From: a virus
Taxonomy: Duplodnaviria; Caudoviricetes
Virus record (IMG/VR): IMGVR_UViG_3300031695_000005
Span: 1 to 63,031 of that record
DNA length: 63,031 nucleotides
Reading direction: 5' to 3' (one strand)
This document shows positions 1 to 63,031 of this stretch, one piece after another; within the stretch, counting starts at the first letter, position 1; each line of letters opens with the position of its first letter. The notes under the pieces are model-generated. The model made no database searches, had not been told where the DNA came from, and saw only the letters and a list, made by a program, of their open reading frames with translations. Made by a program: the position numbers and the translations under genes.

Positions 1-43
1 TTTACCTGTGAATAATCTATTCTTTTTTGTGTATAGAGATTAA

Positions 44-826
44 TTAAATGGTTATCCATGAATCTGGTATAATGTTATTAGTTGGTTCATTTTTACTAAA
101 CCATTGCTTAGGTCCAACTATTTTTCTATTTGGTTTATTATTTAAATAAGCACCCCACCATGAAAATGAAGAGCTTGAAATTATATTATGTGTACATTTA
201 GATTGTAGGTAAAGTTCTACATAATCCTTTTCATTTTCTATAAAAATAAATTTATCTCCAATAAAGTTTTTCTTACACCATTCTATATCATCACTAAATA
301 TTAAATATTTATTTACATCACCAATAGCAGCTATGCCTTTATTAAAATAATCCATTTCCCTAGCTACATGCAAATCATATTTTAAATAATCACCTCGCCT
401 TACATGAATTGAACATGTTGTATTATTAAATAAGTTATCATACCTTTTGAGTTTATCTTTTACAAAATCAGATGGCTGAAACAAATCTAAAATAAAATCT
501 CTATTAGGAAAGTATTTTTCTGACTGAAAAAAACCATCGTATAAAACATTATCCTTAACTACAAAACCTTCAAAGTGAAAAGGTACATCTATTTTATTAT
601 TAGGAGGATTATTTATTCTATTCCAATTAAATTTTTTAAATATCTTTTGATACTCAAATGCATGCTGTAAATCAGGATTATGATGAATATTTCCATTTAA
701 ATGATTAAAGTTTTGCTCTACGTTCCAATATCCAGTTTGAAAATTATTTGCCTTACCTTCATATTCAACAAAAGCAATCTGAAACATCATATTCCCAATG
801 CCTCCTTTTAATCTACATGTTATCAT
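44..826 (-). CDS. Alpha-1,2-fucosyltransferase-like glycosyltransferase (GT11)
   Basis: N-terminal GGIGNMMFQ, GFFQSEKYF, HVRRGDY, FSDDIEWC and SSFSWWGAYL are the hallmark GT11 motifs. Confidence 0.9.
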   Translation of the reverse strand: MITCRLKGGIGNMMFQIAFVEYEGKANNFQTGYWNVEQNFNHLNGNIHHNPDLQHAFEYQKIFKKFNWNRINNPPNNKIDVPFHFEGFVVKDNVLYDGFFQSEKYFPNRDFILDLFQPSDFVKDKLKRYDNLFNNTTCSIHVRRGDYLKYDLHVAREMDYFNKGIAAIGDVNKYLIFSDDIEWCKKNFIGDKFIFIENEKDYVELYLQSKCTHNIISSSSFSWWGAYLNNKPNRKIVGPKQWFSKNEPTNNIIPDSWITI

Positions 827-833
827 TATTCTT

Positions 834-1523
834 TTATTTTTTAATATTATCTTCTCTCATCATAATGGAATAATCTCTATTGCCATTTTGTACATTACTA
901 AAACTTCTTCTTTGCCATGCCATTGGTGGATGAAATGCATATGAATTAATTAATGGCTGGACCCTTGAAGCTAAATATGTATCTACTGCCGTATAAAAGT
1001 TAGGTTCATTTTCTAAAATTGTATTAATAGCTAAATCATAACAAGTATCTTTTATAGCATAACATGTTGTGGTTATTAATCTTTTACAACCTAATACATT
1101 TGCTGCTACTTTATCAGGAATATATTGACCACCTCTTGTTTCATGTATTCCTCCTAAATATAAAAGATCCCAATCATTAGGTACTTGTTTAACTTGTTGA
1201 CTAAATATACTTTGTAAGTTATCAACAAAATCACAATCATCTTCAATTATTAAAACATTTTTCCAATTATTAGCTTTTGCTAGTTTCCATACATTAATAT
1301 GACTCGCCATACAACCAGCAGCACCTGGCCATGATTCTGGTTTAATATGATTCATTTTATCTTTACCAGGGGTATGGACCCAACCCATAGGATTGTTTGC
1401 TATCGCATCATATCTTTCTACTGCTATACCTGCCCTTTGGCATTGGTGAGATACTTCTTTCCACCTATCAGCTCTATGCTTTAAATTTATACATATAATT
1501 TTATCAAAATAACTATTAATCAT
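834..1523 (-). CDS. Glycosyltransferase family 25
   Basis: CINLKHRADR, GCMASH, LIIEDD and WDLLYLG motifs. Confidence 0.88.
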   Translation of the reverse strand: MINSYFDKIICINLKHRADRWKEVSHQCQRAGIAVERYDAIANNPMGWVHTPGKDKMNHIKPESWPGAAGCMASHINVWKLAKANNWKNVLIIEDDCDFVDNLQSIFSQQVKQVPNDWDLLYLGGIHETRGGQYIPDKVAANVLGCKRLITTTCYAIKDTCYDLAINTILENEPNFYTAVDTYLASRVQPLINSYAFHPPMAWQRRSFSNVQNGNRDYSIMMREDNIKK

Positions 1524-1524
1524 A

Positions 1525-3057
1525 TTATTGGTTTAATGTATTAACATCGTTTTTAAATCTCCTGCTTGCCTGGAAATGTTCTATTATAGGATCAGCTGTT
1601 GGATATATATGTTTCATACTATCAAATATAAAAGTATATTCTGGTGGAAGATTCTTTACTGCAAAGGTAGGATCTTCTCCTTTTATTGTATTAATCACAG
1701 TATCTAAATTCCACTGCTCCATCCTAGTTGATGCATTACCTTCATTTATATTAATGTCTCTCCATAATCTACATAATCGTTGTGTCTTGTGATTATTCTC
1801 CATATAAATAGTACCACTTAAACATTCATTTTTTCTCCATTTAAAATCTTGCCATCTTACTGCAATATCACAATTATAATTATTAAATAGAATAGGCATC
1901 TTGTGAAGTACTGCATCGCAGTCAACATATAATAATCTGTGGTTTGGATATTTAATAAGCATATCTAACATAAAGCTAGCTTTAAATCTAGTATTGGCTT
2001 GCCAATTACCTAAAGTATTTACACCTATTATATCTTTTTCTAATCCTAACCTATTTAAGGATTGAATTAAATTCTGAGCCTCTTGTTCATATGGAGTGTT
2101 AACTGTATAATAACCTACCACCATTAAATCTTTTGGTGCATTAACTGGTATTTTACTATTAGGTATTACATTTATTGTTTTATTGTTAGCATGATCTTGG
2201 CTAATTATATCATAAAAAGATTCTGTTTTAATAAAAGGAGATTCAGCTAAAGTACTTTGTGAAGATAAGTTTATAATTTCTTGAGATCCTTTATGAGATT
2301 CTAATGCAGAAAAAAGAATTCTTTTATAATTACCAACACTTTTTCTAAATTGTATTTTATCAAATTCTGTGTATGCTTGGTGGAAATGTGTATGTGCACC
2401 ATCTGATAAATCAAATCCTAATAAGTATATTTTTTTATAACCTAAGAGTAATGCTAATTGAATACCACAATGTCCACTATTGGATCCACTAGCAAAACCA
2501 ACTACATCATTACTAAAACCTTCTATATTATTTGATTCTATAATGCCATTACATTTATGGAGATCTTCATACTCAAGCCCTCTTGTATCTGTAATCATAC
2601 CATCTTTTAATTCCATATAAGGATGAGTCATATTAGCTACAAAATATACATGCTGTGTTTTTTGTCTAATCGATTCAATTGGTAATGTTCCTTTTGCAAA
2701 GTATGAATAATCTGTGGTTATAAAATATTTTGGGTTTTGAATGTATTCAACAGTTTTATTAATTGCAATAGTATCAAAGCCTGATAATAAATTAAAATCA
2801 AATCCACTCAACGAAGGACCTCCACCTACAACAAAACATATGTCATTAGTTATTGCTGGTAACTGATGAGCTTGTAAAAAAGAAATTGGAACTGGTAATG
2901 GAACTAATAAAGGATCCCTCCTAATTCTTTGTGAATGATTTGTAACTTTACTATGAGTCCCATCAGCTCTAACAGTTACTCTAGGAAATTGTTTCTTTTG
3001 ATCACCATAAGATTGTGGTTCATGAACAATTCTTTTTATACTTCTTCTACTTATCAT
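1525..3057 (-). CDS. Two-domain glycosyltransferase: DUF115/Maf/CstII-like domain plus C-terminal GT-A (DxD) domain
   Basis: VVGGGPSL, IAIN, NSG, LLGYKKIYLLGFD and HFH in the N-terminal domain; LYVDCDA and IEHFQASRR in the C-terminal domain. Confidence 0.75.
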   Translation of the reverse strand: MISRRSIKRIVHEPQSYGDQKKQFPRVTVRADGTHSKVTNHSQRIRRDPLLVPLPVPISFLQAHQLPAITNDICFVVGGGPSLSGFDFNLLSGFDTIAINKTVEYIQNPKYFITTDYSYFAKGTLPIESIRQKTQHVYFVANMTHPYMELKDGMITDTRGLEYEDLHKCNGIIESNNIEGFSNDVVGFASGSNSGHCGIQLALLLGYKKIYLLGFDLSDGAHTHFHQAYTEFDKIQFRKSVGNYKRILFSALESHKGSQEIINLSSQSTLAESPFIKTESFYDIISQDHANNKTINVIPNSKIPVNAPKDLMVVGYYTVNTPYEQEAQNLIQSLNRLGLEKDIIGVNTLGNWQANTRFKASFMLDMLIKYPNHRLLYVDCDAVLHKMPILFNNYNCDIAVRWQDFKWRKNECLSGTIYMENNHKTQRLCRLWRDININEGNASTRMEQWNLDTVINTIKGEDPTFAVKNLPPEYTFIFDSMKHIYPTADPIIEHFQASRRFKNDVNTLNQ

Positions 3058-3058
3058 T

Positions 3059-3652
3059 TTAAAATGTTATTTTATTATTATACAACGTAGAATATAAACT
3101 TGTCTTTTCAGGATTACGATATCGTTTAAAAAATAAATTCTCCTTAGGTCCATCATGATCAGTAACATGTAAATGCCCTAATGGATTTCTACTTTTTGTT
3201 GAGCTTTGGAAAAAGTCAAAACCTATTAAATCTAATTGTAAAAAATCACATTGAGTATTAAAGAAATTAAAAGTACTAATTCCAGTAGAAGGTTTAGTAG
3301 AACCTAAATTAGATTTAAGAGTATGGTATATTGATGGATCTATATTATAGGAATTAAAATAAGATAATTTATCACTCCATATAATTGGACTTAAAATGTA
3401 ATCTACTTTATTATCTTTAACAATATTACCTACTCTATCTGCAGACTTAATACCCATAGAAAGTATATTTGTTTTACTTCCTATAGAATCTTTATAATCT
3501 TGTGTTTGTAAATAACCGCTATTAATTCTTACTACAATATCATAAGCATCTATTAATTCTCCATGATTACTTTGGAGTAAACCAGATGAATTACCTACTA
3601 TAATAATTTTCTTTCCTTTGCAATATTGTTTTATGCTTTCTAAGGATACCAT
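3059..3652 (-). CDS. GT29 sialyltransferase-like protein
   Basis: Sialylmotif-L-like IVGNS...GELIDAYDIVVRIN...GSKT, motif-S-like PSTG, IGFDF, and a VS-like HxxxxE (HDGPKE). Confidence 0.75.
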   Translation of the reverse strand: MVSLESIKQYCKGKKIIIVGNSSGLLQSNHGELIDAYDIVVRINSGYLQTQDYKDSIGSKTNILSMGIKSADRVGNIVKDNKVDYILSPIIWSDKLSYFNSYNIDPSIYHTLKSNLGSTKPSTGISTFNFFNTQCDFLQLDLIGFDFFQSSTKSRNPLGHLHVTDHDGPKENLFFKRYRNPEKTSLYSTLYNNKITF

Positions 3653-3669
3653 TTTAATACGATTTGTAT

Positions 3670-3677
3670 TATATATT
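3670..3677 (-). promoter_or_regulatory. Putative late promoter (AATATATA) for the glycosyltransferase operon
   Basis: Same RATAWATA octamer lies upstream of portal, protease, sheath, tube and other structural genes. Confidence 0.6.
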
Positions 3678-3682
3678 AAACT

Positions 3683-3710
3683 AAAAAAGACCCCATAAAT
3701 GGGGCCTTTT
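3683..3710 (-). terminator. Intrinsic terminator
   Basis: CCCCAT-AA-ATGGGG hairpin flanked by A and T runs, downstream of 3730..3996. Confidence 0.7.
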
Positions 3711-3729
3711 AATTACTTGTGTAAATTAA

Positions 3730-3996
3730 TTACTCTCCAACTTTAGTCATTACTGGTTCTGCTGGTGTATCTCCATTTACAATAGGATCAGACTCAGTTC
3801 CTTCTTCTCCTTCTGGAGTTGGTGGAACGAATATTTTAATAGCTTTTGAAATAATCTCAGCATCTTCTAATGTATACGCGCCTTTTCCTTGTGCTATCCT
3901 AACAGCTTGAATTAAAACATTTAATGCTTGCTGACCAGTAAAATCACCTGTTGGGTTTACTTCTTCTGGGTTTTGGTTTTCTTGATTGTTATCCAT
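3730..3996 (-). CDS. Hypothetical acidic protein
   Basis: 88-aa ORF with its own promoter motif (4034..4060) and terminator. Confidence 0.6.
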   Translation of the reverse strand: MDNNQENQNPEEVNPTGDFTGQQALNVLIQAVRIAQGKGAYTLEDAEIISKAIKIFVPPTPEGEEGTESDPIVNGDTPAEPVMTKVGE

Positions 3997-4059
3997 GTTA
4001 ACGTGTTTTGATTTTATTTTAAAATATTTATTATTATATATCGTAATTTCTATTTAGTT

Positions 4060-4458
4060 TCACTTTACATCTATAAAACTTTCAGTATCTTCTTTAATAG
4101 GTAATGTTAATGTTAACACACCATTTTCAACCTTTGCTTTAATCTTTTTTGTATTAACATCCTTTGGTAAAGTAAAGAGTTTATCAAATGAACCTAACCA
4201 TATATTATCTTCGTTAGTAGAAATAATGCTTAATTCACCTTTTACCATTTTAACCTTTAGGTCTTCTTTAGTAAATCCTGGAACTGCCATTTCTAATGTC
4301 CAATCTTTTTCGTTTTTAATACAATGATATCCTTTAGATGGTTTAGTAAAGAAATTTTCAAAATCATCCCAAAAAGGATCTTTTAATAAATTATCAATAT
4401 TATCATTAATTCTTCTTGCTTGTGCAACGGGTTTAAATCCGTTTAAAAATGTGTACAT
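4060..4458 (-). CDS. Small heat shock protein (Hsp20)
   Basis: Alpha-crystallin motifs AVPGFTKEDLKV, FTLP and AKVENGVLTLTLP, plus a C-terminal IxV motif. Confidence 0.92.
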   Translation of the reverse strand: MYTFLNGFKPVAQARRINDNIDNLLKDPFWDDFENFFTKPSKGYHCIKNEKDWTLEMAVPGFTKEDLKVKMVKGELSIISTNEDNIWLGSFDKLFTLPKDVNTKKIKAKVENGVLTLTLPIKEDTESFIDVK

Positions 4459-4574
4459 ATTATTTAGTTTTTTATTAAAATAAAGATTCGTTTCCTTATT
4501 TAATATATTATACTGAAAAAACCGTGCAACAATGAGATTTCTGACATATTGTCTACTTTTTTACTTTTGCTATG

Positions 4575-4958
4575 TCAAGATGACCTTTTTTTACCACCAT
4601 GATATTCATAACCATGACCTTCTGTTATTAATGTTTGATTAACATCCCACTGAACACCATCAGCATCCATAACATAAATCTGACCTAATATTCTACCATA
4701 TTTACCTACACCCTCAGACTTAATTCTAAACATTCCTGGTTTACTACTGACTTCATTTAATAAGACCTTTAATCTCTCTTTAGCAGCTAGTCCTTTTTTC
4801 TTTTCATCTAAATCTCTAGTTCTGCTTTCCCATGTATCTATACCAGAAAACCTAATTCTTTTAAAAATCCAAATGTCAAAACCAACATCTATCATTGCAT
4901 CAATAGTGTCACCATCTATAACCCTATCAAGTTTTCCTCTGTAAATATATTTGTTCAT
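4575..4958 (-). CDS. Thermonuclease (SNase-like)
   Basis: RVIDGDTID, RIRFSGIDTWE and GKYGRILG motifs. Confidence 0.88.
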   Translation of the reverse strand: MNKYIYRGKLDRVIDGDTIDAMIDVGFDIWIFKRIRFSGIDTWESRTRDLDEKKKGLAAKERLKVLLNEVSSKPGMFRIKSEGVGKYGRILGQIYVMDADGVQWDVNQTLITEGHGYEYHGGKKRSS

Positions 4959-4975
4959 GTTTTCTTTTATTTTTA

Positions 4976-5440
4976 TTAGCTAAAGTCTATGTATTCAACC
5001 TTAACTTCTTTACCTTCTTCAATAGCCTTAGCTATTTGTGGATATACTCTTTTATAAGCTGTTGTAGATGATCCAATAAATCCTTCCTTAGTTATATTTT
5101 GTTGAGAAGTATCTCCTAACAGAAGACAACCTGATGTATGTTCATCAGTGTTACCAGTATGCCAAAGAATATATTTAAATCCAGGTACATCTTGTACATG
5201 AATCATTCCTTTATGCATTGACCCATATCTTTTATCGTATTTTGAATTAAATCCTCCTTCGGTTCTTAACTTTAAAGTATATGTTCCTTTTGGTATTCTG
5301 GTTTCATGCATTACTTTTACTTCCCTATACTCATCTTCAAGGGTAAAACATAAAAACTTTCTACAATTATCTGTTACATCAAATAACATACCTAATGTAG
5401 AATCACTATGTGAGCTAAATCTTAATACTTCTAATTTCAT
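4976..5440 (-). CDS. DUF5675-like protein, putative L,D-transpeptidase-fold cell wall enzyme
   Basis: STLG, FTLED, IPKGTY and the His/Cys motif HTGNTDEHTSGCLLLG. Confidence 0.7.
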   Translation of the reverse strand: MKLEVLRFSSHSDSTLGMLFDVTDNCRKFLCFTLEDEYREVKVMHETRIPKGTYTLKLRTEGGFNSKYDKRYGSMHKGMIHVQDVPGFKYILWHTGNTDEHTSGCLLLGDTSQQNITKEGFIGSSTTAYKRVYPQIAKAIEEGKEVKVEYIDFS

Positions 5441-5449
5441 TTTAATTTT

Positions 5450-5716
5450 TTATTTTACTAATTCTAATAGTTGAGCTAAAGTTTGTGTACCTAATTTTCT
5501 CTCTATTTGCTCGCCATCCTTTAAAACAATAAAGCATGGGATACTACGTACCCCATACTTTTGTGCTATATCAGATTCAGAATCAACATTTACCTTTTGA
5601 ACAGTAACAGAAGACTTTTCTTTAAATTCTTCTACTATTGATTTCATTGCTTTACAAGGACCACACCAATCAGCTGAAAATTGAATAAGTACTGTTCCTT
5701 TTTTTTGAATCTCCAT
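5450..5716 (-). CDS. trxA: Thioredoxin
   Basis: WCGPC active site and cis-Pro motif SIP. Confidence 0.95.
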   Translation of the reverse strand: MEIQKKGTVLIQFSADWCGPCKAMKSIVEEFKEKSSVTVQKVNVDSESDIAQKYGVRSIPCFIVLKDGEQIERKLGTQTLAQLLELVK

Positions 5717-5729
5717 AATTTTAATTTAG

Positions 5730-6440
5730 TTATTTATTCTTAGATTTTGTTCTTTTATAATTTTCTTCTTCATAGACTTCAATTAAATCATCTACAATTG
5801 GATCTCTGTGATTATGTAATAATGTAAGAGAAGATAGATTTTTTATTTTAGATGATTGGTTGTACAAAAATCTAAAACCTGATTCGCTCTTACCTTTTAA
5901 ATCAACTTGACCATCATCACCACATATAATCATCTTAGATCTTAAACCAACCCTGGTTACAATCATTTCCATTTGATCATTAGTTACGTTTTGAGCCTCG
6001 TCAACTATAACACAACTATCAACAAAGGTTCGGCCTCTCATAAATGAAACTGGTACAATTTCTATTTGTCCACTTTCTATATAAGGTTGTACTCTATCTT
6101 TTCCATATAAACTATACATGTTTTGATAAATTGGTTGTACCCATGGATCCATCTTGGCATGTAAATCACCAGGTAAAAATCCAATTTCTTCTTTTGAAAC
6201 TGTTGGTCTTGTTATAATTATCTTTTCATAATTTCTTCTAAATAATCCATCTAAAGCAACTTGGCATGCTAATAGTGTTTTTCCAGATCCAGCCTTACCT
6301 GCTAATAATGTAATTGTGTTTGTTAATATTACATCCTTTGCTAGTTTCTGTTCTTCATTTAGTTTTAATTTAAATGTTATTGGATTTTTAGGTTTTCTCT
6401 TTTCACGGAAAACTTCATCATCGTAAGTATGTGCAGGCAT
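5730..6440 (-). CDS. phoH: PhoH-like ATPase
   Basis: GKAGSGKT, IGFLPG, FMRGRTF, DEAQN, GDxxQVDL and HRDP. Confidence 0.93.
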   Translation of the reverse strand: MPAHTYDDEVFREKRKPKNPITFKLKLNEEQKLAKDVILTNTITLLAGKAGSGKTLLACQVALDGLFRRNYEKIIITRPTVSKEEIGFLPGDLHAKMDPWVQPIYQNMYSLYGKDRVQPYIESGQIEIVPVSFMRGRTFVDSCVIVDEAQNVTNDQMEMIVTRVGLRSKMIICGDDGQVDLKGKSESGFRFLYNQSSKIKNLSSLTLLHNHRDPIVDDLIEVYEEENYKRTKSKNK

Positions 6441-6492
6441 ATTCTTATTTTATTTTTAACCTTTCAACAGGTTATGCTAAAAGATTATGATT

Positions 6493-7248
6493 TTATCCCC
6501 TTACAAAAGGTCTTGAAGTCAATGCTGGCTTCACTACTTTATTAGAAGGTGATACATTGCTTGTTGGTATCACTATAGGATCTCCAACGGGGGTAATATG
6601 CGCTGCTTGAATTGGCTCTTCTACAATATCGGCAACTGCATTATCAGTATTAACTGTCTCAGGTGCGATTTGTACTTCTCCAATTGTTGCAGGAAAGTGT
6701 TTTTCTGAATTTTTTAGAATATCAATATCTGCTGACGGTTCAGTTATGGTTTCTTTAATTAAAACTTCATCACTAACATATGCAGTTGGTTGATTAGCAT
6801 CAGTATCTTCAGGTCTAATATAATCAACTAATGATTTAATAAATCCTAATGCAATCAGAGGTAGTATAGCACCACTCACTATTGCTAAAATTCTTTTTTG
6901 GTATATTGGTTCTGCCTCTTCTAATCCAAATAATTCAATCCATCCCATATAGTTTTCTAAATTAATAAAAGCATGAAATGAGTTTGCCATCATTTGAAAT
7001 GAAGTTAATAATAAAAATAAACCCCAAACCATTGTTTTGTTTGTTTTATCTAAAATAATAATAGCAGCAAGAGAAGCGGCTGCTCCTATTTCAAATCCGA
7101 TTGCTAATGACCATGACATTAAACCATCATGGCTTAAGTCAAAAAATGCAACGGAGTTTATCATTGATATTGTAGCTACTAAGAAGTAAAGGCTACAGAA
7201 TATACTGATAATTGAAATGTGTAATAATCTTTCTTTTAATGTATTCAT
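6493..7248 (-). CDS. Multi-pass membrane protein with disordered C-terminal tail
   Basis: About four hydrophobic segments followed by a Pro/Glu/Thr-rich tail. Confidence 0.65.
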   Translation of the reverse strand: MNTLKERLLHISIISIFCSLYFLVATISMINSVAFFDLSHDGLMSWSLAIGFEIGAAASLAAIIILDKTNKTMVWGLFLLLTSFQMMANSFHAFINLENYMGWIELFGLEEAEPIYQKRILAIVSGAILPLIALGFIKSLVDYIRPEDTDANQPTAYVSDEVLIKETITEPSADIDILKNSEKHFPATIGEVQIAPETVNTDNAVADIVEEPIQAAHITPVGDPIVIPTSNVSPSNKVVKPALTSRPFVRG

Positions 7249-7262
7249 AATGTTAAAGCTTT

Positions 7263-7781
7263 TTAAGAACAGCCATCAGCACAACCATTTGTGTGAATTC
7301 GTGATGGTGTTATTCTAGCAACCTGTAAACAAGGTATACCAGATGTTTCCGATGTACCAGCGGTTGTTAATTCGGTTAATAAAATTTCGGCAAATATACC
7401 ACTTGGGCTTGTTTTGGTACAGGCAGGATCTAAACATAATCTAACCAGACCTTTATTAACAATTTTTTGTGCTGAGTTTGTATATTGTAAGATGGTCATT
7501 AATAATCCTTTACACCCAGTAGGAATAGCTGGCCACCAAAAATTAGCTACTGTACAATCAAATTCATTATACAACATAATTTGAATTTCAGTATAAGTAG
7601 TTAAGTCGAGAGGTAATCCTGCTTTATCAAAAAACTGTATATCAATACAGCCATTAGTTCCTTGCATTATTACAAGAACACAATCAACTTGAGCGATAAT
7701 TCTACCACATAAAGTTAATGCACATTTTGGATCTCCGTTTGCTGGTGTTGGTACTCCAGGTATTATAGGTGTATTAGCCAC
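7263..7781 (-). CDS. Cys-rich hypothetical protein, possibly a virion Ig/BppU-like domain
   Basis: Beta-rich pattern (IMQG...IQFFDKAGLPLDLT) and many Cys. Confidence 0.5.
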   Translation of the reverse strand: MANTPIIPGVPTPANGDPKCALTLCGRIIAQVDCVLVIMQGTNGCIDIQFFDKAGLPLDLTTYTEIQIMLYNEFDCTVANFWWPAIPTGCKGLLMTILQYTNSAQKIVNKGLVRLCLDPACTKTSPSGIFAEILLTELTTAGTSETSGIPCLQVARITPSRIHTNGCADGCS

Positions 7782-7783
7782 AT

Positions 7784-8071
7784 TTAGTTATCTTTTTCTT
7801 CTAGTGCATTGATAGAAATTCTTTCTTTATCAGAAATTTCTTCAATTCTTAGAGTTTTCCAAGCCGGTACTTCTTTAATAAGTTTAATCATTTCGGCTTC
7901 ATTAATTAATTGTGAAGCTAATGTATCAATCTCAGCATTCATTATTCGTTGTTCTTTTTTAATTAATCCTACCTCAGAATCAATACTGCATGATTTAAAA
8001 TAAGATAATAGTAATAATACGATAATTACCTTAATACCATGATCTGCAAAAAATTTGTTAAATGTATTCAT
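7784..8071 (-). CDS. Membrane-anchored or lipoprotein-like coiled-coil protein (start revised to ATG at 8071)
   Basis: MNTFNKFFADHGIKVIIVLLLLSYFKSC: hydrophobic stretch followed by Cys; the revised start removes the overlap with the upstream gene. Confidence 0.55.
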   Translation of the reverse strand: MNTFNKFFADHGIKVIIVLLLLSYFKSCSIDSEVGLIKKEQRIMNAEIDTLASQLINEAEMIKLIKEVPAWKTLRIEEISDKERISINALEEKDN

Positions 8072-8078
8072 TTGTTTA

Positions 8079-8372
8079 TTATTTAAATTGTTGTTTTGGT
8101 TTTGCTGTGAGTTTCTCCCCTGCTGGAGCTCTGTGATAAACTTGAGTTGACCAGGGGTCCTTATCGGCACATTGGCAAGATGAGATATGCTCCCCGCACC
8201 TGGCGCAATCTTCTGAAACATCCTTGAGTTCATCTTCTATTTCTTTTTCTAATTTCTTATCTATTCCGCTATGATCACCTTCTTTATGATCTTTTTCTAT
8301 TTTATCTCCAGCCTTCTCATGAGATTTATCTCTAACTTCTAAAAGAAAATCTGCGTACGTTCTTATAAACAT
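8079..8372 (-). CDS. Putative internal head (cargo) protein with a capsid-targeting-like leader and Cys cluster
   Basis: Revised start MFIRTYADFLLE resembles the T4 capsid targeting sequence; late promoter at 8390..8397; CARC..CQC. Confidence 0.55.
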   Translation of the reverse strand: MFIRTYADFLLEVRDKSHEKAGDKIEKDHKEGDHSGIDKKLEKEIEDELKDVSEDCARCGEHISSCQCADKDPWSTQVYHRAPAGEKLTAKPKQQFK

Positions 8373-8388
8373 TGAAATTTGATTTTTT

Positions 8389-9138
8389 TTATATATTCGG
8401 TTCAAGTATGTACTTCTTATGAAATTCTTTTACCAACCCTAAAAACATTTTGCCATATTTAGTTATATCATCAAATGTCATTTCAAAAACTTGTGGAAAA
8501 CCATCAGCTTCATTACTTATCCAAATTTCGCCACCTTGTGGTTTTCTGTTATGCATTTCCCAATATGCTAATGAGTATGCTGCAATTTGCATTTTATAAT
8601 TTTCTATCCAATCTTCTCTTTTTGCTTTTTTAGATGATTTAAAATCTAAGATCACTAGATGCCCTTTTTCATTTTCATAAATAATATCTACCCTACCTGC
8701 ATAACCTCCCATCTGAGGTGAGAATAAGGTATCCTCAATAGACACTACATTGGCAATGCGATCAAAACATTTACCATTATAAAAATTAAAGAATAATTTT
8801 CTTCCTATATTTGTTTCTTCTTCAGTAAAACCATTTTCTTTTACAAATGGACCAATAAGAGTTTGTGCATCGATTAATCTTTCTCTAATAGTTTCCTTTG
8901 TAGATCCTAAAAAGTATTCACAAAATTGATGCATTACAGTTCCACGATTTGATGAGAACTTAGATATGGCATCAGCCTTTTCATTACCTACTCTTTTTCT
9001 CCATGCATCAATACCAGACTTATCAGTCATTGCACCTAAAATTGTTGTTACTGATGGATATTTTTTACCTAATCCAATATTATAGTATCTTTTACCATTT
9101 ATTGTTTCAGTTGTTGCTAATGATTGTTCTGTAGACAT
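8389..9138 (-). CDS. PD-(D/E)xK exonuclease (Cas4-like phage exonuclease)
   Basis: YPSVTTILG, RGTVMH, AGRVD, DFKSS and QIAAY motifs. Confidence 0.85.
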   Translation of the reverse strand: MSTEQSLATTETINGKRYYNIGLGKKYPSVTTILGAMTDKSGIDAWRKRVGNEKADAISKFSSNRGTVMHQFCEYFLGSTKETIRERLIDAQTLIGPFVKENGFTEEETNIGRKLFFNFYNGKCFDRIANVVSIEDTLFSPQMGGYAGRVDIIYENEKGHLVILDFKSSKKAKREDWIENYKMQIAAYSLAYWEMHNRKPQGGEIWISNEADGFPQVFEMTFDDITKYGKMFLGLVKEFHKKYILEPNI

Positions 9139-9183
9139 AATCTGTTTATTATTATATGTAAAAATGTAATAAAGTTTAAGACA

Positions 9184-9215
9184 AAAAAACCGGTAACAAT
9201 TAAGCTACCGGTTTT
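9184..9215 (-). terminator. Intrinsic terminator
   Basis: AAAACCGGTA...TACCGGTTTT hairpin with a T-tract on the minus strand. Confidence 0.7.
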
Positions 9216-9231
9216 AATAAGTAATATGTTA

Positions 9232-9657
9232 TTAGAATTTCATTCCGAAACCTAACATCATGTTTGTTGTTTTTTCACCTGAGTGATAAACAAGTTTTGG
9301 TTCTACAAATATTCCTTTATGAACTGTGAACATTTTACCTAAACCTAATGAAAGGTTATCAGTATCAAATTCTGGCATAGCTGCATACAAGAAAATATCT
9401 TGTCCTGCTACTGTCATAAAATATCTAGCATGTATATCAATTGCTAAATCTTGAGAAGAGTCAGCTTGTGATACAGCTAATCCAACCATTACTTTATTAG
9501 ATACTGCGTATCCTAAAGTTGGTTCTACTGACAAATCAGTCCAAGCAACGTTTGCAACGTCTCCTGTACCTACATACCAGTCTCCTTTTACATTTTGAGC
9601 TGTTGTGGATAATACCATTCCAACTACTAATGCTAAACTTAAAATTAATTTATTCAT
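9232..9657 (-). CDS. Small outer-membrane beta-barrel protein (Bacteroidota porin-like)
   Basis: Signal peptide ending TTA-Q, amphipathic beta strands and a C-terminal Phe beta-signal (LGFGMKF). Confidence 0.78.
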   Translation of the reverse strand: MNKLILSLALVVGMVLSTTAQNVKGDWYVGTGDVANVAWTDLSVEPTLGYAVSNKVMVGLAVSQADSSQDLAIDIHARYFMTVAGQDIFLYAAMPEFDTDNLSLGLGKMFTVHKGIFVEPKLVYHSGEKTTNMMLGFGMKF

Positions 9658-9735
9658 CTTTTAAAATTTTTTTTATTATTATTTAATATTCGGGAATTAT
9701 TCCCTAACATAGAAAACTATTTCCTATGTATGTTG

Positions 9736-9969
9736 TTAGCCTTTCGGCTCTAAAAAATCCTGTTCTTCTTCTTTCGTTGCATAACCTAAATCTCTCTTGC
9801 ATACTGAACAATATCTTTTAATAGATTTGTCTCCATTAAAGTTTATGATCACTCCTTCTTTATGACCACAGCTTGTTTGAATAATTTCTTTTTCTTTTTC
9901 TAATTCTTTTAATTTATTTTCAATTTTGTTAACATTATTTAAAATACTAGGGTTATCATCTCGTTCCAT
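9736..9969 (-). CDS. Small putative Zn-binding protein
   Basis: Coiled coil followed by CGH...CSVC. Confidence 0.5.
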   Translation of the reverse strand: MERDDNPSILNNVNKIENKLKELEKEKEIIQTSCGHKEGVIINFNGDKSIKRYCSVCKRDLGYATKEEEQDFLEPKG

Positions 9970-10391
9970 ATTTCTGATATTTTTTCACTGTAAGATTCTA
10001 CAAATACATAGGCAATTCTTAAAAGAAATACCAGTATTAATGTCTTTGTTAAAGATATAATTAATGGCCATGTTTTAAAATATTCTCTGTCAGGAGATAA
10101 TACTAAAAGAAATGAATCTGAATCTGGTATAGGTTCAAATTCTGGTGATACATAATCAGCTATTCCTAATTCTAAGAATAATTTATCATGTTCTCTTAAT
10201 TGCATTAACACGTATCCTTCTTGAGAGACTGGAGTATTTGCTACTTCTTCTGGTAAATTAATAACAGTATAGATTCTACCTACCCAATCAACTCGGAACC
10301 CTTTTTCTAAAAGTTTTACCTGGGCTCCTTTAGCAATCTTTTTAATTTTATTCCAGATTACTAATTCTTTATATAATTTTAATATGTACAT
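9939..10391 (-). CDS. Hypothetical protein with a C-terminal transmembrane helix
   Basis: 150-aa ORF with a hydrophobic segment near the C-terminus. Confidence 0.55.
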   Translation of the reverse strand: MYILKLYKELVIWNKIKKIAKGAQVKLLEKGFRVDWVGRIYTVINLPEEVANTPVSQEGYVLMQLREHDKLFLELGIADYVSPEFEPIPDSDSFLLVLSPDREYFKTWPLIISLTKTLILVFLLRIAYVFVESYSEKISEIWNEMITLVF

Positions 10392-10414
10392 GGTTTTGTT
10401 TGTTAGTTATGTAT

Positions 10415-11056
10415 TTATGCTTCTGAAAATACTTTCATACTTTCTAGTTGTTTTCTGACTATTTTCCTTCCTCTAAAAATCCTGTTCTTAACAGTTTGTA
10501 AGTTTATGCCTTTTTCGCTATCAGACATAATGTCTAAAATATCATTATAAGATTTTTTATTTAAGAATCTTTCTTCCATAAATCTTTTATACATTGGAGG
10601 TAAAGCCTTTATTGCTTCTGTTGTTAATCTTACCTTTTCAACTAAAAGATGTTCAGCTGCCCAGTAATCATCTTCAGTAGACCACGGCATTCCATTATTA
10701 GGTTCTGCGTTAGGTAATAAAAATGTTGGTGGATCAATACCTTTATCAGTAAATGCATTCATACTTACTTTTCTATTTCTATATCTAATCCAACCTATGC
10801 ATTCATTATAAGCAATACGATATGCCCACGTTGTAATTTGATAATCTTCATTATATTGATCAATTTTTAAATACACTGTAGTTAAAGTTGTAGATACAAT
10901 ATCTTCAGTAACATTAGGATCTTTTACAATATTATTTACATATGATCTTAAGCCTGGTCTCATCTTAGCATATAGTTCATTATAAACACTTTCTTTTCTT
11001 GTCTTTTTAAACTCTAATGCAAGTTCTTTGTACGTCTTTTTTGTTTTTTTAGCCAT
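10415..11056 (-). CDS. ECF-type sigma-70 factor (phage middle sigma candidate)
   Basis: Region 2 (EDIVS, TTWAYRIAYNECI) and region 4 (AIKALPP, SYNDI, TVKNRIFRGRK). Confidence 0.9.
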   Translation of the reverse strand: MAKKTKKTYKELALEFKKTRKESVYNELYAKMRPGLRSYVNNIVKDPNVTEDIVSTTLTTVYLKIDQYNEDYQITTWAYRIAYNECIGWIRYRNRKVSMNAFTDKGIDPPTFLLPNAEPNNGMPWSTEDDYWAAEHLLVEKVRLTTEAIKALPPMYKRFMEERFLNKKSYNDILDIMSDSEKGINLQTVKNRIFRGRKIVRKQLESMKVFSEA

Positions 11057-11576
11057 TTATAAAATCTTTTAAAGTTAGGTAATTTACTGGTGAATATCCC
11101 CAAAAGTCAGTACATACGTTAAATCTACTTTCAATTGTAAGATTGGTTTTATGAGAGAATACTGTATGACCATGCATATGAATAGTTCCAGAATCTTTGC
11201 CATTCCATACCGCTAATGGATAATGACAAATAATACTATCAAAATCAATTAATTCAACAATTGATTTCTTCATAAATTCTGCCTTAGGAAATTCATCTAT
11301 GATTTCTTCCAATGCTTCATCTTGGCTACCTTTTAAAAAATAGATTCTACCATTTAATTTTTTAAGTACCTTACGAGCAGTTGTTGGATCCCATGCAAAA
11401 TTTCCTAAATGAAATACCACATCTTTTTTCTTTACTTTTTTATTCCAATTTTTAATTAAAGCAGAATTCATATCTTCTACATTATCAAACGGTCTGTTTG
11501 CAATTTGAAGAATCTGTGGTCTACCAAACCATGTATCGGATGTAATATAAAAATCTTTTGGTATTTCTTTATTCAT
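11049..11576 (-). CDS. Calcineurin-like metallophosphoesterase fold, probably catalytically degenerate
   Basis: Family scaffold is clear, but the motifs read SDTWFG, HLGNF, KGSQD and HGHTV. Confidence 0.8.
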   Translation of the reverse strand: MNKEIPKDFYITSDTWFGRPQILQIANRPFDNVEDMNSALIKNWNKKVKKKDVVFHLGNFAWDPTTARKVLKKLNGRIYFLKGSQDEALEEIIDEFPKAEFMKKSIVELIDFDSIICHYPLAVWNGKDSGTIHMHGHTVFSHKTNLTIESRFNVCTDFWGYSPVNYLTLKDFING

Positions 11577-11613
11577 ATAATTAGTTTACAGTGTATTGTT
11601 TCATATAATACAG

Positions 11614-11645
11614 TATAAATATAAACAATTTAATTGGGATCTGAA
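11614..11645 (-). promoter_or_regulatory. Putative early promoter TTCAG-N12-TTnnT-TATnnT-TATA
   Basis: Same 32-nt architecture at 20549..20580 and 37956..37987. Confidence 0.55.
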
Positions 11646-11671
11646 AACTTTTTAAGAACTTTTTTCAAATA

Positions 11672-12874
11672 TTATGAAAATCTTTTCTTATCTTTAGCTA
11701 AAGTCTTAGCAATTAGCTCTTTTGAATAATTATTTAATTCTTTCATTGACTGAGAATCAATAGGTTTTTTATAAAAGTCTTCATAAATACCTTTGTACAT
11801 TTCTACTGTACTATCAAAAGGAACGCCTGGTTGAGCATTTGATTCAATAACATAAACTTTTCCATCTTTACTTTTCATTACATCAAAACATATAAAAGGA
11901 AACTTTTCATATATCTTGGAAAATCTTTCTAATACTTTAGCATAATCCTTAGGTAAATCTTTTATATCTCTTCTTTCATATTGAAATGACATTTCTTCAT
12001 TAGCTCCACCTTTACCAGTTTTAGCCTTTTCATTATCTGGTGTTCTTGCCATCCAAAAGATAGGCTTACCATTAAAATTCATAAAACGATGTTCTTCGGC
12101 TTTATCAACAAACTCTGAATATGTATCAAAGATCTTTTCATCAGCATCTTCCAATAATTCTGGTTTATCAAATATTTGAATACCCATTCCTGAATGACCT
12201 TCTGATGGTTTAGCAATAATAGGAAACTTTAAATTGCTTAATGCTTCATTTTTACTAAATACTGTTTTAGGTATTGCATCATCACCTTCAACTAATTTAT
12301 GAAATTCCTTTTTAGAACCAGATAATTTAATATCTTTAGGATGATTATAAATATTTTCTTCTTTGATCCTACCTTCTTTTAATAATTGATTAACAATATC
12401 ACTTTGGTAATTTAATATAGGATAATCAGGATTAATATCAAGCTTATCTATATTATTCTCTGTAATTTGAGTAAAGTATTTATCACCAGCAAAACCTTTA
12501 TAACTCCACCATCTTTGTCCACTGCTTCTTTTAGTTGCAAGATAAACTTTTTTTAATGCCGAATCATTTGCTGCTGATTCCTTTAGTAAATCTTCTCTAC
12601 CTAATTGTCTATATACTGCTTTTCTGGTTTTTTCCATCTTTTCAGCATACTTAGGATCACTCTTCTTATTAAAAACTACCTGTTGATTTAAAGATCCAGT
12701 TATTTTTCTTAAATCTTTATTTCTAGTTTTAATTAACCATGCGGCCAAATCCTTAATAGAAAGATCTTTAAATCTACCTTCAGCATCTGGTGCATCAGAG
12801 TCATGCCACTCTGGTGCTCCTTTAGGTTTTTTCTCTAATAAGAATTGTTCAAAAAGTTTTAGATATTTCAACAC
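11672..12874 (-). CDS. RimK-like ATP-grasp ligase with an N-terminal capsid-targeting-like leader
   Basis: FPIIAKPSEGHSGMGI, EHRF and FDVM...VIESNAQPG; N-terminus LKLFEQFLLE; late promoter at 12890..12897. Confidence 0.8.
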   Translation of the reverse strand: MLKYLKLFEQFLLEKKPKGAPEWHDSDAPDAEGRFKDLSIKDLAAWLIKTRNKDLRKITGSLNQQVVFNKKSDPKYAEKMEKTRKAVYRQLGREDLLKESAANDSALKKVYLATKRSSGQRWWSYKGFAGDKYFTQITENNIDKLDINPDYPILNYQSDIVNQLLKEGRIKEENIYNHPKDIKLSGSKKEFHKLVEGDDAIPKTVFSKNEALSNLKFPIIAKPSEGHSGMGIQIFDKPELLEDADEKIFDTYSEFVDKAEEHRFMNFNGKPIFWMARTPDNEKAKTGKGGANEEMSFQYERRDIKDLPKDYAKVLERFSKIYEKFPFICFDVMKSKDGKVYVIESNAQPGVPFDSTVEMYKGIYEDFYKKPIDSQSMKELNNYSKELIAKTLAKDKKRFS

Positions 12875-12888
12875 GAAGATTTATTTTA

Positions 12889-13779
12889 TTATATATCGTT
12901 GCCTCTACTGTTAAGTGCTAACCATTTAAATAATGAATCATCTATTGCATCTGCATTAACATTATGGGAACCTAAATTAATATCTAATTCTAAAAGATTT
13001 AAATTATCAGTAGGATGGCCTTTTATGGTAATTAGATTTTTATTTAAAGGTGGATAAGACATATGAGAAAAAGGTGTAGTTAACATTTCTTTTACTAAAT
13101 TAAAATGTCTTTCATAAATATGTAAAGAATGAACGATATGAGTATAAGAACCCATTTTTAAATCAGGATAAGTTAATCTTAAATGTTTTAACATTTGCTG
13201 TTGTAATAAACAAAAGAATGCTACATCAGTTGCTGTACCTAATACTAAATCATTAGATCTCATATCAACTGTAAAGTTTAATCTATTATCTCTGATTTGA
13301 AATATACCATTAAGAGTACATACAAAATCTTTATTACCTTTCCATTGGTGTGATGGTTTATTAAAATGAATAATTGATTGCCTTGAGTCTTTATCTTCAA
13401 TCAAAGAATCTAATGCCCATTGGTATTGATTTCTACCATCAGAAAGAGGTTCGTTAAATATAAGATTACCATAAGCAGAATTTACAGTACCGTCACCATT
13501 ATCTAATTGTTTCCAGAATTTAGAATACTTACTTATAAAATCAATATCCTTTCTTCCTGTAAAATACCATATAGTTTCACCAGCAATATATTTAAATTGG
13601 CTACTTCTTTTTTCATTTTCATAAAGTGGAAAATAAGGATCATCAATAACTAAAGCTGCATTACAAATTTCTTTAATTTCCATACCTCTTGGTTTAGAAG
13701 TATAATCAGGATTCTCTAAAGTATCTATTAATGCTTTTTCATAAACTTCTGCAAACGTATCTCCTCTATATGTTCTCAT
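12889..13779 (-). CDS. Thymidylate synthase superfamily enzyme, dCMP hydroxymethylase (T4 gp42) type
   Basis: ETIWY, NSAYG, DSRQ, DFVCT (catalytic Cys), MRSNDLVLGTATD (Asp at the specificity position) and SLHIYERHF. Confidence 0.8.
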   Translation of the reverse strand: MRTYRGDTFAEVYEKALIDTLENPDYTSKPRGMEIKEICNAALVIDDPYFPLYENEKRSSQFKYIAGETIWYFTGRKDIDFISKYSKFWKQLDNGDGTVNSAYGNLIFNEPLSDGRNQYQWALDSLIEDKDSRQSIIHFNKPSHQWKGNKDFVCTLNGIFQIRDNRLNFTVDMRSNDLVLGTATDVAFFCLLQQQMLKHLRLTYPDLKMGSYTHIVHSLHIYERHFNLVKEMLTTPFSHMSYPPLNKNLITIKGHPTDNLNLLELDINLGSHNVNADAIDDSLFKWLALNSRGNDI

Positions 13780-13951
13780 TCTTTTTATTTTTACGAGCCT
13801 TGACTCTTTTATACGCTTCTTCTATACAATCGCCATATTCTGTATATTTCCATTGTGGTTCTAGTGCTCTCATTTTTTTAGATTCCTCAAAGACATCATT
13901 ATTAAGTCCTTCATAGTGAGCATCATACATTATATCTTCAGCTTTTGACAT
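13766..13951 (-). CDS. Hypothetical protein
   Basis: 61-aa ORF overlapping both neighbours in the operon. Confidence 0.55.
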   Translation of the reverse strand: MSKAEDIMYDAHYEGLNNDVFEESKKMRALEPQWKYTEYGDCIEEAYKRVKARKNKKNENI

Positions 13952-14562
13952 TACTTAAACATGTTTAATTGTTTACTTTCTCCTGTTATTGTATTTTTAT
14001 GTTTTAGAAATTCTGTTATAATATGAGAAACTTCTATTGCACTCATTGTACCAACATTAATATGTAACTTATTTTTAATAGTACTTAATCGATGAGCTCT
14101 TGTAAATCCATCAACCTCAGCTTTAACTTCTTCTTCATTACCATAAAAGGATTTACCATCATCTCTTTTTAATATAGTATGTGGATCATTAGTTAATGTA
14201 ATTAAATAAAGATCTTCTCTTAATGCCCTTGTATATTTTTTTTCTATATCAAAAACAAAATCACCAGAGTAACCTCGATATAATGGTGAATAAACACTCT
14301 CACCTAAATGAGATCTATTAAAAATAAGATTAATGTCTAAATCATCTTTTAAATTTCCAACTTTTGATTTCATCATTAATTGAAACATCGTTTCATATAA
14401 CTTATTTGAATAAGTTGCATGTTTTTCTTTGTCATCTTTAAAAGGTAATGATGAATAATGAAGCTTATGAAAAACATGATCACTCATATTTTTAATAATT
14501 AAATCTTGTTGTGTATCTTTGCCAACATTATCAGTACCTTCTATTATAATAAATTTACTCAT
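13951..14562 (-). CDS. Thymidylate kinase-like dNMP kinase
   Basis: P-loop IIEGTDNVGKDT and NRSHLGESVYSPLYR. Confidence 0.8.
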   Translation of the reverse strand: MSKFIIIEGTDNVGKDTQQDLIIKNMSDHVFHKLHYSSLPFKDDKEKHATYSNKLYETMFQLMMKSKVGNLKDDLDINLIFNRSHLGESVYSPLYRGYSGDFVFDIEKKYTRALREDLYLITLTNDPHTILKRDDGKSFYGNEEEVKAEVDGFTRAHRLSTIKNKLHINVGTMSAIEVSHIITEFLKHKNTITGESKQLNMFK

Positions 14563-14580
14563 TGTTTTATTTTTATATAG

Positions 14581-15060
14581 TTAAAAGTTAGAATTGTTTA
14601 TTACAATATCATAATCAGTAAAATTATCAAAATCCAATTCATCAGCAGTAATTCTTCTTTCTATCTTATCATTAAGATCACCTCTTAGTTGTAATCTTTG
14701 CTTTCGGATTGCTAAAGGTATATCTAAATAAATGATAGTACAATCTTTTCTATCAATAGGATTAACTTCTGCAACTCCTTTAGGTGTCATTACAAATAGA
14801 TTACATGTGGTTTTGAATTGCTCATAGCTTGTACCATAAAACCATCCATTAAATTCAACATATTCATACCAATAATTATTATCAGCAAAAGCTTTAAAAT
14901 CTTTTTCAGATATAAAATAATAATCTTGGCCATCAATTTCCCCTTCTCTAGGAGGTCTAGTTGTATATGATGTACCGTATGTAAAACCTCTACCTTCTAA
15001 AACCTTTCTCATATGATCTTTTCCAGCAGCGGCCTTTCCTATTAATATAATTTTATTCAT
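14581..15060 (-). CDS. gmk: Guanylate kinase-like protein
   Basis: GKAAAGKD, SYTTRPPREGEIDGQDYYF and FYGT. Confidence 0.88.
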   Translation of the reverse strand: MNKIILIGKAAAGKDHMRKVLEGRGFTYGTSYTTRPPREGEIDGQDYYFISEKDFKAFADNNYWYEYVEFNGWFYGTSYEQFKTTCNLFVMTPKGVAEVNPIDRKDCTIIYLDIPLAIRKQRLQLRGDLNDKIERRITADELDFDNFTDYDIVINNSNF

Positions 15061-15280
15061 CCGCTCCTACTTCTGCTATTTCAAAATTTCTTTTTAATGT
15101 TTCTAAACAATCATCAGCCTCTGCTAACGATCTAGTTAACTTTTCCATTTCTTCTATATGTTGAGGATGTTCTCCTATACCTACAGGATTAGTCATATAG
15201 ATTGTTAATGTTGCTAATGCAAGTTGTCTTTGTGCTTCAAATTGTGCCTTAAGCGCGTCGTAAATTATATTTTTATTCAT
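15053..15280 (-). CDS. Conserved-looking small helical protein
   Basis: NPVGIGEHP motif between two helices. Confidence 0.6.
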   Translation of the reverse strand: MNKNIIYDALKAQFEAQRQLALATLTIYMTNPVGIGEHPQHIEEMEKLTRSLAEADDCLETLKRNFEIAEVGADE

Positions 15281-15281
15281 A

Positions 15282-15509
15282 TTAATCTGTTAGTAGTTGT
15301 GTATGTTCAAAATTATTTTTAATTTGTTCGTTAAAGAATTTACCAATAGAATCTGCTTTACATAAGTTATCATATAATTCAGGTTCTACATTAGCATATT
15401 CATATAAAGCTCCACCTGTAAATTCAACCTTAAGCGATTTAGTAGCAAAGTTATAAACGTATTTGTTGATCATTGATGAATCAACAGTTGATGATTGTTC
15501 TTGTATCAT
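15282..15509 (-). CDS. KTSC domain protein
   Basis: VDSSMI, LKVEF, YEYANV and ADSIGKFFNEQIK. Confidence 0.9.
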   Translation of the reverse strand: MIQEQSSTVDSSMINKYVYNFATKSLKVEFTGGALYEYANVEPELYDNLCKADSIGKFFNEQIKNNFEHTQLLTD

Positions 15510-15658
15510 TTTTTATTTAATTTAATTTTATAAAGTTTTTTTACTTGTTCTATTGTAAGGTTCTTAGTCTTTGCTAACCATTTCCATGCAGCTTCTTCAG
15601 ACTCAGCCTCCAATGATAGTCTCTTATCTTTATTAATAGAAAAGTTGTAAGTGTTCAT
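15506..15658 (-). CDS. Small hypothetical protein (50 aa, not in the ORF track)
   Basis: MNTYNFSINKDKRLSLEAESEEAAWKWLAK...; ATGA overlap with the KTSC gene and a promoter motif at 15676..15701. Confidence 0.6.
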   Translation of the reverse strand: MNTYNFSINKDKRLSLEAESEEAAWKWLAKTKNLTIEQVKKLYKIKLNKK

Positions 15659-15699
15659 AAGTATTGGATTTATTTTTATATGTCTTTTTTTAAAAAAGT

Positions 15700-17046
15700 T
15701 TACTTAATTGATGCTTTTAATTTCTTAAGATCAGTTAAGTACATTTCTTTAGGATCAGTACCCTTTAAAGTTTTTAATTCAATAATACAATTTGCCTTTT
15801 CTAATAACAGCTTTTCATATCTCTCTTTTGTTAATGAATGAATTGCCATTGATAAAAGATAATCATAAGATCCGTTAACAGTATCATACTTATTTGTTTT
15901 AAGATAAGTAACGATGGTTTCTTTAGGTACATTATTTACTTTTAATTTACCTTTTATTATATCATTAATAAATCTAGCTTTATTTGTAACTAAGGCTAAT
16001 TGCTTTTCTGTCTTATCTATTAGGTAATCTTTTCTGGTTTGGTACCAAGCTAATCTTACAATTACAAAATGCTGTACAATATCTTCAGCTTTATTAAATA
16101 TCTTAAGTTCGCCATTTTCATCTATCGTTGTTAAATTTTCAGTTTCTTGTGTATTTAACCTAAGTGCATTATTTAACTTACCTTTTGAAACTAAGTCATT
16201 TAATATTGACCTTTTAAATTTTAATATGTACTCAATTGTTTCAGAAGAATTATCATCATAGCTTGTAATTACACCTTTTTCCATTAAAAGATTTAAAATC
16301 TCTTCATATCTTTCATAAGTATAATTTGGAGGTATTGCAGTTATCTTTACTGTTGTTGTATTAATAATTTTATACTCTCCTTTTATTTTCCAGGTTTTAG
16401 GATTTTCCAAATCTCTAGTAAAAGTACCTTTAAATTCCTGTATCCAAGGTGCTAATACTTTCATTCTTTTATTATTAAGAGTAGCAATACATGCATCTAC
16501 TACATCTTTAGGATTTCTATTTAAAATATTAGTAGCAAAACCAACAGCAATACCAGATGTTCCATTTAATATAACAGTTGGTACAATTGGTAAAAAGAAT
16601 GCAGGTTCTATTTTTTCACCTTCTTCTATTTTATTTTCTAATAAATCAAAATCCTGATACAATAATCTAAAATTAGGATGTAATTTTGCACTTATGTAAC
16701 GAGGTGCACCTGCAGCTGGACTTCTTAAAGAACCAAATTGACCTACACCTTCTAATAATGGTAATGAGTTTTTAAACTTTTGTGCCATTCCAACCATTGA
16801 AGATTCTAATGAAGTATTACCATGATGATAAAATGCCTCAGCTGCTACCCTACCTGCAAGTTGAAAAAGCTTCATTGGTTTTTCATTACCTGTTTTCCAT
16901 ATCTTATTTGCAATATAAACAACCTTTCTCTGTGTAGGCTTAAGACCGTCTATACAACTCGGTATAGCTCTGTTCTCTACAACGTATCTTGCATACTCTA
17001 AATATTCTTTATCAAAAAAGGATGTTACTGTTCTATTGCTCTTCAT
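15700..17046 (-). CDS. Type II DNA topoisomerase, GyrA/ParC-like subunit (gp52)
   Basis: RAIPSCIDGLKPTQRK, YHHG, GQFGS and catalytic APRY. Confidence 0.95.
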   Translation of the reverse strand: MKSNRTVTSFFDKEYLEYARYVVENRAIPSCIDGLKPTQRKVVYIANKIWKTGNEKPMKLFQLAGRVAAEAFYHHGNTSLESSMVGMAQKFKNSLPLLEGVGQFGSLRSPAAGAPRYISAKLHPNFRLLYQDFDLLENKIEEGEKIEPAFFLPIVPTVILNGTSGIAVGFATNILNRNPKDVVDACIATLNNKRMKVLAPWIQEFKGTFTRDLENPKTWKIKGEYKIINTTTVKITAIPPNYTYERYEEILNLLMEKGVITSYDDNSSETIEYILKFKRSILNDLVSKGKLNNALRLNTQETENLTTIDENGELKIFNKAEDIVQHFVIVRLAWYQTRKDYLIDKTEKQLALVTNKARFINDIIKGKLKVNNVPKETIVTYLKTNKYDTVNGSYDYLLSMAIHSLTKERYEKLLLEKANCIIELKTLKGTDPKEMYLTDLKKLKASIK

Positions 17047-18921
17047 CTAAAATAATGATTTATTGTTTTTAATTATTATCTCTTCACCTAATATCTTGCC
17101 TTTACGAGGAGTAGAATCTTTCGAGAACCATATATCTAAAGTATTGTTAAATCCGTTATCCTTTGTAAGTGTGAATGTTCTCGGGCTTCTAATGATCTCC
17201 TTATACTCTGCATCTTCCAATGCGGCCAAACCTTTTTTGTATTCTATTGACCAGCTATTAAGATTTCTTTGTTTGGATTCCCATACCTTATAATCATCAT
17301 CAGAATAAAAGTTTAATGATTCTTTACCTTTCTTTGCAACCATAAGAGGTGTTTCTACTTTAAGGATCCTACCTTCACTAAATAATTCTGGCCAATACTT
17401 ACCTAAGAAATTAATTAATAATGCTGCAATAGAGTTACCGTCTACATCAGCATCGGTATACAAAAGTATTTTACCATACCTTAAATCTTTAGGTTCATGA
17501 CCGATCTTTAAACCCATAGCAGCCATCATTGATTGTACCTCTTTATTCTGTACAACCTTAGATGCAGGCAATTCTCTAACATTAATAAATTTACCTCTTA
17601 GTGGGAATGCTCCTTGATATTGTGGTTCTCTGTATCTTCTAAATGCAGATGATGCAGAATCACCTTCAAATATTGCAAGTGTACATTTTTCTCTATCACC
17701 TCGTTTCTTTGCATCTATTAATTTAAGAACTTTAGTTTTATCTAAACCTTTATTTAATTTTCTAAGCTTTGCTCTTTCATCAGCTTCCTGTTTTCGATTA
17801 ATCCAATCTAAAACAGATTCTATAATTTCAGAATTTAAAACTTGTCTTAAAACCTTTTCACTTAATACATGACTTGTACCAAAATCTTTTGGTGGAGTTA
17901 TTAATTTTTCTTTAGTTTGAGAAGAGAAAGATGGATTAATAACAGTACAATTAATAAACAGATATAAATGCTGTCTTAATTCAGAAGGTTTTACATCTAC
18001 GCGATATTTTCTTTTTATTTTATCTCTAAGATAAGATGTAATTTGCCAGTCTATATTATTAACATGAGTACCACCATCTTTAGTTTCAACAGAATTAACA
18101 AATGATATTGCCTTAAAGCCAGTTTTTGAATGACCTATTCCAATTTTCCAATGTTCTGATTGATCATAAAATACTGGAGTTACATAACGACTTGCATAAT
18201 CTTTAAAAGTTTTAAAGGCAATCGGTTTATCATTTAAAAATATTTTAAGAGTTGGATTACATGCAGCAATATCAATAAGTCTTTTAGTTATCATTAAATA
18301 ATGATTCTTATTAATACCTTTTAAACCAAATCTTTCAAAATCAGTAAGATATGTTATTTTAGTATATGCAGTTTTCTTATTGGTGATTTTTGCCTTAGTC
18401 CTTTCAGACATATTATTTTTAAAGGTTTGTGCAAAATGTTTTTGCCCATCACAAGTTTCAATTATAAATTCTTTACTGAATATATTTGTTAATGTACTAC
18501 CTACACCGTTTGTTCCAACAACAACTCTATCTTCAGTATCATCAAAATTACTACCTGCCTTTAAATTAGAAAATATCATTTCTGGTACCCACTCATCATA
18601 CTCTTTATGAATCTTTACAGGTATACCTCCATTATCCCATATAGAAATTAAACCAGTAGACATATCTATATCTACTTTAACTTTGTTAAGCTTAGTATTT
18701 CTTTTATGTTCATCAACAGAGTTAGAAACTATTTCATCAAACAGTTTAAGGAATCCAGGATTATAAGTTACTTCAGTAAGTTGAAATTGATCTTTACCTT
18801 TCATAGGTAAAAATACTTCTTCGGTATGTGGCTTAATAGAACCTACATACATACCTGGTCTTAACAATACATGTTCTGTATCTGTTAACTTTTGGTATTT
18901 CTTTTCAATACTTACTGCCAT
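17047..18921 (-). CDS. Type II DNA topoisomerase, GyrB/ParE-like subunit (gp39+60)
   Basis: HVLLRPGMYVGS, EIVSNSVD, GTNGVG, EGDSA, PLRGK and DADVDG. Confidence 0.95.
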   Translation of the reverse strand: MAVSIEKKYQKLTDTEHVLLRPGMYVGSIKPHTEEVFLPMKGKDQFQLTEVTYNPGFLKLFDEIVSNSVDEHKRNTKLNKVKVDIDMSTGLISIWDNGGIPVKIHKEYDEWVPEMIFSNLKAGSNFDDTEDRVVVGTNGVGSTLTNIFSKEFIIETCDGQKHFAQTFKNNMSERTKAKITNKKTAYTKITYLTDFERFGLKGINKNHYLMITKRLIDIAACNPTLKIFLNDKPIAFKTFKDYASRYVTPVFYDQSEHWKIGIGHSKTGFKAISFVNSVETKDGGTHVNNIDWQITSYLRDKIKRKYRVDVKPSELRQHLYLFINCTVINPSFSSQTKEKLITPPKDFGTSHVLSEKVLRQVLNSEIIESVLDWINRKQEADERAKLRKLNKGLDKTKVLKLIDAKKRGDREKCTLAIFEGDSASSAFRRYREPQYQGAFPLRGKFINVRELPASKVVQNKEVQSMMAAMGLKIGHEPKDLRYGKILLYTDADVDGNSIAALLINFLGKYWPELFSEGRILKVETPLMVAKKGKESLNFYSDDDYKVWESKQRNLNSWSIEYKKGLAALEDAEYKEIIRSPRTFTLTKDNGFNNTLDIWFSKDSTPRKGKILGEEIIIKNNKSLF

Positions 18922-18956
18922 ATTTTTATTTTTATATAGTCAATTTTACTATTTGT

Positions 18957-19142
18957 TTACCTGACGGATCTTTTAAGATTAACATTAAGAGAATGCAAAT
19001 AAACATCTAGCCTATTTTTATTTCTTGTTAAACTCCACTTGGTTTTAAAAATAGATATAAGATTTTTTAGTGAAGGGTAATGAATAAGCTTATTATCTTT
19101 ATTCCTTACTGCCTTTATTACATAATCGTAATCTTCTTTCAT
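18957..19142 (-). CDS. Hypothetical protein (likely start MKEDYDY)
   Basis: ATG at 19142 lies 1 nt after the stop of the upstream small ORF. Confidence 0.5.
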   Translation of the reverse strand: MKEDYDYVIKAVRNKDNKLIHYPSLKNLISIFKTKWSLTRNKNRLDVYLHSLNVNLKRSVR

Positions 19143-19143
19143 A

Positions 19144-19296
19144 TCAGATTGCACGGTGTCTTCTTTTAGCATCCCACTGTACCTTTTTTGTTTTACCTAA
19201 CATAGCTAACTTATCAACCTTTTGATTAAAGTTATTTCTAGCGTCGTTTACCTGACTGTTTTGGCCATTGCTAGGGTTTTGATCATTCGTACTCAT
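19144..19296 (-). CDS. Small hypothetical protein (50 aa, not in the ORF track)
   Basis: MSTNDQNPSNGQNSQV...WDAKRRHRAI, tightly packed between neighbours. Confidence 0.55.
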   Translation of the reverse strand: MSTNDQNPSNGQNSQVNDARNNFNQKVDKLAMLGKTKKVQWDAKRRHRAI

Positions 19297-19306
19297 AATT
19301 ACTTAT

Positions 19307-19462
19307 TTATTTTAATTCGTCTTGTTCAGGTTGGTTATGCCTGGAATAATAACCATAATTTTCTTCTTTACTTTTTTTAGCGCTGTAACCTATGTTCCAC
19401 ACTAAACCTACAATGTAGCTAGTAAATATTACTGCTCCTACTATAAACATTACAATATTCAT
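19307..19462 (-). CDS. Small single-pass membrane protein (51 aa, not in the ORF track)
   Basis: MNIVMFIVGAVIFTSYIVGLVWNIG...; ATGA overlap with the upstream ORF. Confidence 0.6.
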   Translation of the reverse strand: MNIVMFIVGAVIFTSYIVGLVWNIGYSAKKSKEENYGYYSRHNQPEQDELK

Positions 19463-19629
19463 GATGCGCGTCTTTGTCTAATTGCAATTGCAAATAATAA
19501 TATTGTTCCTGACCAATGAGCAGAATATTGCGCTTCGGCAGTATAACCAAATAATCCTAATCCTATTGAATATAGCATTGCTATAAATCCTATAATAATT
19601 GGATACCATGTACTTAAAAACTTCTTCAT
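19459..19629 (-). CDS. Small two-helix membrane protein (56 aa, not in the ORF track)
   Basis: MKKFLSTWYPIIIGFIAMLYSIGLGLFGYTAEAQYSAHWSGTILLFAIAIRQRRAS. Confidence 0.65.
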   Translation of the reverse strand: MKKFLSTWYPIIIGFIAMLYSIGLGLFGYTAEAQYSAHWSGTILLFAIAIRQRRAS

Positions 19630-19658
19630 AATCTATATATATTTAATTTTAATTGTTG

Positions 19659-19732
19659 TGGAGAATAACGGAGTCGAACCGTTGACCTCCTGCGTGCAAG
19701 GCAGGCGCTCTAGCCAGCTGAGCTAATCCCCC
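19659..19732 (-). tRNA. tRNA-Ala(UGC)
   Basis: Full cloverleaf with G3:U70, anticodon loop CT-TGC-AC and TTCGA T-loop; CCA not encoded. Confidence 0.96.
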
Positions 19733-19747
19733 TTTTTAATAATATTG

Positions 19748-19820
19748 AGCGAAAGACGGGATTCGAACCCGCGACCCTCAGCTTGGTAAACTGATGCTCT
19801 ACCGACTGAGCTACTTTCGC
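19748..19820 (-). tRNA. tRNA-Gly(ACC)
   Basis: Cloverleaf GCGAAAG/CTTTCGC, U73 discriminator, anticodon stem TCAGT/GCTGA with loop TT-ACC-AA. Confidence 0.9.
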
Positions 19821-19824
19821 ATTG

Positions 19825-20168
19825 TGGAGGTGGTGGGATTCGAACCCACGTCCAATAAGTATCCTTAAAAACATTTCTTACAGCTTAGGATAAGTTTCTT
19901 TAAACTTCCAAAATCAGATTTTGATGTTCCATGGCCACAAAATCATAAAGGCTCTATTGGTTGTAATGTTTAACGGGTACATTACTAAACCACATCTTGC
20001 TTCCTTTTACATCTCGATTATTTACAAGCATACTAATAATATGATGAGCACTGCTTACCTACTTAGGCAGCCATTGCTAACTCAGCGTTGTCGGCTAAGA
20101 TTGATGTAGGTCATCACCCAGTACTGTAGTTTTTATCTCAATCTAATTGTCAAAAACCGGTCACCCCC
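19825..20168 (-). ncRNA. ssrA: tmRNA, predicted tag (A)ADNAELAMAA encoded at 20063..20095
   Basis: 5' GGGGGTGACCGGTTTTTGAC pairs with 3' GACGTGGGTTCGAATCCCACCACCTCCA (G3:U70); 344 nt; internal short ORF ending Ala-Ala-stop. Confidence 0.93.
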
Positions 20169-20196
20169 AATAAATCAAAGAACGTAATTATAATCT

Positions 20197-20526
20197 TTAT
20201 ATATTATACTCAATTTTTGGATGTAAATGAAATCCTCTTTTTAATTCCTCATAACCTTTCTTTGAACCAAATCTATTACCTGATGCTATATGCCATCTAA
20301 TCTTTTCAGTTTTATCATATTCACGATATTCTTTAAAGTCGTAGATAGTAAATGGAGTTCCATCCTCTGTCATCATCTCCCATTCATTTTGAGTCTTTTC
20401 ATCAACATCTGGATCTGTGTACATTACTGGGCCACATACTTTTTCTATATCTTCCATTGCTGCTTTAAAATCATGGTTATGAAAAGTAAGGTTCTCAGCC
20501 AAACTCGAATTTTCTAATCTATTCAT
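20197..20526 (-). CDS. Hypothetical early protein
   Basis: EKTQNEW, FTIYDFK and WHI pattern; preceded by the early-type motif. Confidence 0.6.
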   Translation of the reverse strand: MNRLENSSLAENLTFHNHDFKAAMEDIEKVCGPVMYTDPDVDEKTQNEWEMMTEDGTPFTIYDFKEYREYDKTEKIRWHIASGNRFGSKKGYEELKRGFHLHPKIEYNI

Positions 20527-20548
20527 CTTATCTTTATGTTTAGTATAT

Positions 20549-20580
20549 TATAATAATAACAAATCTTTTCTATTTCTGAA
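20549..20580 (-). promoter_or_regulatory. Putative early promoter
   Basis: TTCAG-N12-TTTGT-TATTAT-TATA. Confidence 0.55.
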
Positions 20581-20583
20581 AGA

Positions 20584-21387
20584 TTAATATGGCATTTCTA
20601 TATTTTTATTTTCTTCAGCTTTAAACTTAGCAATTAATTTAGTTAATATAATCTTAAGCTCTTTAGAAAATTCGCCTTTTTCAATTATCCATGTAAGATA
20701 GTTAAAATCATTTTCAAATATTTCTCTAAAAGGTTTTCCTTTATGTTTACCAAAATTAAATACAATAGTTCTTTTACCGTCTACATCAGCAAATTTTAAT
20801 TTACCACCTAAATCAACCTGATCAGCTCTACGAGTATTTACTTCCTTATCTATTTCTTCTGCAGTATCAGCCATTTGGTATACTTCTCTTTGTTTTTGAA
20901 ATATTTCCATTGTAGCTCTAACATCAGCCTCAGCTCTATGCGCACCTTCTAAATCTTTACCAGTATACTTTTTGTAAGTACTAGTTAAATCTCTCTTTTC
21001 ATAATTGCTATAAATAAGGAAAGGATCCATTACTGCTCGACCTCTATGATTAAATGCTATACCACATCTCATAAATTCCTCACATAAGAATGGTACATCA
21101 AAGAATAAGGCATTATACCCTCCTAAGTCGCAATCACCAATAAAATCGTTTATTTCAGATGCTATCATTTCAAAGGTAGGTTTATCCTTTAACATCTCTA
21201 AAGATATGCCATGCTTTTCTTCAGCTTCGGCTCTCATCTCTACATTACCTGGGTTTACTAATTGATTATAAGTCTCAATCTCATTACCGTCAAAATCGGT
21301 TTTAATCATGCATATCTCTATGATACGATCTGATGATGTACTTATTCCTGTGGTTTCTAAATCAAACCAAACTATATTTTTCTTCAT
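20584..21387 (-). CDS. DEDDh 3'-5' exonuclease (DnaQ/Pol III epsilon-like)
   Basis: FDLETTG, GYNALFFD and HRAEAD; C-terminal FNFGKHKG domain. Confidence 0.9.
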   Translation of the reverse strand: MKKNIVWFDLETTGISTSSDRIIEICMIKTDFDGNEIETYNQLVNPGNVEMRAEAEEKHGISLEMLKDKPTFEMIASEINDFIGDCDLGGYNALFFDVPFLCEEFMRCGIAFNHRGRAVMDPFLIYSNYEKRDLTSTYKKYTGKDLEGAHRAEADVRATMEIFQKQREVYQMADTAEEIDKEVNTRRADQVDLGGKLKFADVDGKRTIVFNFGKHKGKPFREIFENDFNYLTWIIEKGEFSKELKIILTKLIAKFKAEENKNIEMPY

Positions 21388-21456
21388 ACTATACTTTTTT
21401 ACCTTAACTGTTATATAATTTATATAGCTAAAGTTAAAGTTAGTTTTAAGAAATTG

Positions 21457-21924
21457 TTAAGTAAGTGAAATAATTATATTATTAACAGTATCGCCTTCTG
21501 CAATCTGCTCAATTAATTCCATTCCATCAATGACATGACCAAATGTTGTATGACCTGGGTCTAAATGTTGAGTTCCTCTTCGGCTTAAACAAATAAAGAA
21601 TGCACCCATTGCAGTATGCGGTGATCCAGTATTAGCAGCACTTAAAACGCCATAAGCATGAAAGTTATTATTCTTTTTTCTTCTAGGCATTTCTAATTCA
21701 TCATATAAATATGGATAATCACCATTGGGGAGATCGCCTTCTTTATTCTTTGGGCCTAGCTGTACCATAAAGCCTGGTATAACTCTATCAAAACTTTGGC
21801 CATTATATTTACCATCCTCTGCTTTAGCAATAAAATTTCCAGTGTTTATTGGAGTTTCATCATAAAGACGGAATGTAATATCTCCTTTATCCATTTTAAA
21901 GGTAGCGGTGTATTTAGTATTCAT
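21457..21924 (-). CDS. Cyclophilin-type peptidyl-prolyl isomerase
   Basis: FDRVIPGFMVQ, FFI and HLDPGHTTFGHVIDGM. Confidence 0.9.
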   Translation of the reverse strand: MNTKYTATFKMDKGDITFRLYDETPINTGNFIAKAEDGKYNGQSFDRVIPGFMVQLGPKNKEGDLPNGDYPYLYDELEMPRRKKNNNFHAYGVLSAANTGSPHTAMGAFFICLSRRGTQHLDPGHTTFGHVIDGMELIEQIAEGDTVNNIIISLT

Positions 21925-21941
21925 GTTTATTTATTTAGTGA

Positions 21942-24866
21942 TTAAGAATATACAGAACCGTTTTGTCCAGTATCTAAGTTTGAAATACCAGTAGTTATAC
22001 TTACAGGTAATTGTTTCAGTGTAGAATTCAATGCTATTAATGTAGTATTTAATTTTTTAAAGTCAGCACTACCAGAATCACTAGATGGTGATTTTGAAGT
22101 ATTACCTGTTAATGAATCTATTCCTCGACCTATTGCTCCTTTAAGGCCACCTCCAGTGTTAGGAGATTCAGCCATTATATCTCTAATTTCTTCAACTGCT
22201 CTTGCTAAAGCTACATAACCATCTCTTCTTCTAGGTAACTCGGAACCAGATTTAAATAAATCACCAAAGGCAACTGTCTTTTCAATATCTATTTTATTAA
22301 TTGCATCTGCAATTTTAGTAATACCATCTGCCGCCTTATCTAATAATCCTTTTTCTGCTACATCTCCTAATGTTACTATGAATGATTTAAAGTCACTTAA
22401 CTGCGTAGAGATAAATGGATTTGATGCATATAACGTTGCAAACGAAGTTCCAATAGAAGTTAATAATCTTCCAATTGATTTTGAAACCTTTTCAGGTTTT
22501 AATCCATCTTGTGAAAATGCTTTAAGTCCACCGGCTATATCTGTTAATGCAGCACCTGCACCATCAACGGCATCAATACCTTTTTCAACTAAATTTTCAT
22601 CCCAGCTAATTAAACCAAAGAAACCAGAATCTTTTTGTTCCATTCCACCAACAGCAGCAAATGCGTTACCTACCATACCTATTACGGCTTTAATCTTTCC
22701 AGCAACTGCTTTTGGATTTTCAATACCTGCAAAGGTACTTAAACCTCCTGCTATTTTACTTAATTCATCGCCTGCACCTTGGACTGATTGTATACCTTCT
22801 TGTACTTTATTCTTTTTAATTCCAAACAAAGATCCAAAGAAACCACCAGCTTCTACATTACCTTCTGTTGCAATAGCTGAAAACGCTTCTTGTACAAAAC
22901 CAATTGATTTAGATATAGCAGCACCAACTACATCAAAATCTACTTCAGAGTCAACTAATTTTTGAAATTCAGTTAAACCAATTGCAATATCCTTTAAAGC
23001 CGAGCCTGCGCCTTGCACCGAAGCTAAACCTTCAGCTACTTTATTCTTTTTAATTCCAAATAAAGATCCAAAGAATCCACCTGCATCAACATTACCTTCT
23101 TCAGCAACGGCAGCAAATGCTCTTTGTATAAATCCAACTGTTTTAGCTATAGCATCTCCTAATACGACAAAGTCTACTTTACTATCTACTAATTTTTGAA
23201 ATTCAGTTAAACCTCCTGCTATATTAGTTAATGCTTTACCTGCATCCATTACAGAACTAATACCTTTTTTAGTGGCATTAGGACTAAATGCATTTCCAAA
23301 TACTGAACCAAATATACCTGTTGGTGTTGCAGCTTCACCACCTGCTTGCGCAAATGCTGTACTGATTCCTGATAATACTGTTGCTAATTGTAAACTTTCA
23401 TCAGAAGTCCAACCTAATTTTTGATATGCTTTTAAACCTTTTGATAATACTATTAATGATAATCCTGCTGCACCAAATCCTGCGGCTGCTGCTATCATTT
23501 TAACAGAATCAACTGCTCCAGTTAAAGCTCCACCAATAGAACTAAAGAATCCACCAACACCACCTCCACTAGGCGGTCCTATAAATGCTGCTTTTACACC
23601 AGCTAATGTAGTAGTTAATTTAAGAGCATCATCTTCAGTAAAGTCAACCTTTTTAATTGCTGTTAATCCTGGGGCAAGTGCCAATAGTGCAACACCTATA
23701 GCGGCAAATGCAGCTGCACCTGGTATAATAGCTACTGCACCAAAACCGGCAGCAGCAAACAATAATCCCATTGCTGTTAATAATGCAGACTGTATACCAA
23801 TATCTTCTAATGTAGTATCTTTAGTTGCCTGTGCAAATGGTATATAACCTATTCCAAATACTAATAAACCTAAACCCATAGAAGCTAATGAAGCTGCACC
23901 TTGAATAATTAAACTAAATGCAGAACCTAAAATAGCAGTTACTATACCAATACCTACTAAGACTCCTGCTTGTAACGCAATAGCTTCAGGTGTTGGTGCT
24001 GTCTTAGCAACAGCGAATGCAAATAGAGCATAACCTAAACCAAATATAACTAATCCTATTCCCATCATTGCTAAAGCAATAGAACCGTTTGATATCTGTT
24101 TATCAAATAATCCTAATAAAGCAACAGCACCACCTATTAAAACTAATGAAGCAACCATTCCTACTAATATAGCAGGTGCCATTAAAATAAAGAATGTAGT
24201 TAATGCAAATAAAGCTAAGCCTACTGCAAATGATTTTAAACCATCACCTATCGTATCCAATGCTTTTGAACCTTTGGCTATTTGTTTTTCACCCATACCT
24301 AGTAAAAGGAATAGAGGAACTACTAAAGCAGTAGCTATGTATAATAATGGAAGACCTATTGCAGCTGGTATTAATAAAAGAGCAGATAGAGCTAAGGCTT
24401 TAGAGAATTTCAGAATTGAATCACCTATAGTCATCATAGCGTTAGCACCTGCATTCATTTTCTTTGGATCTGATTTAGACCATAACTCTATTTGAGTTTT
24501 AACAAAGTCATTATACTTCTTAATAGTCTTTACAGGAACTAGCATAAAGATTAATAAACCTTTAGCCATATCGACAGTACCAGCACCTAACATTTTAAAT
24601 GCATTACCACCATCAACCATTCCTTTTGAACCCTTACCGCCACTACCGCCTAATAAACCAGCAAGACCACCACCAGAGTCTTTTTTCATTAACGCGGTTT
24701 GTATTTTTAATTCTTTTAGAATTTGTGTTTGTACTGCACCACCAGATGATTGGCCAGTAGATGCAACAGCTACAGTTAATGCGTCTAATGATTCTGCGGT
24801 AGATTCTGTCGCAGCCTGGATCTTAGTTAAAGGATCCATTAAGTCTTTTAAAGTTACAACAGCCAT
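21942..24866 (-). CDS. Tape measure protein
   Basis: 974 aa, Ala/Gly-rich, hydrophobic core with internal repeats; lies directly after the tail chaperones and tube. Confidence 0.8.
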   Translation of the reverse strand: MAVVTLKDLMDPLTKIQAATESTAESLDALTVAVASTGQSSGGAVQTQILKELKIQTALMKKDSGGGLAGLLGGSGGKGSKGMVDGGNAFKMLGAGTVDMAKGLLIFMLVPVKTIKKYNDFVKTQIELWSKSDPKKMNAGANAMMTIGDSILKFSKALALSALLLIPAAIGLPLLYIATALVVPLFLLLGMGEKQIAKGSKALDTIGDGLKSFAVGLALFALTTFFILMAPAILVGMVASLVLIGGAVALLGLFDKQISNGSIALAMMGIGLVIFGLGYALFAFAVAKTAPTPEAIALQAGVLVGIGIVTAILGSAFSLIIQGAASLASMGLGLLVFGIGYIPFAQATKDTTLEDIGIQSALLTAMGLLFAAAGFGAVAIIPGAAAFAAIGVALLALAPGLTAIKKVDFTEDDALKLTTTLAGVKAAFIGPPSGGGVGGFFSSIGGALTGAVDSVKMIAAAAGFGAAGLSLIVLSKGLKAYQKLGWTSDESLQLATVLSGISTAFAQAGGEAATPTGIFGSVFGNAFSPNATKKGISSVMDAGKALTNIAGGLTEFQKLVDSKVDFVVLGDAIAKTVGFIQRAFAAVAEEGNVDAGGFFGSLFGIKKNKVAEGLASVQGAGSALKDIAIGLTEFQKLVDSEVDFDVVGAAISKSIGFVQEAFSAIATEGNVEAGGFFGSLFGIKKNKVQEGIQSVQGAGDELSKIAGGLSTFAGIENPKAVAGKIKAVIGMVGNAFAAVGGMEQKDSGFFGLISWDENLVEKGIDAVDGAGAALTDIAGGLKAFSQDGLKPEKVSKSIGRLLTSIGTSFATLYASNPFISTQLSDFKSFIVTLGDVAEKGLLDKAADGITKIADAINKIDIEKTVAFGDLFKSGSELPRRRDGYVALARAVEEIRDIMAESPNTGGGLKGAIGRGIDSLTGNTSKSPSSDSGSADFKKLNTTLIALNSTLKQLPVSITTGISNLDTGQNGSVYS
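22807..23274 (-). repeat. 78-aa (234-nt) tandem repeat within the tape measure gene
   Basis: EGNVxAGGFFGSLFGIKKNKVxEG occurs twice; the DNA match TTATTCTTTTTAATTCCAAA is at 22807 and 23041. Confidence 0.85.
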
Positions 24867-24879
24867 TTAGATTTTATTT

Positions 24880-25170
24880 TTAAAATTTAGGCATGGAGAT
24901 TTTTGGCATTGTAGGGGTTTTAAATTTACTAGCCATCCCATCCATATTGTATTTATCGTTGGTGTCTTTAGTATTTTGTTGCTCTTGCTTATTGCGCTCT
25001 TTCAACAAGTCATTATAGATTTCTAATGTGTACTCATATTCATAGAAAGGAAGCAAATCCAACTCTGAAGGTTGGAGATGCAACTTTTCTAATAATAATA
25101 CTCTAACTTTAAAGAAGTTCAGTAGAGATATCTGGAATAAGGAACAAAGCCTTGATACCGCCGGGAAACG
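24880..25170 (-). CDS. Tail assembly chaperone, C-terminal (GT-like) frame, probably reached by a +1 frameshift
   Basis: Frame open from 25170 with no ATG near its start; LLNFFKVRVLLLEKLHLQPSELDLLPFYEYE pattern; overlaps the upstream gene. Confidence 0.7.
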   Translation of the reverse strand, partial: RFPAVSRLCSLFQISLLNFFKVRVLLLEKLHLQPSELDLLPFYEYEYTLEIYNDLLKERNKQEQQNTKDTNDKYNMDGMASKFKTPTMPKISMPKF

Positions 25171-26104
25171 TTAGCGGAACGGTGACCCCCTCACCGCAGC
25201 TTTTACATGGAAATACCATCTCCGGTTTAACACCGACTTTCATATCTTCAGCTAATCTGTAGACAATTGTATATTTTGTAGCATCCCATCCTTGAAAAGA
25301 TGTAATCTTAGAGAATATATCTTTTTCATTCCAACCTCTCCATTCTCTCTGTAGATAAGGTAAGATAGCTAGAGTAGATTTATCCCAGCTTTGGTTTTTC
25401 TCTTCTCTATCTCTGATATAATCAGTTATCGCCCTCATTACACCTATTGTCGGTGGAGCCATTTTAATAATACCATAATTTTTTGTTGCAACCGAATAAC
25501 ATTTATCAGCTTCATCATAGTATTTTTCAAATCTTTCTACAACAGAATTAAACTGTAAATTATCTGTTCTTAATTCTACAGATTCTTGAGAATTACAACT
25601 AGAAGTCTTACATGATTTTCTACTTATTGGCATCATTAATGTTTGCTCACCAGTTTTAAAGGTTAACTCTCTAATTGATAGTATTAAATAAATTCTATCT
25701 TCTTCAAGAATATCCTTATAAGATCCTCTTTGCGTACCATACGTTACTTTAGAACATGATACTACAATGTTATTTAAACCTTCGTCTACTTCCTTTAGGT
25801 TATTTTCATCAATTGTAGAAAAGGTTCTAACCTCAGCAACCTTTGCAGGTCTAATATGAATTTCAAAATCTTCTCTATAAAATTTACCTTTTGACGGAAA
25901 GCTGTTAAGATCCAAACGAGTATAACCTACCATTGCATTTAATCTCTGAACTTCAGGATCATCATTAGTAACTTTATTCATTTGTCTAGCAACATCAACC
26001 TTTCCTAAACCTGTAACTACATCTCTAGGAGTTTCTGTAGCTTCTACTGGTATACCTTCAGCTGCTGCAAATTCCTTCTTAATATTTTCTTCGTGCTCTG
26101 ACAT
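25109..26104 (-). CDS. Baseplate hub assembly or tail assembly chaperone (gp26/gp51-like)
   Basis: FPSKGKFY, EDRIYLILSIRELTF and two Cys pairs; located between tube and tape measure. Confidence 0.7.
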   Translation of the reverse strand: MSEHEENIKKEFAAAEGIPVEATETPRDVVTGLGKVDVARQMNKVTNDDPEVQRLNAMVGYTRLDLNSFPSKGKFYREDFEIHIRPAKVAEVRTFSTIDENNLKEVDEGLNNIVVSCSKVTYGTQRGSYKDILEEDRIYLILSIRELTFKTGEQTLMMPISRKSCKTSSCNSQESVELRTDNLQFNSVVERFEKYYDEADKCYSVATKNYGIIKMAPPTIGVMRAITDYIRDREEKNQSWDKSTLAILPYLQREWRGWNEKDIFSKITSFQGWDATKYTIVYRLAEDMKVGVKPEMVFPCKSCGEGVTVPLTFPGGIKALFLIPDISTELL

Positions 26105-26107
26105 TAT

Positions 26108-26578
26108 TTAATTGTTTTTTATTAATTTTTTCTCTGTGGTTGTTTCTTCAACTATATGCTCTACTATTAACTGTCTAACATATCTTGAAATGGCAACAGG
26201 TTTAATTCTATTTTCCATTGATTTTTGTATAATAATTGCATTAAGACTATCTTCATCACTAGGAGTTAATAATACTTGCAATTTTTTAGTTAATCTTTTT
26301 CTTTGTGGAATAAGCTCCTGTACAGTTTCATTAAAACCATATTTAGGATTATCAGATTTAAATTTATTAATCCAATGCTCTACTCTTTTTAAAACATCAC
26401 TTAACGATTCATCAGCTTTAAAGACTTCCATAACTTCTCGCTTAAATGCTCTAGTTCCAAAATCCTTTACTGCTCGTTTAATGTATTTTCCTGTACCAAA
26501 GTTATTAGGGTTATCATTTACTGAATAACCTATATAAACTTTGTTTGTTTTTTCTTGTTGTAATTTATAGATAATCAT
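26108..26578 (-). CDS. GIY-YIG (Seg-like) domain fused to a ribbon-helix-helix-like C-terminus
   Basis: IIYK...VYIG...GTG...GFN; C-terminal KKLQVLLT-helix-ISRYVRQLI. Confidence 0.7.
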   Translation of the reverse strand: MIIYKLQQEKTNKVYIGYSVNDNPNNFGTGKYIKRAVKDFGTRAFKREVMEVFKADESLSDVLKRVEHWINKFKSDNPKYGFNETVQELIPQRKRLTKKLQVLLTPSDEDSLNAIIIQKSMENRIKPVAISRYVRQLIVEHIVEETTTEKKLIKNN

Positions 26579-26621
26579 GTTTCTATATTATATAATTTAT
26601 ATTATATATTAAGGCGAAGGT

Positions 26622-26658
26622 AAAAAAACTGGGATAGCTATAAAAACAATCCCAGTTT
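26622..26658 (-). terminator. Intrinsic terminator after the tail tube gene
   Basis: AAACTGGGAT...ATCCCAGTTT stem with a T-tract on the minus strand. Confidence 0.75.
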
Positions 26659-26676
26659 ATATTAAATTAATTTATA

Positions 26677-27231
26677 TTACGATCCTACGTTCTCTTCAAC
26701 CCAATGATCACAACGATAAGTCATTGTTAAATCAACTGCGTCTGGAGTAGTATAGTTTAGTTCATCCACAAAATCCATTTGCAAAATTGGGAATACATCT
26801 TTAAATGTAATCTTTCTGAAAATATCTCCTGCTCTATTATATTGAACAATTATCATACTACCTACGTAATCTTTCTTTAATCCCATTTCACCAGTTAATG
26901 GATCATAGATTATATTACTCCAATTACGGAATGTATTATAGATATAGTTTTCATTAGCTTCATTCAAGTTAAGACTGAAGTTAAGAGCTAGATCAACAAA
27001 AGTTTGACCTGGCATACCTGCGTATGACCTATCGGCAAATTTATATTTTTGACCTACTGGATCAATCGATGGGTTTAAGTTATTTAAACCTCCAATTGAG
27101 TTTACTTGCTCTAAGATAAGTCCTGTATCATCCCCTAATGGTGAAAATACAGTTACCTCAAAAAGGTTCGCCTGTATAGGTTCGTACCTTTGGCTACTGG
27201 CCCTTGACTGGGTATAATGTGGTAACGGCAT
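26677..27231 (-). CDS. Tail tube protein (gp19-like)
   Basis: NLFEV, W...YDPLTGEMGLKKDY, FKDVFP and CDHW; follows the sheath gene. Confidence 0.88.
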   Translation of the reverse strand: MPLPHYTQSRASSQRYEPIQANLFEVTVFSPLGDDTGLILEQVNSIGGLNNLNPSIDPVGQKYKFADRSYAGMPGQTFVDLALNFSLNLNEANENYIYNTFRNWSNIIYDPLTGEMGLKKDYVGSMIIVQYNRAGDIFRKITFKDVFPILQMDFVDELNYTTPDAVDLTMTYRCDHWVEENVGS

Positions 27232-27272
27232 AATTTATTTTGTTTTTTTATATATTCGTCTTAACTAACCTC

Positions 27273-30200
27273 TTATTGGAAGTTTCCTGTACTAATTGCA
27301 CCGGTTCTTAGAATAGTTGTTCTTTGTACAAGAATTTCCATTCCTCTTACTGGTTCAATATATGTATCTAGGATACCTACATTCTGATCAATAACTTCTG
27401 GTGTATTATTAGTTTCATCCATTATATTTCTATAATCAAAAACTCCATCATCATTTTGAACAGTTGATAAGAAATTATCAGCTAATGTTTTTATCTCTAA
27501 TCTTGTTTGAGCTGTATTAAATTCAAATAAGTAGTTTTTAAGAATTGCATCTATACCATCTTGGATATAAATTACAACCTCTCTAACGTTAATAGAACTT
27601 AAAGCAGATTTTGGAACCTGTTGAGCAGTTTTATTTGCAAATATAGTTGGTCCTGTTCCACTTTGGAATACAATTGGATTTAATCCGAATGGTTCCAAAA
27701 AGTTACGATCTGTTGTATCAAGATTTATTTCTAAACCTACAACCCCATTTCCACCAATAACTCCACGTCTTACACCAGCCACGATTGACCAAGGTAATGC
27801 GTTTTCATATTTAAGTATAAAATTATTAGATACGTTTGCAGCAGGAGGTACGTTTATATTCTTACCTAAATCTCTAACTGTTACAAATGGATAATAATAT
27901 CCACCATAAGAACCATCGCTTGTTGCTGATGGTAACGAATATCTAATCGTTGGGTTTTTACTAAGATCTCCACCTTCTGCAATAAACTTAGAAGATAGTT
28001 GGCCAGTTATTGTTGTAAACACTGGATTTGTATTAGTTCTAAAATCTTTTGCTGATGGTGCATTAACAATTGCAAATGCATTTTTCCTTGCTCCACATAA
28101 TTTAGTAAATATAGATTTACAATTTGCTTCTATACCATTTCCGAATGTATCTACTAAATAACGGAAGTTAATAGTTTCTCTATCAGTTAAGGCGTTAGCT
28201 AATTGTGTACCTAACAGAATTGGACTTAATATTTCATTTTGTCTTGAATTAGTACCATTTGGTAATTTAGTTAATGGATATGCATATCCAGGTAATTCAA
28301 AGATATTTAAAAAATCTATCCATCTGTCAATTGGTCTATATAGTTCCACGTATAATATAGAGTTTACAGTATTAATATCAATCTCTGATTGAGTTGTTAC
28401 TAATACACCAGATCCAGCTGCAGGAATTGATAATGGAAATTCAGCAGGAGTTGCTGTTCTTACAGAATTAATTCTTGTTAATCTTGATGGCGCCGTTGAA
28501 CTACCTTCAGAATGTACTAAGTAATTTCCTACGATTACTTTTGCAATTTGAGGGTTTGTTGAATCTATTACAACTTGATTAGGTAAGATAGCAGTTTCTT
28601 TATTAGAATCACCTAAAATAGCTATTGTTAAATTATTTGATCCTTTTAATGTTTGTACGTTTAAAGTATTTGCTGCTACTGCAACTGCCTTAGATGTTAG
28701 GAATAATCCTGCACCATCTAAAGTAAAATTAGCATGATCTTGTAAAGTTGTAAAATCAGCATCTTGGTAAGGTATTATTCTTACAGCAGATGGAAAATAA
28801 GCTGAATCAGATATTGCATAAGGCGTTCCTGCAGGAGTTCCTGTTGGAACAGCACTTGGAATAAAACCATATGTTGTAGAAACAAATCTTAAGAATGATG
28901 TTTGTTGAACTCCACCTACATTGTAAACTGCTTCATCTCCATCGGTTAATGTTCCTATAGAAAATGCAGCTAATGGAGCAGAACCGTAACCACCTATAAT
29001 ACCGGCTGTTGCGTTTGCTAATGGAAATTCATCAGCTATAAAGTCAATTGCAGATTCATTTACAAATGTATATGTTGCTTTTAACATTATTGCTGGCGTT
29101 ATACCTCCAACTGCTGAAACTTGTATACTTGTAACAGTACCACCTGCGGCAGCTGCTGTAACTAAAGTAACTGGAACCCAAAATGTTGTAGCCCCTACTG
29201 TTCCTTGTATAAATGATCCTACTGTTGTAGCAGTATTTGCTGTCATAGTTTTCATTGCAGTAAATATTGCATCTTTAGCAGCATTTGAATTTGTTGCTAC
29301 TATTTGTACGTCAGTTCCACCAGATATTATTGATGTTGTCATAGTACTAGTCGTAACAGCCGCTACAGTTCCAGCTTCTACCGTTCTAGCATAAGCTAAA
29401 TCAGAAACGATTGTTCCACTATATGATAACATATTAATATCAGTTTGAGAACTTGCAGTTTGAGTATATTCAAGATTATGTCCTATTAGATCAATTCCAC
29501 CAGCAACACCATCAATAAGTATATCTCCACTAAATAAATCTTCATTTACAGTACAGAATAAACCAGTCGATGCAGTATCAGCATTAATAACTTTTTCAAC
29601 GAAAAGGTTATTACCTAATAGATCTACAAAATCAGGAATTAAACATGCAGTATAAGTTGCAACTAAGTTTACTTCCGGTTCATTAAAAAATTGTGCAATT
29701 TTTGTATCAGTAGCATCGTTATCTAATACTCTTCTTTTTAATCCTTCTGTTGCACTAAAATATTGTTGGAATGTTGGATCTGATTCAAATCTTTTATAAG
29801 GTTCAACATCTGCAAATTTACCACCAAAGTTACCGTCTATCACAAAGACGTCAACAAAGAAGTCAGATATTAAACTATCTTTATCCAAAAAGCCTGGTAC
29901 ATTAGCAGAACCATACCATTCTTCAACTGTTACTTGGTAAGGTAAAACATTTCCAGGTGCAGATTTTTTTGCAATTACAGATATAGGATTTTGTCCTAAA
30001 TTAACAATATCAAAGAAATCATTTACTTTATCTGAACCTAATACGCTAGTGTTAGCGTTCATGTTAGTTAAGAATGAATCAGTATCTGGATACCAGAATT
30101 TGTCTGTATTATAAAACTTACTGAATTCATAACCGTCTGTTCCAGAAGGATATCCTAAGTTACGTTGAACATCTGGCGTAGCCGATGTTGCAAACCTATT

Positions 30201-30512
30201 AGCATATACTAAATCAGTTGAAGTTAATGTAAGTAAATTTAGTGCAAGAATTGGTCCTCTTTCCAATGCTGTCAAGCAGCTTCTGTGGAAAAAAGAATCT
30301 TTTCTTTCTAAGGTTCTATCAATATCACCATATACTTGCTTAAAGAAAGCTGTATCTGGAATAAAGACAGGAGTATTAAACGGGCCTGTCCTAGAGAAAC
30401 CGACTATAAGTCGTGTTTGATTTGCAGGAATACTTACTACTTGACTTTTGTCAAATTCGAAACGATATGTACCTGCAGCTTTAAGAGAAGCGATTTTTGG
30501 ATCTAGTGCCAT
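27273..30512 (-). CDS. Tail sheath protein (gp18-like) with large insertions
   Basis: AGTYRFEFDKS, GFSRTGPFNTP, AGVRRG, LSSINVR, FEFN and NNTPEVID. Confidence 0.93.
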   Translation of the reverse strand: MALDPKIASLKAAGTYRFEFDKSQVVSIPANQTRLIVGFSRTGPFNTPVFIPDTAFFKQVYGDIDRTLERKDSFFHRSCLTALERGPILALNLLTLTSTDLVYANRFATSATPDVQRNLGYPSGTDGYEFSKFYNTDKFWYPDTDSFLTNMNANTSVLGSDKVNDFFDIVNLGQNPISVIAKKSAPGNVLPYQVTVEEWYGSANVPGFLDKDSLISDFFVDVFVIDGNFGGKFADVEPYKRFESDPTFQQYFSATEGLKRRVLDNDATDTKIAQFFNEPEVNLVATYTACLIPDFVDLLGNNLFVEKVINADTASTGLFCTVNEDLFSGDILIDGVAGGIDLIGHNLEYTQTASSQTDINMLSYSGTIVSDLAYARTVEAGTVAAVTTSTMTTSIISGGTDVQIVATNSNAAKDAIFTAMKTMTANTATTVGSFIQGTVGATTFWVPVTLVTAAAAGGTVTSIQVSAVGGITPAIMLKATYTFVNESAIDFIADEFPLANATAGIIGGYGSAPLAAFSIGTLTDGDEAVYNVGGVQQTSFLRFVSTTYGFIPSAVPTGTPAGTPYAISDSAYFPSAVRIIPYQDADFTTLQDHANFTLDGAGLFLTSKAVAVAANTLNVQTLKGSNNLTIAILGDSNKETAILPNQVVIDSTNPQIAKVIVGNYLVHSEGSSTAPSRLTRINSVRTATPAEFPLSIPAAGSGVLVTTQSEIDINTVNSILYVELYRPIDRWIDFLNIFELPGYAYPLTKLPNGTNSRQNEILSPILLGTQLANALTDRETINFRYLVDTFGNGIEANCKSIFTKLCGARKNAFAIVNAPSAKDFRTNTNPVFTTITGQLSSKFIAEGGDLSKNPTIRYSLPSATSDGSYGGYYYPFVTVRDLGKNINVPPAANVSNNFILKYENALPWSIVAGVRRGVIGGNGVVGLEINLDTTDRNFLEPFGLNPIVFQSGTGPTIFANKTAQQVPKSALSSINVREVVIYIQDGIDAILKNYLFEFNTAQTRLEIKTLADNFLSTVQNDDGVFDYRNIMDETNNTPEVIDQNVGILDTYIEPVRGMEILVQRTTILRTGAISTGNFQ

Positions 30513-30571
30513 CTTGTATTATATTTTTTTTGTTTATTAGTTTTTTTATATATCTACCAAGTATCTACTTT

Positions 30572-32386
30572 TTATACTAAGTCATAGATATCAAAATTCA
30601 GATTCCCACCCTTTGAATCTTTTTCTAAAATTTCTTCAATTTTAATTTGTATGCTTGGATCTATTACATCATAAATCTCCTCAACAAAATCAGAGAAATC
30701 TAAGGTAGTGAAGAACTCTGAACTGTTTATACAAGTCATAATTAAATCATCATTACCTAATTGCCCTGCATATGAACCGTTAGGTAGCTTTCCAAATGTA
30801 GAAGATTCTTTTACAGTTTCTTTATCAAATATTTGAATTTTATTTTGCGAAATGTATTTTTTAAAATTTTGACAAAAAATTGGTTTATTGTCTTTCTTTA
30901 CCTTAAGGCCAAATTGTTTTATCTTAGCATCTACTCTGTGTTTAAATTTAACGATTGATTCTTCATCAAATTCATTTCTTTGAGGAAATACTGTTTCCAT
31001 CCTTTTTATTAATTCACCACCAAACATATTCCATTCTATAATTAGTTTTACATTTTCTGAGAAAAATAAATCAAATGATAAAATATACAATGATTTTGCA
31101 AATTCTTCAATAGTATGAGAATTACTTCTAAATCTACCTACTTGGCTTATTCCAAAAAAGTCAACAAAACTTCCTGGTGTTGTTACACCATTCCAATCTT
31201 TAAAATCTAGCATTTTTACTTGAAAGATATTAATAACAGAATAATCACCACCTACACCTTCTGCAATATCTACAGAGAATACCCAATAATTATAATCTTC
31301 TTCAATTTCATCTAAATTAAAACCTGGCTTCCATAATAAACCAGAGTAATCAATTTCAGCATCATCAAATTCTGGTATTTCTTTATGTTCAAATTCTATT
31401 TGATTTTCAGTAAGCTTTTTTAAACTAGCGGCCCCTAATAATAAAGAAGAGCCTGCTATAAATTGATTTCCGTATTGTCTGTTAAAAGCTTCATCACTAC
31501 CTAAATTAGCAATTTCTTGTTGTGCCCATTTATCATCCCTACCTGGAACATCCCACCAATCAACTCGGAATGGTGTATACTCACTTAACCCTTTATCAGC
31601 GGCAGTATAAATATCATAAAATTTATTAAAGCCATTAGGTGTACTGGTAATTATTACTTTAGAATTAGTTGATGCTGAAACTGTAGGATATACATTTTCA
31701 TAAAAAGTATCTACAAAATTTGCAGGTATATGGGCAAACTCATCCATAAATAATAAATGAATAGTAAAACCAATTGCTGCTTTCTTAGTTGTAGTTTGAC
31801 CTATGATCCTACAACCATTATCAAACTTGGAGTTAAACACATCCCATTTAAGAGTACCGGGCTTTATAAAGAAGGGTAAATGTTCTAATATAGTTTTACC
31901 TTTATCAATAATTTCTCTTGTTGTAGCACCCTTATTTGAAAGTATTAGCGAATTTTTATCAAAGTTAAATACTGAATACCATGCAATAAAAATAGATGAA
32001 CATATAGTTTTACCAACTTGCCTACTTGCAAGACAAACATTAAATCGCTCTGCTTGAAATTGCCTTAGCATTTCTTCTTGGTAAGGTCTTAGATTAATTG
32101 TCTGTAAACCATGATCTGTCATTACAGTACAATAGGTATTAGCAAAGTATACAATATCTTTTGCGCACCTTTTGATTTCTCTTAATTCATCTGGTGTATA
32201 ATTAAATACAATGTTTCCTTTTCTTAGATTAGGATTACCTTCATAGAATGGCGTGGACTTAGGCTTATAACCTTCATCAATAGCTAGCATTAATTGTTCC
32301 ACTTTCTTTGAAGTCCATGAAAATTGTTCTTGGCCTTTAGATATCTTTAGTTCAAATCCTGCTGATTCTGCTTGTGGTTTAGCCAT
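30572..32386 (-). CDS. Terminase large subunit (gp17-like)
   Basis: LRPYQ, SRQVGKT, DEFAH, ITSTPNG, VDIAEGVGGDYS and DDLIM. Confidence 0.96.
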   Translation of the reverse strand: MAKPQAESAGFELKISKGQEQFSWTSKKVEQLMLAIDEGYKPKSTPFYEGNPNLRKGNIVFNYTPDELREIKRCAKDIVYFANTYCTVMTDHGLQTINLRPYQEEMLRQFQAERFNVCLASRQVGKTICSSIFIAWYSVFNFDKNSLILSNKGATTREIIDKGKTILEHLPFFIKPGTLKWDVFNSKFDNGCRIIGQTTTKKAAIGFTIHLLFMDEFAHIPANFVDTFYENVYPTVSASTNSKVIITSTPNGFNKFYDIYTAADKGLSEYTPFRVDWWDVPGRDDKWAQQEIANLGSDEAFNRQYGNQFIAGSSLLLGAASLKKLTENQIEFEHKEIPEFDDAEIDYSGLLWKPGFNLDEIEEDYNYWVFSVDIAEGVGGDYSVINIFQVKMLDFKDWNGVTTPGSFVDFFGISQVGRFRSNSHTIEEFAKSLYILSFDLFFSENVKLIIEWNMFGGELIKRMETVFPQRNEFDEESIVKFKHRVDAKIKQFGLKVKKDNKPIFCQNFKKYISQNKIQIFDKETVKESSTFGKLPNGSYAGQLGNDDLIMTCINSSEFFTTLDFSDFVEEIYDVIDPSIQIKIEEILEKDSKGGNLNFDIYDLV

Positions 32387-32645
32387 CGTTTTCCTCTAGT
32401 ATAGCAATAATTTCATTAATGTGGATTATCTCGTACTCAATATCATCCAATGTTGTTATTGTACCATTGCCTATATTTTTTAAAATAACATCGCCTTCTT
32501 TTAAATGCTCAGCTTCACCGGCATTAATAACCCTAGCCTTTCGGTTATGTTTTTCCTTAGGTATAATAATACCTGATGATGTTTTTTGTTCTTGCTGCTC
32601 AATTTCTTGAATTAGCAAATAATTATTCTTCATTTTCATTTCCAT
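32379..32645 (-). CDS. groES: GroES-like co-chaperonin
   Basis: Mobile loop EQKTSSGIIIP, LKEGDVIL and EIIAIL. Confidence 0.85.
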   Translation of the reverse strand: MEMKMKNNYLLIQEIEQQEQKTSSGIIIPKEKHNRKARVINAGEAEHLKEGDVILKNIGNGTITTLDDIEYEIIHINEIIAILEENDG

Positions 32646-33234
32646 CGACGTCTTGTATATCTTCTTCGTTAATTGTATCTTGTAAAGCTCTCATTAAATC
32701 CTTTGTCCCTCGAGATTTAATACCACTTTGTTTATTGGATGATGAGGAGCTTTCAGTATTATGGTAAATATCAACATCACGTGATATCTTTTTAGCATTT
32801 TCTTCAATTGCCACCATATACATTGTTTGACTTTTAATAATATCCAAAAGAGTTCTTTGTAAATCACTAAGTACTTCAAACATCCTCGGTGAAACATCAC
32901 CTTCATGTATAGTTTCCATTAATAAGGTAATTGCTATTTCACTATTTTGCATCTGTCTTATTAACATAGATAATGCAGATTCATCTAATTGAGCCTTAGC
33001 TCTAATATATTCATGCTCTGCAATAATCTCTTCACTTAAATAAAAAGTTAATAGACTATTCATTACCTTTTCAGCCTTATTCTTAGCCCTAACTAATTGA
33101 GCACCTTGTCCACTATCACTACTGACAGGTTTAAGGTCTAATTGGTTTTCTCCTAATCCTTCTACCTCATCAGGTAAATCATTTAAGAGATCTCCTAAAC
33201 TATCACGAAACTTGTCTTTCGATGTTTCTTTCAT
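32623..33234 (-). CDS. Putative terminase small subunit
   Basis: Helical protein with PRMFEVL motif, upstream of the large terminase, with a late promoter. Confidence 0.6.
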   Translation of the reverse strand: MKETSKDKFRDSLGDLLNDLPDEVEGLGENQLDLKPVSSDSGQGAQLVRAKNKAEKVMNSLLTFYLSEEIIAEHEYIRAKAQLDESALSMLIRQMQNSEIAITLLMETIHEGDVSPRMFEVLSDLQRTLLDIIKSQTMYMVAIEENAKKISRDVDIYHNTESSSSSNKQSGIKSRGTKDLMRALQDTINEEDIQDVDGNENEE

Positions 33235-33263
33235 ATAACTAAATTTATAATATATATTCCAAG

Positions 33264-35294
33264 TTACCTTGGGTTAGTAACGGTTGGTAGTAATAATTCT
33301 GGTGAAGCATTATCTAATAATAAAGCTAAATGAGAATCTTTTACTACATATTGACTTAAAATTAATTCTTGTAATCCTTCTTCTATCGGTTGGCTCCATA
33401 TTCTAATGTTAGTTAAATCAGTTTGGCAACCTAATAATTTCCATGCATAACCATCAATCATTCCTGTTTCTGGTATTGTTTTAGTCTCAGTAAAAATCCT
33501 TGTAAGATCAGAGGACTTTTCTGGATTAATTGATCCTGCTACATCTTTAGCATTATATAAGAATAATGATAATTGTTTAGCTAAATTATTTAAATTAATA
33601 GTAGCAGCATACCATTTACCTTTATTTAATGCTACTGGAGCTAAGGTTGCTTTTGATAAATCATACTTATAATAATTGTTAACTCCTGAATCCTTTAAAC
33701 TAATTATAAACCAGTTTAAAGTAAATGTAAAGCTTGCTAGTACTGTTGTAGGATTTTGGTCTGTATCATATTGTAAAAAGGTATTGCTTATTTCTTTAGC
33801 AAATTTTGCTGTTGGTGTAATTGTACTATCTATATAAGGAGTATCTAAAGTTAAAGTGTTAGTAGCTGTATCAACTGATTTAACTCTTTGTATACCATTA
33901 TACGAAGTAGTACCACTTACATTAATCCAATCACCTACTTTTATTACATCGGATGCTGGTGCAGTAGGGAAAACGTTTACATTTGTATTTAAACGAAGCA
34001 TAGGATAGGTTGCACTATTAGATATTGCATCGAACATTAGATTCTTTTGTACTGCTGTAACATATTGAGGCCTAAACCAGAATGTAAAAGCTCTATTTTC
34101 AGTATTCGTCCATCCACCTTTATAACGATATTTAACAGCAATTGATGGATCTGCATTATATGCATTAGTTAATGTTCCTAGTGAATAATGATATTTAGAA
34201 ATGATTGTCCACTGATTGTAAACATTCTCTTCTTTAATAGTCATCTTTTTATTTAAAGCTCTTCTTACATAATCATTTGCTTGGCTACCTATAGTATTAT
34301 ACTCATTAGGTTTTCTAACATCTTTAAATTCATTTTCTCTTTCAACTCTAAACTTTTCTTCAACATTTGAAACTAAGGCTTCAGTAGAAGCTTCAGCTGC
34401 ATCTCCTAATACAGTATCTTCATAACCAACATTCGTTCTTTGTTGGTACGTAACTAAACTTACTCTCCAATAAGATCCAGTATACATAAAATCATCAGCT
34501 TCTGCTATTGCATCAACTTCATACATCCTATTCATAAATTGTTTAAAATATAAATAGTCTCTCATTTGCGGTTTAGAACCTATTCCAAAGATTGCTTCGA
34601 ATGCAGACTTAACAATATGAATTTCAAATTGAACAGGAAAATCCATCATTAATGGATTAAAGGCAATATCCCTAGTAGGTAATTCATTATCAGGAATTAA
34701 TATCTTAACTTCACCTTCTTTTATAACATCAAATAATGAATACTCTTTTAAGATAACATCTCTACTTCTTTGATCTGCTTTAGTTTTGTAATAGTCAACA
34801 CAAAAACCGAATAGATTAGATGCCATTGCAGACAACTGAGTATACATTTGACCAGCTCTAGATATGTCATATGGATTCCAACCACCATCACAGCAATCAA
34901 ATGCTAAGTTTAATGCGCCTGAACAACCGTCAACTCCACCACAATCAATTTGTGGTATTTTACATATTACTCCACCATCAGTAACAATCTCTAAAGCAAT
35001 TGAAACAAAAGTTAATGTACAATCACCAACTTGTGTATATCTATATTCAATCCAAAATTTATTTGCTGGGTTTAATACTAAAGATTTCAGGTTAGCATCT
35101 GTTAATGTAACCCAATCAGAATAAGTTACACCATCAATACCCCATCTATAATCCTTGTTATAAAAACAAGAAGTATCCTCACCTGTAATAACATCAGTAA
35201 ATCCTAATACTTCGGTTACATTTTCATAAGGTGTCTTAAGACTAACTAATAGTTGATCTCCGCTAGCATCTGTTGATGATCCTGTTACTGCCAT
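33264..35294 (-). CDS. Neck or head-closure protein (gp14-like) with extra beta domains
   Basis: FGFCVDYYKT...DVILKEYSL...FEIHI...PQMRDYLYF...MYEV core; LamG-like C-terminus. Confidence 0.6.
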   Translation of the reverse strand: MAVTGSSTDASGDQLLVSLKTPYENVTEVLGFTDVITGEDTSCFYNKDYRWGIDGVTYSDWVTLTDANLKSLVLNPANKFWIEYRYTQVGDCTLTFVSIALEIVTDGGVICKIPQIDCGGVDGCSGALNLAFDCCDGGWNPYDISRAGQMYTQLSAMASNLFGFCVDYYKTKADQRSRDVILKEYSLFDVIKEGEVKILIPDNELPTRDIAFNPLMMDFPVQFEIHIVKSAFEAIFGIGSKPQMRDYLYFKQFMNRMYEVDAIAEADDFMYTGSYWRVSLVTYQQRTNVGYEDTVLGDAAEASTEALVSNVEEKFRVERENEFKDVRKPNEYNTIGSQANDYVRRALNKKMTIKEENVYNQWTIISKYHYSLGTLTNAYNADPSIAVKYRYKGGWTNTENRAFTFWFRPQYVTAVQKNLMFDAISNSATYPMLRLNTNVNVFPTAPASDVIKVGDWINVSGTTSYNGIQRVKSVDTATNTLTLDTPYIDSTITPTAKFAKEISNTFLQYDTDQNPTTVLASFTFTLNWFIISLKDSGVNNYYKYDLSKATLAPVALNKGKWYAATINLNNLAKQLSLFLYNAKDVAGSINPEKSSDLTRIFTETKTIPETGMIDGYAWKLLGCQTDLTNIRIWSQPIEEGLQELILSQYVVKDSHLALLLDNASPELLLPTVTNPR

Positions 35295-35295
35295 G

Positions 35296-35562
35296 TTATG
35301 AGTTTATTTGTTGATCTTCTGATTTATCAATTTTCTTAGCCCATATTTTATCAGCAGAAGCTAATCCTAAACCACCAATGCATATTGCAGCTACAGCATT
35401 TATTAAAGCTGGCTCTACTGGTTGTTCAGTATAAAGGTTAATGAAAAGTGCTGCGCATAAGGATAAGCCTGCAGTTATTCCTATAAATCTTTTTGAAGAA
35501 GGTGTACCTTTTTCATCTCTTAAAAGGCCACTAATCCAACTTATTATCTTTTTCATATACAA
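35296..35562 (-). CDS. Two-TM membrane protein, holin-like
   Basis: PSSKRF followed by two hydrophobic helices; late promoter at 35575..35582. Confidence 0.55.
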   Translation of the reverse strand: MYMKKIISWISGLLRDEKGTPSSKRFIGITAGLSLCAALFINLYTEQPVEPALINAVAAICIGGLGLASADKIWAKKIDKSEDQQINS

Positions 35563-35588
35563 ACATTATTTGTTTATATATTCATGTT

Positions 35589-36260
35589 CTAATACGGTGT
35601 ATAATCAGTCTTAACTAATAAAATTGGATTGTCTTCTTCTATTTTAGGATCTACTGAAGTAATAATTTCAAATGTATCTACTTTATGAGATTCATCCATT
35701 TCAGCAAGAATGTCAAACAAGGTAACTGCGTGAATATAAAAATAAGGATTTCTTTCTAAATATTTATTGTTTATTATACCAACATCTATAAACCCTTTAT
35801 TAAAAATATCTAATTGCTCTCTATCTAATATTTTAGTTAAATCAAAAAGACCTTCTATAATATTAAAATGAAAACTTACAATTTCATGACCGCTTTCAAT
35901 TTTTATTAATCTAGAAAAATCTTTTTCATCTGATATTTTAAATGTAATCTTTTCAAGGTTTGATAACCTTTTTATAATAGATTGTAAAAAGAAAATGGAA
36001 TTAGGCTTAAAGTTAGGATTAGGCAATAAGTCTTGTTCTACTGTTTTTTGTAGCTGTGCACGTAAAAATGCAGAGGTTTGTATTGCCCTTTCAAATTGAT
36101 CTAATGAAACAATAAACTCTTCTAATTTATTAGATTCATTTTTACACTCCTTTTTTACTCTAGATATAATCAGATTATCAATATAATCATTCTTATATAA
36201 AGTAAATGCAATATGGGTTGGTATTTCTAATTCAAATTTATTATCAATTAACATCATCAC
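35589..36260 (-). CDS. Hypothetical protein
   Basis: 223-aa ORF in the replication operon. Confidence 0.6.
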   Translation of the reverse strand: MMMLIDNKFELEIPTHIAFTLYKNDYIDNLIISRVKKECKNESNKLEEFIVSLDQFERAIQTSAFLRAQLQKTVEQDLLPNPNFKPNSIFFLQSIIKRLSNLEKITFKISDEKDFSRLIKIESGHEIVSFHFNIIEGLFDLTKILDREQLDIFNKGFIDVGIINNKYLERNPYFYIHAVTLFDILAEMDESHKVDTFEIITSVDPKIEEDNPILLVKTDYTPY

Positions 36261-36654
36261 TCATCTGTTTTTCTAATACATTTATTGCATTCTTAATTTC
36301 AGATGGGTGGTGCTTCATTGCTTCTTTAAAATCGCGTTCACCTATTTCATTAATCTTTAAATATAGATCTAATGCTTTAGGATTAGGGTCCCACGCTTTT
36401 ACTTTTTTAGGTGCCTTAGTTTTAGTATAAATAAATCCAGGTACTCTATTAAATTTTGATGCAACCATTCTCCACGCTTCTGCTTGACCTACTGGATCAA
36501 TCTTCAGTGCATTAAACATATTTGCTTGAATAGGAAATTTAATACTCATAAATCTATTTGTCATAAATGAATTTTTAGATTTATCATATCCTTTTAATTT
36601 TTCCCATTGCGGATCTCGACCAAACAAGACCTTTATGTAATCAAATAACTTCAT
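36244..36654 (-). CDS. Putative clamp loader small subunit (gp62-like)
   Basis: LFDYIK...FMTNRFMS...N pattern; near the gp44-like gene. Confidence 0.55.
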   Translation of the reverse strand: MKLFDYIKVLFGRDPQWEKLKGYDKSKNSFMTNRFMSIKFPIQANMFNALKIDPVGQAEAWRMVASKFNRVPGFIYTKTKAPKKVKAWDPNPKALDLYLKINEIGERDFKEAMKHHPSEIKNAINVLEKQMSDDVN

Positions 36655-36701
36655 TACTTTTATTATTTATACGACTGATTGATACAATTGTTTTCTAGTT
36701 T

Positions 36702-37940
36702 TTAGAAAATCTTTCCTTTGGATTTTTTATTAGTAATAAATGACATATCATTGTTATCATCATCTTTATCACCTTTAAAGAAACTTGCCTTAAATGCAGA
36801 GTTATCATCACCATCATACTCTGTACCTTCTACTATTTTTTTCATAGTTGATACATTAGGTAATTTTAATTCATTAATGTTTATTTTAGATTCTACTGAT
36901 TTAAACATTTCATCCAAAATACCTTCTGGTATAGTATGAGAACTAAGTACCATTAGATTAACATTGGATTTAAGATTAGTTATAATCTGTTCTCTGCTCA
37001 TATGTTTAGCTTTCATATGTCTAATAGTTATATTTGCTAAATCAGTAATATAACCTTCTTCATATAAATACATATGAGATAATGTACCATGCTTTTGTTT
37101 GAATTCATTTATAATAGCAGTTGCTTTACCTTCACTAATACCATATCTTCTTGATTTTCCATTTTTAGGAGTAGAGATATGCCAATAAGCAGGTGGAACA
37201 TTATCACCTGAATCACCAGTTAGAACTTTACGAAAACGGAATTCCTCTGGATCTACTTCTATTACAGAAACTTTCTTTTTAGCAATTATTGATGATAATA
37301 ATTTTTTAGATTGAGCTTCTGGTGTAGATGAAGATTTTAATACATCAAATATATCTTTAGAGGTTTCTTCTTCTTTGGTAGTAAGCCATTCAGAAAAACC
37401 TTGATATGTATACATTTTTTTATGAGCCGGTGAAAATAAGATTGTATGAGTACTGTTTGTTTTACTTCTGTTTACCAGTTGAACTAAATCTCTATCACCA
37501 GTAAACATAATAACTGATTTGTCATTTGCTAATGATTCAGTATTCCATGCATACATAAGATCATCTCCTTCTGCGCCATCTATTTTAGAATAGATAACAC
37601 CTTGTTTAATAAGTAGCTGAGTAAATTCTTCTGTAACTTTAGAAAAGTTTTTCCAATTAATTGAACTATCTTGTTTACGATTACCTTTATATTCTGCATC
37701 TGGATAAAAATCCTTTCTCCATGACCTTGAATCAATAGTCCACACTACCTTATCTATAAGTCCTTCGAATAATCTAATCTGATATGCAAAGTCAGTTGCC
37801 AGCTTTCTCATAAAAACGATTGCGTCTTCATCAGTACCTAGCATTTCATCTTTTTTGGATTTTCTTGGTAAAACGTATAATGTTCTAAAAAGAAAATAAT
37901 TACCGTCTATTACGAATGTATGCCTTCCTGTTTTTCTCAT
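36702..37940 (-). CDS. rnh: 5'-3' exonuclease / T4 RNase H (FEN family)
   Basis: IDGN, SWRK..YPDAEYKGNR, EGDD, GDRDLVQL and GDSGDNVP. Confidence 0.92.
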   Translation of the reverse strand: MRKTGRHTFVIDGNYFLFRTLYVLPRKSKKDEMLGTDEDAIVFMRKLATDFAYQIRLFEGLIDKVVWTIDSRSWRKDFYPDAEYKGNRKQDSSINWKNFSKVTEEFTQLLIKQGVIYSKIDGAEGDDLMYAWNTESLANDKSVIMFTGDRDLVQLVNRSKTNSTHTILFSPAHKKMYTYQGFSEWLTTKEEETSKDIFDVLKSSSTPEAQSKKLLSSIIAKKKVSVIEVDPEEFRFRKVLTGDSGDNVPPAYWHISTPKNGKSRRYGISEGKATAIINEFKQKHGTLSHMYLYEEGYITDLANITIRHMKAKHMSREQIITNLKSNVNLMVLSSHTIPEGILDEMFKSVESKININELKLPNVSTMKKIVEGTEYDGDDNSAFKASFFKGDKDDDNNDMSFITNKKSKGKIF

Positions 37941-37955
37941 TGTATTAGTATTTAA

Positions 37956-37987
37956 TATAATAATAACAAATTTTAGTTATTACTGAA
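37956..37987 (-). promoter_or_regulatory. Putative early promoter
   Basis: TTCAG-N12-TTTGT-TATTAT-TATA. Confidence 0.55.
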
Positions 37988-38128
37988 AGTAGATTTTAAT
38001 GTTTTTTCTTCGCATTCTTCTTTTGTTAGTTTATTCTTTCTTAAGTAATAATAGTTACTAACAGCTTGTCCTAATTGATAATGATTAGGAAACTTTTTTA
38101 TTAATGCTTCTAGGAATTGTGATCTCAT
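37973..38128 (-). CDS. Small hypothetical protein (51 aa, not in the ORF track)
   Basis: MRSQFLEALIKKFPNHYQLGQAVS...; ATGA overlap with the clamp loader stop. Confidence 0.55.
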   Translation of the reverse strand: MRSQFLEALIKKFPNHYQLGQAVSNYYYLRKNKLTKEECEEKTLKSTFSNN

Positions 38129-39087
38129 GCTCCATTTAATATTGATTGCAGTTCATAAATACATGCAAGCATTGATACCGCAGGATCTATTACTTGTTGT
38201 CTTTGTGATTGGTACTTAGCTACTGTTATAATTATTTGTGGAATAAACTGAATGTATGATTGTCTTTCTTGTTGAACAAATTCTATAAACTCTGCACCTA
38301 GAGAAGATAAAACATCATCAGATCTATTTGCATAATTTGATAACATATATTGATAATTTTTTACTGGATCTGTCCCATCTATAACTAAATCATAAATATC
38401 TCTATAAACCGAACTAAATTGTTTTATATCATCAACAGTTATTGTATCTTTACCTTGTGATTGAAAACCTTGTAACTGATTAAGCATATTTCTTAAATCA
38501 GGAAATTTTCTTTTTACTAACTCTACAGCTGCATGTTTGTCTATACCAATTTCTTCATCCTTACAGATTTTCAGAATCCTCATAATGTAACTTTTCATTA
38601 TTTCAGTTTCTTCTTCTTTAGAAAAATCAAAATCAATCATTTCAAATCTTGATTGAATTGGATCTGGTACTTTATTAATATAATTACATGTTGCCACGAA
38701 TCTTGCATTTGTTGCAAATTGATCCATAGTAGCTCTTAATGCTTTAAAGAATTGATCAGATACACCGTCAATCTCATCTAATATAATTACTTTTAGTTTT
38801 CCTGGCTCATCCATTATAGAACGATTAGCACAGAAGTCAGTTATTCTATTTCTTACAACATCTACAGAAGTATCGGTTGATGCATTAATATAAAGATATG
38901 GATGTTTAAAATGTTTTACTAAAACTTTAGCAGCAGATGTCTTACCTGTACCTGGACTACCGTGTAATAATAAATGTTGATAAACGCCCTTACTCAATTT
39001 CTCACCTACTCTTTTAGGTGTTATTAAATCTTCTAATGCCTTTGGGCGATATTTTTCTGTAAGTAAAATGTTTTGTATATTCCGCAT
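38125..39087 (-). CDS. Clamp loader large subunit (gp44/RFC-like)
   Basis: EKYRP, GSPGTGKT, INAS, LDEID, TCNY and SRF. Confidence 0.95.
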   Translation of the reverse strand: MRNIQNILLTEKYRPKALEDLITPKRVGEKLSKGVYQHLLLHGSPGTGKTSAAKVLVKHFKHPYLYINASTDTSVDVVRNRITDFCANRSIMDEPGKLKVIILDEIDGVSDQFFKALRATMDQFATNARFVATCNYINKVPDPIQSRFEMIDFDFSKEEETEIMKSYIMRILKICKDEEIGIDKHAAVELVKRKFPDLRNMLNQLQGFQSQGKDTITVDDIKQFSSVYRDIYDLVIDGTDPVKNYQYMLSNYANRSDDVLSSLGAEFIEFVQQERQSYIQFIPQIIITVAKYQSQRQQVIDPAVSMLACIYELQSILNGA

Positions 39088-39160
39088 GAATTGATTTATT
39101 TTTATATGGTAAAGATAGTGAGTTGTTTACACTGAAATAAATATAAAAATAGCAAACTCA

Positions 39161-39985
39161 ATGCAAAGGAATAGAAGGTCTATTAAAAAGATTATACAAG
39201 AGCCAAGAGCTATACAGCATAATAGCAATGTTCATCGTAGGGAAATTATAAATAATCCTACTAAACCTGTATCTATACCACCTACTCATATAAACAACCC
39301 TAGGCATGTAATACCGGTACAAAATTCATCTAGTAACAAAATAACATATAATAGTATTCCTAGGAAATTTGAAGGAGAAACTATTTATTTAATTGGAGGT
39401 GGGCCATCTTTAAGAGATTTTAATTTTAATTTATTAAAAGGATCAAAAACTATTGCAATTAATAAAGCAATTCTTTTTTATCCAAATGCTGATGTTTTAT
39501 TTTGGACAGATACAAGATTTTATAATTGGCATAAAAATGAAGTAGATAATTATAAAGGTTTAAAGTTTACACTTAGACCTAGTAGTCAATATACTGAAGA
39601 TATTAATTTATTAAAGAAAGGCAAGCCTCATGGTTTGGAATTAGATGATCAAACACTAGCTCATGGTAATAATAGTGGATATGCTGCAATTAATCTGGCT
39701 TTTCACTTAGGAGCAAGACGTATAATTTTATTAGGATTTGATATGGGTAATCATATGGAGAATAATAAATTAATTACTCACTTCCACGATGGCTATCCTT
39801 CAAAGGCTGCACCTGATCATGTTTATAAAGATAAGTTCTTGCCTGGGTTTTCAGAATTAAAATCAGAACTTAATGATTTTAGTAATTTAAAAGGTTTAGG
39901 AATAACTGTATTAAATGCATCTCCTTATAGTAAATTAAATGTATTTCCTAAAATTACAATAGAGCAAGCTTTAAGCTTTAGATGA
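39161..39985 (+). CDS. DUF115/Maf/CstII-like transferase, paralogue of the N-terminal domain of 1525..3057
   Basis: IGGGPSL, IAINKA, NNSGYAAINLAFHLGARRIILLGFDM and HFHDGY; AATAAATA late motif at 39136..39143. Confidence 0.8.
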   Translation: MQRNRRSIKKIIQEPRAIQHNSNVHRREIINNPTKPVSIPPTHINNPRHVIPVQNSSSNKITYNSIPRKFEGETIYLIGGGPSLRDFNFNLLKGSKTIAINKAILFYPNADVLFWTDTRFYNWHKNEVDNYKGLKFTLRPSSQYTEDINLLKKGKPHGLELDDQTLAHGNNSGYAAINLAFHLGARRIILLGFDMGNHMENNKLITHFHDGYPSKAAPDHVYKDKFLPGFSELKSELNDFSNLKGLGITVLNASPYSKLNVFPKITIEQALSFR

Positions 39986-40462
39986 TTTCTTTGCATAAGT
40001 CATAAACTCTCTCTGTTCTTTCTTAAGGAGGTGTTTACAGTGTTTAGTAAATTTGATAGATGTATCTATAATTCTACCGTCAACACTTCTGTTCCGTGAG
40101 TTATGGGCTTTGGTACATTTGCTGCAAACAAAATTTTCTACCTTTTTAGAATCCATTCTTGATTTAATAGGAGCTTTACAAATTCCGCAATTCCATTTAA
40201 TTAAATCAGCATCTTTTTCTATTTCCTTAAGAGTAGTAAAAGTTTCTCTAAAAGGATTCCATATAGCTTTATTAACATTCTTTTCATGACCATTCATATC
40301 TTCTACTTTAAATATAACTTCAAATGCTTGTGTATCAGAATTTAACCATTTCATATGACGGTTATTTAAAAGTAATTTTTGTTTTAATGGTGGTAAGTTT
40401 TCTAAAAGAATACCATATCTTCTTTTATACCATCCAAAATTTATTTTACGAACCTTATACAT
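39971..40462 (-). CDS. Basic Zn-finger protein
   Basis: CGIC...CSKC. Confidence 0.6.
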   Translation of the reverse strand: MYKVRKINFGWYKRRYGILLENLPPLKQKLLLNNRHMKWLNSDTQAFEVIFKVEDMNGHEKNVNKAIWNPFRETFTTLKEIEKDADLIKWNCGICKAPIKSRMDSKKVENFVCSKCTKAHNSRNRSVDGRIIDTSIKFTKHCKHLLKKEQREFMTYAKKSSKA

Positions 40463-41462
40463 CTTTACGTCTAATACTTCTAATAGGGTATCTTGTTTTA
40501 TTTTCTGGCCATTCTACAACACCGTCCTTAAAATAATAGACATGAGATCTTTCTTCAGGCTCTACTAAATTTTCTGCTTGGAATAACCACAAATGATAAT
40601 ATTTTTCATAATTACTCAAATGGCAAATTTGGCTAAACCAATTAACACTGCTTAACCTACCTAAAAGATATTTAGATTTCATAAGTATAAGTAAATCTAA
40701 AACAGCATCTTGATAAAATAGCGGATCACGAAATGCAGCCTGTAAACTATTTACCCCACCACCTTGATATTCTTTTGTAGAAATATCATTAGAAGATTCA
40801 TTTAGATATTTACTATCTCGCCATACAAGTTTTTGTTTTTCATTAGAAAATTCTTTTTGTAGTAATAATGCATCTTCTCTGTTATCTGTAGCTACATAAA
40901 TATATTCCACTTCAGGATTTTCAGAAAGTGCTTTTTTAATAAGTTCTTTATATTTTTCAAATGCTTCCTTATTGTAATCTTTAAATAATTGAATTTTACC
41001 CCCTTCAGATAGATTATCGTCTGACTCTTCTCTTATTTTACTTACAGTATTAATATCAGTCATTCTTAAATGAATTCCTAAAACATTGTTAGAATTATTA
41101 AAATTATTCTCATAGAATAAATTTGCCTTTTCTATAAGCTCAGGTTTAAACTTTATTTGTTTAGAAGTTTTACGAGCAAGTTTCATATAGGAAGCTAAAT
41201 CTTCGTAATACATAACATGAGCATTTGTATATGGTCCTTGAAAATCTTTTTGATCTTGGAATAGGATAGGGTCTTGATCAATTATATTATCAAAAAAGTT
41301 ATGGTGTGATAGAGCCATAGATGAAATAGACCCACTAGTATCTGTAACCGGTCTAATAGAAAAATAAGGTTGACTTATATAAGCATCTCTCATAAGGTAT
41401 TCCATTAATATCATAAAGTGAGAAAATATACCACCCCCACCAGTTCTAATAATTTGCTTCAT
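40455..41462 (-). CDS. NodZ/GT23-like or O-fucosyltransferase
   Basis: GGGIFS, LGIHLRMTD, IYVATDN and DLLILMKSKYLLGRLSSV. Confidence 0.8.
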   Translation of the reverse strand: MKQIIRTGGGGIFSHFMILMEYLMRDAYISQPYFSIRPVTDTSGSISSMALSHHNFFDNIIDQDPILFQDQKDFQGPYTNAHVMYYEDLASYMKLARKTSKQIKFKPELIEKANLFYENNFNNSNNVLGIHLRMTDINTVSKIREESDDNLSEGGKIQLFKDYNKEAFEKYKELIKKALSENPEVEYIYVATDNREDALLLQKEFSNEKQKLVWRDSKYLNESSNDISTKEYQGGGVNSLQAAFRDPLFYQDAVLDLLILMKSKYLLGRLSSVNWFSQICHLSNYEKYYHLWLFQAENLVEPEERSHVYYFKDGVVEWPENKTRYPIRSIRRKDV

Positions 41463-41489
41463 ACTTGTTTATTTTAATAGGATTTTTAT

Positions 41490-41555
41490 TTAACAGTTAC
41501 AACATGTACAATCACATGATGAACCACAGTTACATACTTTACAATCGCATTTCAT
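41490..41555 (-). CDS. Metallothionein-like micro-protein (21 aa, 9 Cys)
   Basis: Translates to MKCDCKVCNCGSSCDCTCCNC*; fills the intergenic gap and has an AT-rich leader. Confidence 0.7.
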   Translation of the reverse strand: MKCDCKVCNCGSSCDCTCCNC

Positions 41556-41569
41556 ATTAATAATTATTT

Positions 41570-42430
41570 TTACAGGTTTGGTCTTAATCTTGCAAATTTC
41601 TCAGATACAGATTCTACTAAAGGTTCTACTGATTCGCCATACTGTTTATCTGCTATTGGTTTTAATTTCTTTTTTAATAACTTTTCTTCCGTAGCAGCAT
41701 TAGTTCTATCTTCAGTTGCTTGTTGTATTTTAGTTGAGATAGCATCTACTTCAGTTTGTGATGATCTACCTGTATTTTGATTATCTTGCGCTAACTTTAA
41801 TTCAGCTTTAAATTTTTCTATAGTCTTAGATGCATCAGCTTGTATTTTATCTTGTGACTTAATCTTATCTTCTAATTGAGCAATCTTATTCTCAGCTTGA
41901 TCATCTTTTTTCTTAGGAGCATCATCTACTTTAGTTTCTGGTTCAGATTTAGTATCTTTCTTTTTAGCAGCAGTAGATTCAAAATCCTTTATACCACCAG
42001 CTAATTCAATTGCCTTTTTATTTAATTCAGTTTGTTTTACCTTTAATTGCTTAGCTTCTTCACCAGTAGCAGACTTAAGTATAGTTTTATTAGCAGCAAG
42101 AGCAGCCTTTGCTTTTGCAAGAGATGAAACCTTTTTTAATATAGGTGATGATGCTAAAGTATCCATTCTATCACTAACACCTTTGGCAACATCTTTAAGT
42201 GCTGTATTCTTGGCAGCATTAGCCTTTGTTAATACAGCATTCTTTTCTGGATCTTTTATTGAAGATTTTTGTTTCTTTTTCTCAAAATTAACATCATTGA
42301 GAGCAACTGCTACTTTAGCCTTTACTAGCTTTTTAGCATTATTCTTAATCTTTACGTATTTAATAGGACTTTTTAATACATCCATTATTCCTTCATTTAC
42401 AAATTCAGAATATGTTTTTAATTTTGCCAT
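41570..42430 (-). CDS. Lys/Ala-rich coiled-coil internal head protein with a capsid-targeting-like leader
   Basis: MAKLKTYSEFVNE leader; late promoter at 42456..42463; follows the major capsid gene. Confidence 0.65.
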   Translation of the reverse strand: MAKLKTYSEFVNEGIMDVLKSPIKYVKIKNNAKKLVKAKVAVALNDVNFEKKKQKSSIKDPEKNAVLTKANAAKNTALKDVAKGVSDRMDTLASSPILKKVSSLAKAKAALAANKTILKSATGEEAKQLKVKQTELNKKAIELAGGIKDFESTAAKKKDTKSEPETKVDDAPKKKDDQAENKIAQLEDKIKSQDKIQADASKTIEKFKAELKLAQDNQNTGRSSQTEVDAISTKIQQATEDRTNAATEEKLLKKKLKPIADKQYGESVEPLVESVSEKFARLRPNL

Positions 42431-42477
42431 GATCTATTATTGTTTTTAATTGTTTTATATATTTAAGCTATAAGAAC

Positions 42478-42506
42478 AAAAAAGCCACTCCGAAGAGTGG
42501 CTTTTT
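42478..42506 (-). terminator. Intrinsic terminator after the major capsid gene
   Basis: Minus strand AAAAAGCCACTC-TTCG-GAGTGGCTTTTTT, a UUCG tetraloop hairpin. Confidence 0.9.
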
Positions 42507-42532
42507 ATATAAAATATTACTATTGGTTCAAA

Positions 42533-44425
42533 TTATACAATCTGAGCACCACCAGCGAACGTAAAGTTCATTGTGTAATACATTAATTCAGGATTAAATC
42601 CAGCATCTACTAAAGCGAATCTTGATTTAACTGCAATTTTAGGAGCCATAGTTCCTTCAGCAATTGTTTCAACTGATTCAGCCATTAAGTAAGGCATAAA
42701 TACAATACCAGGAGAATTACCATCACCTTTACGTCCTACACAAATTGTATAGTCATTAAAAGCTCTGTTAGGATCTACATAAATTGTTACCCCAGCAATT
42801 GCACCGATTGGATATAAAGATCCACCAGCTTGGTTAACTGTATTAGATAACGGATATGCAATAAATCCAGCTACAGATTGAAGAGCAGTTGCCATTTCTC
42901 CACCTGTTACTGCAAACGTTGCAGGTCCTCTTCTTCCTCTAGTAGCAATTAAGTTACTTGCAGCAAGAATTTTAGTATAGATTCTACGTTGTAGAGTTCC
43001 TTGTGTATTACCACCACCAGCAGTTACAGCACCTAGAACAGCAACAGTTGCAATAGCATTGTTGACGTTGTTAGGTCCTAAAGGTAGGGCAGCATTCGCG
43101 ACAGGTGCAGCAGCAGCAGTAAATGCTTCTGATAAAACAGTACCTGAGACAGCTTGAGTATTAACAGCGTTTGTTACACCGTTTCTAAATATTCTGTCTA
43201 GAATGTATTTGTTGATAGATTGAGTTAACTCATTTACCAATACTGCTTCAACTTGAGCTACAGCATCAATACCGAATTGCTTCAGATCTTGAACTTGTTC
43301 TCTAGTTACACCGGCAGCTACTTGGAAAGTATCAGCGGCAACAGATTTGTTAAATAAAGTTAATCCCATTATGTTATCAACAGTTGATTCACCTACACCT
43401 CTAAGGTAAGGATCGTTACTGTTCATACTCTCAGTTGCAAAACCAGGAGCACCAGCAGCAGGGTTGTTAGTTGGTTGAAAAGCATTACCAGAAAAACCAG
43501 TAATATGATCTTCTAACGCTTTAACATGTCCTAAACCAGAACCACCGTTTGCAGCAGTTTGGAAAGTACCAGCGATTCCCATAGTTGCAGAACCTACACC
43601 ACCCGTTTGGACAGCACCAGCAAAACCAGCTACAGCAGCACGAGTTGCACCAGCAGCAGGAGCAGCAGGCCATCCAGCAGCACCAGATCTAAAGAAATTA
43701 CCACCAGCAACAATTGCTACGTAAATTGATTCAGCAGCACCTTCACCACCTTGGGTAAATGTATTTGCTATACCATTAAATCCAGCAGCGTTGATTGCAG
43801 CAGTTGATGATCTTACTCTAAAGATAGCTAAACCATCGATTCTAGAATAACCTACAAAAGTTAATTCGTAAGAAGCACCATTTGTTGCAACTACACCAGA
43901 TGCAGTACAATAGATGATGTCATTTACTGTAAAGTTTGTTGCAGTACCTACAGCAGGAATTGCATTAACTTTAATTAGTAAAGAAGTACCTACTACGTCT
44001 TGACCTCCAGTTAGTGGAGCTCCAGTTGTTCTACCTCCACCATAAACAAAGTCTAGGTAAGTTAAAACGCCCATTGGGCCTTGCATTGGTACTACAGGAA
44101 CTAAGTCTAAACCTACAGTCTGTGCTGCTACTTGCATTGCAAGTGGTAACAAAGAAAAAGGTCTGTCACCAGATCCAGTTACTTGTGCAGGGAATGCATT
44201 CATTGATCCAGGATTTCCTGGTAATGTTGCGTTACCCATACTTTGAACATTCATGTTCGGGTTAAGGTGTACAGTATTGTAAACACTTTCATTAAGGTTA
44301 TGGTAATGGCAATACTTAGACATCCAAGCTAACTTAGATTTTTCAGTAATTCCAGTACTTTCCTCAATAACAGGTCCCCAAGTCTTTTGAACCTCAGCCT
44401 CATTGATTAATTGATTTGCGTACAT
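42533..44425 (-). CDS. Major capsid protein (gp23-like)
   Basis: DLVPVVPMQGPMG, QDLKQFGIDA, NELTQSIN, YVDP, FMPY and KSRFAL. Confidence 0.93.
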   Translation of the reverse strand: MYANQLINEAEVQKTWGPVIEESTGITEKSKLAWMSKYCHYHNLNESVYNTVHLNPNMNVQSMGNATLPGNPGSMNAFPAQVTGSGDRPFSLLPLAMQVAAQTVGLDLVPVVPMQGPMGVLTYLDFVYGGGRTTGAPLTGGQDVVGTSLLIKVNAIPAVGTATNFTVNDIIYCTASGVVATNGASYELTFVGYSRIDGLAIFRVRSSTAAINAAGFNGIANTFTQGGEGAAESIYVAIVAGGNFFRSGAAGWPAAPAAGATRAAVAGFAGAVQTGGVGSATMGIAGTFQTAANGGSGLGHVKALEDHITGFSGNAFQPTNNPAAGAPGFATESMNSNDPYLRGVGESTVDNIMGLTLFNKSVAADTFQVAAGVTREQVQDLKQFGIDAVAQVEAVLVNELTQSINKYILDRIFRNGVTNAVNTQAVSGTVLSEAFTAAAAPVANAALPLGPNNVNNAIATVAVLGAVTAGGGNTQGTLQRRIYTKILAASNLIATRGRRGPATFAVTGGEMATALQSVAGFIAYPLSNTVNQAGGSLYPIGAIAGVTIYVDPNRAFNDYTICVGRKGDGNSPGIVFMPYLMAESVETIAEGTMAPKIAVKSRFALVDAGFNPELMYYTMNFTFAGGAQIV

Positions 44426-44534
44426 TATTTAAAATTATTTTTCGCATTTTGTGAAACATATCTTTTATGTTTCGTTTTATAATCGCCTGAGCTCTTTTCT
44501 TCTTAGCTATTCGATTAATATTGTTTAGATTAAG

Positions 44535-46355
44535 TTATCTACCTAATCTGAATTTCATTTTGTTGATTAAGTCTGCAGAGAAGCTTTCATTTAATAATGG
44601 TTCAGCTTTTACAGCAGCAGATTCACCAGCAGTTTTACTTTCATTGATTGATTCTAAACTCATTTGAGTGTTTCTTAGATCTCTTGTCTGCCAGAAATTG
44701 TTAATAGCATAAGGAGTACCTAAAGAATGGAATTTAGATTCAGCAATAATTTGTTCTTTTCTATTTTCCGAAAGAGAATTCCATTTATCAGAATATTTTG
44801 ATGGCATATCATTAATAAAATTAATTGCCTTTCTTTCAGTAATAAAACATGAATCCCAAACGTTTTCAGCTTGCATAGTTGACATAATAGAATCTTTGTT
44901 CATTGATTCAACTAATAAAGCTTTTTTGTTATCTTCTAAAGAATCAAATTGATTTCTTTTAGATTCTGATAGGAAATTCATAAAGTGCATTTCAGAAAGA
45001 TTTTTAGTTTCTGCTTTAGAAATTAAGTTTCCTAATTTTTCACTAATAGTATCTTTATAAGATTTAGATTCCTCATGCATACACTTATCACACATTTCTT
45101 TTATTGCACCTTTGTCAGCATCAGGATATTGTTCACATACTTGTTCGTATTTCATTCCTTCTCCCATACATTTAGAAACTTCTTCCAAAGTTGGAGTATA
45201 GCCTTCTTTCATTTTACCATATTCATTAACTGTAGATTCATTAATTGCTTTAGCATTAATAGTAGTTGCATTTTCAGCAATATACTCAGAGTATTTAATA
45301 GATTTGTCTAAACCTTCTCCAAGATATTCAGAGTAAGCAATATTTTGATCTACCTTTTCAGCAACATATTCAGAATATTCAATTCCTTTTTCTAAAGCTT
45401 CTCCTAAATAATTAGAATATTGAATTCCTTTGTCTGCTTGTTCAGCAACATGTTCAGAATATTGAATAGTCTTATCTAGTTCTTCACCTAAGTAAGAAGA
45501 GTAGTTTTTAATTTTATCTACATTCTCTGCTAAGTAGTCAGAGTAAGAGATACTTTTGTCAAGGTTTTCTGATAAGTATTCAGTATAATCAGTTACCTGA
45601 TTTACTTTCTCTGCAATATGCTCAGTATAATTAACTAATTTTTGAATTAGTTCATCACTGTTTGAATTTGCAGATTCCTTAACACCGTCTAATGTATTCT
45701 TTACATATTCGGTGTACTTATTGAAATCCTCAACGGTTACAAAGTTTCCTGAGTTATTTTCCATTGTTAGATCTGTTTTATTTGTTTTATTTATTTCATC
45801 TTCAGTTTCAGCCATTTCATAAATGTATAAACCTTCAGTATCTCCGAAGCCATAAGATTCATTTACTTTAGATAACTCAGCATTTTCAAATCCTGGATCA
45901 GCAACTAAATCATATGTAAAGAATTTTTTAATCTTAACTTTACCAGCCTCATCAACAGTACCAGCAGCTCTACTAGAAATATGCAATGGAATACCATCTT
46001 CTATTAATGCTTGAGCTTCTTTACCTTTTGACGTATTTAGTAATCTTATTCTTCCTAATACTTGTTTCTTTGCTTCATCGTATTTTAAATCTTCGATAAC
46101 ATGAGATACATTTGATAAACTAATATCAAAATCCTTAGGGTGGTCAAGTTCACCTAACAGTTTGTTAGTTTTTACCTTTTCCTGTAATTCTTTAATATGA
46201 GGAAGTACTTCAGCTTCTTCATAAATTCTATTATTTTTATTCTTTACTCCGATCTCAGTAAATACTCCTTCAAGTACAACAGAGCCATCGGCATCTTTAG
46301 TCATACTTAAATTAGACTTAGATCTTTCTAGAATTAAAAGTTTCTTATTAGACAT
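44535..46355 (-). CDS. Prohead protease (gp21-like) fused to a scaffold/core domain
   Basis: LEGVF, KNKNNRIY, GELDHP, SSRAAG and DLVADPGF, followed by repeats and many xNES/xxE sites. Confidence 0.9.
   Translation of the reverse strand: MSNKKLLILERSKSNLSMTKDADGSVVLEGVFTEIGVKNKNNRIYEEAEVLPHIKELQEKVKTNKLLGELDHPKDFDISLSNVSHVIEDLKYDEAKKQVLGRIRLLNTSKGKEAQALIEDGIPLHISSRAAGTVDEAGKVKIKKFFTYDLVADPGFENAELSKVNESYGFGDTEGLYIYEMAETEDEINKTNKTDLTMENNSGNFVTVEDFNKYTEYVKNTLDGVKESANSNSDELIQKLVNYTEHIAEKVNQVTDYTEYLSENLDKSISYSDYLAENVDKIKNYSSYLGEELDKTIQYSEHVAEQADKGIQYSNYLGEALEKGIEYSEYVAEKVDQNIAYSEYLGEGLDKSIKYSEYIAENATTINAKAINESTVNEYGKMKEGYTPTLEEVSKCMGEGMKYEQVCEQYPDADKGAIKEMCDKCMHEESKSYKDTISEKLGNLISKAETKNLSEMHFMNFLSESKRNQFDSLEDNKKALLVESMNKDSIMSTMQAENVWDSCFITERKAINFINDMPSKYSDKWNSLSENRKEQIIAESKFHSLGTPYAINNFWQTRDLRNTQMSLESINESKTAGESAAVKAEPLLNESFSADLINKMKFRLGR
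45258..45635 (-). repeat. Nine tandem 14-aa repeats, consensus IxYSEYLAExxDKx
   Basis: VNYTEHIAEKVNQV / TDYTEYLSENLDKS / ISYSDYLAENVDKI / ... / IKYSEYIAENATTI. Confidence 0.9.
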
Positions 46356-46401
46356 CTTTCTAGTATTAATTTGATTTATATATTACAACTCTTAATAGTT
46401 T

Positions 46402-48048
46402 TTAGATATCCGCTAACGGATCATCATCTATACCATCACTTTTTTCCTCAGGCTTAAAATCCTTCTTGTTTGCTCCTAAAAGTATCTTTTCAATATCCTC
46501 TTCTTTAAAACCTTCAGTTCTAAGTTCTTCACGCTCTTTAGCTCGAGCATTTGCTTTGATATCATCACGTGTAAATCCACCATATCTCTTAATTAAGAAT
46601 CCTAAATCAAAATATGGTATTTCTTCCATTTCAGCATTCATTGTGCTTAATTGAGTTTTTAGATTACCAATAAAATCAACACGTTTTGTTTGGAGTTCCA
46701 TTTCCTTCATTTCTTCAAACACGTTATCCTTTATAAAATTCAATCCTAACCCAGCCTTAAATGCAATGTCATTTTTTAATTCTGGATGATTAAGACACAT
46801 TTGAAGATATACAGGCTTAACTAATATTTCTTGGAATATTGATCTTAGTCTTGAAATAAACCTTCCAAACTTAATTTCATCCCTTAACATACCACTTGCT
46901 TCCATATCATATGTATTACCACCTTCTCTATCAAATCTAGAAAATGGTATTTTAGATGCAAGTTGTAATTTATCAGAAAAGTATTTTAAAGATTCAGTAT
47001 CACCTAAATCTGGTCCATCACCACCAATTGTTTGAATCTCTGGTGATTCACCATCCTTTGAAGGTAACCAGTATTCTTTGTTAAACGGCATCATTGGTTT
47101 ACCGTTAGTTTGTATTTCACCACTTTCAAAATTAAAATCTACAACCTCGCGGTATGAATTCATTAATGTTGATAATGATTGTTTTGCTCTAGTTTTAGAT
47201 TTACCACCAACTGGGATAGTAAATTGAGTTTTAAATGAAGCATTTGACACAGCCCAGATAATTCTACTGTGTTCCATTATTCTTAATAAGTTAAATGATC
47301 TGATTAATCTTTCAACATATGATATTCTCATTGGAGAATTAACTTGTGAATATGAAAGGTATATTATTTGTGAATCCCATAACTGTCTTTCTTTTCCGCC
47401 TTCACCTTTATATTGAATCCAAACTTTTTTACCATCATCAGAATCAATACCTGGCATTAATGATATTGGATCTAATTCTTTAAATCCTATAATTTCAGTT
47501 TGTTTATCATTATAAACTATTTCAAATGCAAGATAACCATCAATCATCCATTTTCTAAAATAATTCCAAGGCTGTACTGCATCATTAAAACCAATGTAAT
47601 TGTAGATATTATTATATACATCACTAATTTCTTCTTCTATAGATTCACCAATATGACCATTAAATTCAGCATAAGCCATAAAATTTGATTCATCAAATAC
47701 AATAGCCTCATCTGTAATTACATCTAATATTTCTTCTATTTCATCTTGTACTGCAAATGTTCTAAGCTGATCTCTTTTTCTTGTATAATCTTGATCAAAA
47801 AATGCAATGTTTTTCTTTAATGTAGTATCTGTTAATGATAGTGCAGCAAATGCACCATACATATCATCGCTATCAGATCCCATAGGATTAAATGAATAAC
47901 CCATTTGATTTTCAGTAAATCCTACTGCACGAGAATTACGAATGATCATATCATCATAAGCCATTCCTAAATTAGAAAGATCTTTAAGGATTTTTCTTAC
48001 TGGATTACCTGTACTTAAAGGACCTCTTCTATCTGTAAAACCTGCCAT
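46402..48048 (-). CDS. Portal protein (gp20-like)
   Basis: FRKWMIDG, NLLRIME, EYWLP, LKYF...SKIPFSR and RDEIKF. Confidence 0.93.
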   Translation of the reverse strand: MAGFTDRRGPLSTGNPVRKILKDLSNLGMAYDDMIIRNSRAVGFTENQMGYSFNPMGSDSDDMYGAFAALSLTDTTLKKNIAFFDQDYTRKRDQLRTFAVQDEIEEILDVITDEAIVFDESNFMAYAEFNGHIGESIEEEISDVYNNIYNYIGFNDAVQPWNYFRKWMIDGYLAFEIVYNDKQTEIIGFKELDPISLMPGIDSDDGKKVWIQYKGEGGKERQLWDSQIIYLSYSQVNSPMRISYVERLIRSFNLLRIMEHSRIIWAVSNASFKTQFTIPVGGKSKTRAKQSLSTLMNSYREVVDFNFESGEIQTNGKPMMPFNKEYWLPSKDGESPEIQTIGGDGPDLGDTESLKYFSDKLQLASKIPFSRFDREGGNTYDMEASGMLRDEIKFGRFISRLRSIFQEILVKPVYLQMCLNHPELKNDIAFKAGLGLNFIKDNVFEEMKEMELQTKRVDFIGNLKTQLSTMNAEMEEIPYFDLGFLIKRYGGFTRDDIKANARAKEREELRTEGFKEEDIEKILLGANKKDFKPEEKSDGIDDDPLADI

Positions 48049-48067
48049 ATTGTTATTTTTTATTATT

Positions 48068-48634
48068 TTATATATTCTTGTAGTATAATGATTGTGCTTG
48101 GTTTATATTTCCACCAAAAAATTGATCTTCATTATTTACTGCTCCAATGTACCAATCACTATATCCTATCACATAAGGATTTTTCATTCGATCCATTCTG
48201 TACTGTCTTACACAGTATGTTAAATTGTATTTTGTACCAAGTGCTCTTTTTAAAAATTTCCACTGAAAGCTTGGAATAGGATCTTCTTTTAATGGATCTT
48301 CTTCTTTCTTACCTTCTATTTGAGTAAATAAAGTTTTTGTTAATTCAGTTAAAAATGGAATCCTAGCTTCATACGGCATATAATGTAAATTAATACCTAA
48401 TTGGTGTCCATCGTCAGATTCGCCTAAACCTATTACTAAAGGTTTTGTATCATAAAAGTATTCTTGTGTTGTATAATAATTAAAACAATACATCTTACCT
48501 GGTAATAAAGAACCTTTGCTTTTAGCACCCATTAATTTAATATCTTCAATTGATCTTTTGGATGCACCAGTCCTACCTTTACTTTCAGTAAGGTAAATAT
48601 TAAGGTCATTTGTAAATCTATGCTCTAAAGCCAT
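48068..48634 (-). CDS. DNA end protector (gp2-like)
   Basis: PGKMYCFNY, YDTKPLV, GINLHYMP and VRQY. Confidence 0.8.
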   Translation of the reverse strand: MALEHRFTNDLNIYLTESKGRTGASKRSIEDIKLMGAKSKGSLLPGKMYCFNYYTTQEYFYDTKPLVIGLGESDDGHQLGINLHYMPYEARIPFLTELTKTLFTQIEGKKEEDPLKEDPIPSFQWKFLKRALGTKYNLTYCVRQYRMDRMKNPYVIGYSDWYIGAVNNEDQFFGGNINQAQSLYYKNI

Positions 48635-49113
48635 TAAAATAAATTTGATTCTTCTGTTAGTAACATTACTTTACAATTTCTTTCTTTTGCCATTTTATTT
48701 AAAGCATTAGTTTTACATAAATTTCTAACATATGATTCATATGCATATTTAAAATTTTTTAATGCCTTTGCCGTTTTTCTCTTAGGTTCTTTTGGTTTTT
48801 GCAACTGAGCCTTAGGTTTTATTTCGACTACATATTCCTGTGTAGTTCCATCTCCCTTTTTCATTTTAAAGAAAAAATCTGGATAATACTTATGCCACTT
48901 ATTATCTAGTAGACTAAAGTAAGGTATTGAAAATGGTTCTGATATCCAATAAATAACATCTATATTATGATCGCACCAATGGCAAAACTTTCTTTCCCAA
49001 CTACTTCTGTATATAATAGGATCTCCTCCTCTATACTTTTGAGGAAACTTTGGTTTATAATAACCTTGTTTAAATCCAGACTTAGATGTAGGCTTTACCT
49101 TTTTAATGCTCAT
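48634..49113 (-). CDS. Head completion nuclease (gp4-like)
   Basis: PQKYRG, IYRSSWE, WISEP, YYPDF, EIKP and LTE. Confidence 0.9.
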   Translation of the reverse strand: MSIKKVKPTSKSGFKQGYYKPKFPQKYRGGDPIIYRSSWERKFCHWCDHNIDVIYWISEPFSIPYFSLLDNKWHKYYPDFFFKMKKGDGTTQEYVVEIKPKAQLQKPKEPKRKTAKALKNFKYAYESYVRNLCKTNALNKMAKERNCKVMLLTEESNLF

Positions 49114-49119
49114 ACAATG

Positions 49120-49485
49120 TTATATTGTATAAATACCTTCGCTATCAGCACTACCATTAATCGAAACAGTACCATGATATTTTTTAGGATGTAATTTATT
49201 CCAACCTTTTGCAAATCCTCTTTTAGCTATTTCAGTAAAATAAGCAAATGCATTTGTACTTTTTTCTGGATTAAAATTTCTCCAATATCTATAAAGATCC
49301 ATATAAGCATAAGCAATACAATCTTGCCTATCTTCTGGGTTTCTATATGTTAGCTTCATAGAACATTTGTCTGCCAATAGCATTAAGAATTCTAAGGCCT
49401 TTGGTGTAAGTTCATCCAATTCTTTAGATAATACTATCTGATCTAGGAGGTCTCTGTTGTTTAGATAATTTCTTTTTCTTGCCAT
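49120..49485 (-). CDS. Late-transcription sigma factor (gp55-like, region 2 only)
   Basis: NYLNNRDL and NFNPEKSTNAFAYFTEIAKRGF. Confidence 0.85.
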   Translation of the reverse strand: MARKRNYLNNRDLLDQIVLSKELDELTPKALEFLMLLADKCSMKLTYRNPEDRQDCIAYAYMDLYRYWRNFNPEKSTNAFAYFTEIAKRGFAKGWNKLHPKKYHGTVSINGSADSEGIYTI

Positions 49486-49516
49486 TAACTTTGATTTATT
49501 TATTATTTATATACAA

Positions 49517-49552
49517 GAATGAACCGATTGTTTAAATTCAATCGGTTCATTC
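49517..49552. promoter_or_regulatory. Perfect 14-bp inverted repeat overlapping the late-sigma promoter
   Basis: GAATGAACCGATTG-N8-CAATCGGTTCATTC. Confidence 0.75.
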
Positions 49553-49580
49553 AATATATTATTATAGTTAGGCTTGTTTA

Positions 49581-51461
49581 TTAGATACTTACAGAAAGAT
49601 CAGACTTAGGAAGTACTACACCTTTACCGTTTTTAGGAATAATAACACTTAACATATCCTCATCTCCTAGAGAAGCATACTCTTCAGCACTTACTAAAAC
49701 TTCTTGGCCTTTTTTTAGACCTTGTCCATTCTTTTTGATTGTTGCTTCTACGAAACCATCGTTTAAATAGTCACTCTTACTTTTTTTTTCAGAAATATAA
49801 CTATCAGCTAATTCTTTTTCTTTAACTTTATGCTCTTCAGCTAAAAGATTTAAAGCTTCAGATAATTCTTCAGTTGCACCTAATTTTTTAATTGCAGCTT
49901 CTACTTCAGATTTCTTTTCTTCTAAAAAGGTAAGAGTCTCAGAAAGTTCTTTTCTTTTATTTTCAATGATAGCCTTTTCATTATTCTCTGAAATTAATTT
50001 TTCAGAAAGAATTGGAGAAATATCAAAATTAATAAATTCCATTACCACATCAACAGTTTCTGTTGCAGTATTAAACTTTATCATTTCATTTAATTGCATA
50101 CCAGGATTTACCTTATTAATATAGATACCTTCATCTACATTAATCATAGTTAAAAATACATCAGAAAATTGTTGATTTTGAATTGTAGTAAAATCATCTA
50201 GTTCGCAAACTAAATCAACGCTTTCAAAGAATTTGCAAATTTTATCATTTTGCCATTGGTTTTTATAACCTGAAAAGTTAGTTGCCAATAATGTTTCTTT
50301 TAATTCGATTATACTTACATTAGATAAATTAATTTTACCCATGCTTAAAGTTCCTTCAGTAATATCATAAGTTAATGTTTTACCATTATCTCCATGTAGT
50401 GAAAGAATATCTCCACTTCTTGTAAACATTTTTAATCCTTCAGATACATCGAAGAATCTTGTATCAGTTACATTAGCTTCAACAATAGATTTTCCATTAA
50501 AAGTATAATTCTTATTATGTAATTGGAAAGTTAAACCATTTTCAGATTCTAAAACTGGAGAAAGAATTTTTACAATTTTTCCGTTTGCAGTAGATGCTAC
50601 TTTTTGATCTTCAGCATTCATTTCATTTACAATTTGCTTAACATCAACTGACCAAGGATTCTTAGCAGCAATTGCAGCAAATTTAGATTTAACATCTGAT
50701 TCATTTAATAAAGAAACTAAATCATTATTTAATGATTCGATTAATTTACCTTTTTTCATTGATGTTCTTTCAACAGATTCGCTAATTCTAAATTGCCATT
50801 TAGCATTATTATAAGATTCCATTATATACTCTCTTAACTCAGAAATTGGATTTAACCAAGTTGACTGAGATAGTTTAGTATACAAATTTCTTGCAATTTT
50901 AAATTTAAGATTAGGGTCAGTAGAATTTTCTAATTCTTCGCTGATTGCAGAAAGGTCAGCATTTTTTAATTTCATAGGGAATGCATTTAATGCTTCCTCT
51001 AAAACAGTTAAGGATTCTTTAACAGAATATGAAACTCTGGAATTATCATTATCCATTGCTTTCAATCCGTTAATACTATCCATAACGTTCTCATACAGAT
51101 CGGTAATTGTAAAGTTCATATTGTTATGATTTTTTTGATTATTATTTTCAGTGTATATATCGGATGGAGCTTGTTGCTGTTCTCGATATTTTGCTATTGA
51201 TGAAATTCCCATTTGCTGAGGGATGCCCATTCCAACCAAAATAGCTAATACTTGTTCATCTGTCATTGGTCCACCAGTTAAAATTTTACCTTTACCGTCT
51301 GGTTTAGATTTACCACTTTGACTGAATAACACCTGGATTATATCCATTAGCTGTTGCCTTGGCTTGTTTAAATAGGCAGCATCAGTATCAATACCTGCTT
51401 GGGGATTTATTCCACCATCAGTATATACCTGAGTTTGTCCTTCGTTCATTGTGTTTTTCAT
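49581..51461 (-). CDS. Putative prohead core or structural protein
   Basis: Late promoter at 51484..51491; many protease-type sites (MNEG, ISES, LNES, ISEK); C-terminal coiled coil. Confidence 0.55.
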   Translation of the reverse strand: MKNTMNEGQTQVYTDGGINPQAGIDTDAAYLNKPRQQLMDIIQVLFSQSGKSKPDGKGKILTGGPMTDEQVLAILVGMGIPQQMGISSIAKYREQQQAPSDIYTENNNQKNHNNMNFTITDLYENVMDSINGLKAMDNDNSRVSYSVKESLTVLEEALNAFPMKLKNADLSAISEELENSTDPNLKFKIARNLYTKLSQSTWLNPISELREYIMESYNNAKWQFRISESVERTSMKKGKLIESLNNDLVSLLNESDVKSKFAAIAAKNPWSVDVKQIVNEMNAEDQKVASTANGKIVKILSPVLESENGLTFQLHNKNYTFNGKSIVEANVTDTRFFDVSEGLKMFTRSGDILSLHGDNGKTLTYDITEGTLSMGKINLSNVSIIELKETLLATNFSGYKNQWQNDKICKFFESVDLVCELDDFTTIQNQQFSDVFLTMINVDEGIYINKVNPGMQLNEMIKFNTATETVDVVMEFINFDISPILSEKLISENNEKAIIENKRKELSETLTFLEEKKSEVEAAIKKLGATEELSEALNLLAEEHKVKEKELADSYISEKKSKSDYLNDGFVEATIKKNGQGLKKGQEVLVSAEEYASLGDEDMLSVIIPKNGKGVVLPKSDLSVSI

Positions 51462-51516
51462 ATTACACTTATTTGATTTGTTTTATATATTCTAAGTCTT
51501 GACTGTTAATTGCTTA

Positions 51517-52518
51517 TCACTTTCCAAAGCCATCATCTACACTTCCTAAGCCTGATTCATCTACTTTTGGTATTGCATCTGCATTTCTATAATTTAAGCT
51601 TTCTAATGATTCAGGTACTATTGGGGCTGATGTTAATATTGATTCTGAATAAGGACCACCTGTTTGAATAGAATCTGGGTTAATGTATCCTTTATTACTA
51701 AACGTTCCGCTAGGTTGTACTTTTAATAAGCTTTCTTGTGACAGCTGGAATTTTTGGAATACTCCACCGAAGTAAATACCTATTTCATTATCAATACCTG
51801 ATCTTAGCATACCTACACCTTGTGCAGTAGGGTTAGCTTTAATTGCAGCCTTAGTCATAAGACTAACCTCAGGTATTAAAATACCCTGTTCAAACACTGG
51901 CATAAATGAAGAAACTTCTATTGGAAAGGTTACGCTCCATTCTTTTTTATCATTTAATTGGAATTCAAATAATCTATTTTGTGTATAATCCTCAGGAACT
52001 GCAAAAGATGCCTGTACCCTCATCATACCTAAATCTACTTGAAACAAATTATTTTTATATAATTTGCTCATAAGTGATTCAGTTACTTTTAACATTTCTA
52101 AATTCGATGAACATACAACTGTACAATCAAAAGATATATTTAAAGGTAAGAAATTTGTTTCTAAAGAAAATGTTTTTAATACACCTTCCCACTCTTGAAC
52201 AAATTCACCTCTAGCAAACTTATTTGTTTGATTACCCGAATCTATGGATATACCATTTAATTGTATTATACCTCTTGGTACAACTTCATAATCACCTATA
52301 GCTTTACCTTTAGCTTCTGCATCAAAAAGAAAATTATCCATTAAAAACCTGCCATCTCCTGTTATTGAATAAAAGAAAGGGACTGGTATTTTCTTTAAAG
52401 TATCTTCATCTATTTGATTATAATAGTAAACTTTATCTTTTAGATCTGCTAAAAGAGCTACTATCATATAACGTAAGATTGTGTTGTCCTTATTATATTC
52501 CTGATTATATGCTGACAT
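51517..52518 (-). CDS. Tail sheath stabiliser/terminator (gp15-like)
   Basis: KKIPVPFFY, VPRG and PLNISF pattern; late motif GATAAATA at 52545..52552. Confidence 0.6.
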   Translation of the reverse strand: MSAYNQEYNKDNTILRYMIVALLADLKDKVYYYNQIDEDTLKKIPVPFFYSITGDGRFLMDNFLFDAEAKGKAIGDYEVVPRGIIQLNGISIDSGNQTNKFARGEFVQEWEGVLKTFSLETNFLPLNISFDCTVVCSSNLEMLKVTESLMSKLYKNNLFQVDLGMMRVQASFAVPEDYTQNRLFEFQLNDKKEWSVTFPIEVSSFMPVFEQGILIPEVSLMTKAAIKANPTAQGVGMLRSGIDNEIGIYFGGVFQKFQLSQESLLKVQPSGTFSNKGYINPDSIQTGGPYSESILTSAPIVPESLESLNYRNADAIPKVDESGLGSVDDGFGK

Positions 52519-52547
52519 CTATGATATTAATTTTTCTTGTAGTATAT

Positions 52548-54218
52548 TTATCCAATAGATTCAATTGTAAATTCGCTAAATCCACCATCTTTTGTAATTT
52601 CTAATTTTTTATCAAAGTATTCACTAGGTAATACTGTATGATTAATAACAAATGTATTAAGCCCGATATCCTGGATTGTATTATGAAGTATGTTAACTAT
52701 ATGATGTACACCATCTGAATCAATGGAAGAAAAGATTTCATCTAAGAATAAAATATTAAGAGATGGGAATCTAACTTTAATCATTTTCATTAATGCCATG
52801 ATAATTACAAAATCTACTTTTTTCTTTTCACCAGTACTTAATGTCTTTGGGCTTATCTCTGTTCCTAGATGATGTAATGTACAAAAGAATTTTTCATTAA
52901 ATCGTATACCAAAAGGAATTCCCATTTCCCTACCCATTAAAAGAATATGATTATTAAATGACGGAAGAATAGATCTTACTGCTAGATTTTTAATACCATC
53001 CTCGCCCATTAAATTTTCTAAGATAGTTAAATAATAATCTTCTCCTTCACTTTTTAACTTATCTGTTGACTTTTCTGTTTTACGAGTATTAAAATCTTTT
53101 ACTAAATGTTTTAAATCAGATGAAGAATCGGATTCATCTTTATCTGCTAATTCAATTAACTTAGATTTAATATTTTCCATAGAAACTTCTAATTGACCAG
53201 CCTTTACATGTATTTGTCTACCTTTAAGCCTTAGGTCATTTAATTTACTAATAGAATCTTCATATGCAATTTTAACGCTTTCATATTGTTCATTAAGACT
53301 TATTAAAGAACCTTCTTTTTCTTTTTTAATTTCCAAATGAAAATCAGAAGTTAATGGTGCAGTACATGTAGGGCATGTTGAATTTTCAAACAATTTTAAA
53401 TCTTGCTTAATATTAGAAATTTTATTAGTCAATGTAGAATGTTCTGATGACTTATTTCTAGATTCTTTATCTAAAGACTCTAGTTTTGTTTTAGTTAATT
53501 CAGTAAAGTTATTTAATTTTTTTCGGTTTTCATTCAATGCAATTAAATCCTCCTTTAATTTTTTAACCTTAGAAGCATCTTTTTCTGCTGTTAATAATTC
53601 TATTTGTTCTATTTTATCATATACTGAACCTATAGATTCATTAAGAGTTCTTATCTCATCTTCATAAGTTCTAATTTCTCCAATAATACCTCTACGCTTT
53701 TCCTTAATAGCTTCAGCCATTTCATTAATAATAGAAAAACCAAATATCTTATCTATGATTCTTTTTTTATCATAAGGAGACATTGTTATAAATGATTTAA
53801 AATCATTAACGGATAAAATAATTACATTCTTAAAAACATGATAAGGTATTTCATATATCTCTGTTTCTAAAAAATCTTGTAGGTTTACTTTACCAGCAAC
53901 ATCATAATCTTCACCATTAATTTTTACATTAAATATTCCTGGATTAATTCCACGCTCTATTTCAATTGCATTACCTTTAGATTCTAACCAAATCTTTCCA
54001 TACAGTGCGCCATTAACTCTATTTGGTAAATCCTTTAAAGAACTACCTTCTACTTTACCATAACATAAATATGTAATTACCTTTGCTAAAGTACTCTTAC
54101 CAGCACCATTACCACCTAAGACTAAATATAAATTACTTTTTTCTTTTTCAAAGTCTATTACCTGCAGCCTGTTACCATAGCTTGCAAAATTCTTAAACTC
54201 TACTTTTTTAATCTTCAT
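52548..54218 (-). CDS. Recombination ATPase (gp46/SbcC/Rad50)
   Basis: FKNFASYGN, GGNGAGKST, zinc hook CPTC, LSTGEK and LFLDEIFSSID. Confidence 0.95.
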   Translation of the reverse strand: MKIKKVEFKNFASYGNRLQVIDFEKEKSNLYLVLGGNGAGKSTLAKVITYLCYGKVEGSSLKDLPNRVNGALYGKIWLESKGNAIEIERGINPGIFNVKINGEDYDVAGKVNLQDFLETEIYEIPYHVFKNVIILSVNDFKSFITMSPYDKKRIIDKIFGFSIINEMAEAIKEKRRGIIGEIRTYEDEIRTLNESIGSVYDKIEQIELLTAEKDASKVKKLKEDLIALNENRKKLNNFTELTKTKLESLDKESRNKSSEHSTLTNKISNIKQDLKLFENSTCPTCTAPLTSDFHLEIKKEKEGSLISLNEQYESVKIAYEDSISKLNDLRLKGRQIHVKAGQLEVSMENIKSKLIELADKDESDSSSDLKHLVKDFNTRKTEKSTDKLKSEGEDYYLTILENLMGEDGIKNLAVRSILPSFNNHILLMGREMGIPFGIRFNEKFFCTLHHLGTEISPKTLSTGEKKKVDFVIIMALMKMIKVRFPSLNILFLDEIFSSIDSDGVHHIVNILHNTIQDIGLNTFVINHTVLPSEYFDKKLEITKDGGFSEFTIESIG

Positions 54219-55296
54219 AGTTAGGAGATAAGGTTCTTTTATATAATTCTTGTACTGATACTTTTAGTCTTTCTTTTAAATCATTATCATAATCTAAAGA
54301 ATTAATATGCTCTGCTGCTATATTCATTAAATTTAACTCTCCATTAAAATCTGACATTTCGCCATCTTCTCTATCATAAGGATTCTCTTCATCATAAATT
54401 CTTGGTTCTAATTTTCTAGCTAAACCATCTAAATAATCCATAAACATATTAATATTATACTTACCTAATACATTTGATGGTATAAAAATATCAACAAAGT
54501 TATTTTTAATTTCATTTTCAATTTCTTCCATTCTCATTTCCAAAATTTCATTAATATAATATCTAATAAAAACAGGACTTATATGATTCTCAAAAAAGGT
54601 ATGATTACCTGATTCTAAATCTAATAAGTAAATTCCTTTTTGATTATCCCTATCTGATCTTGTCATTTGATATGGATTACCGACTAATACAAAATTTTCT
54701 TTATCTTGTCTATAATGAATATGCCCTGAGTATACTCTCTTAAATCTTTTAAAGATAGTTACTTCATTTCCACTATCATGTAAATGCTTTGTACTTGGAC
54801 TAGTTTGAACACCACGCGTTTCAGTATGACAAAACATATAATCAACATCATCCTTAATATTATCTAAAGTTTCTTGTTCATGTTCATGATTTCTTCTCCA
54901 TGGCATTAATAAACAAGATGCATCTTTATATTTTAAAACTTTAGGTTCTTTTAATACTGTTACATTAGGAAGATATTTAAGACAATCAACAGATGATATT
55001 TCATTTGAATTCTTTCTCATTATATCATGATTACCAACAATGATATGAATATCTGGAAATACCTTTCCTAATTCTTCAAATATTCTGATTGCTAAATCCT
55101 GTGCTGCTAGATTTACACTTTGTCTGTTATCAAATACATCTCCTAAATGATAAAGAACATCACCTTCTTTATATTCCTTTTTAACTAATGGAATAAAGAA
55201 TTTAAAAAAATAATCTTCAATAATCTGGAGCCACAAAACAGAATTTGATCTACAGCCTAAGTGCGAATCGGACACCATCCATATTCTCTTTGCCAT
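54208..55296 (-). CDS. Recombination nuclease (gp47/SbcD/Mre11)
   Basis: SDSHLG, LGDVFD, GNHD and SGHIH. Confidence 0.93.
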   Translation of the reverse strand: MAKRIWMVSDSHLGCRSNSVLWLQIIEDYFFKFFIPLVKKEYKEGDVLYHLGDVFDNRQSVNLAAQDLAIRIFEELGKVFPDIHIIVGNHDIMRKNSNEISSVDCLKYLPNVTVLKEPKVLKYKDASCLLMPWRRNHEHEQETLDNIKDDVDYMFCHTETRGVQTSPSTKHLHDSGNEVTIFKRFKRVYSGHIHYRQDKENFVLVGNPYQMTRSDRDNQKGIYLLDLESGNHTFFENHISPVFIRYYINEILEMRMEEIENEIKNNFVDIFIPSNVLGKYNINMFMDYLDGLARKLEPRIYDEENPYDREDGEMSDFNGELNLMNIAAEHINSLDYDNDLKERLKVSVQELYKRTLSPNYED

Positions 55297-55297
55297 A

Positions 55298-55792
55298 TTA
55301 AAATAATTTTCTGATTTTTCTTTTTTCTAGGATATTGTATTTTTTATCTAATTCATTAATTAATTCATCCTTAAATTTATTTGACAATGAATTATAGAAT
55401 TTATTTGGAAATACATCAAAGTAATCTGAAAGAACACTAAATAAATCTATTCTTGTATATGAAGAACCTGTTTTTTCTATAAGATAAAAGAATACCTTAT
55501 TAATTTGTACTTTGTTTAGTTTTTTAATAACACCATCTGGGGTTGCTTCATTAAGATGTTCAAATTCACTACCTTTAATTAATGCATCAACACGTTCAAA
55601 TAAAGAATCATAATGTTGCTTATCATCAGGATCCATTCCATCTAACCAAGATGCAGAAACTGTAAAGTTTATTTTACCTTGAGATAAATCTTGTTCACCG
55701 TATGTATTATTAAATATTTTATCTTTTTCAACATGGCCTGATTTTTTATCATCCTCACCTTTAGTTAAAACTTTTTTCTTTTTTCCCCACAT
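55298..55792 (-). CDS. Hypothetical protein, possibly a gp33-like late co-activator
   Basis: C-terminal helical pattern ID...LSNKFKDEL loosely resembles gp33. Confidence 0.35.
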   Translation of the reverse strand: MWGKKKKVLTKGEDDKKSGHVEKDKIFNNTYGEQDLSQGKINFTVSASWLDGMDPDDKQHYDSLFERVDALIKGSEFEHLNEATPDGVIKKLNKVQINKVFFYLIEKTGSSYTRIDLFSVLSDYFDVFPNKFYNSLSNKFKDELINELDKKYNILEKRKIRKLF

Positions 55793-55811
55793 ATTGTTTT
55801 ATTTTATTTTA

Positions 55812-57098
55812 TTATGCTGATATATCATCAGTCTCAGTTAATCTCATATGTTCATAATCAATATCAAATCTACATCGAGATCCTTTACCTTGACCGTCTC
55901 TAATTTTTAAAACCTTTAACCAATATTCTCGCTCAGCGTGCATTACAGAATCCTGTATCAATGCATACATTACATCAGCGGTATGCGCAAGACCTGCAGA
56001 TTCTGCAATATTTTCCATTCTTACTTCAGTTGCATCCCATGCACCACGATTAATTTGCGTTGCCGATATAACTAACATATCCCTTTTAACTGCTAATGCT
56101 CTAAGATCTTCTGCTATTTGTTTAATCTTCATATAAGTATTCTCAGTATTAGGATTTCTATAATTTGCAAGAATATTAATATAATCTACAACTAATACAT
56201 TTACTTTATGATCTTGGTTTTCTTCTAAATCTTTTAAGTATGCTTCTATATCTGGTATAGTACCTTGTGATGTTGGATATTCTTTAACAAATAATTTTCC
56301 TGGTGGTAATAAACCTCGAGATACTTTTTCTAATCTTCTTTTCATGTAATCTCTATTACCTGAATTTTTATCATATTCACTCATTGGAATATGTAAAAGA
56401 TTAGATCCTATTCTTTTTAATACTTTTTGAGCTGACATCTCTGCTGTAATGAAAACTACATTATGACCCATCCTTACAAAATTAGCTGCATCGTTTGCTA
56501 ACCATATTGATTTACCAATATTTTGTTCTCCTGCATAAACAATTAATGATTTAGTATCATAACCTCCGCCGGATACTCTGTCAACAAAACTCCACCCTGT
56601 TTCTATTTTCTTTGATGTTCTCTGTACGTGAGATTCAGGATTAAAGAAATCTAAACCTACATCAGTATCAAAATTAATTGAACCATCAGTAGATATCATT
56701 CCTATTGCACGTTGTACTACATCCTCTACGTTTTCTGGAGAAACATCTTGAGTTTTTACATATTCAATTGTTCTTACTAATTGTTTATCAAAATGTTTCC
56801 ACTTAACCCATGCTTCACCAGTTCTTTTTAACCAATCCTGATCATACTCCTTAATATTAATATCATAAACAGAATTTACAATATCACCAGAAATTTCATT
56901 AGGATCATCTTTAACTAAAGCATTCATCTGTTGTTTAGATGGGCTTTCACCAAACTTTAAATAAAAATCTTTTGATAATTTTGCAATTTGATCTAAATCT
57001 CTATTTGCAAAAAAACCATTACTTGTTCCTTTTAAGTAATGTGGTTTTGTTAAAAAATAGTTAAAGAAAATCTTTTCGTGGTCTATGCTTGATTTCAT
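55812..57098 (-). CDS. Replicative DNA helicase (gp41/DnaB-like)
   Basis: GEQNIGKS, ITAEMS, VDYINI, SATQINR and AESAGL. Confidence 0.95.
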   Translation of the reverse strand: MKSSIDHEKIFFNYFLTKPHYLKGTSNGFFANRDLDQIAKLSKDFYLKFGESPSKQQMNALVKDDPNEISGDIVNSVYDINIKEYDQDWLKRTGEAWVKWKHFDKQLVRTIEYVKTQDVSPENVEDVVQRAIGMISTDGSINFDTDVGLDFFNPESHVQRTSKKIETGWSFVDRVSGGGYDTKSLIVYAGEQNIGKSIWLANDAANFVRMGHNVVFITAEMSAQKVLKRIGSNLLHIPMSEYDKNSGNRDYMKRRLEKVSRGLLPPGKLFVKEYPTSQGTIPDIEAYLKDLEENQDHKVNVLVVDYINILANYRNPNTENTYMKIKQIAEDLRALAVKRDMLVISATQINRGAWDATEVRMENIAESAGLAHTADVMYALIQDSVMHAEREYWLKVLKIRDGQGKGSRCRFDIDYEHMRLTETDDISA

Positions 57099-57136
57099 GT
57101 ATTTTTATTTTTATATGCTAAAAAACATAATTAGTT

Positions 57137-57436
57137 TTATTCGTAAGGATTATAAATTACTTCATATGTAGTGTATGCAGAATTTTGTAATGAAATATTA
57201 ACAATCTTATGTTTAAGTAAGGTAGTTAAAATAGTATTACATTGTTCTTTTGTAAGGCTCCATCTTTTTGCCATAGAGATATCTGTAAATTTAATCTCCT
57301 TTGCAACTTTAGCACAGTAATCACGTATTAGTTCAAAAATAACATCTTCGGCATCAGGGTATGAATGCAATGTGGTGTGATTTCCTAATACGTACTTTAC
57401 CTTAAGCTTTGCCGTATTAAGAGTTTTCGGTAACAT
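57137..57436 (-). CDS. Hypothetical protein, possible winged helix
   Basis: 99-aa ORF between uvsX and the helicase. Confidence 0.5.
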   Translation of the reverse strand: MLPKTLNTAKLKVKYVLGNHTTLHSYPDAEDVIFELIRDYCAKVAKEIKFTDISMAKRWSLTKEQCNTILTTLLKHKIVNISLQNSAYTTYEVIYNPYE

Positions 57437-58625
57437 CGTCTACTGTTGTTTCAGTAATTATATCGGATAATTCCTCTTGCTCTAATTCATCACCATAAGT
57501 AAATTTTGCTGCTACTGTTGGTTCTAGTAATTTTAATACATCATCAGTTAAAACTTGAGGTGTATATAATTGATTAAGATCAACTGCATCATTTAAATGT
57601 TTTACACAAATTTTACGTGCGGTTGGTGACGGTTGAAAATATACAGTAATATCTTTACCTTCTTTTTTAAATTTATGGATTCTACATTCTGCTTTACCTG
57701 GATCTGGTAATTTACCAAATGCACCTTCAGTAATAAATCTACCTCTTTCGATACCACAGATATCCCAGCCAATGTATTCTTCTAAACCTACATAAGGATT
57801 CATACCTTTATTAAAAGATATATGAAACTTAATTGGTGTTGGTTTTGCAAAACGATTCTTATTTGGTTTAGCCGTTACAATAATTCCAGTCTGTTCGATA
57901 CCTTCTTTAAGTTTTGCTTTACCTAAGAAAAGAATAATTGATGCTGCATATTCTGGACCAGTTCCACCACCACCTACTTGTCTTGAAAATAGATCTTGTG
58001 TTTGGTATGTATGATTTGTGAATAAGAAAGGTATTTTACATATACCAAATTGAGTCATAATGATTCTAAATGTAGACTTAAGTAATTTAGCTCTTGTCAT
58101 ATCAGCTTTACTACTTCCTGTTTTTGCATCATCGATTTCTTTTTGAGTTGCAAGATTACCTGCAGAATCTAAGACTACCATAATTTTTGGTAATTTTATA
58201 CCTTTTTTCTTTTGTTCGATTAATACATCAGTAATAGCAGTTACTGAACTTCTAAATTCCTGAACAGTATTACATGGTTCATATCGGAATGTTTTAGGAT
58301 CAATTCCAAATTTTTCTACTAATGATTTATCTACAGCATTTTCAGAATCATAAAATACAATACTGTATCCTTGCTTTTGTGCTTGTTTAATTGCATTAAG
58401 AATAAGATAAGTTTTACCAGTACCTGATGGTCCTGCTAATGCAACTGCTCTGTTATTTGGATAACCACCAAATAAAGATCCAGTTAAACATGCATTAAGA
58501 TGAAAATTCCCAGTTGGAATATAATGATCAATTTCTGAAATTGTTGATTTATCTAAAGTTTCTCCGTATTCGGATATCTTTGACATTTCCTTGTTTAAAT
58601 CTGCGAATGAAAATTCTTTTGCCAT
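57417..58625 (-). CDS. uvsX: RecA-like recombinase
   Basis: GPSGTGKT, YDSE, VLDSAGNL, DMTRA, NHTY, GGGTG and KNRF. Confidence 0.93.
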   Translation of the reverse strand: MAKEFSFADLNKEMSKISEYGETLDKSTISEIDHYIPTGNFHLNACLTGSLFGGYPNNRAVALAGPSGTGKTYLILNAIKQAQKQGYSIVFYDSENAVDKSLVEKFGIDPKTFRYEPCNTVQEFRSSVTAITDVLIEQKKKGIKLPKIMVVLDSAGNLATQKEIDDAKTGSSKADMTRAKLLKSTFRIIMTQFGICKIPFLFTNHTYQTQDLFSRQVGGGGTGPEYAASIILFLGKAKLKEGIEQTGIIVTAKPNKNRFAKPTPIKFHISFNKGMNPYVGLEEYIGWDICGIERGRFITEGAFGKLPDPGKAECRIHKFKKEGKDITVYFQPSPTARKICVKHLNDAVDLNQLYTPQVLTDDVLKLLEPTVAAKFTYGDELEQEELSDIITETTVDDVTENS

Positions 58626-58671
58626 ATTAGTTTTTGTTTATTATTATATTGTTTTTTTGCTTTTTGTTTAC

Positions 58672-59796
58672 TTAGAACAAGCTTGTAGTATAAATTAAGT
58701 TTCGATTAAATCCTTTAAATCCCATTGCTGTTACTACACGATTTATTGGATCTAATATTGTTTTTTCAAATTGTCTATCATGATCGATCTGTGGTGCAAA
58801 CTCATAAGGATATTCTCCTGGAGCAAATGCAAATACCTCACATGATTTATCAGTTGAAAAATACATTTTACATTTTTCACCATTTCCTAAAGGTTGATAT
58901 TTACCTTTAGATGTAGAATTATTTAATAAGTAATTATGATAACCTGCAGATCTTACGCCGATTGGACATCTTGATGCAAATTCAAAAGTTTCATAATCAT
59001 TAACAATATACTTTTGATAATTATTTACTTTTCTTGAGAAACATATTTGATCTACATTTGCTAATTTAAATTGCCTTTTAATATCTTTAAGTAATGAGGC
59101 AAAATCTTTCATATCTAATTTTTCAACAGAAAAGATATATGTTAATAAATCTTTTAGTTTTTCTCTAGCAAATATTGGAGTTGACGATTGAATAATTTCA
59201 AATCCTTTAGAACTAATTTTAGATAGATCTTCATAATGAATATCTGGATCTTTCCATACAATATTTTGCATGTACTTTTTCTTTGCTAACCATATTGCAT
59301 TTTTAGCAATACTTTCTAATTCAAAAGATAAAAAGTTTTCAGAATTATTATCGTCTGCATATCTTTGGAGAATCTTTTCTAAATAACCATTTACTCTAAC
59401 TTTATATAACTTTAGAATAAATTCCTTATCATCTCCATCAAAACCTTCTGATTTTGCTATGACTTCATCAAACTTAACATAAACTGAATCTGTATCAATA
59501 TAAATACCTACTGGGTTTTCTATTCTACCGGTTACAGTAATTCCCATTTCTTTATGAGCAGCAAGATCTTTATGCCAATATTGACTGAAGTATCTATTTA
59601 ACAATTCCTCGGTATAAAGAATTGCATCTTTACCTTGTAATGTTATTGTTTCTGCAATGTCTATATTAAAGAAATAGAAATAAGGATTACCAAATGCACC
59701 ATAGATAGAGTTAAGCATTAACTTAACAGCTTGTTCATAATTGTAAAACTTACTAGCTTCTTTGTTTATTTGTTGTAACTCAGTTAGTTCATTCAT
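58672..59796 (-). CDS. Family B DNA polymerase, C-terminal subunit only (split gp43)
   Basis: Begins just before motif B KLMLNSIYG; has YIDTDS, KKKY and KGFE; lacks the exonuclease domain and motif A. Confidence 0.9.
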   Translation of the reverse strand: MNELTELQQINKEASKFYNYEQAVKLMLNSIYGAFGNPYFYFFNIDIAETITLQGKDAILYTEELLNRYFSQYWHKDLAAHKEMGITVTGRIENPVGIYIDTDSVYVKFDEVIAKSEGFDGDDKEFILKLYKVRVNGYLEKILQRYADDNNSENFLSFELESIAKNAIWLAKKKYMQNIVWKDPDIHYEDLSKISSKGFEIIQSSTPIFAREKLKDLLTYIFSVEKLDMKDFASLLKDIKRQFKLANVDQICFSRKVNNYQKYIVNDYETFEFASRCPIGVRSAGYHNYLLNNSTSKGKYQPLGNGEKCKMYFSTDKSCEVFAFAPGEYPYEFAPQIDHDRQFEKTILDPINRVVTAMGFKGFNRNLIYTTSLF

Positions 59797-60047
59797 TATA
59801 CTAAGTTCAGAAGTTCTAGTGAAATAACTGAATATTCTTCATCAATTACTAAATTACTCATTTCACCAAAGACAAGAACTGTTTTTGAAGTATCGAATAA
59901 ACCTGTAACAGGATTAAAATATTCAACTGCAAATTGAACTAAAGATTGTTGATATGTAACAGTAGTTGCTATAAATTCTATAGTTTCTGTTCCGTTCTTG
60001 GTTATTACATTTGGCTTTAAGCCAGGTTTTGAGATAAATGTTGCCAT
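59796..60047 (-). CDS. Hypothetical protein
   Basis: 83-aa ORF coupled to the PolB subunit gene by a TAATG overlap. Confidence 0.55.
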   Translation of the reverse strand: MATFISKPGLKPNVITKNGTETIEFIATTVTYQQSLVQFAVEYFNPVTGLFDTSKTVLVFGEMSNLVIDEEYSVISLELLNLV

Positions 60048-60093
60048 GAGTTATAGTTTATTTTTATATAGCTAAAAAGATAAAAAGTTTAAG

Positions 60094-60124
60094 AAAAAAG
60101 GCGCCTCGATTAAGAAGCGCCTTT
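60094..60124 (-). terminator. Intrinsic terminator after the clamp gene
   Basis: AAAGGCGC...GCGCCTTT stem with a T-tract on the minus strand. Confidence 0.75.
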
Positions 60125-60147
60125 GTTTTAATTAAGGATGGTGTTGA

Positions 60148-60897
60148 TTAATCCTCGTCAGTAATTGCAACAGCAACAGTTAAGTGAGTATTTGTATCTA
60201 AAGATCTAAACACAACTTTATTACTACAAACTACAACCTTATAATTTTCTTTATCTAAAAGATTAATATATTTTTTGTAGATTACAACTTTTTCTCCTAC
60301 TGCGTTGTCTCCTTCGTATGAATGCGCTAAAGTAGCATCATATGATGGTCCTTGTACAGCAACACCTTTATCGGTTACAGCTAATGTAAATGTATCTTCA
60401 TCTCTTTCTAGATTAAATAAAGATTTCATTTTATCAACATGAGTTGTAAGGAGGTCAAATTGAAATATACTTCCTTCAACACTAAATGCACGATCTGTTT
60501 CATCTTTACTCATTTCCATAAAAGATAAAGATGGATCTGCACATGCTAAATTGATCTTAAGATCAGAATTCTCAATAGTAAAATCACTTGCCATTAATTC
60601 TCCATCAATCTCAGAATATTTAATCTTTCCTTGAATATCACCATTGAAATGAGATAATGCATCTATAACTTTTGTACCATTGTAAAAACTTACCTTTACT
60701 GAATCTGTAATATCTGTATCAAAAATATCAGATGTTGGTGTTGATACAAGTTTTACTGCGTCCCTCTCAGGAAAGTATACAGATGAAACCGTTCCTTCTT
60801 GACCAATCTTCATAAATATGAATTTATCAATTGGTAAGAGTTTTTTGACGAAGGTACTTAATTCGTAACCATCGATCTTTTTAATTTTTGCTTCCAT
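60148..60897 (-). CDS. Putative sliding clamp (gp45-like)
   Basis: 249-aa acidic two-domain alpha/beta protein with ADPS linker, next to the polymerase. Confidence 0.65.
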   Translation of the reverse strand: MEAKIKKIDGYELSTFVKKLLPIDKFIFMKIGQEGTVSSVYFPERDAVKLVSTPTSDIFDTDITDSVKVSFYNGTKVIDALSHFNGDIQGKIKYSEIDGELMASDFTIENSDLKINLACADPSLSFMEMSKDETDRAFSVEGSIFQFDLLTTHVDKMKSLFNLERDEDTFTLAVTDKGVAVQGPSYDATLAHSYEGDNAVGEKVVIYKKYINLLDKENYKVVVCSNKVVFRSLDTNTHLTVAVAITDED

Positions 60898-60944
60898 TAA
60901 TTTTTGTATTTGTTTATTATTATATGTAAAAATTTAATTTAGTT

Positions 60945-62216
60945 TTAAAAAGTACCATTAACTTTATACTTTTTCTTTGGTGTTGCGCCAAGTTCTTCAG
61001 TTACTAATATTTTATGAGTGGTATTATCTTGCTTCATGAATTTAAAGTTTGTCATTTTAGCATTACCTTCACAAAACTTCTTAACCTCAACCGCCATATC
61101 CATTGCAGTAGTTGCTGGTACGTTTTGAGCAATATGATTAACTTGCCTTGCATTTTTAATACCAAAGTCTAATGGTAATCCCATAAGATGTAACATTTCT
61201 CTAATATTTAAGTACCTATTTTCTGTTGGGTGTACACCATTAAACATATTTCTACCAATAAGAGCTGAAAAACTTTCATCAAAGAAGTGTGGAGATGCAT
61301 CCCAATAACCCATCCCTTGGCCTGTTTTAAATTTTTGATGTTCTAACATATCACCAAAAGATTTTGTTGATTTTTTATTAGAAAAACCTTGCTTATGATA
61401 TTTCTTATCTAACCACTGTATGCATTCATCCAATAATTCATTCTTTTCTAAATATTGCGCAATTGTACCTTTACCAAATTTCTTAGCAAAGTCAGCATGA
61501 TTTAATCCTTCTTTTTCTAAAACAAATTCATAAGGTTTATAATGATCGGTTACTTTACCTTCAACCATAAACATATCTTGTAAGGTTGCATCTTCTGGTA
61601 CTTCAGCAAGATAATCTATAAGATGTTTCTTTTCTCTAAACTTCCATCCTAGCATAGGTACTGTTGGGGTATTCCAAAAGAAATAAAATGTTCTTATTCT
61701 TCTTTGTGGTATTCCATGCAATTCCGTATTAGTTTTAATTAAAGAAAAACTATAACCATATTTTTCACCGATGGCTTTAAGATTATTAACTACACCTTCT
61801 CCCATTTTAGTAAAAAGCCCTGGAGCATTTTCTCCCCACAATACTTTAGGTTTAACATTCTCTAAAACATATTCTGCTGAATTATACATCCATTGATTTT
61901 GAACTGCATCAGATCCTCTAGATGATGCACTACCACTAGCAGAATTTAATTGTGATAAACCTGCACAAGGGCAAACAGAATTTACAAAATCTACTTGTTC
62001 AAATGTTTTATTAGGAATATCTAATTCTTCATGGTCTATTCTATACATAGGTACGTCAGGCCAATAATCTTCTATATGGCTTTCGTTAGCAGCAAAAGCT
62101 TCATAGCTTAAATGAAATGCTGGTAAATTACCTGTTGCTTTATTACAACCTATTGCACTACCTCCAATTAATGGAATCATAGTACCCCATTTTAATTCTT
62201 CTTTTTCTTTATTCAT
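60945..62216 (-). CDS. C5-cytosine methyltransferase-fold protein with an atypical SAM-binding motif
   Basis: Motif IV CPCAGLS, motif VI GENAP, motif VIII PQRRIRTF, motifs IX/X RE..LMGLP and AQNVP; motif I reads IPLIGG. Confidence 0.8.
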   Translation of the reverse strand: MNKEKEELKWGTMIPLIGGSAIGCNKATGNLPAFHLSYEAFAANESHIEDYWPDVPMYRIDHEELDIPNKTFEQVDFVNSVCPCAGLSQLNSASGSASSRGSDAVQNQWMYNSAEYVLENVKPKVLWGENAPGLFTKMGEGVVNNLKAIGEKYGYSFSLIKTNTELHGIPQRRIRTFYFFWNTPTVPMLGWKFREKKHLIDYLAEVPEDATLQDMFMVEGKVTDHYKPYEFVLEKEGLNHADFAKKFGKGTIAQYLEKNELLDECIQWLDKKYHKQGFSNKKSTKSFGDMLEHQKFKTGQGMGYWDASPHFFDESFSALIGRNMFNGVHPTENRYLNIREMLHLMGLPLDFGIKNARQVNHIAQNVPATTAMDMAVEVKKFCEGNAKMTNFKFMKQDNTTHKILVTEELGATPKKKYKVNGTF

Positions 62217-62221
62217 TAGTT

Positions 62222-63031
62222 TTATATTTTTACTTTTTCAATTTCTAAATCTTCCATAAAGGTAGACGGATTAATATTACCTTCTTTTACTTCATTTTCT
62301 AAATACGTTATAGTTTCTTTTATTGTATCTGTTATATCTTTCTTAGGCTCCCATCCCATTGATTTTGCTTTAGAAATATCTCCATAAGAATTTAATGCTT
62401 CTCCTGCAATTGCATCATAATGATCAAAATCAACCTTTACTCCCATTTCATCTGCAATCATATTTTTAAGATCCATTAAATTAGTCATTTTACCAGTTCC
62501 TAAATTAAATGTTTGATTAGCAGTATCCTCATTTTCCATACATAAGATATGGAATGCATTAACATCCGATACATCAATATAATCTCTAGCTTTCATATAA
62601 TCTCCAAATACAATAGGATTATGCTTACCCATTATTCTTAAAATAAATCCAGCAAATACTGGTGGTATAGTTCTTTCATAATCTTGTAATGGTCCTGCTA
62701 CATTAAAATATCTAAGTGCAGTATAATTTAATCCTTTTGTTCTACTATAAGATTCTGCTAAAAGTGCTAAGCATGCTTTGGTTGTAGAATATATTGTTGT
62801 TGGATCTGATTGATTTTCATTAAAACCACCCCATGTTGGCATTTCACAATTTTCATAAACAGCAGAAGTTTCACTAAAAATAATTCTTTTTACATTTGCC
62901 TTAACACAACCATTCATTATATTTATGCTTCCTAAAATATTATTATCTACGGCTTCATAAACATTTTCATGGCAATCATATATTGATACCAGGCCTGCAA
63001 AATGATAAACATAATCAGGTGCAAAGTTTTT
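62222..63031 (-). CDS. NAD-dependent nucleotide-sugar epimerase/dehydratase (5' end outside the window)
   Basis: Frame open to the window edge (VYHFAGL); YSTTK catalytic motif, LRYFNVAGP, RDYIDVSDV and FNLGTG. Confidence 0.9.
   Translation of the reverse strand, partial: KNFAPDYVYHFAGLVSIYDCHENVYEAVDNNILGSINIMNGCVKANVKRIIFSETSAVYENCEMPTWGGFNENQSDPTTIYSTTKACLALLAESYSRTKGLNYTALRYFNVAGPLQDYERTIPPVFAGFILRIMGKHNPIVFGDYMKARDYIDVSDVNAFHILCMENEDTANQTFNLGTGKMTNLMDLKNMIADEMGVKVDFDHYDAIAGEALNSYGDISKAKSMGWEPKKDITDTIKETITYLENEVKEGNINPSTFMEDLEIEKVKI

Follow-up and report, generated by a model that had tools for sequence, protein, structure and literature searches.

The window analysed here, a 63,031-nt stretch of DNA from a marine giant phage, carries near one end a gene whose product resembles the DNA cytosine C5-methyltransferases (C5-MTases) in the half that activates the base, and departs from them in the half where S-adenosylmethionine (SAM) should bind. 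The gene follows an epimerase gene for nucleotide-linked sugars, and a dCMP hydroxymethylase-type enzyme is encoded in the same window. The locus raises the question of whether this enzyme is still a SAM-dependent cytosine methylase, or whether it uses a non-SAM donor or acts on an already modified cytosine, as an earlier note on this sequence had proposed. Our preferred reading, to which we give a probability of about 0.42, is that the enzyme methylates with SAM those cytosines that hydroxymethylation has missed.

Locus, Fold and Family Assignment

The gene, named here after the PLxGG sequence found at its motif I position, was located as follows:

60945..62216, minus strand: PLxGG-subfamily C5-MTase-fold gene, a 423-aa ORF (PF00145, E = 3e-18; AF2 model with pLDDT 91.4)

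Its ATG start codon occupies positions 62214–62216 and the TAA stop codon of the upstream SDR ORF positions 62222–62224, leaving the 5-nt gap (62217–62221) that had been described between both genes. Downstream of it lie an unannotated 249-aa ORF, a fragment of a family-B polymerase and a RecA/UvsX-like protein, a neighbourhood for which "head of a replication cluster" is a fair description.

Structure prediction, which the earlier note had suggested, yielded a model of the 423-aa protein with pLDDT 91.4 and pTM 0.88, in which a C5-MTase fold with a large Rossmann-like domain and a small domain is confidently predicted, together with an all-helical insert at residues ~185–330. VIA-align matched residues 3–387 of the model to solved C5-MTases, with Z scores of 25.5 for HaeIII, 24.4 for HhaI, 25.4 for DNMT1 and 24.1 for CmoX (8yf3), and with rmsd values of 3.2–3.5 Å across 275–296 residues for HaeIII and HhaI; Foldseek gave E values from 6e-14 to 1e-12. 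At the sequence level, the protein scored 66.8 bits against PF00145 (cut-off 22), although the match covers residues 56–358 and only positions 44–300 of the 324 in the profile. The NCBIfam model TIGR00675 matched residues 67–356 with 44.5 bits, under its cut-off of 100.65, whereas the canonical phage MTase P0333, used as control, reached 326 bits over the whole profile.

The presence of CmoX among the structural matches, and its origin in a cyanophage (PMC12783734), could suggest that the window gene encodes a DNA cytosine C5-carboxymethyltransferase using carboxy-SAM. However, by sequence the protein matches 8yf3 weakly (E = 1.5e-4) and in the C-terminal part only, and the signatures of CmoX, an SPPC motif and an Arg at the position of HhaI N304 (PMC12783734), are replaced in the window protein by CPCA and, at the R350 position of CmoX, by Asn365. 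We therefore rejected its membership in the CmoX group, and regard this reading as very improbable.

Conservation of the Cytosine-Activating Motifs

Four motifs of the catalytic half and the C-terminus were placed by translation and conservation:

61953..61970, minus strand: motif IV, PCAGLS, residues 83–88, with the catalytic Cys84
61824..61832, minus strand: motif VI, ENA, residues 129–131 (Glu129)
61692..61706, minus strand: motif VIII, QRRIR, residues 171–175 (Arg173, Arg175)
61116..61127, minus strand: motif X, QNVP, residues 364–367, with Asn365 kept at the position of HhaI N304 and CmoX R350

The earlier claim that the residues PC, EN and RxR are intact held for the window protein, whose sequence has the complete catalytic set of motifs IV, VI and VIII, and also for its relatives: P83, C84, E129, N130, Q171, R173, R175, Q364 and N365 were invariant in 42 sequences, and QxRxR was found in 252 of 255 family proteins. 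The family differs from canonical enzymes in motif IV, with Ala in place of the Gln of PCQ. In M.HhaI, the Q82A change lowered the activity with AdoMet ~16-fold and raised that with an extended analogue 4-fold (PMC3526304). The invariant PCA copies this change, which argues against methylation with SAM, and both PCA and ENA put smaller residues close to the group being transferred, which favours a chemistry other than methyl transfer from SAM. The engineered M.HhaI Q82A/Y254S/N304A (PMC3526304), of which PCA is the natural counterpart, nevertheless retains the canonical motifs I–III, and the Asn equivalent to N304 is unchanged in the PLxGG family.

A Rebuilt Cofactor Half

In contrast to the catalytic half, motifs I to III could be placed only by position:

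62160..62177, minus strand: motif I position, IPLIGG, residues 14–19, from the translation and the starts of the structural alignments
62082..62096, minus strand: F41 to N44-E45, one helix face after strand 2, invariant and possibly replacing the motif II contacts
62034..62036, minus strand: Asp61, motif III position after strand 3, mostly D in the family, and N, R or P in some lineages

FxGxG is the motif I loop that binds SAM in the motif definition of C5-MTases. The reading IPLIGG in its place was correct and is a family trait, as 191 of the 200 family proteins having an N-terminus carry PLxGG and none carries FxGxG; P15, L16 and G18 are invariant across 42 aligned members, and the position of the first Gly of motif I holds Leu, Lys or Gln. 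This placement derives from the starts of the structural alignments (model residue 5 with CmoX 16, model residue 6 with HhaI 10), which give ranges and no residue pairs; assuming a gapless first strand, I14 would lie opposite the motif I Phe, corresponding to the Phe-25 that stacks on adenine in CmoX (PMC12783734), and L16 opposite the first Gly. By sequence, motif I was not alignable: phmmer and the family profile covered only motifs IV–VIII and IX–X when run against the PDB, and hhalign against E. coli Dcm aligned residues 68–178 only, with a probability of 20%. A profile of residues 1–90 built from 27 members and run against the PDB at E ≤ 10 matched no solved C5-MTase, its sole match being an unrelated flavoprotein subunit (E = 0.99).

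The region of motif II had been called atypical, and the comparison bore this out. The acid that follows strand 2, Glu-47 in CmoX, binds the ribose hydroxyls (PMC12783734) and would be expected, from structure-based spacing, at about residue 36–39. The window protein has E39 nearby, and the position is unconserved in the family, where E, N, S, K, D, Q, P and T were found. Conserved instead are F41 and N44, both invariant, and position 45, always E or D; N44 and position 45 are located 5–6 residues past the motif II acid position, within the helix. P32 and W109 are invariant too, and G19 nearly so.

These data pull in two directions. The new invariant residues P15, L16, G18, P32, F41 and N44 suggest a defined new site. 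The loss of canonical SAM contacts (motif I, the motif II acid and, in places, Asp61) argues against methylation with SAM, as do the lack of matches of residues 1–90 to solved C5-MTases and the low TIGR00675 score. It is possible, though we would not bet on it, that the covalent mechanism with Cys84 at C6 serves a non-SAM or hydroxymethylcytosine (hmC)-directed chemistry, as the core step of a new hypermodification. In one variant, the enzyme would act on hmC or phospho-hmC in DNA, where the leaving group is expelled and the exocyclic methylene captures another nucleophile; in the other, a larger or different group would be moved from a non-SAM or reoriented cofactor. In vitro, C5-MTases deprived of SAM reportedly attach aldehydes to C and join thiols to hmC (Liutkeviciute et al. 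2009, 2011). CmoX provides a precedent of a phage C5-MTase homologue with another cofactor (PMC12783734), and the rebuilt half has its own invariant residues. On the other hand, the Asn at the HhaI N304 position in motif X, together with F41, N44, W109, E/D45, G19 and the mostly kept Asp61, is compatible with an adenosyl cofactor, and the motif X Asn and Asp61 argue against the non-SAM reading. The proposal of a non-SAM donor or a pre-modified base is in this way half sustained: it gains from the rebuilt cofactor half, from the invariance of the cytosine-activating residues and from the co-occurrence with hydroxymethylase genes described below, and it is weakened by F41, N44-E/D45, W109 and Asp61, which still line the region.

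Extent and Hosts of the PLxGG Family

The family forms a separate branch of the C5-MTases, carried almost exclusively by phages and with the hallmarks PLxGG, PCA, ENA and QNVP, comprising at least 466 clusters at 50% identity (E ≤ 1e-30). Our search of isolate cellular genomes detected no member, and two cultured phages, S-TIM5 and vB_Psh_XG4, carry it. Relatives with ~55% identity were also found, namely six transcripts of the copepod Neocalanus flemingeri and many proteins of 600–770 aa. The copepod-type copies share the PLxGG motif and carry C-terminal tails, and in one of them, P0070, a zf-CXXC finger is fused (29.7 bits, cut-off 26.5). These tails and the CXXC finger point to ordinary cytosine as substrate, which speaks against a non-SAM or hmC-directed reaction and against the pre-modified cytosine of the earlier note, a substrate that is favoured instead by the association with hydroxymethylase genes. 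To our knowledge, a hydroxymethylase pathway of the phage T4 gp42 type is not expected in animals. A literature search returned nothing on this subfamily, on its biochemistry or on a C5-MTase tied to a dCMP hydroxymethylase, and the word "methyltransferase" does not appear in the main text of the MetaGPA paper.

Association with gp42-Type Hydroxymethylase Modules

The enzyme of dCMP hydroxymethylase type that had been reported for this genome was confirmed and lies next to a kinase-like gene:

12889..13779, minus strand: homologue of the T4 gp42-type dCMP hydroxymethylase (PF00303; best PDB matches T4 dCMP hydroxymethylase and MilA)
13951..14562, minus strand: dNMP (thymidylate) kinase-like gene adjoining the hydroxymethylase (PF02223, weak; phrog_761, E = 3e-12)

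The alignment to T4 dCMP hydroxymethylase had an E value of 9e-25, pairing DFVCT with DFMCT and TATD with RND(Y). The catalytic Cys is kept and Asp occupies the ThyA N177 position, as in gp42-type enzymes, a signature that recurs in the 29 neighbour homologues with sequence available at this position. A 5-hydroxy-dCMP synthase of the RB69/DLP3 type was considered for this thymidylate synthase (TS) homologue; such synthases are marked by Asn at the ThyA D169 position (PMC13326640), and this candidate was discarded, as the window protein and all 29 neighbours have Asp there (MRSND). The dNMP kinase-like gene recurs beside the hydroxymethylase in other lineages. In the window, which represents ~21% of the genome, dCMP deaminase, dUTPase and AGT (PF11440, searched with no positive control) were not found.

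The co-occurrence of IPLIGG-type enzymes with gp42-like genes and epimerases, proposed earlier as a check, turned out to be strongly positive across divergent phages. A gp42-type (Asp-type) dCMP hydroxymethylase gene was present on the same contig or genome in 18 of the 21 PLxGG phage lineages. In 15 of the 21 a gp42-type TS homologue lay within 10 kb of the PLxGG gene, and in three more the gp42-type gene was further away (the window, at ~47 kb, and contig 3300008107_000017, plus the jumbo records G002 and G003). No PLxGG lineage with enough sequence was without one. The pairing was also seen in 13 of 17 MAG contigs and in the isolates S-TIM5 and XG4. The reverse association was rare, with a PLxGG gene at only 4 of 80 gp42-type loci, and with 704 phage records carrying a gp42-type TS versus only 6 with the PLxGG family. 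This one-directional pairing suggests that the PLxGG gene is an accessory of hydroxymethylcytosine modules; known enzymes that decorate hmC show the same kind of dependency, which favours a reaction directed to hmC.

The carrier backbones include phages with UvsX and a family-B polymerase, phages with Pol III alpha, jumbo phages of 360–389 kb and S-TIM5, and the pairing persists although their gene orders differ. Usually, the PLxGG gene is flanked on one side by the gene of a DNA glycosyltransferase or HMUDK-like kinase and on the other by that of a GalE-like epimerase; an AGT-type DNA alpha-glucosyltransferase immediately precedes it in six lineages and an HMUDK_hel-like kinase in five. It keeps its place when a different decorating module is present (L035 compared with L030, L043 and L049), and two tandem paralogues are present in each of L037 and L039. 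This position 3' of decorating genes, its retention after their replacement and the tandem paralogues also favour an hmC-directed or non-SAM chemistry. A related reading, which we hold tentatively and rather doubt, is that PLxGG enzymes are no methyltransferases and carry out either a TS-like chemistry on hmC or kinase-activated hmC in DNA, or the transfer of a non-methyl group to C5; in the TS-like case, Cys84 would attack hmC at C6, with or without its activation by the adjacent HMUDK-like kinase, an exocyclic methylene would form and the new group would end on the 5-methylene. Against the non-SAM and hmC-directed chemistries stands the lack of a recurrent donor-making neighbour, as the recurrent neighbours are accounted for by the supply of nucleotides and NDP-sugars and by the transfer of glycosyl or phosphoryl groups.

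The association could also be the trivial consequence of shared descent within modification islands, the enzyme being an ordinary orphan SAM-dependent 5mC MTase for anti-restriction whose N-terminus has drifted. The source annotation as "site-specific DNA-cytosine methylase" agrees with this, phage modification genes tend to cluster according to the MetaGPA paper, and the eukaryotic relatives would function without the module. We consider it unlikely, because the pairing persists over very different backbones and gene orders, because drift leaves the new N-terminal invariant residues unexplained, and because the controls showed no such pairing: a TS-family match within 10 kb was found at 0 of 42 Dcm-like viral loci, a narrow control, since none shares less than 64% identity with E. 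coli Dcm, and the single TS-family match (E = 1.9e-95) of the Slopekvirus phiKp_17, which has the one canonical T4-like phage MTase examined, is probably of ThyA type. The lack of any adequate lineage without gp42, and the absence from isolate cellular genomes, also argue against methylation with SAM in general, since a plain methylase should be useful without gp42.

With respect to our preferred reading, methylation of leftover cytosines, the remaining content of the modules is relevant. They also hold a dNMP kinase-like gene, a dCMP deaminase and NDP-sugar transferases. Among their genes no dCTPase was identified, which leaves room for residual cytosine; the dUTPase-family gene matches ordinary trimeric dUTPases, and DUF6378, tried as a possible dCTPase, had no PDB match. 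TET or other dioxygenases were not recurrent among the 30 annotated neighbour gene clusters.

The Neighbouring Epimerase

The gene upstream of the PLxGG gene is cut by the end of the window:

62222..63031, minus strand: GalE-like NAD-dependent UDP-hexose 4-epimerase (PF01370, E = 4.4e-31; phrog_540, E = 1.9e-47), with its 5' end beyond the window

The window copy has the catalytic YxxxK as YSTTK, and the full-length homologue from lineage L006 has the N-terminal GxxGxxG as TGGAGFVG. For this homologue, the best PDB match was the UDP-glucose 4-epimerase 4zrm (E = 8e-42) and the best NCBIfam model TIGR01179 galE (E = 9e-41; 139.8 against an equivalog cut-off of 262.3). Judging from sequence, it is an ordinary GalE-like UDP-hexose 4-epimerase, whose role is best read as the supply of donors for the DNA glycosyltransferases of the module. 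We also considered a chemical partnership in which the MTase would receive a sugar aldehyde or ketone from the epimerase, and rejected it, since both SDRs tested were GalE-like and are explained by the glycosyltransferases and NDP-sugar transferases of the modules. The suggestion that the MTase attaches a sugar-derived group consequently found no support.

Proposed Reaction and Comparison with Known Systems

In the preferred reading, methylation of leftover cytosines with SAM, the PLxGG enzyme would be active on phage DNA once this has been replicated, flipping out a cytosine; Cys84 would then add to C6 while Glu129 and Arg173/Arg175 keep the base in position, as their conservation suggests; finally, the C5 carbanion would take the methyl group of SAM, bound in a predicted rewired pocket formed by I14, G18-G19, F41, N44-E45, W109, Asp61 and Asn365. 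The substrates would be cytosines built in as plain dC instead of hm-dC. As outcome, every cytosine of the virion would be substituted at C5, either as 5mC or as hmC to which the glycosyltransferases or kinases encoded nearby have added a group, and the GalE-like epimerase upstream would feed UDP-sugar to hmC decoration and not to the PLxGG enzyme.

With canonical C5-MTases (M.HhaI, M.HaeIII and E. coli Dcm), the family shares the fold, Pro-Cys, the Glu of ENV, QxRxR, the RE of motif IX and the Asn of motif X. It differs from them in PLxGG for FxGxG, PCA for PCQ, ENA for ENV and QNVP for GN(A/S)V, in the lack of a conserved motif II acid, in the all-helical insert, in its TIGR00675 score under the cut-off, and in being tied to gp42-type genes and found in no isolate cellular genome. 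The T4 hmC system has in common with PLxGG modules a gp42-type TS with the same Cys and Asp, a dNMP kinase-like gene, a dCMP deaminase and AGT-family alpha-glucosyltransferases, and we know of no C5-MTase-fold gene in the hmC pathway of T4 and its relatives. CmoX is also a phage C5-MTase homologue with an altered cofactor site in a multi-gene hypermodification route. However, it still uses Phe-25, Glu-47, Phe-48 and Asp-69 to bind the adenosyl part and has acquired Arg-350 (PMC12783734), while the PLxGG family has changed the adenosyl-binding motifs and kept the Asn; its partners are a gp42-type TS and glycosyltransferases, those of CmoX being CmoA and CmoY. Finally, in the phage route outlined in PMC8256090, an MTase makes 5mC, TET oxidises it and glycosylation follows, so a C5-MTase-fold gene is likewise part of a cluster ending in glycosylated 5-substituted cytosine. 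In contrast to that outline, no dioxygenase was found among the 30 annotated neighbour clusters of PLxGG genes, and hmC is expected from the nucleotide route.

Few DNA enzymes are understood as well as the C5-MTases, whose SAM motifs are treated as defining. The PLxGG family is a large natural branch that has kept the covalent cytosine-activating machinery and replaced the cofactor motifs by a different invariant set, almost only within the hmC and glycosylation modules that widely differing marine phages carry. If SAM is still used, as we favour, the family would show how far a SAM site can be rebuilt, and would also uncover a "belt and braces" strategy, with 5mC filling the gaps in hmC. If it is not, the branch would hold a new DNA-modifying activity, useful as an epigenetic tool in the manner of the CmoX and TET-phage discoveries; should the TS-like or non-methyl reading be true, an undescribed cytosine hypermodification would be widespread in marine phages. 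As the two cultured phages S-TIM5 and vB_Psh_XG4 carry the gene, the question is directly testable. The copepod copies constitute a separate lead for DNA modification in animals.

As an additional observation, the stretch of DNA analysed here was present in 20 sequencing runs of 10 studies, as assembled contigs.

The methyltransferase-like gene and its surroundings

The gene under study was read directly behind that of a GalE-like NDP-sugar epimerase (SDR):

60945-62216, minus strand: MTase-like ORF, 423 aa
62222-63031, minus strand: SDR ORF, running beyond the window end

The spacing of 5 nt reported in the earlier note was confirmed, from the TAA of the SDR gene to the ATG of the 423-aa ORF, as was the replication-cluster setting, with a family-B DNA polymerase fragment and a RecA/UvsX-like protein encoded downstream on the same strand. 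An unannotated 249-aa ORF and an 83-aa ORF also lie downstream on this strand. The polymerase ORF (58672-59796, minus strand) spans just positions 143-384 of the 453 in the Pfam profile, so that the polymerase seems to be split into separate genes; in homologous loci, the "PolB part" ORFs vary in length, some with extra genes interrupting. The closest relative of the window UvsX belongs to an uncultured 462-kb phage (55%). The IMG/VR record (63,031 bases, GC ~30%) is estimated at 21% of the genome, and near-identical DNA was found in 20 marine runs from 10 studies.

An altered motif I as a family trait

The window protein carries intact catalytic motifs, PCAGLS (83-88), ENA (129-131), and QRRIR (171-175), together with IPLIGG at residues 14-19, all as first read from the sequence, and QNVP at 364-367. 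The Pfam PF00145 match (E 3e-18) starts at residue 56 (profile position 44), and NCBIfam TIGR00675 gave 44.5 bits from residue 67 (cut-off 100.65), whereas the canonical control, the enzyme of Slopekvirus phiKp_17, gave 326 bits with the whole profile aligned. PDB searches with the single sequence and with the family profile aligned motifs IV-VIII and IX-X only, and a profile of residues 1-90 (27 members) retrieved no C5-MTase from the PDB at E<=10.

Of 2760 candidates from a word-indexed search, 1024 proteins reached E<=1e-3; an exhaustive profile search, counted as 50%-identity representatives, yielded 4438 at that threshold and 466 at E<=1e-30. Motifs were counted in 255 retrieved proteins no shorter than 350 aa; the N-terminal region upstream of motif IV is present in 200 of them. 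PLxGG was present in 191 of these 200 and FxGxG in none, the first-Gly position being L, rarely K or Q. Among the 255, ENAP was found in 239, QxRxR in 252, and QNVP in 233. At the 80 viral loci, the motif was visible in the printed residues of 78 ORFs; of the other two, one is truncated at a contig end and the other has a long N-terminal extension. The cofactor half is thus not decaying, as it has a new invariant set (P15, L16, G18, P32, F41, N44). The literature searched described neither this subfamily nor any C5-MTase linked to dCMP hydroxymethylase.

Predicted structure of the cofactor half

An AlphaFold2 model from 42 sequences (pLDDT 91.4, pTM 0.88) predicts that the window protein is of C5-MTase fold, with structural matches to HaeIII (Z 25.5, rmsd 3.2 A, 275 residues), HhaI (Z 24.4, 296 residues), DNMT1 (Z 25.4), and CmoX (Z 24.1). 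The C5-MTase motif nomenclature and most HhaI residue numbers are those in general use. The alignments start at model residue 6 with HhaI 10, at 5 with CmoX 16, and at 4 with mouse DNMT1 1138. If the first strand is gapless, Ile14 would stand at the place of the motif I Phe and Leu16 at the first Gly of FxGxG, the register that the earlier note had assumed. The model shows strand 1 (10-13), a loop (14-18), helix A (19-28), strand 2 (34-37), and helix B (39-51).

The CmoX report describes Phe-25 as the motif I residue stacking on adenine, with the canonical motif II acid 22 residues past it (PMC12783734). In the window protein, this acid is expected at about residues 36-39. The motif II region, atypical as the earlier note had it, contains E39, but this position varies across the family. 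Helix B carries, one turn in, invariant F41 and N44 and, at position 45, E or D in every member. Asp61, which falls at motif III, is largely conserved, though some lineages have N, R or P instead. CmoX-type carboxymethyl transfer was excluded, two CmoX signature residues being absent.

Association with gp42-type hydroxymethylase genes

The best 80 of 574 confirmed viral loci, falling into 21 lineages at 60% identity, were surveyed by clustering ORFs within 10 kb and annotating the recurrent clusters.

Recurrent neighbours of the MTase-like gene (lineages of 21)
TS homologue: 15
SDR epimerase, often the adjacent gene: 9
dCMP deaminase: 9
FkbM methyltransferase: 8
GT1-like glycosyltransferase: 7
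AGT-family DNA alpha-glucosyltransferase (PF11440, E 2.7e-33; phrog alpha-glucosyltransferase, E 3e-62): 6
HMUDK_hel-like kinase, directly upstream: 5
myo-inositol-1-phosphate synthase: 5

The T4 gp42 signature (D[FY]xCT, MRSxD, and Asp at the ThyA N177 position) was found in 29 of 30 TS homologues, that is, in all whose sequence covers the site. 5-Hydroxy-dCMP synthases carry Asn at the ThyA D169 position (PMC13326640); this identity was ruled out for the neighbouring TS homologues, which have Asp there. The hydroxymethylase-type gene noted in the window's own genome (12889-13779, minus strand) matched T4 dCMP hydroxymethylase with E 9e-25 (best ThyA, 6e-12) and fell below every ThyA equivalog cut-off.

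The co-occurrence with gp42-like genes, proposed as a check in the earlier note, was borne out in 18 of the 21 lineages, 15 within 10 kb and 3 elsewhere, the remaining 3 being represented by fragments only (9-26% complete). In the window's lineage, the two genes lie ~47-55 kb apart, and contig 3300008107_000017 of this lineage appears in both locus lists; the other two are jumbo-phage lineages, whose records measure 389 kb (98% complete) and 360 kb (100% complete). Both genes are also paired in Pseudoalteromonas phage XG4 and in Cyanophage S-TIM5, whose "thymidylate synthase" gp076, with Asp at the specificity position, lies 2.4 kb from MTase-like gp080. Although gp076 (5763-6599 of locus L083) is ThyA-like overall (Pfam E 4.8e-54), it has Asp at the N177 position; its substrate is therefore probably dCMP, which it would methylate or hydroxymethylate, and not dUMP on the way to dTMP. 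The TIM5-like genes named in a figure legend of a TIM5 paper include a DNA methylase, a DNA alpha-glucosyltransferase, and a 2OG-Fe(II) oxygenase (PMC10087341).

A survey of prokaryotes with the family's two signature patterns (one genome per species, 185,579 species) gave 17 confirmed loci, all on MAG contigs with the same phage modules, 13 of them with a gp42-type gene; no isolate genome matched and no restriction-modification context was seen. The labels on these contigs (L172-L188) include Pacearchaeota, Planctomycetes, and Rhodobacteraceae, but the presence of UvsX, family-B polymerase, and gp42-type modules makes it most likely that phage sequences were binned with cellular MAGs. In a narrow control, no TS-family match was found in 42 Dcm-like viral loci, and the single TS-family match (E 1.9e-95) in phiKp_17, a T4-like phage with a canonical MTase, is probably ThyA-type.

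The pattern is robust. In the reverse direction, only 4 of 80 viral gp42-type loci had an MTase-like gene within 10 kb, and the phage collection has 704 records with a gp42-type TS (E<=1e-18) against only 6 with the MTase-like gene; the gene thus resembles glycosyltransferases as an optional add-on to hmC modules. An orphan methylase uncoupled from hydroxymethylation is rather unlikely, because the pairing lasts across unrelated phage backbones.

Decorating blocks and the epimerase

Further recurrent neighbours are sugar-1-phosphate nucleotidyltransferases, a dNMP kinase-like gene, thymidine kinase, and dUTPase. The window's lineage has two nucleotidyltransferase genes followed by the GT-like, SDR, and MTase-like genes, in that order. 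Among Pol III-alpha phages, locus L035 and loci L030, L043, and L049 are otherwise syntenic and differ only in the decorating block that lies upstream, at about 6-10 kb in each locus: L035 has nucleotidyltransferases and AGT, and the others have myo-inositol-1-phosphate synthase, FkbM methyltransferase, a small ORF, and an HMUDK_hel-like kinase, while the MTase-like gene and SDR keep their place in both. The latter block suggests a phosphate- or inositol-linked base modification, undescribed so far. Tandem MTase-like paralogues of ~400 aa lie side by side in L037 and L039 (9974-12400 in each).

The epimerase had been proposed as a possible chemical partner of the MTase; no chemical link between them was seen, and its homologues are 4-epimerase-like. 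Full-length SDR homologues adjoining the gene best matched UDP-glucose and UDP-GlcNAc 4-epimerases (4zrm, E 8e-42; 6dnt, E 1e-48; WbgU), and TIGR01179 galE matched at E 9e-41, below the equivalog cut-off. Since these modules also encode nucleotidyltransferases and glycosyltransferases, the most economical role for the epimerase is donor supply.

Possible reactions and relatives in animals

Conservation indicates that a flipped cytosine is covalently activated by Cys84, Glu129, and Arg173/175. SAM in the rewired pocket may then donate a methyl group to cytosines that escape replacement by hm-dC, complementing the decorated hmC, a reading to which we give a probability of roughly 40%. Some cytosine may be left unreplaced, as none of the module genes was identified as a dCTPase. 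Several points weigh against SAM methylation: the canonical SAM contacts are gone, the confinement to gp42 phages is left without explanation, and the family PCA equals the Q82A change, which in M.HhaI makes the enzyme about 16-fold less active with AdoMet and favours a cofactor of extended type (PMC3526304).

The same covalent mechanism, either acting on hmC or phospho-hmC or using another donor, is a serious but somewhat less probable alternative, which accounts for the dependency on a gp42-type gene, the place beside a kinase or glycosyltransferase, and the rebuilt pocket; SAM-free activities of C5-MTases were reportedly described by Liutkeviciute et al. However, no donor was identified, and this alternative fits poorly with copies in a copepod. 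Relatives ~55% identical and with PLxGG were found in six transcripts of Neocalanus flemingeri, and many marine relatives reach 600-770 aa (one 1462 aa), with K/E-rich C-terminal tails bearing zinc-finger-like motifs (copepod and long proteins P0042, P0036, P0060, P0070, P0121, P0122). The zf-CXXC domain of P0070 scores above its Pfam threshold; weak C2H2 matches were seen in others. This looks like phage-to-animal transfer of the MTase domain; in an animal nucleus, one beside a CXXC finger, such relatives would probably use ordinary cytosine and a ubiquitous cofactor. Mainly because of them, SAM methylation is kept as first choice. The gene is present in two cultured phages.

Other genes of the window

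The hydroxymethylase gene is flanked by four genes, all on the minus strand (11049-15060):

11049-11576, minus strand: phosphoesterase
11672-12874, minus strand: ATP-grasp-like protein, 400 aa, 14 nt downstream of the hydroxymethylase, with weak D-Ala-D-Ala ligase/RimK-type matches
13951-14562, minus strand: dNMP kinase-like gene
14581-15060, minus strand: guanylate kinase

The ATP-grasp ligase could be part of a further modification step. Four glycosyltransferase-type genes stand in a row at 44-3652 (minus strand), encoding GT11 fucosyltransferase-like, GT25, MptE-like (510 aa), and GT29 sialyltransferase-like proteins, whose targets may be DNA or host surface sugars. Auxiliary genes were also found:

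4060-4458, minus strand: Hsp20 small heat-shock protein
5730-6440, minus strand: PhoH
10415-11056, minus strand: sigma-70-type factor
21457-21924, minus strand: cyclophilin-type prolyl isomerase
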